From Podarcis filfolensis (lineage: Eukaryota): DNA of 64,000 nt. This document shows, in pieces, positions 1 to 64,000 of this stretch. Each line of letters begins with the position of its first letter. Within the stretch, counting starts at the first letter, position 1. Location: the NCBI GenBank assembly GCA_964270895.1, contig OZ185442.1; one strand, 5' to 3'. The position numbers were made by a program, and so were the translations under genes. The notes beneath the pieces are model-generated. The model searched no databases, was not told where the DNA came from, and saw nothing but the letters and a program-made list of their open reading frames with translations.

Positions 1-929
1 ATATTGCTTTTGCAGTATCCTGAGGTGTCCTTCACACATTGTAATAGCTCTTTGAGAGACACTTTTCTGTGGGTTCATCCCATCATATGTGGCACCAGTG
101 GGGAAGAAGATAGGTAGCTTGCCCCCTCCTTGTTGCTAGAAAGACTCTTTCCACATGCTTCCCACACCCCCAGACAGTGCTTTGCCACCCCCTTTTTCTG
201 GTGCCGCTGCTACGTCTCAAGGCACTGCTGAAATGTTTATAAAGACCTGCAGCCAAGTAGGTGATTGCAGCTGCTTGAGTCTGTGCTGCCTGGTCAGATC
301 AGGGATGGTCACCTGACAACGGGTCTGTGTAGCTAGCCTACCGCCTCCCCCCACCTCCCTTTGGTTGTAGGCCTCCTGGGTCCTGAACCTCTGGAAAAAC
401 AGCTCCAGCTGCTGCTGCATTGTAACATGTATCTGAGCTCCACTTTCTTTGACAGTTTGCTAAATGTATTCTGAATTTCTCAGTGAAGGCGCTCCCTGCC
501 TTTAAAAAAAAAAGCAAAGCTTAACTGTGAGTTATTTGTCTTCATAGTTGGAACGACTTTGATTATTAACCTTGCCAGTGTTTGTAGCTTGGAAATTGCT
601 CCAAGGAGCAGAGAAAGAAGGAAGCTGGTCAGTGCCGAGGCTGCTTTGTATGTGGGTGTAATGCAAGTTCATGCAAGGGGAATACGAAACAGGAGCAGTG
701 CTTGGCCGCAGGGGAAAGAGGCTGTTTTGTTCAGCCCATTTCTTGACTTCCTAATAAATAGTGTACATTAAGCAAGGATCATGTAGCCTGGATTTCAAAA
801 TACAGAGGGCACGTGTTCTGCTCTGTCACTGCCCTGCTTTTTGTGATGTGATACGTCACATGGTGGGCTCCTTATTTTTAAGGCATGTGCCTTGTTTGTC
901 GGCTCCAGTTACTGTTTCTTGATGATCAG

Positions 930-1045
930 AAGGCAGCCGGTGAACCGGTCGCTCCGTCAGAAAGGGACTTCCTTACTAGGGACCGGCATGGAACTTTCTA
1001 ATCCAACTCACCATTGTGTGGGATTGTATTTGAGAACCTCATGAG
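930..1045 (+). other. EIF4G3: Candidate alternative 5' exon containing a uORF (988-1044) and an ATG at 1041 that splices in frame into exon 3425
   Basis: Acceptor tttcttgatgatcag|A, donor GAG|gtgagc, locally CpG-rich; ATG AG|A ATC CCC reads M-R-I-P. No transcript evidence available. Confidence 0.45.
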
Positions 1046-3424
1046 GTGAGCTTGGGATTCTGTTCTCAGATTTCTTCCAAACTCACAGCCTGAAGGTCGC
1101 CAGTGCAATGTGTATGAGGTGAGTTGGCTTGAATCTTTGCTGTCTGGGGCTGATGGGCATGGTCTTATTAAAACAGCTGAAAGGCGCCTGGTTCAGAAAG
1201 GCTGCCGCTCACTCTGCTTCTCTTTGATCATTATATCCTGCTTTGTCTTTAAATTTTGGACTGTGTAGGGTTAAGGCTCCACATTCTTTGGCGACTTCAG
1301 ATATCTAAATTGGAGAGACAAAGGAGTGGCACTGCTGTTGCTATCCCAACAGAGCTGGGAGGTGTTTTGTGCTGGAAAATGGCCACATTGCCCTCCTTCC
1401 GTGTGGGTGGCATCTCAGTGTTCCCCCTTGGTAACAGACGTTGCTGCCTAAAGCTTCTTGTGACTCCTGTCCACAAACAGGTAGAGTCTCATGTCCAAGC
1501 AGAGTTTAGAAGGGTTCTGTTGGCTGGGCTCCTGCAAAGTAGCCATGGCTAGGTGACGCTTCTGCCTCACTCTTGTCTGTTGCCCTGTGGTGCTGGACGG
1601 GGCATGCAGCTGTGTAAACAAGCCAGAGCAGATTTTGGCTTGCCGTCAAGATCTCAGGGGTGTATTTTATTAGTCCAAGCCAGCATGCAGGAGGGGCGGG
1701 GGCAGAAGGGAAGTTCTGGCCCCTTGCCAGGTGAGGTTCAAATTGCAGTGGAGCTTTTGTGGAAATGTTGCGTGTTCCTAGTTCTGGAATGATGAGGGCC
1801 TGACTTTATCTCATGCCAGAAGGTGGGAGGGGAGCCCCACAAGGTTTGCAGAGCTCAGTCCATTGCCACATAAGTCAGCAAGTCCTGTGGTATCCCAACA
1901 TGAAGGTTTGTTTGTTTGCCGTGGCAGGAATGTTCGTGGGCAACCAGGGTGAGCAATTGTCTCCCATGCTTTCATCCTTCAGGATGTGTTCTTTACACTC
2001 CGGTAAACTTGACTCCTAGCTTGTTAACTATTTCTAGAAGGTTTGTAAGTGTGGTTTCTCTCCACTGTAGCAGACTGTTCGTACAGCTACCACCACCTCA
2101 GTAAGCTCCAGGCCACAGAGTTCCTCCCTGTCAGGTTCTTTTTCCTGGGGATGGTGTGTAGAAACCAGCATTGTCTCTTAGCTGAGTGCAAAGGTCCCAG
2201 TTCTGGTTGTGTGAGGTCAGCTGCTGCTGTTGTCAGGGATTTTCAAATGCCTTGGATAGGTTCTGGTTTTGTGGTTTGATAAAATTTAAGGGAGAATAGA
2301 CACAGAAGCAACAGGACAAGACAGGCACCTTATGGGAGAGTGGTCTAGCTGCTTGCATTTGAGTAGTAATATTATCTTTTGGTGCTTTTCGAAAGAGTGA
2401 TAATCTGCAATTTGGTGTTTACTGCCCTGGATCTCCAGGGCTTGAACCACACTCTGATGGAGGCATGCTGTTCTAGAGAGAAACACTGCCTGCTTTTTTG
2501 GTTTTTAATTGGAGCTCAGTTTAAGTTGAGGCAATTTTAGGGACAACACGCTTTTTCCTTCCTCTCTTGCCTGACCATTCTTCTCTTCATAATGAGTGTG
2601 GGAGCCTCCTTGTGTTGATAGGAAGTTCTTTATAAGCTGGCGGAAATTCATCCTCTGAACCTCTTAGCAAGTGACCACACTGCTTTAAGAAGGGAACTAG
2701 TAGTTTATGAGAGAGCTTAATTCTGTTGCAGAGAATTCTAATTGCTGAATCACATTTATTTTATTTTACCAAACCTTTTATTGTTATCCTTCTGTGGCAT
2801 TAGAAAAAAACCTTTTTTGCTACACCTTTATTTACAGTTTGGATATCCTGGATTATTGCAGCTCTTTTAATTGCAAGTTTAGGGCAGCCAATCAAAGGCA
2901 GCTTTCCTTTAAGCTACAAAATTCTCAGCCTGTTAAGAAGTGAATTCTAGTTCCCAGAACTGCTTTTAAGTAGGGGAAAGGATTAATAGAGTGAAATGCC
3001 AGCGACATAAATGCACTCTCTCTCTCTTTCTTCCTGCATTGTTGGAGACTCAGGCCTGGCCTCCGTCAGACGGATCTGCAGCTGACGAGCTGTTTTCCTG
3101 GGTGACTGAAAGAGGGTGGCCATTTTATATTGAAAATAAAAATTGGGTCGTCTGTTACAACTCTCAGCTTAGATCTCTCATTTACTCAGGTCTATTGATT
3201 TTGTTTTACTGTATCTGGTCACATCTTCTGGGAAGCTAGTTTTCGGCCGTAGAAATTATTCCAGCTGCAGTGTTGAATGTGAGCCCCTTTTCATTGTGGT
3301 TTCTGGCATTTGATAAAATCTTTTGTTTTTATGCTAGTATGGGCAAAGGATTTCACATGTTTCTTTCCTGCCGAACACACTTTCCTCTAGACTTTTGTGT
3401 TTTCCTTGATTTGCTGCTTTACAG

Positions 3425-3500
3425 AATCCCCCGGGGACCTGTGCAGCAGCCCCTGGAGGATCGAATCTTCACTCCAACCGTCTCAGCTGTGTACAGCACT
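3425..3500 (+). CDS. EIF4G3: Upstream exon of the N-terminal extension (xIPRGPVQQPLEDRIFTPTVSAVYST), phase 2 to phase 0
   Basis: Acceptor gctgctttacag|A, donor ACT|gtaagt; 76 nt, open; resembles the remembered human EIF4G3 leader (IPRGPVQQPLEDRIFTPAVSAVYST). Confidence 0.88.
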
Positions 3501-4387
3501 GTAAGTATTCCCCAGCAGTTTTGCCAAGTTCTTTGGTTCCTGTGTAGTTGTGGTTTGCTTAAGTAACACTGCTTTTCCTCCTGCAGCTAATCAACTGGAT
3601 ATGAGCTCTTAGAGCTTTGTGGGGCTGTGTGGAAAGTTTAGCTGCCTCCAGCCACAGAACAATCCTGGGACTAATCTTCATTTAGAAAAGCAGCTCTGTT
3701 TTAAAACCACTTGTTTAATTCAAAATAAGCAAATGAATAATTCAGAGTTGAACTTTCTCAACAGAAACTGCTGGTTTAGGAAGATGCCCTCATTCAGGCC
3801 TCTTCTGCCCAGTATCTTTGGCAGGTGAGACCTGATTCAGATAACATGTTTGCAGTGCAATCACAACTCCTCAATATAAGCTGCAAAAGTTCTTAAAGTC
3901 TTTTGGGTGTTCTTTAACATAGTTGCTGGAGTTACACTAAAAAAGGAATGAGTTCTTATGGAAGGCAAGAATGAAAGAGTCTGCCACATATTGACTGTGG
4001 TGCTAAATCGTTCTAGTACTGGAGCTCAGTTAAAGGCTGCTCCTCAAATGGTGTCTTGTGGGTTCTGTGTGTGTGTGTTTGCCTTTCTTTGCCCATAATG
4101 GGTGGATGCCCAAGAGGTGTGTTTTGTGCCTGGCATCTGAACAGGTAGCCCACAGTGAAGTGACTCTTCCAGAAAAGAGATTAGGAAGGATTAGCTGATC
4201 TAGCCACTCCGGGTTTATGCCAAAGATGTGGGTCAGGAGGCCGGGCTATTTGGCTGTGTGACTGTTGCTGAGCTGTGAGAAAAATGCTGCGTTTTTTAAA
4301 GGCACGATATGAGCATCAAGGCAGTGAGACCCACTGCTAATGAACTAGCCCAGATGGCCACCAACACTGTTTATTTTTTCATTACAG

Positions 4388-4553
4388 AGGTCACATTCAC
4401 ACCATGCATTTAAAGCACATGGCTTCTCCTGAGGAATCCTGGGAATTATAGTTTAAGGGTGCTGGGAATTGTAGCTCTGGGAGGGGTAAACTACAGTTCC
4501 CATGTTTATTGGGGGGGGGCATGTGCTTTAAATGGATGGTGTGAATGTGACCT
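4388..4553. mobile_element. MITE (non-autonomous DNA transposon) with 34-bp terminal inverted repeats
   Basis: 4388-4421 AGGTCACATTCACACCATGCATTTAAAGCACATG is the reverse complement of 4520-4553 with 1 mismatch; no clear TSD. Confidence 0.75.
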
Positions 4554-4947
4554 ATGTTGTATCCTTGTGCATTGCCTAAATTGCATTTTAGAAAAAATAC
4601 AGAAATAACTTAAGTAGATCTTCCAAAGTCTTTGGTGGGCATATTTCTCAAGGACTGCGTAACTTCTGAGAAAACATGCATGTGTTACAAATACCCAGAG
4701 TGTGGGGTGTTAGTTACTGGGGGCCATTGTTTTTTCCACTGTGAGATGGAAAGTAAATTCCCTCCTTTTTGGTTGGTAGAATGATAAATAGTCATAATTT
4801 GAGAGCTGAACACATGACAGAGCTCTGGTAACTGGAGGGTACAATTTAGGAATACAGTACACAATCCACCTATACAGGCACCTTGAACAATCCTGGCAAA
4901 ATACATCACTTGGCTTCTGGTGTCTTTGACAGCTTGTCAGTCTGTGT

Positions 4948-5092
4948 NNNNNNNNNNNNNNNNNNNNNNNNNNNNNNNNNNNNNNNNNNNNNNNNNNNNN
5001 NNNNNNNNNNNNNNNNNNNNNNNNNNNNNNNNNNNNNNNNNNNNNNNNNNNNNNNNNNNNNNNNNNNNNNNNNNNNNNNNNNNNNNNNNNNN
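4948..5092. other. Assembly gap (145 N)
   Basis: Run of n. Confidence 1.
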
Positions 5093-5400
5093 CTGGGCTG
5101 CCCCATCCACTCTGGGCGGCTTCCATCATATATAAAAACATAATAAAACATTACACATTAAAACACTTCCCTATACATGACTGCCTTCAGATGTCTTCTA
5201 AAGGTTATATAGTTACTCATCTCCTTGACATCTGATGGTAGGGTGCCACTACCAAGAAGGCCCTCTGCCTGCTTCCCTGTAGCTCCACTTCTCTCAGTGA
5301 GGGAACTGCCAGAAGGTACTTGGAGCTGGACCTCTGTCTGAGCTGAACAGTGGGGGTGAAGATGCTCCTTCAGGTATACAGGGCTGAGGCCAGTGATCAA
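5093..5400 (-). mobile_element. L2-type LINE 3' remnant (degenerate ORF2 C-terminus plus 3' UTR)
   Basis: Minus-strand peptide ...YLKEHLHPHCSAQ...TLPSDVKEMSNYITFRRHLKAVMYREVF* resembles the squamate L2 ORF2 end; its tail abuts the gap. Confidence 0.7.
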
Positions 5401-6246
5401 GGCAACCAATGACTTTGTATCATTTATAATTATTGGCCTGAGAAGTCTGGATAGCTTTTGCAAACCATAAAGACAGATATAGAATGGTGGGTTCTCCCTC
5501 ACCAGAATACTACAGTGTTTGTTGTATTTAGATTTCAGTTTTCCTCCCATATTTATTTATTTATTTGTCAATAAAAATACAGGTCAGTCAAAATACAATT
5601 ACAACAAAAAAGAAAAAGAAAAGTCAGTTATATAAATAATGTATACAATAAATAAAAATGTGATGAGAATAGCAACTGTGTTGTAACAATGCTGCTTTAG
5701 CCCTGCCCACTTTGAATGTAGGCCCTGCCCATTGCCCTCTCCCAGCCCAGCCTACATATTCCCTGAGCAGATGCAGAGAATTTCCCTACACCTGCTGTAG
5801 AAGGTAACTGGTAAAGCTGGCTGACTTGTAGAGCTCTGAAGATCTGAACCAAAGGATATATAGCCCCTTGTTAAGAGATGGGTGTCATTTAAACAAAGGC
5901 ACAGCAATAATCTCCAGCATCCTCTCGAAAACTTTGGTCTCTTGTGATCTAAGCAGCTCTTGCCGCTTCATAAGCAGAACAGAGGAGACCTTTCCCGCTG
6001 CTGCTACTGAACTGCAGTGCTGTGCTCTAAAAGCAAGGGCCAGTTTGTATGCTGGCTGGATTCTAGGTTTTTCTTTATACCTGCAAAATGTGCATAATTT
6101 CTGATCAAAGAGGCACATAAGTTAGGTGCTAACATTTAGCGTAGCACCTCTCTTCAAAAGGAATCCAGCAATGCAGCCTCTGAAGCAGATGTGTTAATTG
6201 GCATTGTTTGAAGTGTCTCTTGAAGAGTTTCTGCCTCCTGTCTTGG

Positions 6247-6426
6247 CAGTGGCGTAGCGTCGGTTGTCAGCACCCGGGGCAAGGCAAGTAATTTGCGCCC
6301 CCTAACCCATGGATTTGCGCCCCCTAACCCGTGGATTTGCGCCCCCTAACCCATGGATTTGCCCTAACCCCAGATGTTGCGCCCGGTGCGGCCCGCCCCC
6401 CCTGCACCCCCCACGCTACGCCACTG
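6247..6426. mobile_element. hAT-superfamily MITE, 180 bp, with perfect 14-bp TIRs and an 8-bp TSD
   Basis: TIR CAGTGGCGTAGCGT (6247-6260) / ACGCTACGCCACTG (6413-6426); TSD TGTCTTGG at 6239-6246 and 6427-6434. Confidence 0.92.
6291..6370 (+). repeat. 22-bp tandem repeat ATTTGCGCCCCCTAACCCATGG, about 3.5 copies, inside the hAT MITE
   Basis: Units start at 6291, 6313 and 6335, with a deleted fourth unit from 6357. Confidence 0.92.
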
Positions 6427-7962
6427 TGTCTTGGGTCTCCTTGTTTCTGATCAGCCACCTTGACACAGTTGAAATAAGCGAAAGAGAGGGAACCTCTCCC
6501 CATTAAGATTTCTCCCCAAAGAGCACCTTTGCCAGTGCTTCTGCTAGTGGCCAGTGAGCCCCTTAGGTGAGCAGCAGCTTTCCTTTCCCAACAAAAAGCA
6601 CTTTTGGTTTTTATGAATTGGTAGCCAGTCAGTTCTATGCAGTTCTATGACTCTGAAGGGAACAGCCAGGACTACCTCAGGAGATTGGGTGATGCAGCCC
6701 AAAGGCTGGGTATCTTTTTAGGGCCTCCTTTAGCTCCTTAGTTTGAGCTCCATGAGGGTCTTGGGATTTGTGTCCTTTTTCTTGCTCTCCTAGGTATTGT
6801 CAGCATAGAAACACACACAGACAGAAGCTCCTGGGACCATTTCCAGCCGTTGCTCCTGTGATGCCTCAGCTTTGGGGAAATAGAACTATTGGTAATTCTT
6901 GCTTCCTGCTGGGCTCTTGAGACTGGAGGGCCTCTCTCTTGTGGGGCTTCCTTACTGCCTTCCTCCTCTCAGCTGTTGTTTTTCTAATCTTAGGTGGTTT
7001 GGGTGTTTAAAGGGCTGTTGAAATAGGTTTTCAGGGTAGAATGCAGAAGCATCCCTAAGGTGAAGAATCTCTCACACTTTGTGATGGAATCAAGAGTGAC
7101 AGACACGTTGCACTATTCCTCTGGCCCAGTCTGCATTGACTTCCTACACAGACAGCCATTTTGTCAGATCACAAAGGGCCGGCTGGCAGGAAAGGCAGCC
7201 CAGTCTTGCTTTGTCCCTGCAAAGCTGCAAAGTTAAGATCCCATTTACAGATTTGCAGCCTTCCCCCAGTGGAGAAAAGCCTGTTTTTACTGGCAAACGG
7301 TGCGGAGTTAACTCATAAAAGTGGCATTTGCAAAACCCTCAGCAGTGTTTTTCTGTCCTTTTTGGATTTGTATCAATTCTGCTTCTCCTTTTGGGTAGAA
7401 GCTGGTGTTGGTACAGGTGGGTGGAGTTTTTCCCCAAGAGAAAATGCTGAAAGAGAGAGATCCGTTAAGTAATGAAGGGTGGCATTCAGGATAATGCCTT
7501 CTTCCTGGCACTTTAATGTATCCGATCTTGTATTTATTGTGGAATTAATTTCAAGTACATTTCCAATGGGGGGCAGGGAGCTCAAGGTAAGGTTCTGTAT
7601 TACAGAAAACACAAGCACAAGTTAATTAGCCACTTAATTTAACTGAATAATCTTACAATAAGAGAACAACTTATTTACTATACTTGCATTCTGCTATGAA
7701 AAATATAACAAAAATTTACAGCAGTGTTTTGAACAGCTTTTCAGTGTTCAAAGCAGCAACTGAATCCAGACAAGATGATACATTGATCTGGATATGGAGA
7801 ATAGACTTAGGTATTCTTGTTTGTGTTGGAGATATTTATTTATTTAAGAGAATTTATATACTACCTGATTGTAAGAAAACCTCTGAGCAGTCTACAAAAA
7901 TATAAAATAAAGCGTTATGATTATGTTACACTTCCTCTGACAATAATTTTCATGGGTTAAGG

Positions 7963-8187
7963 CAGGGGTCAGCAACCTTTTTCAGCTGTGGGCCAGTCCA
8001 CTGTCCCTCAGACCATGTGGTGGGCTGGACTATATTTTTTGGGGGGAAATGAACGAATTCCTGTGCCCCACAAATAACCCAGAGATGCATTTTAAATAAA
8101 AGCAAACATTCTACTCATGTAAAAACATGTTGATTCCCGGACTGTCCGCTGGCCGGATTGAGAAGGCGATTGGGCCGCATCAGGCCT
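7963..8187. mobile_element. Probable hAT-like non-autonomous element, 3' end interrupted at the CR1
   Basis: Begins CAGGGGTCAGCAACC (hAT-type TIR) and contains gggccgcatc-type subterminal motifs; the matching right TIR was not found. Confidence 0.4.
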
Positions 8188-8188
8188 T

Positions 8189-8731
8189 AGAATCATAGAA
8201 TCATAGAATCATAGAGTTGGAAGAGACCACAAGGGCCATCGAGTCCAACCCCCTGCCAAGCAGGAAACCCCATCAGAGCACTCCTGACATATGGTTGTCA
8301 AGCCTCTGCTTAAAGACCTCCAAAGAAGGAGACTCCACCACACTCCTTGGCAGCAAATTCCACTGTCGAACAGCTCTTACTGTCAGGAAGTTCTTCCTAA
8401 TGTTTAGGTGGAATCTTCTTTCTTGTAGTTTGGATCCATTGCTCCGTGTCCGCTTCTCTGGAGCAGCAGAAAACAACCTTTCTCCCTCCTCTATGTGACA
8501 TCCTTTTATATATTTGAACATGGCTATCATATCACCCCTTAACCTCCTCTTCTCCAGGCTAAACATGCCCAGCTCCCTTAGCCGTTCCTCATAAGGCATC
8601 GTTTCCAGGCCTTTGACCATTTTGGTTGCCCTCCTCTGGAGACGTTCCAGTTTGTCAGTGTCCTTCTTGAACTGTGGTGCCCAGAACTGGACACAGTACT
8701 CCAGGTGAGGTCTGACCAGAGCAGAATACAG
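8189..8731 (-). mobile_element. CR1 LINE, 5'-truncated: ORF2 C-terminus, 3' UTR hairpin and (ATTCTATG)n tail
   Basis: ORF 8273-8620 gives [33 protein letters not shown]...[24 protein letters not shown]; AGAATCAT x3 at 8189-8212; GTTGGA...TCCAAC inverted repeat. Confidence 0.95.
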
Positions 8732-9715
8732 CTGATTAGCTGCTCTCCCTGTGCAAAGGTCAGAGGGGGCAGGGCTTCTTAGGCTGCCTACCTATGGGTT
8801 AAGGGCACTCCTGAATCAGGTGACATCTATGGCAATGTGCATTTTCTGTCAGCTTCAGCTTTAGGTTAATATTCACAGCTGTTTCAAACGGGAAATTTTA
8901 GGACTCAGGCTTTTGCCCTGTTTTGCATGCTGTGGGATTAAATTGTGCCCTACCCTCTTAAAACTGGAGCCCATGACCCTCTCTCATATACACTAAATTA
9001 AAGCCCATTTTTCTGTGCAAAAGGAAACTCCATGGTGGGGTGTTTTGACTTCTCAGGCCAAGCATTATAAGCATGATTCAATAAGTAATGTGTCGTTACA
9101 GTAAATTCATGTGTGTTTATGACTCTCTAGCAGCCAAATGTTGTGGAGAAAAGCAGTTTTTGTTCAGTAATTACCTGCCTTGCTACTGTGCAGTTCTGGG
9201 ACTTTGGCCCACAATCCAGGGCATCTCATTCCACTGGTTTGTGGCCTTTCAGTGTTCTCCCTTAGTATCTTCGCTTGTGTATATAGAACCACACAGAAAT
9301 CACGGTGTTTTTGCAATTGCTCTCCGCCTTTATTGCCTCTGAGCAGATACAAAAGGTTTTCCTTTATGTATGCTACTAGGTAGGTAGTCTAAAAGTTTCA
9401 TTTAGTTGCAAACCAACATGCATTAATTTGTTTATAGTGACCGTCACCATCCTTGTGCCCTCTAGAAATTTTGGACTGAAGCTGTTGTGTCATGCTGGAA
9501 AATGGGATTTGTAGTCCTAAATATCTGGTTGGTAAAGGATAGTTCACAGCCACTGATTGCAATTGCATGATTTGCAAAATCTGTTAGCGTGCTGCCAAAG
9601 CTTTCTGTTTCTGCTGTGGAAGGGTGGGTTCGTATATTATGATTATTTTTTAATGAATTGCATATGTTTCTGTGTGAATGTGCTGATAGTACAATATGTT
9701 TTGCTTAATGCTTAT

Positions 9716-9835
9716 GGGTTGTATCCCATATTAGTCCTACTCAAAGTAAACCTATTGAAATTGATAAGCACGGCTAACTTAGGGCCATTAGTTTCAGTGG
9801 GTCTACTCTGGGTAGGACTTTGTTGGAGACAACCC
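9716..9835. mobile_element. About 120-bp palindromic MITE, family copy 1
   Basis: GGGTTGTATCC...CCTACTCAAAGTAAACCTATTGAA / TTCAGTGGGTCTACTCTGGGTAGG...GGAGACAACCC inverted arms. Confidence 0.65.
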
Positions 9836-10324
9836 TGTGTTTTTAAATATACTGTAAGTTACTCAGAATCTAGTAAATAATAACAATAAAGTAAAATTTG
9901 GGAAAGTTAGTTGAACTGAGTGATTTCAAATTAGTATCTCTTTCCTTGGGGATTTAAAATGTTAAAACTTGATGTCTTCATATTGAATTGTTCCAATTGT
10001 TTGGACCATTCAGGCCCTGCACAGCCTGGGCTCTGGATCTCTCCAGGAGCACCTTTCCCAAGTTGCTCCTCCAGTCCGCGAGTGAAAGATCAAATGTGGA
10101 GAGCTGCTGTTACCAGCTCTGTCGCCTCTTGGAAGATGAGCTTCTTCACCTGCATCATCAGGTGTCCTAGGACTTCCTTCTAAGGAGACCACCTTCAGGC
10201 CTGCTTTCAGACTTTCTTCTCTGCCAGGCATTGAGTGACTTCTGTGCCCACTTTCAGCTTCAGAGTGCTGCTGTTTGACTTGCAATGGGGGTTGTGTTTA
10301 GTGCTCCTTCAGTACAATTTTATG

Positions 10325-10429
10325 GGGTTGCATCCAGCTAAGTTTCACTCAGTGTATACCTAAATCAGTTGTGTCCATTAACTTCATTAGCTTTACTCTT
10401 GAGTAGGACTAGCATTGGCTGCAAACTGT
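10325..10429. mobile_element. Palindromic MITE, family copy 2 (degenerate)
   Basis: GGGTTGCATCCAGCTAAGTTTCACTCAG...ACTCTTGAGTAGGACTAGCATTGGCTGCAA shares arms with the other copies. Confidence 0.55.
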
Positions 10430-10955
10430 AGGATTTATCTTTTTTGGGGGAAGCCTCTTTGAGTGTGTCTCAGGGCCAAATAGGAATTTGAGAATTCCAA
10501 AATAATTGCCAGCCACCTGTTTCCATTGGATGCTTGATGCGGACCAAGCATGTGCCAAGGACGGGGATGCATTGGGAAATAATGGGAAGTTTTACAAGGA
10601 AAGATAAGCGCCTTCTCGTTACTGAAGCTGTAAAGATTTCTCAAAGCAAGGCAATGTTGACCAGGTGAAAGGCTCGCCCTTTTGCCATTGGAGATGTACC
10701 CTTCATCTGTGTTCAAGTTCTGAGATGCAAGATAAGGCGTGTGAACAAGCTCTGCTCCTGCAGCCTCTTGCTCTCCCTGTCCTTTTTTACGGGTGGCCAG
10801 AGAGACGGTGAGTGTATCCGGTGGTAGCTAATTGTGAGCCAAAGGATGGATCGCTTCCTTTTCCTCCCCAGGTCTGTAGCCTCAGCATGTAAATGAACCC
10901 CCATGGAGGGAGCTTTACTAATCTCTGGTTTTACTAACAGTTTATCTCCTCACAG

Positions 10956-11084
10956 GTCACGCAGGTTGCGAGACAGCCAGGCCCTCCTGCCCCCTCCCCT
11001 TACTCTGCACATGAAATAGGCAAGGGGCACCCATCCCTTGCTGCAACGCCACCAGGACATGCCTCCTCCCCAAGCCTCACCCAG
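10956..11084 (+). CDS. EIF4G3: Upstream exon of the N-terminal extension (VTQVARQPGPPAPSPYSAHEIGKGHPSLAATPPGHASSPSLTQ)
   Basis: Perfect TACTAAC branch point at 10932-10938, acceptor ctcctcacag|G, donor CAG|gtaagg; 129 nt, phase 0/0, open. Confidence 0.9.
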
Positions 11085-13610
11085 GTAAGGTTTGGCGCCT
11101 GCTTCTCAGGTCTGAGTTGCCTTTCTATAAGTTTATGGGGTGTGGGTGAGATCTTGGCTTTGCGCAGTGCTAACCCTGGTCTGCATGCTACTTTCACTTG
11201 AGCTGCTCTTCCTCTTGCTGGCCAAGGATAGGGGAAGAGGAGAGGGGTTCCCTTTAGGGCGCTCCCCACCCCAACCCCCTCAATTGGAAATTGGCAGGGA
11301 TGCCTCTCGTGTCAGACTAAGCGCTTTTTTTTTTTGCTAAGTGGCGGTGATTTTAATAACATGCCTTTAGGCAGGTACATTTTTCTTTTCTGACCAGCAC
11401 TCATTGCATGTGCTGAAAGAGAAAATGGACACAGTAAAAATAATACACGTGGACAAGGAATTTAGATAATTGAAAACCATAACTTGTTTTTAATCACTTA
11501 ATTCCTCAAAACGTTTCCAAGAGACGAGGGATGACGTGGCAAAGCAGAGGAGGAATGTATTTGTAGTTAGCAAAGGTAGGGCAGATGCGCTGTCCAAGGG
11601 TGGGCCTCATGCCTAGGCAATGTGACCTGTGGCAGCTTCAGACAGTGAGCTGCTGAGCACCAAGGCCTCCTTGGCAATGATGCCTCAAGGCAGAGTTTGT
11701 GGGAGCTTTCAGAAGCATACAAGTGGAGGGGGCATCGGCCCCTTCTTTGTTTCTGTAGATTCCTGCATGAGACTAGAAGTCTTGGTTCTCGGACAGACGA
11801 GCTGGTGCTTGAAATCCTACTTGGAACATAATCAGCTGCTTTGATTCCCATGATAACTTCCAGACCCTCAAGCGTGATGCAGGGCCCCATTTTGGTTCCT
11901 TAGTAAAGGAGGAATTGGGGGTGAGGCGAGGTTGAGCTTTTTTTATACAGGCATGAGAGAACCCTCTGCATCTGTTTCCTCCAGCCAGACAGTGCATGAG
12001 TCACTCAAGTTGTTGCACCTTTTCCAGTGGACTTGACATGTGCATCATGTGACAGTAGGCATGACACCCCACCAGTTCAGCTCAAAACTTGCTGCCAAGT
12101 TTATTGATAGAAAAGGATTTTGTGTAGTCTTGTGTGTTAAGAGCCTAACCAAAGAAGACAAAAAGTGCTCTGAAAGTTGTGGAGTGGCTACTGTAGTAAC
12201 TGTTGTGGGCACCAGAAAAAGCTACCCTGCCCAGCTGCATCTCCACGACCTCCAACTCCTGTGTCAATCCCCAATATTCCAGAAGAGAGATGAAAGCCAC
12301 AACCTTTTCCCACCTCCAGGCATCAGAAAAAACTGCAAATATTCCTTACGAATTTATCAGTTGAGTCCTGAGTACAGTGAGGTTCTTCCACAGAAAGTCA
12401 CTCCAGAATGTTGCACCTCTGATTGTGCAACGCTTTCTCCAGATTTCTTACCTGAACTTAAGTCACGGCCAAGTCTGGCAGGTCAGCCCTGCACAGAGTC
12501 TGCTAGTCTTCTTAGTTTGATTCTAAACAAAAGCCTCCTCCTCGCCTCAGAAGGTCTTGCAATTCTTTGTCTGCCAACAAGAGGCACTTCTTGTTCATTT
12601 GTTATAGATCTTTCTCTGATGGGTCCAGATAATTTTGAATGCCACCGCTTCCTCCACTTCCAAAAAGGGGGGATCCATTGCTCACCCACTCAGGGCTTAA
12701 GGCAATTGTTAACCAATATTTTGCCCGTATTCTCAGTTGTTAACAGGATATGCACTCTTGCTTCTTTCCAGGGCACAGGCCTAAATTTACCAAAAGTAAT
12801 TCACATTTTTGATACATGGCATAAGAATATATAAAGTCTTGTACATTCATCTTTGGGATGTTGTCATGAGTGTAGCGTGCTGATCATAGGAAAATGTATT
12901 GGTCACCTGTCTCTGATAACTGATCGTATTTCTCCACTTTTTCGTTTTTTCCCCCTGGAGAGGCAGTCTTACTGAAGCACATAGTAGCTTGTTCTGTAAA
13001 AAGGGTTGCCTGCATAGATCCATTTGGTTTCCCCATTCAGATCCCTGCAACCTCACAGGAGACTTGGAGAGGGGGGTGTCAAACAAAGGAGCTGGTCTCC
13101 TGCAGGGGGCGTTGAGAATTGATGGCAACTGGTCCACAGACCTTTCACATTGCTGTTTTGAGATTAGCAGAGTCCTGCACTTGAAGCCACTGAGAGCATA
13201 ATGACAGGACAGGTCACTACTAGTGGGTACCCTTTTATCTAGAGTACCAAGCTCTGCTGACAACAATTCCCTAGTCCTAGAGTAGGGGAAGAATGGGTAG
13301 AAATGTCCCTGGGATGCTTTTGTTCATTTAGCCCATTGTAAAAAGGCAGGTAGAAAGGGAGGTCGTCCCCATCCAGGTGTGTAGAAAGTATTTTGAGAAG
13401 TTGGAGGGGATGCATCTGCTCCCATCAGCCTGGTAGAAGGGGAGAGAGAACGGAGCATTGACGTGGAGATGTGCCAACCCCTGTCCATCCCCCACCCACC
13501 CGCCATCATTCTCGTCCTCCCCACCCCCCTCTCCCCCTCTCTCTGTCTCTTTCTCTGTCACTCTCTTTCTTTCTCTCTTACTCTGTCGCTCTCTTTCACT
13601 CTCGCTCCAG

Positions 13611-13715
13611 CAGCCAGGAGGGAGGAGGGACAGAAGCTTTCCACCCCACCCAAGAGCCAGCAGTCTTTTTGAAGATCCAAGGGAACTGGTGCAAAGGATT
13701 CTGGGATGTGGGATG
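13611..13715 (+). other. EIF4G3: Candidate alternative first or cassette exon (105 nt) ending in ATG
   Basis: About 100-nt CT tract, then ctccag|CAG (NAGNAG); donor GGGATG|gtgagt; open in phase 0 (QPGGRRDRSFPPHPRASSLFEDPRELVQRILGCGM). Confidence 0.4.
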
Positions 13716-14142
13716 GTGAGTGACAAGAGGGAAAAAAAGGTTAAGTGATGCCCTGCTGGAAAAGCCTGGCTCTTGTTTTTCTAATGGGTGGAGATCTCAT
13801 TTAGGGTGGGGCCATTGTGGCTTACAGGGGAGGCCCCTCCTGCAAAGGCGTGGAAGACTCAGGGCAGAAGGAATGTTCATGGGGAGCCTTAAAAACACGT
13901 TGAGAACTTGAGATGTATGGAGGAGCTCCGTTCAGTATTTTGCCCTTGAGGCATCTTACCATGCCATCTGGACTTTTTGCTTCAAAGCTGTTGCTCTGTC
14001 TTGGAAAGTGTTAAATTCTATGGCAAAGTTTCAAATTTGGAGTAGGCATAGATGTGCAGGGTGAGAGTCTTAGCTTCATGTCCAGTCTGAGGATGGTGGC
14101 TTAGCATTTTGTCGGCCCACATCTGCCTCCCCCATACACTCT

Positions 14143-14259
14143 GGGTTGTGTCCAACATTTGTTTTACACACAGTACACCCATTGAAATTAATTATCATTG
14201 GTCATACCCATTAACTTCAGTGGGTCTACTCTGAGTAGGATGAGCATTGGGTGCCACCC
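14143..14259. mobile_element. Palindromic MITE, family copy 3
   Basis: GGGTTGTGTCCAAC...CCCATTGAA / TTCAGTGGGTCTACTCTGAGTAGG...GGGTGCCACCC. Confidence 0.6.
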
Positions 14260-17200
14260 TCTTGACTACTTGGGCTGTCCCTCAAACAGCAGGGATTCCA
14301 TTTTCCCTCCACACCCTTTATTCAGGATTGCTTATAAGGGATTTTGCATGTGAGGAGGTCAGAAAGTGAAGCTTTTCGCACTAACCTCAGTTTGGCAGTG
14401 CCGAGGGAGGGCTGGTCTTGCGTTGAAAGTCGCTTATACTTGGTTTGGCGCTCACTCATTGCTCAGGTTCAAAATGTTTCCTTTAGGAAGGTGTTTAATT
14501 AAAATAGGAAAGTTTCGGTTCCAAACCTTTATGATGTGTTGGTGTGTGGGAGCCGCGGAGAGCTATCCAAGGTCCACTGAAAGCGGTCCAAAGGGGTGGG
14601 GACAGGAAAATGCAGCTTGCATCATGACTTCTGTGTTGCTCCTTTTGTCTTCCTGGATCCAGAAGCACATGGTGTGGCACATAAAGGGGAAAAGAGAGGC
14701 TCACAAAGGGAGAATAGAGAAGTGGTGCTGTAAGGCATGGACAGGGAGGGAAGTGGGTTAACAGAGAATGGGTCATAGAAGACATTTAACTTTTGTAACA
14801 AAGCTGTTCTGTGGTTAACATAGTCGTGCAGCCCTGTTGAGTTCTTGCAAAGGTGTCCCACTTGAGTATCTGAGTGTTTTACCCCTTGATTTAGAGTTTT
14901 CTTGGCCCAACTGATGATGCTCTGAGTGGTAGAGAATAAAACGTCCCCTATCTACATGATGCTTTTCTGGAAAAATATTTTTTTTTTGTCCTACTTGAAA
15001 GGGTTTTTGCAGTTTTCTAAGCTTTCATGAATAGGAGATGTATTATTTAACTCCCAAGAATGTAGTTAGACTTTGTTTAATATTCAGGTAGCCCAGAACC
15101 AGCGATTTGCCTTCCGAAATGAAGAGATTCTGAATTTCAGAAATTCCACACCCACTCACGACTCTGGAGTTTTGTGACCTTGGCTGCCTTTTCCTATGTG
15201 GCTTACTCTAGGATTGTCCCCTTCCTGTCCCATTTGGCTGGGTAAAGTATAGTAGTAGTGGAAACGGCATTAGGAATTGTGCCATAGGCTTTGGTGAGTA
15301 GCGTTCTCCTATGTGGTGCCTTAAGTGAGTCATGTTTTCCTGCAAGGCATTTCCAGAGTTCTCTACAGCTTGGTTCCCTCTTGGCTGTAACAGTGTGGTT
15401 AGAGCATGGTGCTGATAACGTCAAGATTGCAGGGGCAATCCCTGTAAGGTACAGCTGCATATTCTTGCGTTGCAGGATGTTGAACTAGATGATCCTCAGG
15501 GTCTCTTCCAACTCTTTGCTCAGCCTTCCACAGCACTTCCTGATAGTAGACTCTGCTTTAATAAAGCAGCGTGTCTTGGATCCCATATCACATGTAAATA
15601 TGGCATGATGTAATACGCTGTCATCGGTGTGCTGCCATAGAAAACAGCATGTGGGATGTCATTTTCAGTGTGGGCTTTTAAGGAAAAGTCATGTTGACTG
15701 TTGTCCTTTTGTCCCCAGTGCCCAAAAGCATTTTGTTTTGTGCCTGCTGCGGCAATTCATCAATGGAGTGGGAGGAGATGGGGGTTTGCTTTAATTCATA
15801 ATGTGACTCAAAAGCATGTTGTGTTTAGAAGGAAGCTCTACAGATGGGAACGTGCAGCAGTGCCAGCCAAGGTCTCTTGGGCCATTTCATGTAAGGACAT
15901 GCTAGTCTTCTTCCTTTTTGCCCTGGATCACCAGCAGTGTCCTTTGCTAGGCTGAGGAATAATCTCAGAGAAGTTTAGCTCTGCAGTCACAGGATGCAGC
16001 CTTCCTCTTTTTGCTTCTTTTAAAAAGCAAAACTCTTGCAGCTGGACTGATATTTTGATATGTGGTCCACTCCATTCCCTAAAAAAGAAAAGAAAAAAGA
16101 ATCCCTCTTTTGAGAACCTTAAATGAAGCATTTGCTAGTGCTGGCTGACATTCTGCATGCAGAATTGATAGGCAGAGAATATCTATATTTTATATAAATA
16201 GCTCTCCGTGGAACTTTGTGTAGACGGAGAAGGTGTGGCTTTAAGGAGCTTTGAAGCCACTGAGCCATCTTAGGGGCTATGGATGCTTTTCCAGTGAGCT
16301 GTTTTGGCAACAATTTCATAAAGACCTTCTGAAATCTAAGGCAGCTATTTTAAGTGTCATTAGGTCACGGCTGGCTTTCGAAGGAAAGCATGAAACACCC
16401 AGGGGCCTTGTTGCTTGTAGCTAGAAGTAGGATTAAATTGCCAAACGCATTAAGGTGGTGAGAGTGGAACCATACCTTTTCCGAGTCCGGCCTGCTCATG
16501 AGATGCTGTGAGAGTGATCCCTGGCCTAACCCTTCCCAGGGACTGCAAGCCTGTCCTCATCCATGGGACATTTCAGAGCTGGGATTGTGTAAGGGTGTGA
16601 GGTGTCGCTGGTTTTGTCATGTCTTTCCTTGGTGGTCCCTCAGATGCACCCAGCATTTAACCTGGCAAGTGACTTCCTGTGGGCACGGAAAGTTCTCAGG
16701 GTGCTGAAAGAATTCACAGCGCTGAGGCAGAAATTTCCACTCCGCTGCTCAGAGCAGGAAGCGCAAGAGCTGTGCGTGACTCAGCATTTTCTCAGCCTCC
16801 CCCTGACGTGAGCCTGGCTTTCGCCTGTTTATTCCTGGCACATTTAGTGCAAGGGCGGGGGGGGGGAATCTTGTTGCACAGCAGGTCTAACTCCTTTCGA
16901 AATGCAGATAAAAATAATCCTCCCCTTGTTGTTGTTTGCTTATTTCAGCTGGCAGGAACAGAGGGTGGGGGTTGAATGAGGGGGAAGGTCCATGGTGAGA
17001 GGATTCTTTGACAACTTGAAACACATAAGAATTCCTTTATCATACCTCTTACTCCGAGATAAGGTAGGAAGGAGGAAGTGCCATTGCTTGGTGGCAAAGA
17101 ACACCCATTGCCTGCATCAAGCCCCATATTCACCAGTCTCTTTGCAGGGCTGGGGGTCACCCTTCTCTGCCTGAGACCCTGCAGAGTCCTCACCAGTAAG

Positions 17201-17792
17201 AGGAGACAGCCCTGGGTTAAATGAACCAGCTGGCTGACTCGGGAAGAGGCAGCTGCTGCTTCTTTTCTTTCTTCATTAAATTCATTCAAACATATAACAT
17301 CTACATACATATATCTGAATGCTGGTGTTTAAGCAGTACTTACAAAATAACTACCAAATAATGTAAGCTTCTTATCCCAGACTACTGTTTGTATAGAAGG
17401 TGATAAACCGTTTAAGTTAACCAAAGTTTTGTAACGTGAGGAAAGTCCTCTGTCTTCATTTTTAGCCATATACATAAACAAAACCATTTGATTCCAAATG
17501 AGTCTTTGTGCTTCAGGCGTTGTGTCAGTTTTATTTAATTTTTCCACAAATACAGTTTGCCACACTTTGTTGTTCCAGTTTGTCAGAAAATCCCCCTCTA
17601 AGTTGTTCCAGTATGGTGCTGCTAATGAGCCTGGCTGCTAGGAGAAGAGAACTTCTTAAAGGTTTAAGCTGTTAAGTTAATATTGCCTCCCGTGAAAAGG
17701 TTGAGGAGCGCTAGACACTTTGTCTAGTAATTGCTTTTATTTGCACAAATAACTTCCTCCTCCTTAAGTCCACATGTTCATGGGCTTATCTG

Positions 17793-17850
17793 CACCATGC
17801 ATTTGAAGCATATGGCCTCCGCCAAAGAATCCTGCTTTGAATGTATGGTG
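17793..17850. mobile_element. Internally deleted relative of the 4388-4553 MITE
   Basis: Arms CACCATGCATTTGAAGCA / TGCTTTGAATGTATGGTG match the TIR core of the 4388 element. Confidence 0.55.
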
Positions 17851-20800
17851 TGAATGTGGGAGGTGCTCTGCAAATTGTAGTCATCACTCATTGCTGTGTC
17901 TCACGGTGCTACAGCATTTGTAAAGTTTAGAAATAATCACTGCTTTTTTTAAAAAAAAATACATGTCCCAATCCTCAGATGTTGAGGTTGGACAGGCTAG
18001 AATTGGAGTTAACCTGGATACAGATTGTTGTGGCAGGGAAAGCTCTTGGTGCATGGCAGGAAGCACTTCCCACCCCAGGCCAGACCCTGATTGGCTCCCC
18101 AGGATTACATTGGAACTTTCATCTCGCCCTTCTGGGCCAGCTAATTGGGCTCTGAAATTGGACTCAGAAATGTGGCTGCTAATTGCCGCTTGCTGATGTA
18201 CTCCAAGACAAAGACAGTGAATTGGAGAAGAGATTGGGTTGTTGAGTCATTGCAGTGGGCTTGATGCAGCGAGGCTGGCAAAAGTTAGGGGTGCTTCATG
18301 GGCAGAATGTTTCCTGACTGGAGCCAAAATTTGCTTCCTAAGTGACCTTGCTGCATCTTTGTCTGATTTGCCATTTCACTCCACCTAACAAGACAGTTGC
18401 AGGCTTCAAACATCTGGTCATCCCCAGAGCCATGCAACTGAACAGCTCCTGAAAAATGCTATTTTGCTGCTTCAGGCTGCCCTGGCTGCCCTCAGTTGCC
18501 CCTCCCTTCCACCAGCCTGGAAGGTGGTTAGGTGCCTGCTTTGGATTTTGCCTCTGTCAAAGGCAAATCACTACAGTAGTGATTGTTTTTCTGGCATGTT
18601 TTAATTAGCAAACTGCTTCTGAGTATCTGTGCATACCCTGTAGTAACTTTTCTTAAATAGGGTGCTGTTTGAGCAGCAGCTTAAACTAGATGACTTCCAT
18701 AGTCCCTTCCAGAGTATTGGGCTTGTCCAGTGCTAAGGTGGAACCAAAATCCACCCGGTCTCAGAAAGCTGCACTTGACTTTAATCTATTGACTGTAATA
18801 AGGGAAGGACAGTATGATTTATTGTCACACCCCCCTTTTAGGAGGAGTTTTCATTCAACCTTTTCAGATTCAGCACCTGTCCTTAGCCCAGAATGGCATT
18901 AGGATACCCACTTCTTTTTTTGCCATTTATTTGTATGGTGGTAGTACTGTTGCTGTTGCAACTTGTTTTAGGCTAGGTTGCAACATTGCAATGGGTTCCG
19001 ACTAGGGACCTAAGAGGGTGTTACTAATTGTGTTTTACCACACTTCTGCCACTGATCCCTTTGTTCAGCTGTGTACTCTTGAGGTCCAAGATCTCACAGT
19101 TTTGAGCTGCTGACTTTGAAACCTAGCCTGGTCCATCTTGGAATTCTGCATTCAATATGAGCCAAATGACTGCCTTATGCCCTGCTTTGAGTGTTTGTAG
19201 TCACATGTACCTGATGATAAGAGACTCTTTTTTTTAAAAAAAAAGCACCTCTGTGCACAAAAAACACACACCTCGCATACACACACATATGCACAGCAGT
19301 ATTTTATCTCCCTGAATTTTAGAATGATCCACTCCCTGGTTCTCTCATTGCATCTGGCAGGCAAATCATAAAATGCTGAACAGAATAAACTTTAATGATC
19401 CACCACTTTTCAGACAAATAAGCCGATTAAAATTCTCATGTGCATTCATCTTTCTGTGCCAAGCAGAGATCAGTAGGCAAGATAATTATCCCATTCAGCT
19501 GGGATGGAAGAAAGGCAAGTGTCACATGTTTCAGTGAGAGCCTTGAAGGATGGGCAGAATTGAGCAATGGCTTATGGAGGTGTCCATAGCATCTTTTAGG
19601 GGGCATATGGGTTGGTGAGCCCTGATGGAAGGGCAACAGGAATTGCTCTAAACCTGGCAGTTGTTTGAACACCCAGAGACCAATTATGGATTGAGCCTGG
19701 CGCGCACAGGCAACCTGTATACAGTTGTCACTTGGCTTACCCTTTGTACCAGCCTTGCAGTTAAGCACTAGCCTGGTAGCCATAAGTGACTGGGAATTCT
19801 GTTCAGGCATGTGAATGGACTAACGGAGGAGGGATAGATCACTCCATTTCTCTACCACCATCAGTCTGTTTGAGTCCTGTGTTAGCTGCAGTGGAAGGAA
19901 GGTTTCATCCTCCACAACTAGGATAGATAACTGAGCCTCCTCTGCCAGTCAGCTTGGTGGAAGAACTTTTCCTTTCATAGCCTGTGTGTCAAAACTAGCT
20001 ATGGAGGAAGGGTATGCTGCTCTGGCACTGCAGTTTGCTTTAAGCTGTAGGACTGCTCCGGGGCTCAGGGTGTGGTGTTCTGTTGAGTGGGCTGCCTCTG
20101 TTGAAATGGGGTGATGGGGAGTTTGCTTGCTTATGTGAATGGGTCCTCCAGCCTGTGTTATGAGCTCTGTTGCTGGGCAGGCTTCCCCTTCTACCAACAA
20201 GCTGGCCTTAACGCAGGGGCCTGTTAGGAGAAGGCACTGCTTTTCTTGTGAAATGACAGTTGAGGTGTCATTGCTTAGACTTAACTGGCTGCAAGAGGTT
20301 TACCTGCTTTATCTGTGTTGCTGCCTTTTGCAAAGGGCCTTATCTCCTCCTCTGCAGGGCCCTGGAGCAACCAAGGGGCCTGGGAACAGGGCTGTTTGCT
20401 GTAGTCTTACAAGGAGGCTTGGACTGTTAATGGGAGCAAGAAGGAAGGTGCATTTAACTCCTGGCCACATAGAGTCAAAGGGCAACAGTAGAGCTTCTTT
20501 TTTAAAGTCTTCTAAAACTGTGTGGGTGTCAGATGTGCAAGCTGCCATTGTCCTGTCTTATAAAGAGGCACTAAGCCTCAGTCGCATCACTGTGACATAA
20601 ATCCGGAAATGTTTTTCTCGAGCCAAATAGTCTCCTGATGAATATTGTAAGGGGCTGAATATTCTGCTGCTTCTTGGCATGAATTAGCAAAACATTTCTG
20701 GTGCTAAGTGTGCCACTGAGCCATCCAGCAGGGAGGAGGATGAGGTGTGTGAGCTTCTGTGTCAGTGAGGTGAGCAAGCCGGCAGGGTGGGAGTACCTGG

Positions 20801-21200
20801 TGTATAGAGTCTCAGAAGCAAATGGTTTGGCCTACAGGCACTGCTGGCACAGAGGACAGCTATCTCTGCCATGGTTCATCCCCCCCCCCCAGCATCATTC
20901 AGGAGATGAAACATTGGGCTGGACAGATTCTTGCTCTTGACCCAACATGGCAAATGTTGCAGTTAAGTGCCTTCAAGATAACCATTGCTTTTAAGTGAGA
21001 TAGTAGACACCCCCTAACTGTTGAAAACCTGCAGTTAAGATTAGTTCCTTGTATCCGGGCTTTTGCATCAATGGCGTATGTCTGAAGGTACAAAGTGTGA
21101 GTCTAGTTGAGAGTTGAGGCAGCAGCGGGAAGGCAGTTTCCATCCCGGTTGCCGTTGCTTGTCATGTCTTTAACCATCTTTCTTCTCTCTCCCATGGCAG

Positions 21201-21296
21201 GCCCCTTACCCCTCTGGACAGAACGCCGCACCGACTACGCTGGTGTACCCGCAGGCCCCTCAGACGATGAGCACCCAGCCTCAGACGCGCTCGCCG
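21201..21296 (+). CDS. EIF4G3: Exon with the canonical start codon at 21267 ([32 protein letters not shown])
   Basis: Acceptor cccatggcag|G, donor CCG|gtaagg; 96 nt; ATG context cagacgATGA; CpG-rich relative to the flanks. Confidence 0.95.
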
Positions 21297-24200
21297 GTAA
21301 GGGAGCCCTTATTTTGCCTGCGTGTTGTGCTGCAGCTGTCCAGCTGTCCAGCAAAGCCATTGCGTTGCACTTTCTAATCTTTTTGCGAGTAGCTTCCCTG
21401 AGAAAAAGGCACCCGAAGGACTTCCCCTCTGCTTCCAGGTGGCACAAGTGACGTAGTGTTGAAGCCCTCTGGGGCTCTCAGAGATGAGGAGTCAGATCCT
21501 TTTTTGAGTTGCCTGCCTGCTCTCCAGAAGCCTGTAAATGCCTACTCCTGGGCACTTCTGTCATTGCCTACGGTACTGGTGCCCTGCTGCCAGAGGGGGC
21601 CCTGAGCCCGGCTTCAATCTCTTGTGTTGATCCATACTACCTTGCATCATAAGTTTGAGTGATACAACCTGTGCCTTTCAAGGGTGTGTCTTCTGGTGGT
21701 GACTGTTGTGTGGTAGATGCATGGACACCCCCTCCCTTTGTGTCTTTACCTTTTACTGCCCCCTTCTTTAAAGGGCTTGTAGCGAGTGGGGAAGGAGAAA
21801 CTTGTTTCCTGCGGCCAATGCAATTCTGGGCTCCTGTGCTCACAGCCCTGCTGGTTCCAGCTGCACACTCTTGTTTTTTGTCTAGAAAAGGACCCTCCAG
21901 CTCATTCCCTCCTCACTCAGCCCCAGTAGTTGGCCACAATCCTGCTCTATGACAAACTGGTATTGAGCAGCAGAAGGGACACCCTTCCATCCCCAGCCAC
22001 CCTTACTGTAGTAGGGCATGTTCCTCCCTGTTACGATGCGCAAAAAGCAAGAGCTGAAACATTCATGGCTGAAACGAGAGGGGAGAGTCTGACTCGAGAG
22101 CCGTGTCTCTAAACCAGTTTTCTTGACAGCCCAGCAGAGCAGTGCCAGTACATTGCCCAGACAACTGGAAGCGGAGGAAGGTTTTGGAACAGAGTCCGGT
22201 TTACAGGTCCTTGGCGGGAAGAGGCTGGATAAAATACTGCATTGTAAGCAATATAACAAACTGTACTCCCTTCTTGCAGGCAGTCGTGCCCCCGCGGCAC
22301 CCCTTTCAGTTCTGTTGCTTTTTTTGGTTTCATTTTTTGACCACATTGTTGACTGATCTACAGAAAAGCACTGATCCGATCTCTGCTTTAAGCCGCTGTG
22401 TCTTGCGGGCTGCCGCATTCAGCGACAGTTTGGAAGGGGCCAAGGCTGTCGACGGTGGTGGCAGGAAGAAATTGAGGCAGGGTGCCCCCTCCTTAAAAAA
22501 ACCCCACAACAGCCACAACCCAATAACCCTGTTACAAATTTTTCAGGTGGTCTGAGTGATCAGGTACCTGAGATTTACTTTTCTAGCCCTTGTGGGGGAT
22601 TTGCATTTGATTGGATTAGTCACTCGAGGGAAATTGGCAAGAACTCCTCAAAACAGGAACTTTCCCCAATTTTGGCAGAAACCTTAAGACAGAAGAAGCT
22701 ACCTATAACGTCAGCCATTTTTCTGTGGTCATGAACAATCCCCCCTCTAAAATATTACCCTGCGTGCAGTCTTCTGCCATCGTCACGTTTTGTGATCATT
22801 ACCACCCCATGACTAAAAATTGCTCACATAACATTTCATTTCCCTCACTCACCTCTCCTCCTCCCCTCGCAAGTCCAAAACAAATGCAAAATGGGCTAGG
22901 CTGAGCAGCTCTTGCATTTTGTTCTGGGCTTGGTTTCCATTGGTTTATTCTCCCCGTCCCCCCTTTGTGGCCCTGAAGGGAGGCTTGGGGGAGGGTGAAC
23001 GAGGGAGAGCGAGAGAGAGAGAAAGAGAGACAGCCCCCCACCCACTATGGCACCAGAGCCCCAGCTGAGGGAGCTGGTGGGCCCTGGAGTTGTTTTTGTG
23101 CTGGCAAATGAAGGGACCCTAGTTCTTCTTCCCATAGCTGCCCTTCAGCTTACTCCAATCTATTTCTGCATTCAAGGGCCATTGGCAATTGCACAGCCTC
23201 TGCCTGGAAACGGCTACCTTTGCCATTCAGGTAGCTTGGTGTCATTCCCAGGCAAGTTTTCTGTTACAGCAGGGCCAGTGCCTCACACTCTGCATGCTAA
23301 TTCCAGTTGGGAAGACTTTAAAAACTTTTCAGTGAATTTCTAAATTGCAACAGGTTTTTGTTTCTTTTTAAAGCAATTTGGCCATCGTAGCGAAAATGCT
23401 GAAGTGGGGAAGAGAAGAGCTATAGTGGGAGGTTTTGTTTTCAAATGGCCACAGCCAGTGTGCCCACAACACAGCTTTAACCCATGGCGGGAGAGGGGGC
23501 CCCCTGCCAAATATGCACAGAAGGAATTGGAAGCAAGACCAGCATCTGGCAGGCAAAAATTGTAACTCCAGGCAAAGGGAAAAAGGAAACCTATTTTTAA
23601 TCTGAGCCAGCAGTGACTACAGTTTGTTCTGTTGCTTACAGTTACTTAATAGAGAGAGGGGCAGAGAGAGAGAGGCAGAGAGAAAGAATTCTGTCCGCAG
23701 GAATTATGCAGCCAATAGCCAATGGTGACAAGTGCAAAATAGACTAGGGTCTTTCTTTTTTCCTCCCACTAACGTTGAAGTTTTATTTATTTTTCATATA
23801 ACATGTTTACTGGGCCGTTGGTTTTCACATAATTTTATTAAGTTGCAACTATCTGGCTCTGATTTCTGAGCTGTTTAGAAGTGATACTTCCTGTGGAACA
23901 GTGATAAGACAGGTACTTTTGCTTTTGGACAGATGAACACCAGTTTTTTTGGTCTGTTACTGGTGTGCATTTGCTGATTTTCTGGGAATATAGACTTTCT
24001 ATCCCTCAACCTATTTAACCAGAAGTAGACATGCTTAATGCTTTATGCTTCTCTAGTCAGATATTTACCATCCTACTTTGCTTGTGCCCCCACTTTTCAC
24101 ACTAGAGGCAGAGCAAATTTTGAACCATATTTCTGTGCCAAATTTAATATAAGAACTAGCAGCCAATTCTTGCTCTCAATTTGTGTGTTTCTCAACAGCT

Positions 24201-27200
24201 AGAGGATCAGTAAGAATGGCAGAGTTGAGCAAACGGGCCAGAAACTGTCCGTTCAGCTGTGTTAAAGTGTTTGGGAAGTTTCAAGAAGCACATTGAGGTT
24301 TTGAGAAAAAAATGACATTTATCTGTTAGGCGTTTTGATGGAAAACAAGTGATCTCTTTCTGCCTGAAATAGACGCTGCAGCCTGTTCTGTAGGTTTGTA
24401 TGCTAGTGAGAGACTGTCTGCCGTTTCTGTTTCTGAATATTATATTTGGTGTGGAAAGTAGGTTATTTAAGTTTATCACAGTAAACTTTGGCACTTAGGA
24501 AAGCTGGTTTCTGCTGAGAAAGAGCTTGAACTCTCCAGATGTTTCCGCAAGGTAGTGGCAGTTGATCTGAAGGCTCTGGTAGTTTCCTTGATTTCTGATG
24601 ACACTCTCTCTGCTTGTTGGTTGTTGTTGTGAACTCATTTGCAGTCTCCTCTTTTGCTTTATTGTTCATAGCAGATTTTCTGTTAATGTTCGGGGGGGGG
24701 GGGAATAGTGAGTGTGGCTTTTCTCATGTGTGTTGTGGGAGAGGATAGGGGAGAAATATTGAGTTGATTCTACAGCATTGCAGGTCTATCCGTCCCCACA
24801 TGCTCAGCTGCACTGAATATGCCGCAGGATTTTGCTTGCTTTCCGTTAAAAAAGGAAGGAGAGCCCAGTGAAGTTTTTAGAGGTTTCTACAGCTGCACTT
24901 AGAAAGCTTCATATATGCCAAGATATCAGCATCCCTAGGTGAGGCTGACTTGTCTTTCAAGTTGTGGCTGTGCCACAGACAGGGCTCTCCATCCTGCACT
25001 CAGCTTTGATGCGCATCAGCAAGGGCTGGCCTGCCTTGCTTTTTTAAAAAAATAACTTAGTGTTTGGTTTTTCAGCAAACCCTTCTCCCCCTGCCCTCCT
25101 TCAACTATGTTAGTGTTAGGGTGTCTTTTGGCTATCTAACAACTTTGGCAGGCACCTCCACCACCCACATTTTGAGCAGTGCATTCACCTGGCAGCAGAG
25201 TTTTACCTTCTGGGTTTTTGGTACCTGTCTGTCACTGTCCTGCAGCACAGCTTTGACCGTGAGAGAGTGTGTGTATTTGTGTTGGGTTTTTTGTTTGATT
25301 TCCCCTTGTGGGTTTCTTTTGCATACAGTGTGACCGTTTTTGCCTTTTGTTGTGGTGTTTCTGACTCTCTGTGCCTTTCCTTTTTGTGTTTTTGTTTCTC
25401 CTGCTTCTCCTCAGTTTGCAGCGGGGCCTCGACCTGCCCATCATCATCAGGTACAGTACCCTCCTTGCCCCTCTTCACTATGCCTCCCCTTTGCTGCCAA
25501 CTGGTTGGGAGGAAAATGTGCGGGGGGGTGTTACTTGGCTGGCCCTCCACTAATTCCGCAGGCCATGTCCTGCACCTTGCTTTCTTAGAACCCCCCCCCT
25601 TTCTAAAGAGCCCCCTAACCCCATGGCACAGTCAAGCTTCAGCTTCTAACGGTTACTAATTCTGTTGCATCAATTAACAACCCCACTAACTGTGCTCCCT
25701 GGCTTTTGCTGCTGCCACAAAGCTTTCTGATGGCTGTTGGTCTGGGATCTTTGATGTTTGCTTGGTCAGGGGTGTGCGTGCGTGTGTGTGTGCTTAGTTT
25801 GGTTATCTAGTTCTCTTGGGCACCAGGGGAAATGGGGTCAGAATCCAAAAGACTTGCCTGGAGCAATTGCCACATTACAATACTCCCAAGTACTTTCCAT
25901 TCTGAGGATGGCAACATTCCACCTGAAATAAAAACACTATGAACGTCTACCGCAGTCAGGAGACTGCTTGATTTTCTTTACCAAATAGAGCCATGCTAAG
26001 TTGGAAACACGAGAAATATCTTGAATAGTGAAATCGGATTCTGGGTTCAGGGGTTTTTCTCTGGTCTTGTGGGGCTGGCCCAGCCCACCTTCCATGCCCC
26101 CTTCAAGGCAGCATCTAGGGGAGGTGTTCAGCATCTGAGGTTGACTGCTGTGGATGGACCTATGAGTCCGCCACATTTCTACAATCCATCCTTGGTCAGA
26201 AACAACTCATGAGAAGGGGGTTGCACTGTTGTTTCATCTGAGCCGAAGCATACTGGAGTGGTGAAAGTGTAGGTCTGTGTAGCCCATCACACAAGTCACA
26301 TCATAGGAGGGGGGTTCCTCCCCGTGTAACCTTAAATCATCAGGGAACAAGTTAATTATGATGTGCTCATCTTCTCTCTCCCCGCCCCCCCCCCAAACAG
26401 ACAGCCTGAGTTACTCTTGTGGCTGCTACTTGCTGTGTGGAGGGGTGTGGCTTTTAGAGGTACTGTTTCTGGTTAAAATGTTGTGGTTTCTTCAGTTCTA
26501 CATGCTGGAGATGCCAGATCCCATATTTTCTGTGGCTGTTAAAAGGGTCCATATCAGTGGGGGGCAGGGGAGTACTGGGCTTCCTGGCTGGTGCTGTAGA
26601 TTTTCAAATATCCTTTTACCATCTTCAGTGCTGGACGCGGTTACAGTTAGGTTAGCTTAGCTTTAGAGACGGCTTTGAAAAGTGTTGTAACTTGCCGTAA
26701 CCCTTTATGGTGTCCCATTGATTAGAAACCCAACTCAAAATAATCAAGGGTTAGCTTGGAACCAGAGTTCAGCTTAACTTCACATGTTACCAAATGGCTC
26801 AAAGCAAATGGGTGATGAGGAGGCAACTGGATTGATGGAGAGTTGTGGAGAGCTTCTTGGTTGTCAGGTGCAACTTGAGGTTCCTTCCCTCCCTCCTGCT
26901 GCCATTGAAAATGACAGGAACTCTGATAGTCTAATGCAGAGCACTCTCACAGGCATCATTTCCTGCAGTTATTGTGTCATAAGATGTTCAGGTCAGTGTG
27001 ACTCATGTGCTCGCGCCATTAACTGGCAGCTCCTCCGGCCCAGCTGCTGTGACGCTTGATGAGGCTCATTGAACTTGCCAACTGCTATTTGAAGACCGAG
27101 GGGGCTGTGGGCACGTCTTCCTCCAGGAGGAGCGCTATTCCTGGGGCCCTTCTTGCTTCTGCGCTCATTCAATTAGCGCAAAGTGTTTGCACAAAGATGT

Positions 27201-30200
27201 GCAACACAAAGCTGTTGGAAGCAACTGTGAACTCCCCTGTGGGGAGGAGCAGCAAACCTTGTCAAGGAAAGGAGGGAGGGTGTGAAAACACTCTGCTTAC
27301 CAGGAACTGAGGTTTGCCTTAGAGTGGGAGGGGTTTCTCCTTGGCAGCCTTTGACTCCTGCCTCATTAGGGAATCACATTTTCTATTTAAGAAAATTTCT
27401 ATTTTAGTTCCCGCTGGGCAGATGCTGTGAATTCTGTCAGGCCTCTTAGTTTCGGGACTGCTGAGCAAGGATTCTTGTGCCAGGCTTGGTCCCTTCTACA
27501 CACTTCTGGTGTGGTACACAAGTGGAACAATCCCTGCCCTCCCCGATTGGCTCTGTCACCTTCCAAAGGGCAGGGTTTCTTCTGAGCTCTTCAAGCTCCC
27601 ATTTCCACTTACTTTCTTTTTTCCTCTCTTTCTCTCTCCCACCCCCTTTCCTTAGATAGTATCTGAGGGTCCCAAGATACCATGTTAGAGAATAAAGCAG
27701 TAGCAGGGGAGTAACCTTCCCACCACCCAGCCAAGATGTTGTCCTCAAACTGCAGCTAGGTGCCTTGATCCAGTTCCACCCCTCTTCTGATGCTGGAAGA
27801 AAATGAGCTATTTGTTCACACACTCACTCTGTACTCCATTCAGGCCAACAAGAAGTGTGACTAGTGGTCAAGGGCACATTCCAGAAAGGCTAAAACATTT
27901 GGGGTTCAAAGCAAGGGCTAGTGATTGGTGCTGCCTAGAGTCCTGAGGCCCACCAGATCGAGAAGCCTGGAGAGCTGTGTTCAGGCCCTGGGTCTGAGGC
28001 CCCCTATCTCTTCCCTAATGGAAGCAGTTTTGCTCATCCTCTCATTCGGAGGCTGCTCTGTCAGGCAGCTGAAACTGTTGGGCTTGGGAAGTTTGGTGTG
28101 TCTGGGCATCCCACTGATGACCACCATCACAAAGCCTGCGTCTTAACAGCACCAGCCATGAGGGCCAGGGACAAGCCAGTGGGCCTGCTGCATAGGGTTG
28201 GCCTTGACTCTTTGTGTTCCTGATTTAGCACAAAGTGCTCCTCCAGTGGGATTTGGAACAGGGGCTGGTATTTTGAACTGTTTGACAGAACGATTATAAA
28301 ACAGAGAAAAGAACACCAATTCATCTCTGACTCTCTGCTGCAGCCATGGCCTCCATCATCTTCTCTGGAACCCTGAATTTCTTCACTAGTCTGTTAGTAT
28401 TGCAAGTTGCAGGAGTTGGGATCTGGGAGGGGAGTAGCAGCTGCAGGAGTCTTGCATGTTCCCCTTCCAGACCCTTTTCTGGTGCTGTTTTCAGAGCAGC
28501 ATTTTGGGATTTCTTTCCAGCTCTTGAAGCTGGTCAGGTACTTCGCTGTGTTTGCTTGATCATTAAAGAGACTTTGGCTAGTTGAGTCCCTGAGCGGCTG
28601 CTGGACCTGGTCTGCTCTCTAAACAGGAAACAAAATGCAAAGCTCCAAAGCATCACTTTTCCTTCTCTCCGCCCCACAGGCTGTCTCAGCAGGTCGAAAG
28701 TGGTTCTTTTGAGGGGTGGCCCAGACAATCTCCGAATTCCTTACGATCCCATCTGTGCCAGTTTTACATGCCTGGAGAGCTTTCCAGCTGATGTATTGTG
28801 CAGCCTTGAGATTTCTCTGTAAGCAAGGCTGCTTTCCAAGGAGAGAGAACTGAGGCAGGCTTGTCCGAGGCCAGCCGGTACATCCCTGGTGGCTGTGGTT
28901 TGACTTGACCCTGAGCTCAACCCCCTTGCACTGCTTAGAGCAGGACAAAATTTGTCAGTGGCCTGCTGTGTGTCCTGGTTTCTGTGCAGAAGATTGAAAG
29001 AGGAGGCCTCATGGCCATCTAAACCTGGAGTTGCCAGCCAGCAAGGCTGCTCTTGATAGCCAGCATAGCTGTCCGTCCCCCGCATCCCAGGGGTTGTCTT
29101 CTGCATCTCTCCTCCTCCCTATCCACCCTGGAGGTGGCTCTCTTCAGACAGGTGGCTCATTCTGTCCTCTGCAGACAACCTGTGGCTGTGAGGCAGGGAG
29201 CCTTCCCTTCCCTTCCCTTCCCTTCCTGCTTGACCACTAAACTTGGGGCTGGTTTCTCTCATCTTTTTTTGAGACCATCAAGAGGATTTTAGCAGGGTTC
29301 TGATGATCATTGGGCTGTTTCTGTTGGAGAGGAGAAGGGACCCCCAGGAAAGGGTAGTTGTCGATAGGGCAACTTTTCCTAGCCATTTTCTTTCCACTGA
29401 AGCTTTAGTCCCTTGTTGTGTTTTGAGGAAAGCTAATGTCAGTGAAACAAATACTAATTTTAGAAAGCCCTAGACTGTTGCATGATGGTAACTCGGGCCA
29501 TGGAGGAGTCCTCGATGCCTACTGGAGGGGCTAGGCAGTAGGAGGGCCTTAGGTTGCATGCTGGAACCCCACCCACCCCTCCTGTTGTTGACCTGTCAGC
29601 TGTTCCATTGGCTTTCTTTCTATTTCCTGCTGCTTTCTTGCTTCGTTGTTGAAGGGAGGATTCAGACCCATCCAGGTAACTTTCACTACTGGTTCTGCAT
29701 GGCCTCACTGCCTCTCGATCACATGCGCCATTAGCGGCCAGGTGTCTTAGTGCCTGACGCATCATTTCGCACATTGAATGTTGAGCGTTGGGAGATGTCG
29801 TCGTCACACGTCCCTAGTCCTCTGGTTGACATTTGTATGGTCAGAGAAGTTAAGTTTAGATCCAGGAAGGGGTTGCCGTCTACTTAGATCATGCCCGGAG
29901 TGATGAAGAAGCTTCCCCAGTTTCAGGCAGGTCAGGGAAGGTAAGTGTGTGGTTGGCCTAGGACTGAACGCCAGTGCAGGTGTCAGGTTCCTCTTGGCAA
30001 CCCCTTTAGAGAAGTGGCCTTATACAGTCCATCTCCAAATGACACCCATCACCATTCCTGCCCTGCCCCCTCACTTCCAGGGCAGGACTCGTTAGATGCA
30101 AAGACTATCCTGGTCTGACTCATCACTTTTCCCCGCCCACCTGCGTTGCACGTGGGGCAAGTGGGCTTCCGAGGCAGAAGACCCTTGGCCAGAGAGGGCC

Positions 30201-33200
30201 AGCTAGTTGTTGATCAGGTGCATGGCGAAAGCACCATGAGTGCGGCGCACTGCTCTTCCAGGAGATGGCCGGCTAAAATATGGGGCTCCTTGCTTCCCTC
30301 CTCCAGTTTTTCCAGAGGCCTCAAATCCAGCCTCCCAGAGCAACGATCCAGAATAGCAGCCCTTCCATCCGTCCTGGTGCACAGACGCCAACCGCTGTCT
30401 ATCAGACCAATCAGCACATCATGATGGTGAACCACCTTCCCATGCCGTATCCAATGCCTCAGGGCCCCCAGTACTGTATACCACAGGTAAGGTCACAGCA
30501 CCCTTAAAATGATACAGTTGACTTGCATCTTAACCTGCACAATCGCAGCTTCACAGGCTTGGCACCCAGCCAGCTAACAGGGCACAAATTAAACCTACGC
30601 AAGGTGAAGAACTCATTAAGTCTGTGTGAGAGCTTCCCAGTCCCTGGTAAGCAAGTGAGAGAGCTTAAAAGCTCTCTGCCTTGCATGGGGAGGGCAAGAC
30701 CCACACAATGCACTGGCATTTCAGCAAGGTAGCGATGCTCATGCCAGGGTGTTTCCAGGGTTGTTTTGACTATAAGCAATTTTGGTTTTATGTGACATCC
30801 CCAGAAAGGAACCGCGGCGCAAGTTGCGAGTTGACTGTAAAGTTTTGCCATTAATGGCAGGTAGGGCAAGTCAGGGAGGGAGGCATGTAAGTGCTCCTGT
30901 TCTTTAATTCGGCTGGTGGTGACAATGTATCTGCAGCTGCCTGCAGGTTGTGTTCAATGTCAGCCCTCCTGTGACTTAGCTGGGTGCAAGTTAAATCCAC
31001 AGCACAGGTGTGCTTCCGTTTCCCTCCTTCCCCTGAGTTTTCAGTCCTTGGGTGGAAAAGGGGAATCGGGGCAGGTCTGGGAGGAATCTCCGGCACTTGG
31101 TATGCAGGCACCTGCCTTACCCAGGCCATTGGCCCACCTAGCTCAGTATTGTCTACACTGACTGGCAGCAATGGCCCCTGAGGTTTCAGGAGAAGGGGTC
31201 TTTTCCCAGCCCTATGTGAAGATGCTGCCAGGGATCAAACCTGGGGGCCTTCTGCATGCCAAGCAGGGGCTCTGCCATGTTGCTGAGACCCTTCCCCTGG
31301 AATTTTGGAATCTTCAATATATTTGTTTTATTTATTTATTGCTTTTTTAGCTCCCAGCATTCCTCAAAGGTGTTCAGAGCAGCATCGCATGGGACTGTAT
31401 CCAGCTAAGTTTTACTCAGAGTAGACCCATCAAAATGAACACACCTAGGTTAACCAAGTCTGTTGATTCCAATGGATCTCCTCTGAGCAGGCCTACTGTT
31501 TGATACAACCCATGATGTTCAGTCTCCCCCTTTTTAAGTCTTCACAACAACCCTGTGAGGTAGGTGGCTGCACCCTTTGTATTGCCCTCCACTGCTGCAT
31601 CTTTTCCCTCTTTGCTGTGCCTGGTGTGGGAAGAGAGGCCAGTAAGTAGTCTGGAATTGTATTGATTGTGGACTTAGTCCCTGCTGCCAAGGGACCAGCA
31701 GGTCAGGAAGTGGGCGACAAACTGCCCAGCACTTGCCATGAGGCCAAGAGTTGGCATTTGCAGGGCCGAGTGGGGAACTGCATTAATGGCATCATTAATA
31801 AGTTAGCAGGATAGCTTTTCCTGCTCATAAAGCGCCTTGCGCCATTTTCTGAGCCTCTTGTGCCATTTCTGTTTCAGTATCGTCATAGCGGCCCTCCGTA
31901 TGTGGGCCCCCCACAACAATATCCCGTTCAGCCGCCAGGGCCTGGACCATTTTACCCAGGACCGGGACCCGGAGAATTCCCCAACGCCTATGGTAAGAAG
32001 AGGTTTCCTTTGAAGGGAGATGGGTAGCAGAGCAAGGGCCATTTGATATGGTCCTTTCACCCTGTAGACTGACCTTTATGCAAACCAGGCTTCCTGTGTT
32101 CGTATTCCACACCTTCAGCACTGTAGCATTCCCATTTTGGCTTCTCTGTGTTAAAATGAATATACAGTAGGCCTGCAGGTTACATTCCAGGGGTTCACAT
32201 GCAAATGCAAAATCATGCAAAGCCAGGAAAAACCCCAGAATCACCCCCGTTTAACTGTCCCTGTCTTACTAGGCTCTGGGAAGGTCATGCGAGGCCTCTG
32301 GAAGAGGCGGGGGAGCTTCTGTGAGATCTTGCTGGAGTCTCACACAGTCTTCCAGAGCTGTTGCGTAGCCTTCCCAGAGCCTTCACCTTGCTTATCAAGA
32401 TCTGGGAAGGTTGCACGAGATCTTGTATGACCCCTTATGGCTGCCTGCCCCCTCCAGTTTGTTTATTTTCCTGCCATCTGCACAAAGCTGCAGTTGTGCA
32501 AATAAATCACATGTAAGTTGCAGGTCTAAATTGTGACTTGAGTAGATTTTCCTCTTTAATTTTGATGAATGAATTCTGCCACTTTGGCTGCATTGCCTTA
32601 TTGGTGCGCTCTGGTCATCCTGGGGCAGAGGGGGCAGGAAGAGAGTTAGGCAAGGACAACCAAAGCACTTAACTGCTGGAGAGCTTGCTTGGAGATCTTC
32701 GTTTGGCACCTGAGGTCAGAGCCAGCGTTGCCATCAGAAGGCGTAAAATGGTGTTTTAAAAAAAGAGGTATGGGAGTGGATTGGGGGCTGAAAATCTCTG
32801 GAAGCTGGAGTCTGCCCAGCTTTCTTGTGAAATTGGGGCATGTTCACCACTTTGCTTAGAACCTTTTGCAAACAGGAGACTCTGGGGTCTTTACTTTCTT
32901 AGGAGTAGAGGGTGCACTTTGCTTTATTGGCTCTGGCAGCAATTTTATGTGTGTGTGGGCGCGCGTGCGTGTGTGTGCATGCATGCAGAGGTTGAGGAGG
33001 TGGCTTTGTTCCTCCAGGAAAGAAACTGAGCCTGTCATGTCATTGGCCCATTCCTATGGAACTCTTTGCCACTGGAGATTCAGCGGGCGCCTTCTGTGCC
33101 AACTTTTAAATGCCTACTGAAAACTCTTCTGTTTCACTAGGCCTGTGCAGGCAGTTAAGAGTACATCCTTCCACAGTGGTCTAATAATGCTTGTTTTTAT

Positions 33201-36200
33201 TTTTTTTTTATGGTTTTACTGTATGGCTTTTCATTGTAGTAAGCTGCTGTGATATACACACACACATATGCAAGCCTGGGGGGGGGGCACTCCCAAGCAG
33301 AGGGAGCAAGTGGCCCCTCATTTCCCTGACCTTGAAAGAGGAAAACTAGGAGTCACACTTTGAGGTAGCTCGTCCTGGGTGAAGGGACGTGGCTTTGAGC
33401 GCTTTGCCACAGGCAGGCAGCCAAAGGAGTGAGCCTAAGATTCTCCTTGTCCCCCTTTACCCACCGCAGGGGCACCTTTCTACCCAACTCCCCCGGTGTA
33501 TCAGTCCACACCCATCATAGTGCCTACGCAGCAGCAGCAGCCAATCCCACCAGCCAAGCGGGAGAAGAAAACGGTAAGAGAGCTCTGCAGCTGAATGCTG
33601 AGCCCTGTGGGTTGAAGGGAGAAGCTGGAAACTGGGGAGGTTGACACTCCCCTCACCATGGGAGGAGTCTCTCTCACAGGTGTTCTGTTTAAAGCCTTTG
33701 TTGTTATTTATTCACCTTCCTCCTATGTGTTTTAAGGTGATATATGCAATATAATCAAAACAGTTTAAAATAGCAGCAAACAAATGGGAAAACCCTAAAA
33801 AGAAACACCCATTGTGGAGACCTCAGCCATTTAGAAAGCTTTTCGGAACAAAAATACCTCTTGGCAACACCTTAGTGGGCGTTATAACGGGGGTACCTTT
33901 GGGGGTGGGGGTGTAACATTATAAAAGGGGCACCTCTTGGGGTGGGGTTTCCTTCCACCATGTGCTGCTGTGGCCCTTGGTGCGGCCCTCTGAACCGTGA
34001 GTTGCGAGTGTCATGCTCCCCTCACAGCATGAGGCTGGACCCCCAGCCAAGCCACTTTTTGGGGGAGGTGATTTGAGTGGGTGCTTCGTTCCATCCTTTC
34101 CAGATCCGCATCCGAGATCCCAACCAAGGGGGCAAAGACATAACGGAAGAGATCATGTCTGGTGGAGGAAGCCGCAACCCCACACCTCCCACGGTCAGGC
34201 CCTCATCCACGCCCACCCCACCCCAGGTAACTGCGTGGGGACGGACACATGGTGGTAGGAGGCTGGCACTCATTCTCTGCTGTAGCCTCCTTGCGCAGCG
34301 TCTGTATCCCGGTGGCGCTTCTTGCCCTCACCCTCTCCTGCTCATCAGCTGCAAGGCAAAGCCAGTCGTCCTTGGAAAACTTCTTGCCAGAGATGAGCCA
34401 GCTTCTGAGGGCAAGGAAAGTTGGAGAAGGACCTTGGCTGCTTCAGGCGGGAGGGTCTCCAGGACTTGGGTTGTGGAACATGCCCCAATTGTAGCTCCTC
34501 TCGGTTTATTGTGATTCAACACTTCGTTTTCTTTAACAAAGTGCTTTGAAAGGCTTTCAGTTGAATTGTGGCAACCTTTAAATAGTTGGGTAGGGGAGAG
34601 GCATGCTTTCCCCCAAAATTCCATGGCATGGGGGGTGTCCAGATAACTGGTTGTGCCTTCTCCCTTCTCGCTGCTGTGAATAGTAATTTGTCTTTCTCCT
34701 CCTGCTGCTTTTCTCCCTCCCTCCCCATGCGCTTTTTTTTTTATGACCGTATATCTTATTTCTTCCTTTTCTTGATTTTTTTCCCTTTCCAACCCAACTG
34801 GGTTTTCTGCCCCTCTTGCTCGCTTGTGTTCCATGTTGCTAGTTTTTATGTTCGCATGCTCATTATCACCCTTTTTTGTACTTCAAATCCCAGCAGCTGC
34901 CCAGCCAGGTCCCCGAGCACAGCCCTGTGGCGTTCGGGGCCATGGAGAGCTCTCACCTCGCTGCCAGCACTCCCATCGCTGTGACAAGCGACCTGAAGCA
35001 AGGTGGGTGGACGGATCTCTTTGTCCCAGTTTTGAGAGGTGCTCTCCCTCTCTCTGTGAGGAGCCTCGAGAGCTGGTGAATCTGTGAGCCTGAACACTGA
35101 ATCATTTCTGACCTTGTGGAAAGCGCCACCTTTCAGCTTCCCATCTGCAAGTTGGTGGTGATGATAACATTGACCCACCTTGCTGGTTTCTGTAGCGCTT
35201 TCACAAGCAGCCTGTTGGGCAAAAACACATGAAGTTAACAAGTTTTCTGAATTTTGGCCAAGGCAGACTAGGGGGGAAATGTGTCATGAATGACCTATCA
35301 CCGATAGGAGCACAACATCTGGAAGGCACCAGGTTGGCAAAGGCAGTCTCAAGCTAGTGCTTAAATGAGCTGTAAATTCTTTGTGACAAGGAAGCCCCTT
35401 CTTTGGCACCCTAGAGCCATCAGTTACCCCCCGCAGCTTGACTGCTGGCCCGTTGGGCAGCTCCTTTCACACTTGCTCCCCACTGAATGCTCAATAGAAC
35501 CAAGTGCTTCTTTGCTGCCAACACCTCCGCAGGGGTGGTTGACGTAGGTGGCTGCAGCAGCGAGCAGTCGTGGTCACAGTTCTGACCAGTTCTGTTGTGA
35601 CCCAGCACAGCCACTCTGAACCTGGAAGGAGGGCAGCAACTGCCAGGTTGGAGTGGCTGCCCAGTTGCTGCTCTGCTGAGTGCTTAGAGGGACCCAGCTG
35701 CACTCCTTAGGGTTCTCCATTGAGGAGGGAGGCAGGTGTAGCTGAGGTTGTTGGTATTCTGTGGGGTGGCTGATGGAGAAGACATTGGGGGAATGATACA
35801 TTTTAGGGCCATTGTTGGCAGGGTTCTGAGTCACTGCAGCTGCTATGACTCTCTTGGCCAAGTAGGAAGGAGTCTGGTTGGGGGGGGGGATGTTTGTAGG
35901 GCTGCCTGGGCTGACAGGCATTCATAGTTGTTGCTCTTAATTTAATAATGATGGTGTTAATTTAATATTCGTTTCGCTGTTTATAATTATGCATGGGTGG
36001 GCTGTCGCTTGTTCTCTTTCTGGTTGTTATAAAAACATCGCAACAGTAAATGCTCTTTAAATACACGTCTTTACTTCTGTTTTTGCAATATAACTTAGAA
36101 TATATCTAAGAGCCTTGTTGAGACTTGATGTATCCATGAAACAGTCTGTGCTTGTAGATGTCAAGATTAGAAATTAAACCTGGTCTTTGAACACCTTGCA

Positions 36201-39200
36201 CATTTCTTGAGTTCCCCCAGCTGTACAATGGGGCTTTGGGTTGTAACTCCTGCTTCTGGGATATGCAGGGTCACCTTAGGGTAAGACTCTGGGCAGGGGG
36301 TGGAGCAGGTAACGGTGACTGGGCAATTTTTAGTCTTTATTTCTTAAATACATAACCCATCTGGTGCCCCAGGCAGTTAACATTGGATAATAATAATAAT
36401 GGCAATAAACAAGGCAGGTAAAATCACTTCTATAGAATTAATTAAATACCACTGGCACTAGAATAAATTTAAACAATTTATAGGTACTGGGGTCAAACAC
36501 CTGTCAGGATAAAAATGCACAGGTGCATCTCACATTACGTCGGGGTTATGATCCTGGCTGTCACGTGCAAAGGCAAAAGCATGTAAAACTAGAACAGCCT
36601 CTGGAATGGTCCTGCAAGACCATCCCTACCTGTCCAAAAGCAGTGCTGAGCAGGCCTTGCCCCTGCCCCTCCATGTAAGACACCTCATCATTCTCACCAA
36701 GCTGTATAAAGGTCTTGCAAGGGTGCTCATGAGATCTTGGACAAGGCTTCCAGGGTTTTTTTTCTTGCTCTTCTGGCCCTTTTTATTTTTTAAAAAATTC
36801 AGTGATCCATGTAAGGTATGATCAAGAAAGTGAAATCAGCCTAAGGTGCGATCTACCTGTATTTTCTTGGTGGCAGAAGGGATTATATAGACTCCCCTTG
36901 ATATGGGAGCGCTAGACATTGGGAGCAGACGCTGAAGGGGCTCCCCAATTAGGAGCCCACCAAATGTCCTTTGGGTGTTCACAGGACAGAAAGAAGAGCC
37001 CCTCTGGAAAATCTTGACGTCCAGACCTCATGTGAGAGACTGTAGTTACTGGGAGTGAGCCACATTCTGCTTTATGTCTGGCCAAAGGCAAAAAATAAAA
37101 AATGAAGATGTTGCATTCAGTCAGTTCATGATAGCTGATCTGAAAGTCAGAGGCTGGCTGCAAAAGCTTTGAGAAAATGGCAGCCAGAAGATTTCTCAGC
37201 CTTGCCACTCCCACAAAACTAGTCCTCTTCTTTCCTAGTGGTGCTTCAGTGCCCTTGAACCAATCCCCTCAGTTGCTGCCATTGTCTTTGGTGACCCTAT
37301 AGCAGAGGTGGCCTTCCAGTGTTCAGTCCCTTATTTACTGACTTGTGCAAGACAGTTGGGTTTCAGATATTAGTGGCAAAACCTTTTTTGTAAATAGCGA
37401 CTGGCCCTCTTGACTGTGAGTTTAGAAAGGCGCCAAGAGTCCAAAGGGGGAAGTTCAGTTGGTCCCTTGACAGTAGTGACAGGAGACACCAGGCTCAGCC
37501 TAGCTTGTGGGGGTTGGGGGCGATGCATGCGCTCCACTCGTTGCATTGGCTGCTGAATTGGGCTTGCATCCCAAGATTCCCATTGTACATCTTGCATCTC
37601 CACCCCTCATGCACATAACAAGACTCTTTAGGGTAAAAAACGAATGCTGTGGGGCGGAGGGAGCTCCAACATAGTTCTCAGGACTTGAGACATTGTCTTT
37701 TGATTTATCATGTAAATACACATCCATGTTGTTAATCAGCGTCTTCGAAGCAACCTTGGCAAAGAAATCCACAAAAGGGCCCGTAGTTCACTTTTTTCAC
37801 AGCTACACTGCTTGCGCATGGGAGCCCTTTGTGGCTCCAAAAAGTCCCCTCCTCTGTGAGGAGGTGGTTCTTAGTGCCAAGGCAAGTGGCCCTTGAAGCC
37901 AAACTGCCCTATTAGGAACCACCAAAGAGAACAGCTAGGGTTTGGGGGCTCAGACTCCTTTTGTATTGCAGAATGGGTGGCAAGCAAACTTGACAGAAAA
38001 GAGCAGCACATTGCTTGCTTAATCCCCATTTCTTCCTTCAGTAACCTCTGGGCTGAGAATTGAGGACTCTGGGCAGGGAGGTGCGTGGGGGTTTCTGCAG
38101 TTCCTCTTGGAAAGTGGGAGTGCGTAGATAATTGATGCAAATTCATTCTGATCTGACGAGTTAAATGGCCCTTTCTAACTCTTCCATTTTTTCCCCCCAG
38201 AAGAGAAGCCTAAAGCAGATCCAGTATTAAAATCTCCTTCCCCTGCCCTCAGACCAGAGCCTAGTGGAGAGAGGAAAGATCAAATGGGCCTGACAGCAGA
38301 GACCCCGACCACCTCCTCCTCCGAGACCTCAACAGAGCTTCCTCTCACGGCTTTGCCCTCCCCTGCGGTGGTCATTGCTGCCGCCGCCACTCCTCTGCCT
38401 CCTAAATCAACGTTTGCACCAGACTCAGAGGATGGATGTGAACTTGCTTCCTCGAAACAGGAAGCCGCACCTCTTCACAGTGCTGCGCCCTGCATGGAAG
38501 TGCCCGTCTGCCCCCCAACAGATGACGCCAGCGCGGATATAGGCAGGGAGCCCCCTAGAATAGTCCCCAACGACCTCCAAGTGACTGCTAGTACTAATCT
38601 AATTACTGAACTGAACGGAGTTAGTGAAAGGGTCACAGTGACTGATGGCATCTTGGAACCAGATCAACCAGAGGCAGCTGGACCCTTGGCTGTGGATCTG
38701 GAGAGCCCAGAGGCACCTCTGGACGAGGCAGAAAGTGTGCCACTTCCAGCTTCCGTCGCTCTTCCTGCTGTTCCGTCTCTGCCTCCATCTCCTCCTCCCA
38801 GCCCTCCTCCCGTTTCTGCCGCTGCTACCGTTAGAGCGACGAGCCCTCTTCCTCCGCCACCATCTGCTTCTCCTCTCCCACTACCTGGTGCCCTCCCTGC
38901 TCTTCAGGGAGATTTAGAAGGAGAGGAGGCCACAAGAACTACCCTTGGCGAAGACACCCAGGAAAATCTGGAGAAAGAAGAGGTGGAGGTAGACGGACAA
39001 CCGGAGGACAATGCAGACTCTCAGGGCTTGAATTCAAAGAAGGGCCCCGGAGCAGGTGAGTATCCTCACAGGGGGCCACAATGGTCTCTCCCAACTCCTT
39101 AAAAGTCTGTGGTACAGTTTATTCAGAGCCTGGACAGCTTTGCGGGGTTGCGGGGGGGAGGTTGGCTGCACAGGGGAAATAGGATCAGTTGCCTCAACTC

Positions 39201-42200
39201 CCATGTGTGAGTGTGTGCTTTCTCCTGTTCGGTTGCAACTTGGAAAAGGATCTAGAGATGTGTATTTCAGAGGGCAGCTAAGTAGGCCCAGAGGAGGCCG
39301 GATGGGTGGGAAATTTGCCCAGTTCCTTAGATTTTTTTCAAATCCTGAAGGGGAGACAGGGACTGATGGGGACAGGGTAGGCTTGTTTCCTTCTCCACAA
39401 TGAACAGGCCTTCTATGGTGTGATGAGCAAAAGCGAGAAACGGCCTGTGAAAGTGGTTTGTTTTTATGCTTCCTGCTTTATCTAGCAGAAAGCATGCAGA
39501 ACAACCATTTAGGGAGAGCTGCATTGGTGGGTGGGTGGCAGACTTGGGATGGTTCAAATGCTTGGCATTTTGCTGCTTCTCTCTCTCATAAAAAAATAAT
39601 TCACAAAACCCACCTTCTTTTGTGGCTCGGAATCACTTCCCATGTTATTCATTATTAAGTTATTTTTATCCTACATCTTTAGGATTGGGCTTTTTACCTT
39701 TGCACTGTTCCCTTTCCTTTTGCATAAAAAGAAACCCAAGCAGTCCCCAGAGTTGCTCCCAAATGATTTGTGAGATTACTTGCCAACACCTCTTTAATGT
39801 TAGAAGTTTCACTGTGTCTCTGAGAAATATGTATGGTATTTGAATTGCATTTCTTATCAAAGAGATCATCGCCCCAGTTTGAGGTAGTTTTCTTTTAATT
39901 TTCTCTAGTTGCACAGCTTTGCCAAAATAATTTCTCTTTTTCTTCCTTCTCCCCCCCCCCATAGAAGCCAATTATGGGATGTTGGTGGCTTGTGAGGATT
40001 TGAGGAAAGTCAGCCAGCAGCAGCAGCATATGGGGTGTGGGGTTTAGATGGGAACTAGGAAAAGCCCCTCTTTTTTTCTTGTGTCAGTGTAGCACCTGCT
40101 TCTTCCTGCTTCTCACCAATATTTTGTGTGAGTTGGAAGCTGCCTCTCCAGGGTGCTTGGGTGCCTTAGAAGGTGTGCTTGGATTGTTGTCCTTTCAGAC
40201 TTGGGCCCTTCACAAGCACGTCTCTCAAACACTCTCTTGAACTGGGGAAGATCGCAAAGCTTTCCCTCTCATCTGTGTTGCAGCTCCCTGTGTGGGCATG
40301 CACTGAAGTGGTGGAAAGTAGGGAAGCCAGCTTCTGTAGTGCTGCAAAGGACTTGGTTTGGCAGTGGAGCCTCCTTGCCAGCAGAGATGCTGACAGCACC
40401 AGGACATGACTTGGGGGTCTCAGTCTCTGAAATGGCTCTTTGCACCCAACTGCCATTGTCTGAAGTCTGATGCCATTCCTTCCTCCTCTGCAAACATGGG
40501 GGCTGCTGCCACCACAGACGGAAGTAGATGGTAGCTCCTCCCCCCTCTCACCCAGTGCCATGGGGTGCCTCATGTGGGCATGGCCTGGACTTGCACACAC
40601 CCCTCCCAGGGTTCCTCCTGAGCCTTGCCTGACAGGGCAGTATGTCATAGTCTTCTGCCATCGCATTATGACATGGCAACAGGGCTATGCTCCGGTCAAG
40701 CCTTAAGTTTGTGCTTAAGACAGTTCACCACTAGCATTTCTAAGCAGTGGCGTTTGTCTTCTGGGCATCTCCCTAGGTGGGAGGAAGCACTGGGTTCATT
40801 ACTGAACTCTGCAGTTAACTTGAAGGGGGCTCTGGGGGGAGTGGGGAGAGAGAAATCACTTAAGAGGGCATTATGGCCATCAATTGTTAAAAAGAGAAGC
40901 ATCTGGGAATGTTTTAATAACCGTGACTCCAGGCATATGAATGGCTGTTCTGCAGTTCTAATGACTTCTACTTAGGCTGGCTCTGAATTGCTAAAGTCCA
41001 GAATATCTTGGGTTGGTCTGTCAGGTGCAGCTGAGAAGCATCCTGTGTTGCTTTATCAGTCCTCATTGCCTTTATTTACGGGCGTGCAAAGAAGCCGCCG
41101 CACAAGGAGGCTCCTCTCCGCTATCCTCTGTTTCTTTCAAGCTTAAATATTGCAATTAGAAGGAAGGAGGGAGGTTTAGGGTAATTAACCCTATTACAAT
41201 TTAATGCACCGGGGGGGTGGGTAACTTTTGCTTTGTGGCTTGTTTTGAGGAGTAGGTGAAAAGTTGCCTGTTGCACAGTTATGCAGGCCATTTGTGTGTC
41301 CACCAGTAACTAGTTTCTGTAGGAAGTCCTGACCATTTCTGAACTGGGGGAAGTGAGTTTGAGCCCATTGTGGCTGCAGCAGGGCAGGATGTGGGGAGCA
41401 CATTTTGCACCAGCCTCCAGAGGTAGTAGGTGGTGAGCTCTTTGTAGATAGTTTTTTTTTTTCTACTGAGATGGGCCTGACTGATTTCACCAGCTGAAAT
41501 GCTGCACTCATTCCTAGAAGGATAAGACCACCAATAGGACACAGTGGCTATGTGCTTCCTTCCAGCTCAGAGGCCACTTGCTTCTGAATACCAGTGGGTA
41601 GAACAGGCCACCAAAAATCTCTGTGGTTTTCTGCGAGTAGACCAGGAACCCCCATGCATTTCAGTCAGTAGAACTGGCTTCTGAGAATCCCCATCCTCAC
41701 TAAATAGCAATCGCTGGGGAAGAACAGCAGGACTGAGGGTTAAGTTCTTTTCCTTGGGTCAAAGCTGGCCAGGCTCTTTGTCCCCTCGTGCTTTGTCACA
41801 GCTCTCTGGGTCCACCGTCTCTTCCAAGCTGATGCTGTTAACAAGCTGCTAACCCTTTGGCACATTTTAAGGTGCTCAGACCTATTTCTGCTCTTGTTGC
41901 CAACAGAAACAATATTAAGCAAAGAAGAATCTGCACTCATGGTTCTCCAAAGCCACCTCTGTATATAGGCCCTGTTGGCTTTTGCCCTCTGGTGTTGGAG
42001 GTGTAGAACTGCACTGTGGCTGTGTTTTGACTTGGTGTGGGTGTGCATGAGAGAAAGAGATAATTGGGATGGGGGAATCTGCTCTTCCAGGTTGGAAGCA
42101 CAATGAATCATCTTTTCAAGGGGCATTTAAAATTACACTGCAAGAATCAGTTGCTCTCAGTGTTTCATTTACAAAGTCTCAGCCAAGAGTCATACAAGAG

Positions 42201-45200
42201 GACTTACATAGGCAGCTTTGTGTCCCCACTGCACCCCACAGCTGCCTATTGCTGTGTCTTGCCTTGGACCAAGGAAGCGGCAACAGAGCCAGGGCCAGGG
42301 CCACTCTTCCGTAAATTGTCAGGAAGTCAGAGAAACTTCAGTGAGGGGCAGAAGTGTCACCTCTTGGTTAATTTGCATCTCTAGAATCTCTTGAATTGTT
42401 TTCCTAATGTCAGCTGTCAATGTGACCCCTTTCCCCTTGTCTTCGGGTTGTTTCTGTGAGGCTGAGGCAAGTTTCTCCCCTCCCCATAGTTTTAAGTTTA
42501 CTGGAAAAAGGGAGCCCGTGCTCAAGGCTGTTCTGTTCCAAGCAGGCTCCGGATTTGACAAATAACCTGTCCAACTTTATCTTGTAGCCCAAACAGCTGC
42601 AACTGCACCAAAGATGTGGAACAAACCAAAAGAGCGGAGCCAGGCCGCCGAGGAGGGGGTGGAGGCCGAACCCGAGGTAAGACGGGCAGGAGGGCGGAGA
42701 GGTGGGGTGCTCAGGAGCCATCGTGCTGCCAAGTTTCAAGGGATTCTCTGGCCCTAGAGGTGAACCTACTAAGCCAGGGAGCCCCAGAAGTTTGCCTAGT
42801 TTCTGATTTTGAGTGACTGCCCTTGTAGAGAGGGATAAGTTGAGGAAAATGTTAAGAGTGCTACAACCTTCATCAGACTCCTCTCCAGACTCCCATTAGC
42901 CAGCTAGGACTGGCAGTCCAGGAAATCCAGAGGGCACCAGGTTGGCAGAGGCCGCAGTATTGTTTGCTAGTGGAGCTTTTAATCAGTTCTGATGGGGAAG
43001 TGTTGATTTGGTGGAGGGGGTGTCAATTGAAAAACAAAATCATTTTTAAAAAATCATTTGGACTGTTCTGGACGCTTTACAGCAACAGAGCAGCGTCAGT
43101 ACTTTGGAAACTATTCCAAAATGATAGAAACTGGAGAATGCCTGGTGTTGTGTTTTTTTTTAAAAAAATCCATAATCTCTGTTTGGCCAGTATTTCCCTT
43201 TTTCAGACTGAGAGCCTTTCTCCCTCATGGGCAGCCTTCCAGGGGCCAGTGGAGGGCAGGGCCAGGGGCATAAAAAAGAAGGCAGGGCAGTAGATGCAAC
43301 TCCCACCCTTTGTACAGTCATGCAGGATTCTACACGCCACTCTATCTAGGCAAGTGAGAAGTATTCTCACGGCTCCAACCAGGTGTGCAGCAGCAGAGCT
43401 AAGGAAAGGGGCATTTCCTTGGAAGAGTTCCAAGGACCAGTGAGAGGAGTCTGGAGGGCCACATGCGACTTCCAGTCCTTAGATTAGAGGCAGTGGAGCT
43501 TTGTCTATTGAGTGCTTGGCAGAGAGTAGGGCGCTGATTTGGGGCTTGCTTGTTGTTTCAGCCTAAAGCAGAAGTGGAACCTGGAGGTGACAGGATACTT
43601 GAATCTGAACAAGAGGCAATGAGCCAGAAGACTTGCCCTAGGAGGGACTCCCACTCTGACCTTAAGGTAGCGAAAGCTGCGGAGGAGAATGGTGAGCAGG
43701 AAGGGGAGCCCATTCGCAACGGCGCTGAGAACATCTCCGAGGGGGAAGGAGGTGAGGGGAATTCAGGCTGCGCAGAGAGTCCCAGTGAAACCCCGGCCTG
43801 CCAGTATAAGCCAGGTAAGTCCCAGTCACCCTCTGCTCATCTTACCCTAGAAGTTGGGGTATCCTCAGCAGTGTTGCCTTTCCGTGGCATGGGCTGTTAC
43901 TCCTCTGCCTCTTTGGGGGAAACAGCATTTCTCTTAGCAAAGGGGTAAGAGAAAGCAATGGGAAAGGGGCCCTAGTTACCTGCTTTGCATGCAGAAGCCC
44001 CCAGCTTCAGCCCTCGGCAGCATCTCCAGGGCAAGGAGAACTGCTGCCAGTCAGTGTAGATGTTACTGAGCTAGATCAACAGAGTAAGGCAGCTTGCTTT
44101 GTTCCTGTGTAACCAGGAAAATGTTGCGCAAGCTGACAGAGAGGGGGGGGGAGCCTTCCTAGGAGAGGGCTTGGTGTGGTGTAAGATGCAGCTTCTGGAC
44201 TAAGAGGGTGATTCTTTGACTCAAATCTCCAGGCCACCTCCGGAGTTTAAGGGCTGCTTCATGCAGTTGGCAGGCATGCCTTATTTCTTGTACACATGAG
44301 CCAGAAATGGACAGTTGGCTATGACTTGCCAGTATTTTGAAAGAAGTAGCTGGCTGCAGGTGGAATAAGCCCCTTGTGAGGTGGCTTCTGGAGAAGAAGG
44401 CATCACTCCATGTCAATGCTTTTCCTGCCTGGAAACCTGCCTTTGCTGCTTGGTTCCCCGAGATTCTGACTGTGAATCTGTGTGGATTCAGCAGGGCACG
44501 TGGTGGAGCCCACGCTGGCACCTCCAGGGCCCTAGCTGGCAGCCGTCACTGCACTTACGCCTCCCGACTCCCTTCCAGGCCTTTTAATTTTTCATGTGGT
44601 GCCAGAGCTCTCGTTTCCAGGATGTCAAACTTGTGGCTCCAGATGTTTGCCTCCCTTTAAAGAGCACTTCATTGGTGGTTAATTCCTGAAAATGACCCTT
44701 TGAAAGACTGAAACATATAAATTCCTTATAGAATATCTGCTGGGCCTAGACTACCGTCTTCTCTACAAATCTCTGCTGCATTGCCCCTCTGTGTGATAAA
44801 AGTGACCCCCTGTAGCTCTTTGGGCAACCTACGCTCCCTGAGCCTCCAGGTGCATCTGCACAGAGCAGAGTGCACAACTGTCCCTCTGCTGCATGTTCTG
44901 CTGCTGCTTGTACTGTGCTTCTTTAGAACAAAGCTACAAAACCTGTGGACGGCTGTTCTGGTGCTGTCCTGCTCCTGCTTCTTCCCCTTCAGCATCAAAC
45001 CCTTCTTTTTTTCCTTCTGTGCAAAGAGATGCGGGGTGGGGGGGTGTCCCTCAGTCAAGAAAGGGCTCAAGCAAGGCTCCATGTGACCAAATGGATGCAA
45101 AGCCAGACCTCCACAATCAGAGTGCAACATTCTTTTTCCATGGAGCCATGCATTCATTCCCTCGACCATTTCGTGACTTCCCCACAAAATGGGGACAGGG

Positions 45201-48200
45201 TGAGGCAAAGGAGAAAGACCCCCATGTCCACAATTCTAATTGGAGCAAGGGGGCCTTGGTGGGGAAACATGGCGCAATGAATTGCCCCATCCTGAGGCTG
45301 GTGGTGTCATTACAGAGCAGTGGAAGCCCCAGGACTCCGAAGGGAAGAAGCAGTACGACCGGGAGTTCCTCTTAGACTTCCAGTTCATGCCTGCCTGCAT
45401 CCAGAAGCCGGAGGGGCTGCCGCCCATCAGTGATGTGGTCCTTGACAAGGTATGGGGCTAGTGTGTAGGCAGAGGAAGCGAGTTTGTGGTGGCGGCTGAA
45501 GGTCGAGAGAAAGGCATGCCTAGTGTTTTAAACTGAGAACTTGGATTTTGCAACATTTTGAAGACCTGGTCCGATTTAATAAGGCACAAGAGGAGATGCT
45601 GCCACTGGACTGGGTTTAAAACTAGATGATATGTATGCATCTTCCCCAAAACATTCTTCTAGCCTCAGGAAGCAGAAAACCCCCAGTTCCCTTCCCCTGA
45701 GCTGCCTCTCTGTCAACAGACATGAAGAAGCTTTGCTTTCTGGTGGTGGGGTAGTTAGATGGCCTTGAACTGCCATGCCTCAGTTTGCTCAGCTTTAGCA
45801 GGCACCCCCCTCAGAGGTAAAGTTATAAGGGAAGTGGATCTTGATGGGCAGGATGAGTCATTGGCTGTGCATTTTGTTTTCAGCTGTAGCTCTTGAGGCT
45901 ACTTGGGAGTATCTACCAAATGCTGCTGTCTGTGCAGACGGTTGCTGCATGGCTACCCGTAACTTTACATTTTTCTACTAATACAGATCAATCAGCCAAA
46001 ACTGCCTCTTCGAACTTTGGATCCTCGGATATTGGCACGGGGTCCAGATTTCACACCAGCATTTGCTGATTTCGGAAGACAAATCCCTGGAGGGCGGGGC
46101 ACACCTGTAAGTGTCAGAGTTACATCCACAGTTAGAAATGACCTTTTGCCTTTTCCCTCCAGAATCTGGAGCAGCTCCCAGTTTGGGAGCTCTTCTGCAG
46201 TCACGTTTTCTCAGTTTTCTCTCTTTCCTTCCTCCTCTTCCCTTTTCCTCCTCCCTCCGCTGGTCTATGCCTTTCCTCATTCTGTCTTCCTTCCCATCCC
46301 TTACTTTGTTCTCGCATTTTTCTATCACCTGTAAGGCTCCTCCTGTGCTTCCTTGACTCTTATTTGACTGGAAAATAGTGTTTTCCCCTCTGAAGGAGTC
46401 AATTGGTTCTGTTGACACAGGTGGGCGGGAACATGGCCACCAGCTTAGTATTCTGCTGAGGTTTTGCTTCTTGAACTCTTTGGTTTCTGGATAGTGGGGG
46501 CCTGGAAATGGGGAGGGGGAGGCCAAGCAGGGACGATACGGAGCTGGGGGGGGGGACAAAAAAAAAAGAGGAGAAATCTTCTTAAAATAATTATGGGGAG
46601 TCAGGTGAAATAAGTTCTTTGCAAGTGGCACCTGCTTCTTGGCTTGCGGAATAGCCATCCAGCTAATGGGTTCTTAATGGGAAATAACAAAAAATGTGGG
46701 GGGGGGGGAGTTAAATTTCAGCTAAAGACCTACCTTCTGAAGTTGTGATGCCCATCTGCTGTAACAGACGCCTACTTGGGCATGCCAGGTCTTTCTGTGT
46801 CAGCCTGTGGATAATACCTTCCTCTCCCCCACCCCTTTCTTTCTTTTTACAGGCCTGCAAAGTGCAGCCCCCACCTGGACTCCAGCCCCTTGCTCGGTGT
46901 GGGCCCCCAGCATGCCCTTTGTTGGTCTCATCTCACCCACAGCTGAGGAACCTGACCATAGGGGTAAGCCATCCTGCCCCCGCCCCCAGTTTCCTCCCTC
47001 ACTGTGAGCGTCTTTTTGCAAAGCCTTCTCCTCTGCCCTCCTGTCTTCAGAGGAGCTAGCAAACAACCCCACAGAGCACAAGCCTGTAATGGAAATGGCA
47101 CCAGCCTTGCCTTGTACTCTTCTCTAGGCTGCCGTCTCTTCAGTGGTGGGTGGGACAGCACCAGCAGAGGGCATACTGGGACTTTGGCCTGAGCTGGATC
47201 TGCCCTAGGGCTGCTCTTCGCAGTCCTGTGTAGAGGGGGAGACCAGGTAAGTCCTGCTTGGCCTGTCTTCGTTTTTCTTTTGGCTTGGAGCATTTAGCAG
47301 CTCGTGGATGCTCCATCTCAGCCTTGCTGAATGGCAGCTTTCCCCCCCCCTTCTGCATTTTGGAAAGTAACAGCTTTTCACTAACCTTGGTACCTGGTAG
47401 CACAGTTAATCGGGTAACAAGTTTTAAAAAATGCATCTTATTTTCAAAAAGGACTTGGGTGAGGTGAAGTAGAAATAGGTACAAATAGCTTAAGAAAAAT
47501 AGCCAGCTGCTGTGCTGTAAAAGCCACCCCAGATGCCCCAGGAGGAAGGCCTTAATCTAACTGAGTGGCTCAGTTTTCTAACGCTAGAAAAGAATGCAAG
47601 GGACATTATGAAAGTGCCGGAGATAGAGGATTGAATTATTGTTGATTGTGGTGCTGATAGGTGAATGCTGGCTGAGGGCTACCACGAAATGGCAGCTCTT
47701 ACGTCTGACTGCAAAATATTAAACATTCTTGGGTGGTGTTTGGGAATGAGAGGTTGGGAGTGGTGGTTGGGAGTGAGAGGTATGGGGGGGCAGGGGGGCA
47801 GAAGCGAAGATCTTGTGTCTCCATCAGACCTGATGTGGCCGGCATCGTGAACTTCACAAGTTTGTGATCTTAGTACAGCTCCTTTGCTGCTTATTCCTGC
47901 CCGGACTGGGAAATGATTTTGCTTTGCTCTGGGTTGAGCAGAGACTCCTGCTGGGGGATGTCCATGAAACACTTGTTGAAGTGCCAAAATCAAGGTATCC
48001 TGCTGCCTGTTAGAGTATCCCATAATGATCACTGCTTCCCCCAAGATTTGTAGAAAGGGACCTACAGTAGCAGGTGCTACAGCTCAAGCTGCTGGTGTAG
48101 AATTTAAGCACATAGAGGAGCTCCTTGCTGCACTTTGGATGTCAAGGGCTGGATTCTCAAAGGAGTTGATGTGGTGCTGGTGCCTGCGTGCAAGCCTTAA

Positions 48201-51200
48201 TTAGTGCAGAACATGTGTGAATGGTGAAACCTCAGGAGGAGCGAGCTGGTGGTTTGCTGCTCTGTCCCACCAGTCAGGCTTCTTGTTGGCACTGTCTCCT
48301 CAGCAGCACCGTGGGCCGGTTGGAGCTGCGTCTGGATCACACTGGCCTGTGTACTCTGGTGTGCCTCTCAGGCAAAGTCCTGATTATTTGCTTGGATATG
48401 GACCTCATGTTGCAGGATTGGGGCTGTTGTGCTCACTTGCCAGACAGCAGGGGGAAGTGTGTTCTCCAGCACCTTTTAAAAAACCCAAAAAAACCCCACT
48501 CTTTCTCTTTCTTCCTCCTCCTACCTTGCCCTCCTTATACGTTTGGTTCTCTTATACCTCAGAAGGTGCAGTATCCTGAAAACTTGGCGTTGTTTATCAC
48601 AGCCACAGTGAAACATGGTCAGGAAGCCTCAGCCTCAGGTAGCAAAGGAGGGGCTGCTTTTTGTGTGGCAGGGACTGCTTGCCGGCAGCATTCCGTCTTG
48701 GTTCATATTCTCTCTGTGGGAAAGGTCTGTAACGCCATCCTTCAGTCCTCAGTGGCATCTCCAGGTAGAACTGAGAGAGTTTCCCTGTCTGAAACCCTGA
48801 AGATGGACTTTGTATAAGGCAGTTTGCTACATTCCTATATTCACCTGCATAAATTCCCAAGTAGATGCTAGTGTTGGCAGAGCAGGGTTGCTTTGATGCT
48901 GGATGTCCTGTATGTGTTGTTTGAGCCTCTTGGTGTTAAAAGGGACTTAACATTCAAGGGACTGGTTTTTCTCTTAGCTGTTAAACGTTGGACAGCGGAG
49001 ATCTCAGCCAGGCCAGAGACGGGAGCCCAGGAAGATCATCACGGTTTGTGTCAAAGAGGATGTACACCTGAAGAAAGCTGAGAATGCCTGGAAGCCGAGT
49101 CTGAAGCGTGAGACGCAAGCAGAAGACTCTGAGAGCATCAAAACCCAGGTGAGGCAAGAACATGATCCTCCTGGCTGGGCTGCCATGGGGCTGGCCCTTC
49201 TCCCCACTTTAACACCCACCCTTAGCTGTAGTGTGATTTGCATGGCTAAGAACAGGGTGGTCCAACGTGCAGCCCATTTGACACCCCCACCTCCCCAGCC
49301 CTCGTGCTGCCTTTCCAAGCTGAGCAAGTGATGGGCTGGGCTGGGGGGGGTGCTCTAACAGGGTCCTAGAGTTCTGCCACCTTCTTCCCAAAGCCTGGTT
49401 AGTGCTTTCCTGCTTTGGAAGGGGGTGGGAGGGACTCACTTACCCGGCTATGGGAAGGCAGCACAAATTTTGGCCTCGCTCCTCCCCTCTCTCCCCCACC
49501 ACACATGGGTTCCTTGTTGAAATACGATTGCGGCCCACTTGATATGAAAAGTTGGACCTCCCTGGCTTAAAAGGACAAGTGAGGATACCAGACAACCTAC
49601 TACCTCTCTGGCAGGTGTATTTTCTCTATGTTATCTACTTGACTGTTTCTGCCTTTCCTTGGGAGGGGGAAAGAAGGGGGATCCCATAGAGGACAGACTT
49701 CCTGTGTGGAATATATTTGCGTTCTGAGCTGCCACTGTACAAAGCTTTTGCTGCTCTGGAGTCTGGTTGTTTCAACCTGGCTGTGTCTGAACTTCCCTGT
49801 CTGCCTGTCTTCACCTTTCCTTCTGGAGTTTCTGCGAACATGGGTGGAGCTGTTCAAGCTGACCTGGCATGGTTTGGGCATACGACGCAATGAAGCATAC
49901 ATGCCTGGGTACTGAAAGCAGCTGTCTTGGGCCGTTGCTCTCCTAGGCCTTTTGCCTCATTTGAGTTTTGCACCTTAACACCTGCATTTTCCTTTCAGGA
50001 GCTATTCCGCAAGGTCCGAAGCATCTTGAATAAGTTGACACCGCAGATGTTCAATCAACTGATGAAGCAAGTGACTGATCTAACTGTGGACACCGAAGAG
50101 AGGTTGAAAGGCGTCATCGACCTTGTGTTCGAGAAAGCCATTGATGAACCCAGCTTCTCTGTGGCCTATGCAAACATGTGCAGGTGTCTCGTCACGGTAA
50201 GTGTGGTGTGGGAAGTTGGAAGAGGAAAATACCCAGTGGGAGCGGGGGCATGGCAGAGCTCCTGCTTAACATGCAGGATAGCCCAGATTTGATCCCTGCC
50301 ATCTGCTGTTAAAAGGATGATTTGAAAAGGACCTTATTGGCCTGAGTCTCAGGAGATACTCTGCCATTCAGGGTAGACAATACTGGGCTGAATTGCACTG
50401 GTCTGTCATCTGCTGCCTTTTAGACACCAGAACGAAAAGGGGTTTATGGGGAGGTTGTCCTGAAGATGTTTATCTGAACCAGGCTCATGCAGGCAATTAA
50501 TAATAGCACCTTTCCATAATAGTTCACCTTTGATGTTAAAAGTTTATATATATTATGTATATGTATATATTACTGTGTTGTTTTCAGTATGAATGCTGTG
50601 AACCAGCCTGTTTGCTCTAATATGTTTTTATGAATAATGGCCCATAATTTTTTTTATAAATAAAATGATAAAATGCTGGTTAGGAATGCAGCAAGTGATG
50701 AGAATGCCCTGTTTTGCCTTGGCCCTTTCGACACGTGCTGCACACAGCTGAAGGTGCCCATGGCGGATAAGCCCGGGAGCTTTGTCAACTTCCGGAAGCT
50801 ACTCCTGAATCGTTGCCAGAAGGAATTTGAAAAGGACAAAGCTGATGACGATGTCTTTGAGAAGAAGCAGAAGGAGCTGGAAGCTGCCACAACGGTGAGT
50901 TTCTGCAGAGCGCCCTCTGTGCGCTCCCAGGAGCAGGGAGCCCAAGACATGGGAGTCCTGTGGTGTTGCTGGCCTGGGAAGCGAGGCCATGGGCTTGTGG
51001 TGTGGCAGGCAGCCCTTTCTCACCACCCCTTCCTTCTCTGCCCCTCAGCCAGAGGAGAGGACGCGGCTCCACGATGAACTGGAAGAAGCCAAGGACAAGG
51101 CCCGGCGGCGCTCCATTGGCAACATAAAGTTCATTGGGGAGCTCTTCAAGCTGAAGATGCTGACAGAGGCCATCATGCACGACTGTGTGGTGAAGCTGCT

Positions 51201-54200
51201 GAAGAACCACGACGAGGAGTCCCTTGAGTGCCTCTGCCGCCTCTTGACTACCATTGGCAAAGACTTGGACTTTGAGAAAGCCAAGGTTAGAAGAACCTGG
51301 CACCCACACTGAGACCCTTGGTGGCTGTAGCCTTTCCTGTGGGCTGCTAAGTGGCGCTCGTGCTTTCCCCTAGAAGATGGGGCAGTGGGGTTGCTTTGCC
51401 CCTTGTGTCATCAGGGAAGAGTGAACACCCAAATCCATCTTCTTTGGTTCTGAAAAGAACTTAAGTGTTCAGAAAAGCTAGATCCATACCCCTTACTGGC
51501 CCTTCTTCATACCCACCAGGAGTGGATGGAATGTGAGGCCACTTGGAAAGTGCAGGGGCGGGTGGGTGACTTTTACGTATTTCTACGTAGAAACCTCTTT
51601 ACTTTTGCCTGGCTGGGATTAGCCCCTGTCCAAAGGTAAGAGTCACCCTCATTGCTCCAGGCCCTGAATGGTTTCCCAGGAGAGGCTGGAAAGGATCCCC
51701 TTCCCCATCCCCCGCTGTAAGGCAGTTTTTCATGTTCCTATGAAATATGGTGAGAGCATCTGTGTTTCCTCTAGCCTCGAATGGACCAGTATTTCAATCA
51801 AATGGAAAAGATAGTCAAAGAGAGGAAAACCTCTTCCAGAATACGATTCATGCTTCAAGATGTCATAGACCTCAGGCAGGTACGTGTCCAGCAAGGGAAG
51901 CAGATGAGTAATTGTCCACAAGAGAAAAGGGGTACTGCTCTCACCTGGCTCTTAGTCTTATCTTGAGAGGGTAGTTCTTGGTTTTTTAAATGGCTGCCAG
52001 AGACCATCTTTTGATGATGGGCAGTGGAGCTGCTGTCTCCTGCATCATGGGCTTCTGTCATGGGGTAGCTGTGGTTTTACAGTCGACTTGTGTCACGCTT
52101 TTGCGAGCAGTTTTCCCCTCAGTAGAATATCCCACTTCCTCTGTCTGCATCAACCACAACTACCCCACAGTGTGCAGGGGAGAAAGAAGGCCTCATCCGT
52201 CCTTTCTTTCCTGTCTTCCACAGTGTAACTGGGTCTCACGGAGGGCAGATCAAGGCCCCAAGACGATAGAGCAGATCCATAAAGAAGCAAAAATTGAAGA
52301 ACAGGAGGAGCAGCGAAAAGTCCAGCAACTAATGACCAAAGAGAAGAGGAGGCCTGGTAAGTTCCCAGAGTTCCCATCTGATGCTTGACCAGGAGGAGAG
52401 AGAAACAAGGGTCCATGTCATGAGAATTGCCTCCGGTGTCTAGATTATAGAGTGCCCTGTCCAGGTTGAATATCTCTTTCTGCCCATATGCCTCAATATA
52501 TATTGTTAAGCATATTGGGGAGCAACCTCCAGCCATTTGTTCTACTAGCGTGTGCATGGACCATTGCACAGAATAGGCAAATGGTGAAACTGCACAAATA
52601 ATTTTTTAAAAATCTACCACACAATTGCTTAGGCAGAAATGCAAATTGAAATCCACTCTTCAGCTAGATGCGACAGAGGAAACAGCAGCCTTATTCCCAT
52701 AGGCTCTCAAGCTTCACTTTACACATACAACTCATCCCAGACCACTTTAGCTACCATATCAGGGATTATAAAAAGTAACTTGTTTGTTTGTTTTGTTTGC
52801 AGGTGTTCAGAGGGTAGAGGAGGGTGGCTGGAACACGGTGCAGGGGGCGAAAAATACCCGTGTGCTGGACCCCACCAAGTTCCTTAAAATCACCAAGGTT
52901 TGTATGGAGGAAGAATCTCTTTCTGAGAGGAATCCTGAGAGACCAACTCTCCTTTGGTTGGTCATCTCCCACATTCCCAGTCCTCAACATCAGCCTTCCT
53001 GAAAGTGGTGCCCTCCCAGACGTTTTGGACTGCAGTTCCCACAGGCTCTAGCTTCACACACCTACAGTAGCTGATGCCAGTGGGAACTGTAGTTCAGAAT
53101 GCCTGGAGTGTGCCTGGTTGGGGAATCTTGGTTTTTCTTGCTGCCCTGCCCTCCAAGGAAGCTGTTTGTCTATCTGTGCATCTATGCATTTTGAACTGGG
53201 AAGTGGGAGAGAGGGTGGCAGTGAGCCGGAGGGTGGGAGGATTTGTTTCCTTCTGTGAAACAGGATTGGGTGGGGCGGTTCCAATCCCCAGCAGGCTCTC
53301 CCTGATTTGTGCTCCTGTCTGTGTGTCTTTCAGCCCACAATAGATGAGAAGATCCAGCTTGTGCCTAAAGCCCAGTTGGGCAGCTGGGGAAAAGGCAGCA
53401 GTGGGGGAGCCAAGGCCAGTGAGATTGGTGAGTGTGGAGGCCCCCCACCCTGCGTTTTGCTCTGTGCACCCTGAAAAGTGCTGGCTGTTGCTGTTCCTCG
53501 TCAAATACATCTCCTTGTCATTTCTCCTTTTTTGGAATTTCCAGTCTTGGCCTACTTCCTGTTATGAATGGGCTGTGCAAACTCCATATTCAGTGCTAGC
53601 CCTCCTCTTGGTACACCCACTAAAGTTAAATGGTTACAACTATCTTAGGTTCATTAAATTCAGTGGATTTACTTTGGGAAGGACTTAGCGTGATATAACT
53701 CCCATGTTCTACTTCTTCTTTTTCTTAAACATTCAAATATTTCACCAAAGTAACTGAATTGGTGGATCAAACCAGTGCTTGATCCGTTTCGGACTGTAGT
53801 GCTGCAACAGTCTGTAGACAATACACAGTCGGAAACCGATCAAGAGCTAAGAATAGCATGATTAAGTTAGCTAGAGAGTCTCCTGAAAGAGCCGGTTTTT
53901 GCTTGGCTCCAGAAAGAGCTCAGTGTGGGAGCTTGGCAAATATCTTTGGGGAGTCCACACCACAGTGCTGACGTCTCTACTGCAAAGACTCTGCCCTCAT
54001 TGGATGATTGCTGAGTTTCACTCAGTATCAGTGCCTGGAAGAAGAAGAAATCAGAGCAAATTATCATAGCATCCATGACAGATGGCCATCCAACCTCTGC
54101 TTAAAAACCTCCACTGAAGGAGAGTCCAGAACCTCCCAAGGGAGTCTGTTCCACTGTCGAACAGCTTTAACTGTCAGAGGTTTTTCCTGGTGTTTAGTCA

Positions 54201-54789
54201 GAATCTCCTTTCTTGTCATTTGGAATCCATTGGTTTGGGTTCTGTCCTTCGGATCCAGCAGAAAACAAGCTGAATCCAACTTCCATTTGACTGCCCTTCA
54301 GATATTTAAAGATAGCTATCTCCTCTCAATCTCTTCCAGGCTAAACATACCCAACTTCCTCAACTGTTCCTCATAAGGCTTGGTTTCTAGGGAAGGATTT
54401 GGTCCTTAGGGGACACCCAAGCCAGTTAAGGCTTTAAAGGGTTTCCTGTATCTGTAGGTGACCCATCTCTCTGCAAAAACCCTCTGCCCTGAAGGTTGAA
54501 AGAGATCATCAAGGCATCCACTTGACACAGTTAAACTTGTGCTGGGTTTAAGAGCTTCTGGGCCTCTGGCTGATGGGTTTCCTGGAGCCCTTGAGGCAGC
54601 TGTTACTCTCCCCAACATCCTCTTGCAGATTCCTTACGACCAAGTGCCACTAGTTTGAACCGATTCTCTGCACTGCAGCCTCCCGCATCATCTGTGTCTG
54701 CCTCAGCCACATCCGCAGAGTTGGACTCTCGCAGGGCCTTAACTAGGTAAGTCTCAGGCCACCCATGGGTGCTTCTCTCCCACTTCATT

Positions 54790-54830
<41 letters not shown>

Positions 54831-57800
54831 ATTGCCTTGAATGAAGTGTTCTATGTGATTAAACTGACTTCTGTCCACGTAATGAAATGTGGGGGGAAAG
54901 CAGAGATTTAATTGCCTCTCCGATAAACCTCTTCCGCTTTTAGCGCTTGATGTCTGTGTTTACTATCACTTGAAAGCTAATTGGCACATAGCCGAGTTGG
55001 GGGTTAATTTTTTTTCAAGCAGTGAGTGAGTAAGGAATTTTCCTGAGAAATGTCTTTGCTCCCACAGTCGGGGGAGCACAGGCAGGGAGAAGAACGACAA
55101 GCTGCTCCCCTCTCCAGCCTCACGACCCAACACCTTCTTGCGGGTCAGCAGCAGCAAGGAGCAGCTCTTGGACAACCAGGCTCAGGAAGAACAGCGGCGG
55201 GAGATGCTGGAGACTGTGAAGCAGCTGACAGGGGGGCTGGAGAGCGACTGGAACAGCACAGAGGCAGAGAGGAGCAAGGCCAAGGAAACTGGTGAGCTTT
55301 TCCTCTTCCTCCTCCAAGTTGGGGCTTCTGAACTCTGGGCTGTCCTTCCTGCTGGATGAGCAGAAACATTTTGTGACTGATTTGGTTGGTGCTAATTTAT
55401 GTCCTGCGGGGACGCGGGTGGCACTGTGGGTAAAACCTCAGCGCCTAGGACTTGCCGATCGCATGGTCGGCAGTTCGAATCCCCGCGGCGGGGTGCGCTC
55501 CCGTCGTTCGGTCCCAGCCCCTGCCAACCTAGCAGTTCGAAAGCACCCCCGGGTGCAAGTAGAGAAATAGGGATCGCTTACCAGCGGGAAGGTAAACGGC
55601 GTTCTGTGTGCTGCGCTGGCTCGCCAGATGCAGCTTGTCACGCTGGCCACGTGACCCGGAAGTGTCTGCGGACAGCGCTGGCTCCCGGTCTCTAGAGTGA
55701 GATGAGCGCACAACCCTAGAGTCTGTCAAGACTGGCCCGTACGGGCAGGGGTACCTTTACCTTTAATTTATGTCCATTCCCTCTTGAGCTCATAGCATTA
55801 TTTCATCCACGTTCATTTGTTGCCCCTTCTGAGTCAAAATGGTGGTGATCTAAAGCGAGGTATTCTGTGCAGATCTCTCTCTGGGATGAATTACACCACA
55901 AATCCTAGAGTGTGTAGCTGCATGTAGGACTTACGAAGAATGGCAGGACACAACCTAAGGACTTGTCTGTAATGACAATGGCATTGTGCATGGGAAAAAT
56001 GCCTCTCTGGCATTGCATTGAAGTAAGCCTTCTACATTTCCTGCCTCTTTCTCTCCCTCTCCCCTTACCCATTCAACTGTCTTAACAGCCAAGCCTGAAA
56101 TTTCCACATCCCCAGCCCAAGAAAAACCTGCATTGTCAGAAGAGGAAATAGAGAGAAAGTGCAAATCGATCATTGACGAGTTCTTGCACATAAACGATTA
56201 TAAGGTAAGGAGAGCTGTGGCCCATCGTGACGTGCATTGGAGTTTTCTCTTGGGGCGGAGGGCTTAAGCATTTAAAAGCCACCCTTTCCGAGGTCTGGCT
56301 TTGTGGCCGCTGATCTTGCAATATCAGTGCAGAGAGCAAGAAGGACCTTTATGAAGGTCAGCTGAGCAGCTTTTGCACAAGGAAAGTCTCTTAGCCCACG
56401 GACTACAGAGAAACCTCCCTTTCTATTGTCTGGACAGGAAGCGATGCAGTGCGTGGAGGAGCTGAGCATACCGGGAGTGCTGCCTGTGTTTGTGCAGGTG
56501 GGCGTGGAATCAACCCTGGAGCGGAGTCAGATCACCAGAGACCACATGGGCCAGTTGCTGTATCAGCTGGTGCAGTCGGAGAAGCTCAGCAAGCAGGACT
56601 TTTTCAAGGGGTTGGTAGTCTGCCAGGGAAGGAAGCAAGATCTCTGGGTATTTTTTCTTTCTTTCATGGGTGCTCACTACAAACAGTTACATTTGGGCTG
56701 GATGCAGAGAGTGACCAGCTGCCTCCCAGACGGAATGTGCCTTGAGCAACTCTGCTTCCCTCCTTAGGTTTGCGGACACCTTGGAGACGGCAGACGACAT
56801 GGCCATCGATATACCCCACATATGGTTATACCTGGCTGAGTTGGTGACGCCTATGTTGAAAGAAGGAGGAATCTCTATGAGAGAACTTCTGACGTAAGCT
56901 GCACTCTTTCTCCGTTAGCCGTAGGGTGATGCTTGCACCGGCTGCCCTTGGAACTCCTTGCATAGATAAGGTCAAGCTAGCCACAGTCAACCGCAGTGAC
57001 CTATGCGAGACCTGTTGCTTGCTACAAACTATATTGTTATTGCCTTGGGGCAGTGAATTTCCACACCCAGGTTAAGCCAGATTTAAACCCCTCATGGGCC
57101 TAATTTGTCACGTGTACAGGGCCCACCAGTTAAAATGACGTCAGGCAATGTTTCTTTTTGAAGGCACACTCCCAGATCACGAAGGGATTTGCACAGACCT
57201 CAGCTAAAACAGGGGCTTTCACAGAGATTTCAGTGTAAACCCATCATGAGTCTGGAGCAAGGTGTGCTTCAGCTGTTGGACAGTGGGGACATGCCTTACC
57301 TCCAGCAAAGGAATGCTTAAGAGCTCATTTTAAGCCACACTAGCACTAGTCCCACACCTGATGTCTCATATGATGGCAGGTGAGTGCAGTTTACCAGAAA
57401 CAGTCTGGCAAGCTAAATAGGGTTTCCGAGCAGGCCAGAGGCTTGCCACCCCTGCCTTAAGGGCTGAACCAGCAGAGGGTGGCAACTCCCCAAATATCCT
57501 ACCTGTCAAACTTGTCTGCTGTGGTCTCCCTCCAGCTCCAGAACAGAGTTGCTTCTGTGGTCGGAGATTCAAGTAGAACTTAGTGAAGGCCAGAGCCCTC
57601 ACCCCCCTTCATGGTGGCCTTTCACCATGTGCTAGTTGCCTGTCAGGTGGCAAAGCTTACACTGCTCTCTTGCTCTCTCCTGTTGCAGAGAATTTAGCAA
57701 ACCCTTGCTCCCTGTGGGAAGAGCCGGCATCTTGCTTTCCGAAATATTGCACCTTCTATGCAAACAAATGGTAAGTGTTCCAGGCCACTTGCAGATCTGG

Positions 57801-60800
57801 ATGTGTCTGTGCAAAGGGAATCTGTAGTGTATTGAAAAACGTCAAGAAGCCTGCCCAAGATTCCCAAGTCAGTGAGTTGCATTCACCTTTTGCCTGAAAA
57901 GGCTTTGAAGCTGCCTTTAGTTGATCAGGAGCAGGAATCACAAAGGACAGCCTCATTCTGAAGATGCTTCGAATTCAGAGATGTTCCCAGTTGCTGACCC
58001 AACCTGAGCAGGCCTCTACCCTAAAAAGGGTGGCACTTTCATGGCCCCACTGATTGCTGAATCCCGTTGACCCCACAGCAGCATTGGATTGAACCCTCCT
58101 GTTGGAAAAGAGCATCCTAAAGTCGGGATATTGAATGTGATACTTTGCACTCACCCAGGTTTCCCCCTCACCCCCGAAAAGGAACTGTTATGGTGGGGTT
58201 GGAGGTTGTGTTGAACACCATGGCTGTTTTGGGTCTCCCTGCTCTCCTCTCTTTGATTTTTCAAATTCCTTCTGTGTTCTAGAGCCATAAGAAAGTGGCA
58301 GCCTTATGGAGGGAGGCTGGCCTCAGTTGGAAAGACTTCTTACCTGAAGAGGAAGATGTCCACACCTTTCTCATGGAGCAGGTGAGTTGGGAGCCAGAGC
58401 AGGGTCACTCTGACCTTTTGGTCACTCTGTTCACTTCTGATAGGGGGAGGTTTGACTAGATGCTATGTTGTCCCTTCTGACCCTTGAGGTGGGACCAGCC
58501 TCCACTGCAAAAGGTCTTTAACCCTTTGGAAGAATAGATAGTTAAGCCCTACTTCAGGGTGTTCACTGGCGTGGGACCCTGCATGTCACGCCAAACTAAA
58601 GCCATTCTCTCTTCTCTTGTAACACTGCAGAAGTTGGACTTCACAGAGACTGACAGTTCCAGTTCCTCAGAAGCACTTTCAAAGAAGGAGCTCTCTGCTG
58701 AAGAGTTGAACAAACAGCTGGAGAAACTCATTATCGAGGACAAGGCGAATGATGAGCAGATCTTTGATTGGGTAGAGGTACAAAGCCCAAGTCCATCTAT
58801 GCCCGTACACTAATAAGTTAAGAGTTATTTGAACCCATCTGTTACAGTTCCTGGAGCCTGGGCTCTTGGAAAGAGCAGCTCTCAGGAGTGGGCTCTTGGT
58901 TCTTACAGAATCACGGGGTTGGGAGCATTTCACCACAGCCCTCACCTGTCTCCACACTGCTTTCCTGACCCTCACTTTCAGCAGAGTCTGGTTTCGCCCC
59001 TGGGGATTGCTGCTTGTCACCAGAACACAATTTTGCTCGCTTAGAGGGCTGCATTGTAGGGCTAGAGAGAAATTATTGCTTTTACAGATGCCAGAGGGTT
59101 TTGATCTGTAGCACTGAGTTCCATCCTAGAATGCCTTTTTTATGTGACTCTCCAGCAACAGACTTTTTTCTGCTGAATAAATAACACCGTAGAAGGCAGA
59201 ATTGGGGGAGAGAATATAAGCCATTTTCCTGCTCCCAGGAGCACTTTGGGGTGAGCTGATCTGGTAGGAAGCACTTTAATGAGTGAGCTTATAAGATTCC
59301 TTCATCAGCGAGTTCTTCAGACGAGGTGCTGTGATGCAACCCGTGGGCTTTTTTGACTTCTGCAAATACTCTTGATTTCAGGCTAATCTAGACGAGAGCC
59401 AGATGAGTTCACCTACATTCCTTAGAGCTTTAATGACAGCAGTTTGTAAAGCCGCTATTATAGGTGAGTAATGTTCATCCAGAAGTTTTAGACATGAAGC
59501 CATCAGTATCTTTCCTCTGTTTTGCATGGAATTTGAATTCTTCGCCACAGTCTCTTTTTAAGCATGCGCTCTGCATGAAATGTCCCACAGATAATGAGCG
59601 ACCAGAACAGGTCATGTTAATGTGTCTTCCATCCCAGGGATTTCTGGGATTCTCCAGATCCATTTTTTCTGTGAATCCAATCCATATCATTTGGAAGCAT
59701 ACTATGGTTGGAAGAAGAGAAATCACCTACCTTATTACCGTTTCCACCAGTTGTTTTATATCCTGAGTTGTTCCATTAGAAAACATCAAGTGATAACTGT
59801 TCCAATGGCAGTTCTTCATTTTGAGGGTGTGTGTAAGGAGATCTTTGAATTCTAGCCAGCAGTGGCCCCCATGGATTTGGGGCAGGGGTGCCAGTGAGAG
59901 TGTTGCCTTTTTGCCTTCCAGTTTCTGTGCATTAAACCTTTTTGTGCTTTTGTAGTGTAGCTGAATGGGGATTTAGTTGGCTAAAGTCCATACTTGTGGC
60001 CACTTCAGAAGTTCAGTAAAACTGTGAGGGGAGAGGAGAACATTAACACACCAGCTAATGAGTCCCTGCATATAGAAAACAAGTGTGTCAGGTTTCTGTC
60101 CTGACATGCTAGCTTTCTATGTGCAGAGATATTGGGGGGAGGGATATGGAAGAGCATTCCACAATGTGAACCCCACTCCTGTAGTGTGAAGGGGTACCAC
60201 CCAGTGAGAGTCAAGCCTAAATATTTTTAGATCCCAGATACAGGTAGTGATGTATTCCATCTTTTATATTTTTGGTACCTAAAATTGCAGGAGGTAGGAT
60301 GAAGTGACACAGCCTCTTTCTTTCAAAGCTTCTAATTTTTGGAAGATGAGCTGGTGAAATAAACCTTTCCAATTGCATAAGCAGTCCAGACGTTGAAGAA
60401 TGTTTAATTTCTGCTGCTGCTATCCCTTTTGCCTTGAATTGAGATTTGTCTGTGAAGACAGAGGATAGATAAGAGTTGCCTGCCTTCCTCCTTCCTGGCC
60501 AGCTTTTAACCAAATGCTGACATTGAATCTCTTCTCTTTTCTAGTGGACAGTTCTAGCTTGCGAGTGGACACTGCTGTTATCAAGCAGAGAGTGCCGATC
60601 TTACTTAAGTACCTAGACGCGGACACAGAGAAGGAACTACAAGCACTTTACGCACTACAAGCATCAATAGTAAAACTTGATCAACCTCCGAGTAAGTGTA
60701 CTCAGGGTCAGAGTGGTCTTTGGGCCTTGGTCCCTTGAATTGGGCTTGTGTAAAATAGGACAGAACATGATGTGCTGTCACTGGCTGTAGGGCCGTTTGC

Positions 60801-61594
60801 TGGTACCCCAAAGCCAATTTATACTAGATTTTCTTGGGGTGCATCATTTTGCTTTTGTTCAGGATGAATAAGGGCCACAGAAAATCCTCCTGAGTTTGAA
60901 TGTGGCTCCCAGTCAGCAACCAAAAGAGGCAGCCCTCTGTTTCCAGTTTCTCTGTTTCCAGTCCTATTACCCTTGTCATCCAGAGAAATGGAGGAAATGT
61001 CAAGTATATAGCAATTTCTCCTCAGTTTTATATCATCCACATATTATTTATCTATCTATCTATCTGAAAGTTTTTTGCAGTGTTGGGAGCCTGGATTCTA
61101 AACCTGCCCTGATGCAGGATGTTCCTCCAGCTTAGCCACACCATCTGAACAAAAACCTACCCACTGTGGAGCCCTAGAAAGGCCTCTCACCTGGGAGAGC
61201 CCTCTGAGCTCTGAAGAGCAATGATATTTGTGTTTCATTGGCTCCCTGACTGAGGAAGGACTAAAAGGGGTCAGACAGAGTAAATTTATAAAATATAAGT
61301 GGAGGGTTGGGTTGAAGGATCAGCACACTGCAATTCACATTTTGAACTGAGCTTGCTAGCCAGTCGTGTCTGCTTTGGTTGCTGTCCAGGGGGGAGTGTT
61401 CACCTCTTCCTTTCCTTCCCCCACAGATTTGTTACGGATGTTTTTTGATTGCCTGTATGATGAGGAGGTGATATCAGAGGATGCCTTCTACAAGTGGGAA
61501 AGCAGCAAAGACCCTGCGGAACAGAACGGGAAAGGCGTAGCATTAAAATCGGTCACGGCATTCTTCACGTGGCTACGAGAAGCCGAAGAGGAGT
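21267..61594 (+). CDS. EIF4G3: Eukaryotic translation initiation factor 4 gamma 3 (eIF4GII), spliced CDS; 30 core exons plus 3 in-frame cassette exons; stop codon hidden in the N-gap
   Basis: The spliced translation runs [10 protein letters not shown]...[13 protein letters not shown]...[26 protein letters not shown]...YDREFLL...[18 protein letters not shown]...[11 protein letters not shown]. It matches remembered human eIF4G3 rather than eIF4G1 (e.g. [35 protein letters not shown]). All junctions are GT-AG with consistent phases; core exons sum to 4774 nt. Confidence 0.98.
25415..25450 (+). CDS. EIF4G3: 36-nt in-frame microexon ([12 protein letters not shown])
   Basis: Long polypyrimidine tract ending ctcctcag|TTT, donor CAG|gtacag; phase 0/0; similar to a remembered mammalian FAAGPRPPHHQ exon. 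Confidence 0.8.
29655..29675 (+). CDS. EIF4G3: 21-nt neural microexon (GGFRPIQ)
   Basis: ttgttgaag|GGA GGA TTC AGA CCC ATC CAG|gtaact; phase 0/0; UGC motifs in the upstream pyrimidine tract; TGCATG at 29696-29701. Confidence 0.93.
30307..30486 (+). CDS. EIF4G3: Exon [10 protein letters not shown]...PQYCIPQ
   Basis: ctccag|TTT ... CAG|gtaagg; 180 nt; phase 0/0. Confidence 0.97.
31391..31511. mobile_element. Palindromic MITE, family copy 4
   Basis: GGGACTGTATCCAGCTAAGTTTTACTCAGAGTAGACCCATC / ATGGATCTCCTCTGAGCAGG...GATACAACCC. Confidence 0.6.
31878..31992 (+). CDS. EIF4G3: Exon [10 protein letters not shown]...EFPNAY(G)
   Basis: tttcag|TAT ... TATG|gtaaga; 115 nt; phase 0/1. Confidence 0.97.
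33470..33573 (+). CDS. EIF4G3: Exon (G)[11 protein letters not shown]...AKREKKT
   Basis: ccgcag|GG ... ACG|gtaaga; 104 nt; phase 1/0. Confidence 0.96.
34104..34226 (+). CDS. EIF4G3: Exon [21 protein letters not shown]...TPTPPQ; PABP-binding site together with the preceding KREKKT
   Basis: tttccag|ATC ... CAG|gtaact; 123 nt; the motif matches the eIF4G PABP-binding peptide. Confidence 0.97.
34894..35002 (+). CDS. EIF4G3: Exon (Q)[10 protein letters not shown]...SDLKQ(E), NAGNAG acceptor
   Basis: atcccag|CAG|CTG ... CAAG|gtgggt; 109 or 106 nt; phase 0/1. Confidence 0.95.
38201..39055 (+). CDS. EIF4G3: Large low-complexity hinge exon (E)[12 protein letters not shown]...KKGPGA
   Basis: ttccccccag|AA ... 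GCAG|gtgagt; 855 nt; same frame as track ORF 38284-39102; contains [13 protein letters not shown]. Confidence 0.95.
42588..42676 (+). CDS. EIF4G3: Exon (A)[29 protein letters not shown]
   Basis: cttgtag|CC ... GAG|gtaaga; 89 nt; phase 1/0; resembles remembered human PKTWKKPKDR. Confidence 0.9.
43562..43814 (+). CDS. EIF4G3: Exon PKAEVEPGG...CQYKP(E)
   Basis: gtttcag|CCT ... CCAG|gtaagt; 253 nt; contains [16 protein letters not shown]. Confidence 0.95.
45316..45449 (+). CDS. EIF4G3: Exon (E)[23 protein letters not shown]...VVLDK; eIF4E-binding YxxxxL-phi motif at 45354-45374
   Basis: attacag|AG ... AAG|gtatgg; 134 nt; TAC GAC CGG GAG TTC CTC TTA = YDREFLL. Confidence 0.98.
45987..46106 (+). 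CDS. EIF4G3: Exon [16 protein letters not shown]...GGRGTP
   Basis: tactaatacag|ATC ... CCT|gtaagt; 120 nt. Confidence 0.97.
46853..46963 (+). CDS. EIF4G3: 111-nt in-frame cassette exon ([37 protein letters not shown])
   Basis: Strong acceptor ttctttttacag|GCC, donor GGG|gtaagc; phase 0/0; same length and CKVQ/CP/SHP/LG pattern as a remembered human EIF4G3 alternative exon. Confidence 0.82.
48978..49148 (+). CDS. EIF4G3: Exon [21 protein letters not shown]...SIKTQ
   Basis: ctcttag|CTG ... CAG|gtgagg; 171 nt. Confidence 0.97.
49999..50196 (+). CDS. EIF4G3: MIF4G (HEAT-1) exon [16 protein letters not shown]...CRCLVT
   Basis: ctttcag|GAG ... ACG|gtaagt; 198 nt. Confidence 0.98.
50748..50894 (+). 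CDS. EIF4G3: MIF4G exon [10 protein letters not shown]...ELEAATT
   Basis: cacacag|CTG ... ACG|gtgagt; 147 nt. Confidence 0.97.
51049..51285 (+). CDS. EIF4G3: MIF4G exon [10 protein letters not shown]...DLDFEKAK
   Basis: ccctcag|CCA ... AAG|gttaga; 237 nt; contains [15 protein letters not shown]. Confidence 0.98.
51775..51879 (+). CDS. EIF4G3: MIF4G exon [13 protein letters not shown]...DVIDLRQ
   Basis: cctctag|CCT ... CAG|gtacgt; 105 nt. Confidence 0.97.
52224..52356 (+). CDS. EIF4G3: Exon [22 protein letters not shown]...EKRRP(G)
   Basis: tccacag|TGT ... CCTG|gtaagt; 133 nt. Confidence 0.97.
52803..52897 (+). CDS. EIF4G3: Exon (G)[17 protein letters not shown]...KITK
   Basis: tttgcag|GT ... 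AAG|gtttgt; 95 nt. Confidence 0.96.
53334..53427 (+). CDS. EIF4G3: Exon [31 protein letters not shown](D)
   Basis: ctttcag|CCC ... ATTG|gtgagt; 94 nt. Confidence 0.97.
54064..54390 (-). mobile_element. Older, degenerate CR1 LINE fragment (ORF2 C-terminus)
   Basis: Minus peptide ...[36 protein letters not shown]; paralogous to the 8189-8731 copy but frameshifted. Confidence 0.85.
54629..54746 (+). CDS. EIF4G3: Exon (D)[16 protein letters not shown]...RRALT(S)
   Basis: cttgcag|AT ... ACTAG|gtaagt; 118 nt; phase 1/2. Confidence 0.96.
54790..54830 (+). repeat. (TAG)13 microsatellite
   Basis: Perfect TAG units 54790-54828 plus TA. Confidence 0.97.
55068..55291 (+). CDS. EIF4G3: Exon (S)[11 protein letters not shown]...AKET(A)
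   Basis: cccacag|T ... ACTG|gtgagc; 224 nt; contains [17 protein letters not shown]. Confidence 0.96.
55405..55764 (+). mobile_element. Full-length Sauria SINE (tRNA-derived, lacertid type) with 12-bp TSD
   Basis: Head GGGACGCGGGTGGCACTGTGG (A-box 55419-55429), B-box GTTCGAATCC (55473-55482), (ACCTTT)2 tail; TSD TAATTTATGTCC at 55393-55404 and 55764-55775; CpGs largely intact. Confidence 0.93.
56089..56204 (+). CDS. EIF4G3: MA3 (HEAT-2) start exon (A)KPEIST...[13 protein letters not shown]
   Basis: ttaacag|CC ... AAG|gtaagg; 116 nt. Confidence 0.97.
56438..56610 (+). CDS. EIF4G3: MA3 exon EAMQCVEEL...QDFFK(G)
   Basis: tggacag|GAA ... AAGGG|gttggt; 173 nt; phase 0/2. Confidence 0.96.
56768..56893 (+). 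CDS. EIF4G3: MA3 exon (G)[25 protein letters not shown]...RELL(T)
   Basis: tccttag|G ... GAC|gtaagc; 126 nt. Confidence 0.97.
57689..57770 (+). CDS. EIF4G3: Exon (T)[27 protein letters not shown]
   Basis: gttgcag|A ... ATG|gtaagt; 82 nt. Confidence 0.97.
58283..58381 (+). CDS. EIF4G3: Exon [21 protein letters not shown]...FLMEQ
   Basis: gttctag|AGC ... CAG|gtgagt; 99 nt. Confidence 0.97.
58631..58777 (+). CDS. EIF4G3: Exon KLDFTETDS...EQIFDWVE (start of W2/HEAT-3)
   Basis: actgcag|AAG ... GAG|gtacaa; 147 nt. Confidence 0.96.
59382..59463 (+). CDS. EIF4G3: W2 exon [27 protein letters not shown](V)
   Basis: atttcag|GCT ... ATAG|gtgagt; 82 nt. Confidence 0.97.
60545..60691 (+). CDS. EIF4G3: W2 exon (V)[17 protein letters not shown]...KLDQPP(N)
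   Basis: tttctag|TG ... CCGA|gtaagt; 147 nt. Confidence 0.97.
61427..61594 (+). CDS. EIF4G3: Last coding exon (N)[24 protein letters not shown]...[11 protein letters not shown]; W2 aromatic/acidic boxes (Mnk-binding C-terminus); truncated by gap
   Basis: cccacag|AT; the frame runs into the N-run at 61595. Confidence 0.97.
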
Positions 61595-61731
61595 NNNNNN
61601 NNNNNNNNNNNNNNNNNNNNNNNNNNNNNNNNNNNNNNNNNNNNNNNNNNNNNNNNNNNNNNNNNNNNNNNNNNNNNNNNNNNNNNNNNNNNNNNNNNNN
61701 NNNNNNNNNNNNNNNNNNNNNNNNNNNNNNN
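61595..61731. other. Assembly gap (137 N) covering the EIF4G3 stop codon
   Basis: Run of n directly after GAG GAG T. Confidence 1.
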
Positions 61732-62076
61732 CCCCCCCTTCCCCCACATGTGCACGAGTGGGAGAGGAGACAAAAAAACCCGATATAAACGCAAAGGCGA
61801 TCATGGAGGACAAAAAGTACTTGAAAATTCAAGTCCACTTCAAACCTGAGGGCAGGAGCACTAAACCAAAATACATCTATTTATAGAAAAATATTTTCTG
61901 TTTTAATCTTTTATTTTTCCTTTTTAAACAAGGACTCCTACTTTAAAAAGAAACAAATCTCTTTAGACAAAAAGTGAGAACTTTAATTTATTATTTTAAG
62001 AACTGCAAATGTCAGTGTAATTTTTAAATTTGCAGTTTCTGTAGCAAATTGTATAATAGACAAAAAAAAACAGATA

Positions 62077-62082
62077 AATAAA
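62077..62082 (+). terminator. Proximal polyadenylation signal AATAAA
   Basis: cagatAAATAAAtttccc in the 3' UTR, with U-rich sequence downstream. Confidence 0.55.
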
Positions 62083-62449
62083 TTTCCCTCCCTTTTCAGA
62101 GCCACCTCAGTTTTGTTTCAAAGCACGGTATCTGTGTATTAAATTCTAAAGGGGTTTGGGAATGAACTAGGATGAGGGAGATGAACTTTTTTTAAAAAAA
62201 GGGAAAAAAATCATCAATTTTTTTCCGCCTGCCTCTCAGCTTGCTTTCCACAATTTAAAAAAATCAAAAGCAACAAAGCATAACCTTGGAGCTGAAGGAA
62301 AACCGCGTTTGAGAAAACGGCTGTGGACCAGACTGCTTGGAAAAATAACTTGCTCAAAGCAAAACAGTGCTATCCTGGAGGAAGAAGAAAAAAGAAGCAG
62401 CAAAAAGTACTAGTGATACTTTCAGAACCTTTAGAGCAACTTTAAGGCT

Positions 62450-62457
62450 TGTAAATA
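62450..62457 (+). promoter_or_regulatory. Pumilio response element UGUAAAUA
   Basis: Exact match to UGUAHAUA between the two poly(A) signals. Confidence 0.55.
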
Positions 62458-62533
62458 CATAGAACAAATATTTAAAAAAAGAAAGAAATTGACTCGATAC
62501 TATTTCTTTTCACTTTCAAAATATAAAGAACAA

Positions 62534-62539
62534 AATAAA
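62534..62539 (+). terminator. Distal polyadenylation signal AATAAA
   Basis: caaAATAAAgacaaaccttgcaagtttaaaa; composition shifts to GC-richer intergenic sequence shortly after, with a GU/U-rich element near 62573-62585. Confidence 0.75.
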
Positions 62540-63970
62540 GACAAACCTTGCAAGTTTAAAAGCACAAGAAAGTGGCTTCTTTTGATGGCAGCTTTGAAGG
62601 TGCCTGGCCCCCTCAAGCCATGGCATGCTGCCTCCCTCGGAGGGGGGGCATTAACATTCCTGACCTGAACTGCCCCCGTGACCTGTTTGCCCAAATCTAT
62701 TGGGCAAGCAGGGAGGGAGGAAGTTAAAGGAGTAAATAAAGAGGAGGTGGGTCACTCTTTGGGAAAGGTTTTGTTACGGATGGATGGATTTTCTGTGCGG
62801 CATGCCAAAGTGTGTTCACCAACCTTTGCACTCTGCTGCAGGTGATTTACAGTGTGCAGAAAGGGTCAGTACGGCTGCAGCTTCCTTGTGAGCATTATCC
62901 TCCAATAAGGTGCTTATTAAATCTCTTTCACCTCCCGCCTGCCCTTAAGGGAGTGTGTTGCTTTCCCTCCCTTTGAGGTGAAAGGAGTGTACATAATGTG
63001 GTTAATGGTTCGCGGTGTCAGAATTTCTGCTTGGCCAATTTTATCCGGTTGGGGGGGTGTGCTATGTCCGCACATCCCAATACACCTCCACGAAGCTTTT
63101 TCCATTTGTAGATTGTTCTCTGTAAAGCACCTCCTCCATCTGAATAAGTTTGATCTCTGTTGGCCGCCTGAGATAACCAGCTGCTGGCTCTCCCTGTGAT
63201 GGCTCATCTGCTCTTAAATGAGCCCCCCCCCCCTCAGGCTGCTATTTGCAATTTGTGGAAGTCTAGGATGGCCTCGCCTTGTCATTCCAAAAGAAAATGC
63301 AAAATAACCCTTGTTTTACTTCATTTGTTACTGGGTTGCTGTGTTTACATGTGATCACCGGAAACTGAAAACTGTTTTAAGTATTGCTGGGGAGGCTTCT
63401 GCAGGAGCAGGCTTTAATCTGATCGTGTTTCAAGGCAAGTCAGGCTGAGGGGGTGCATTTCAAAAGCCTTCTTCTCACTGTACGGTATTTTCCCCCTCTT
63501 AATTTTTTTTTTTTTAAACGGTACAGGAACACTGAGCTCTGCTCCTGACCCTGCCTTCTTCAGCCAAGGAGTGACTGGGTCAGGGCCGCTCACCTTTCCA
63601 TAAGATGAAAATTCTACTGCAGCAGTGGCATAAAGAAGCATTGTTACATCTTCTGTATGGAAAATGGGTGTGATTCAAATTGTTTGCTGCTGAAACTAGT
63701 AGTAACAGAAAAGGAGTTGAGAGTTTTTGTCTTTTTCACTGGGAGCTTTGCAGGGTCCCTGTTACTCTTCACGGCATTGTTAGAAATGAAGGCCTGGTTT
63801 TCTCTGAGCAAGCAGGTGCCAGTCCCGCTAGCATGTTATTTACTCCAGTAAGGTTGACAACCTTGTCCCTGCCTGGCATTGGTCAGTGTTCTTATGGCAA
63901 AGTCAGTGGAGATAAGTAAGTGGGTCCACACTCGCTTCCTTTGAAAGGGAATTGTTCAACCTGTTAAGTA

Positions 63971-64000
63971 CCGTATTTTTCGCTCTATAAGACGCACCAG
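63971..64000. mobile_element. Left end of a Tc1/mariner (pogo/Tigger-like) element, cut by the window edge
   Basis: TA followed by CCGTATTTTTCGCTCTATAAGACGCACC, a typical TA-flanked TIR start; only 30 bp visible. Confidence 0.5.

Follow-up and report, generated by a model that had tools for sequence, protein, structure and literature searches.

A probable internal first exon of squamate EIF4G3 with a conserved upstream start codon in its leader

Introduction

Mammalian EIF4G3, the gene for eIF4GII, reportedly has alternative promoters and alternative 5' exons and makes use of a CUG start codon. The squamate locus analysed here resembles this arrangement in that the gene is the same and several promoters (putative in our case) and 5' exons lead, with differing N-termini, into one open reading frame. 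It differs in that the squamate exon discussed below provides an AUG that lies four codons ahead of exon 2, a feature for which a mammalian counterpart was not found. Primate protein models beginning MG- or MPR-IPRGPVQQ exist, and these starts may or may not be homologous to the squamate exon; ape and monkey protein models served in this analysis solely to list the residues that precede IPRGP.

The leader of the squamate transcript also has much in common with ordinary leaders that contain an upstream open reading frame (uORF): one short uORF in a strong context, a spacer, here of 63-69 nt, the main AUG, and an upstream AUG the position of which is conserved. Nothing in the squamate leader is unusual compared with such leaders; the uORF peptide is unconserved and translation of the uORF is presumed. 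A more specialized arrangement is coupled termination-reinitiation at overlapping stop and start codons, as in the synthesis of calicivirus VP2 and influenza B virus BM2. The letters AUGA are found in the lizard sequence, but in the RNA observed the overlapping AUG opens an ORF of two codons in place of eIF4G3, and the overlap is not conserved in snakes.

The closest described feature of the protein itself is the conserved, non-AUG-initiated N-terminal extension of EIF4G3, for which an AUC has been proposed as the start in mammals (Ivanov et al. 2011, PMC3105428); the idea of autoregulation by start-codon choice was already raised in that paper. The same extension is present in the locus studied here, where the exons beginning at 3425, 10956 and 21201 are open, free of AUG and conserved, whereas the alternative exon of the lizard reaches the extension from an AUG and the sauropsid models of major exon 1 have an AUG as well.

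In a preliminary description of the 64,000-nt stretch of lizard DNA analysed here (the window), the segment 930-1045 was proposed to be an exon that hands an AUG to the EIF4G3 extension by means of an AUGA overlap between a uORF stop and a start codon. We suggest instead that this segment probably makes up the first two-thirds of an alternative EIF4G3 first exon that is conserved and extends from about 900/932 to 1118. This exon lies in intron 1 of the major transcript, contains a uORF in its leader and would have its own promoter. A search of the literature found no description of a squamate alternative EIF4G3 first exon; the automatic gene model of the cobra already includes the exon.

Results

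The EIF4G3 locus and the segment 930-1045

EIF4G3 lies on the plus strand of the window, as do the promoter-like block, the uORF and the exons described here, and the part of the gene that is present reaches from an early 5' exon as far as the W2 domain. In the long isoform, exon 2 (3425-3500; …IPRGPVQQPLEDRIFTPTVSAVYST) starts with A ATC, comprises 25 codons and is conserved in vertebrate models. Exon 3 of the extension (10956-11084; VTQVARQ…SLTQ) adds 43 codons, and loose ends of RNA sequences behind 3502 continue into it. The exon with the classical AUG (21267-21269) spans 21201-21296 and contributes 22 codons ahead of that AUG. Taken together, 3425-3500, 10956-11084 and 21201-21266 amount to 90 codons that include neither a stop nor an AUG, and this stretch is conserved in vertebrate models. 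An Rfam scan of the window gave no match; scanning for promoters and terminators of the bacterial type is not meaningful for this genome.

The letters on which the preliminary description was built are all present: the 116-nt segment is preceded by cag at 927-929, the uORF occupies 988-1044, ATGA lies at 1041-1044, and GAG|gtgagc is found at 1045|1046. Its arithmetic is likewise correct, in that ATG AG joined to A ATC reads M-R-IPRGPVQQ in frame and would give 92 residues (2+25+43+22). The segment had been called CpG-rich; with 5 CpG, an observed/expected ratio of 0.67 compared with 0.25 for the whole window, and a G+C content of 51%, it stands above its surroundings but is no CpG island.

RNA of related species passes position 1045 and, in one contig, is spliced at 1118

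RNA data were available for relatives of the window species, and positions 1-3700 of the window were compared with poly(A) reads of organism C (runs X21 and X22) and with contigs from runs X1 (organism A) and X4 (organism B). Two X4 contig records outline the RNA-covered part of the alternative first exon, 932-1118: record 8 covers 932-1097 without a break, through 1045 and the uORF, and record 9 joins 1091-1118 to 3425-3502, skipping an intron of 2306 nt with GT..AG borders (1119-3424), and then runs into exon 10956. The joint was reported as 1116>3423 and brought to 1118|3425 by the 'cut +2' shift of the tool. It is held by a single contig of depth 4 in one run, the RNA nature of which is only guessed, and its short side measures 26-28 letters compared with 31 in the bridging rule of the tool. 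A perfect match that stops exactly at a GT, on the correct strand and 2.3 kb from exon 2, is not a chance match. Record 9 therefore identifies 1118|1119, the twin of the site at 1045, as the donor in use. The contig with this joint is also the only one in X4 that holds exon 2.

The borders originally drawn at 930 and 1045 are not confirmed by these RNA data. None of the four runs (X1, X4, X21, X22) contains a joint from 1045, including the junction 1045-3425 for which the preliminary description had recommended a search, and no splicing into 930 was seen. Record 4 of X1 also passes unspliced through 1045. In this run of organism A, cover is contiguous over 321-1334 at a depth of 2.5-7, versus 51 on exon 2, and looks like unspliced background.

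Splicing of 1118 to 3425 combines ATG TGT ATG AG (1108-1118) with A ATC to read M-C-M-R-IPRGPVQQ…, and the frame from ATG 1108, as well as from ATG 1114, is open to the classical AUG, which is residue 95. Organism A has a T>C change at 1113 that is synonymous. The uORF MELSNPTHHCVGLYLRTS* (988-1044; 18 codons plus TGA at 1042-1044) lies within the RNA-covered exon, 5' of the main AUG, and begins in accggcATGg with G at -3 and G at +4. Its AUG shares the frame of AUG 1108 (gcaATGt) and AUG 1114 (tgtATGa), and in the lizard its stop is separated from AUG 1108 by 63 nt. Translation of the uORF and a protein start at AUG 1108 are both predicted.

Because the RNA runs through 1045, the AUG at 1041-1043 that overlaps the uORF stop yields only AUG-AGG-UGA (1041-1049) and not eIF4G3. 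The AUGA start codon of the preliminary description is thereby lost from this RNA, and the predicted start of the protein lies at least 63 nt past the uORF stop. What is retained from that proposal is that a 5' exon of EIF4G3 is located here and offers the IPRGPVQQ extension an AUG behind a uORF; the donor is 1118 and the AUG is 1108 or 1114, not 1041.

The two potential exon ends are similar in sequence. There are two copies of the ten letters ATGAGGTGAG, one at 1041-1050 and the other 73 nt further on, at 1114-1123, and each copy would provide an in-frame AUG and a strong donor; the second copy alone, which is followed by T, is conserved and was seen in use in RNA. In a rough, uncalibrated position-weight matrix, the donor at 1118 scores 11.49 and that at 1045 scores 9.9, a value reached by 29 of the 3704 GT sites in the window (top 1%). 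The donor-like GTGAGC at 1046-1051 is strong by consensus and its use was not seen in the RNA; the letters aligned to it in the snakes are GCTGAG. The possibility that the twin decamer arose by a local duplication was considered and dropped: the aligned snake sequence already resembles the decamer, so that a few substitutions suffice to generate it.

The exon, its donor and the position of the uORF are conserved in snakes

Conservation was analysed in an alignment of five species, i.e. the window lizard together with Naja, Ophiophagus, Crotalus adamanteus and Thamnophis sirtalis, and protein models were sought by a word search with an open frame around exon 3425. A homologous first-exon unit is found in all four snakes 2.2-3.1 kb upstream of exon 2, and in three of them (Naja, Crotalus and Thamnophis) the first intron of the alternative transcript measures about 2.2-3.1 kb. 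In Thamnophis the unit follows major exon 1 at a distance of 19.7 kb and precedes exon 2 by 3.1 kb, which places the alternative exon inside intron 1. The automatic model of the Naja naja hypothetical protein E2320_006180 (P0005) begins MCVR-IPRGPVQQ, and the start of this model corresponds to ATGTGCGTTAG|GTGAGT in the Naja locus, 2.2 kb upstream of exon 2. The gene model of Ophiophagus (king cobra) reads through the homologous exon.

Invariant in all five species are CACGTG, GTCACATG, the A/T box TTATTTTTAAG, the ATGG of the uORF (988-991), ATG 1108 and AG|GTGAGTT, and the stretch GCAATGTG..AG|GTGAGTT is kept between lizard and snakes. By contrast, four elements in the alignment are confined to the lizard: ATG 1041, the ATGA overlap, the GT at 1046 and ATG 1114, which is replaced by GTG or GTT in the snakes. 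The sequence flanking the promoter-like block and the exon could not be aligned between lizard and snakes. Conservation of the ATGA and of the 1045 donor, on which the preliminary description would have had its proposal judged, extends to organisms A and B, close relatives that are identical to the window at 1041-1051 and have the 1045 site intact, but not to the four snakes.

The upstream AUG is a different matter. The strong context ascribed to it is confirmed: in every species compared, position -3 is A or G and position +4 is G, and the codon is kept in position in the five squamates. Downstream of the presumed start site, the snake leaders contain no further AUG besides those of the uORF and of the main ORF. 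The uORF has 28 codons in the snakes and, after an indel, 18 in the lizard; the first 14 codons align without gaps, and all uORFs share the frame of the main AUG, from which their stops are 63-69 nt away. In a codon-position test between Crotalus and Naja, the differences were 7/4/9 and gave no signature of selection on the peptide, which argues that the presence and place of the uORF are conserved and that its peptide is not.

In birds, isoforms X14 and X15 of Falco peregrinus begin MCCR-IPRGPVQQ, and the falcon start may be the same exon as the squamate one. In Merops (bee-eater), the 10 kb ahead of exon 2 contain neither an MCxR+GT unit nor any similarity.

A promoter-like block precedes the exon

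A conserved block at 780-905 has the appearance of a promoter and comprises CACGTG (810-815), GTCACATG (855-862) and the TATA-like A/T box (872-882). In blastn comparisons, window positions 778-899 match Ophiophagus with 77.6% identity (E 2e-13) and Thamnophis with 76% (E 6e-12), and with relaxed scoring the block matches Crotalus with E 1e-15. In the four species for which it was measured, the main AUG follows the A/T box by 236-245 nt, and the first RNA-covered base, 932, is 50-60 nt downstream of the box. The A/T box also fits the MEF2 consensus YTAWWWWTAR; we treat this as a lead only.

Neither a joint nor a loose end occurs at 930 in any of the four runs. The cag that had been described as an acceptor more likely lies just downstream of the transcription start, and the true 5' end of the exon is probably at about 900-930. 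Promoter activity and the start site, as well as any tissue restriction, are what we infer here.

The major upstream exon lies outside the window

In both poly(A) runs of organism C (X21, X22), depth is zero on 869-1240 and exon 3425-3500 is covered; all 13 reads (6+7) that enter exon 3425 come from another exon, which encodes …RALQTQPPQQ before IPRGPVQQ, in frame. Given this zero cover and the origin of all 13 junctions, the alternative form is at best minor or tissue-restricted. The other upstream exon was not found in the window at up to 3 mismatches, and neither in the window nor in the cobra locus at up to 6; the major exon 1 of the lizard is outside the window.

Models of major exon 1 from turtles, crocodilians, birds and some mammals begin MS[LV]PQK… and end …N-I/L-R-A-L-(Q-T/P-P)-Q-P-P-Q-Q, and this end agrees with the loose-end sequence of organism C. 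These models suggest that the sauropsid long form probably has an AUG of its own. Since the alternative exon supplies an AUG and the sauropsid models of major exon 1 begin with one, no non-AUG start is needed for the extension; the premise of the preliminary description that the long isoform otherwise depends on a non-AUG start is therefore weak for reptiles, and the non-AUG start is a mammalian issue.

Other gene models have different starts in this region. Colubrid models begin MRALQAPPPQQ, and in Thamnophis the upstream frame is still open, beside an assembly gap. The colubrid Met (Thamnophis L007 3001; P0080, P0087, P0088, P0136 and P0137) occupies the Ile/Leu position in the …N-I-R-A-L-Q of other vertebrates. 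The UniRef model of Podarcis muralis EIF4G3 (P0095) has an extension identical to that of the window and a start, MLETQAW…VVCYNSQ-IPRGP, that is read from 3036-3166. The end of this stretch lacks a GT donor and RNA reads do not cover it, so that the P. muralis start is probably an annotation artefact.

A separate transcribed stretch was observed at 249-744, where the depth of poly(A) RNA of organism C (up to about 8) and of X1 contigs (about 7) is well above that of the flanks, and AATAAA is found at 753-758. The stretch resembles nothing in the snake loci and is present only once in the window; it may be a non-coding RNA or a transcript polyadenylated within the intron.

Discussion

Combining the RNA data with the comparison to snakes, we consider it likely that 930-1045 belongs to a longer alternative first exon and that, as part of this reading, the 1045 donor and the ATGA overlap imitate, in the lizard only, the real 3' end of the exon. 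That the exon ends at 1045 after all and is spliced from there to 3425, so that the long isoform would be reached through the AUGA overlap by termination-reinitiation or leaky scanning, seems highly improbable to us. The strength of the donor by consensus (9.9 in our rough scoring, within the top 1% of GT sites), its integrity in organisms A and B and the in-frame connection of ATG AG to A ATC are compatible with its use, and rare variants are lost from contigs, so that the site may be used at a low level, also in the window species. These points have to be set against four runs that lack a 1045 joint, two contigs that pass through the site, the absence of the ATG, the overlap and the GT in four snakes in which the 1118 end is invariant, and a cobra gene model with an end of the 1118 type. 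A cassette exon, on the other hand, would have the same 1118 donor and would be entered at cag|930 from major exon 1; it would place stops in the long frame, and the protein would restart at AUG 1108. We regard this as unlikely: although 930 follows an AG with a moderate pyrimidine tract and an X4 contig begins at 932, two bases past it, no run has a loose end or joint there, the AG does not align to any conserved snake acceptor, and the cobra model begins within the exon. Moreover, the conserved block has its invariant A/T box 50-60 nt upstream, which fits a core promoter.

It is also conceivable that there is no functional exon, that the conserved block is an intronic enhancer or another regulatory element, and that the spliced contig stems from noisy use of a cryptic donor. 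The zero reads in two deep poly(A) runs, the single contig of low depth, and the X1 cover, which is at the level of the neighbouring intron (2.5-2.8 versus 51 on exon 2), would all fit. Noise, however, fails to explain an invariant AUG, an in-frame link to exon 2 and a perfect donor across the lizard-snake split; independent gene models begin in the exon (Naja) or read through it (Ophiophagus), and the sole X4 contig with exon 2 is joined to it. We regard this reading, too, as highly improbable.

According to the alternative first exon model that we favor, the promoter-like block at 780-905 would start transcription near 900-930, and the resulting first exon would be spliced from 1118|1119 to exon 3425. 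The leader would contain one positionally conserved uORF in strong context (AUG 988), ending 63 nt before AUG 1108, which would be reached via leaky scanning or ordinary reinitiation. The predicted product, M-C-M-R-IPRGPVQQ…, would retain the 90-residue extension and lack the Pro/Ala-rich part from major exon 1, which in other sauropsids accounts for approximately 57-67 residues.

Alternative first exons that contain a uORF are an ordinary type of feature. As a correction of gene models, our analysis suggests that squamate EIF4G3 has an internal promoter and a first exon that together would give rise to an AUG-started, N-terminally extended form behind one conserved uORF, and in that way the squamate exon would add a reptile example to the multiple promoters and N-termini already known for eIF4GII. 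The alternative leader is simple and can be tested in reporters; it lends no support to a new mechanism of initiation. The repeated ten-letter motif illustrates how exon calling from sequence alone can be misled.

More speculatively, and with very little expectation that it is so, point mutations in lacertids may have made a twin 5' splice site at 1045, the use of which would put the uORF stop over the eIF4G3 start as AUGA. In that case, the choice of splice site would decide whether reinitiation on the mRNA from one promoter takes place after a 63-nt spacer or is coupled to termination, and this switch would act on the mRNA of an initiation factor.

Two further observations concern the surroundings of the exons described here. 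In Thamnophis, a gene with a Peptidase_M13_N domain (ECE1-like; L007 1-2596) is located just upstream of EIF4G3 on the same strand. Within EIF4G3, window positions 13533-13738 are 93% identical to Naja, 92% to Crotalus and 89% to Ophiophagus, compared with 84-89% for exons 2-3. In the Thamnophis model this block is an in-frame cassette of 35 residues ending …GCGM before APYP, and in the Naja model it is read in a different frame, to a stop.
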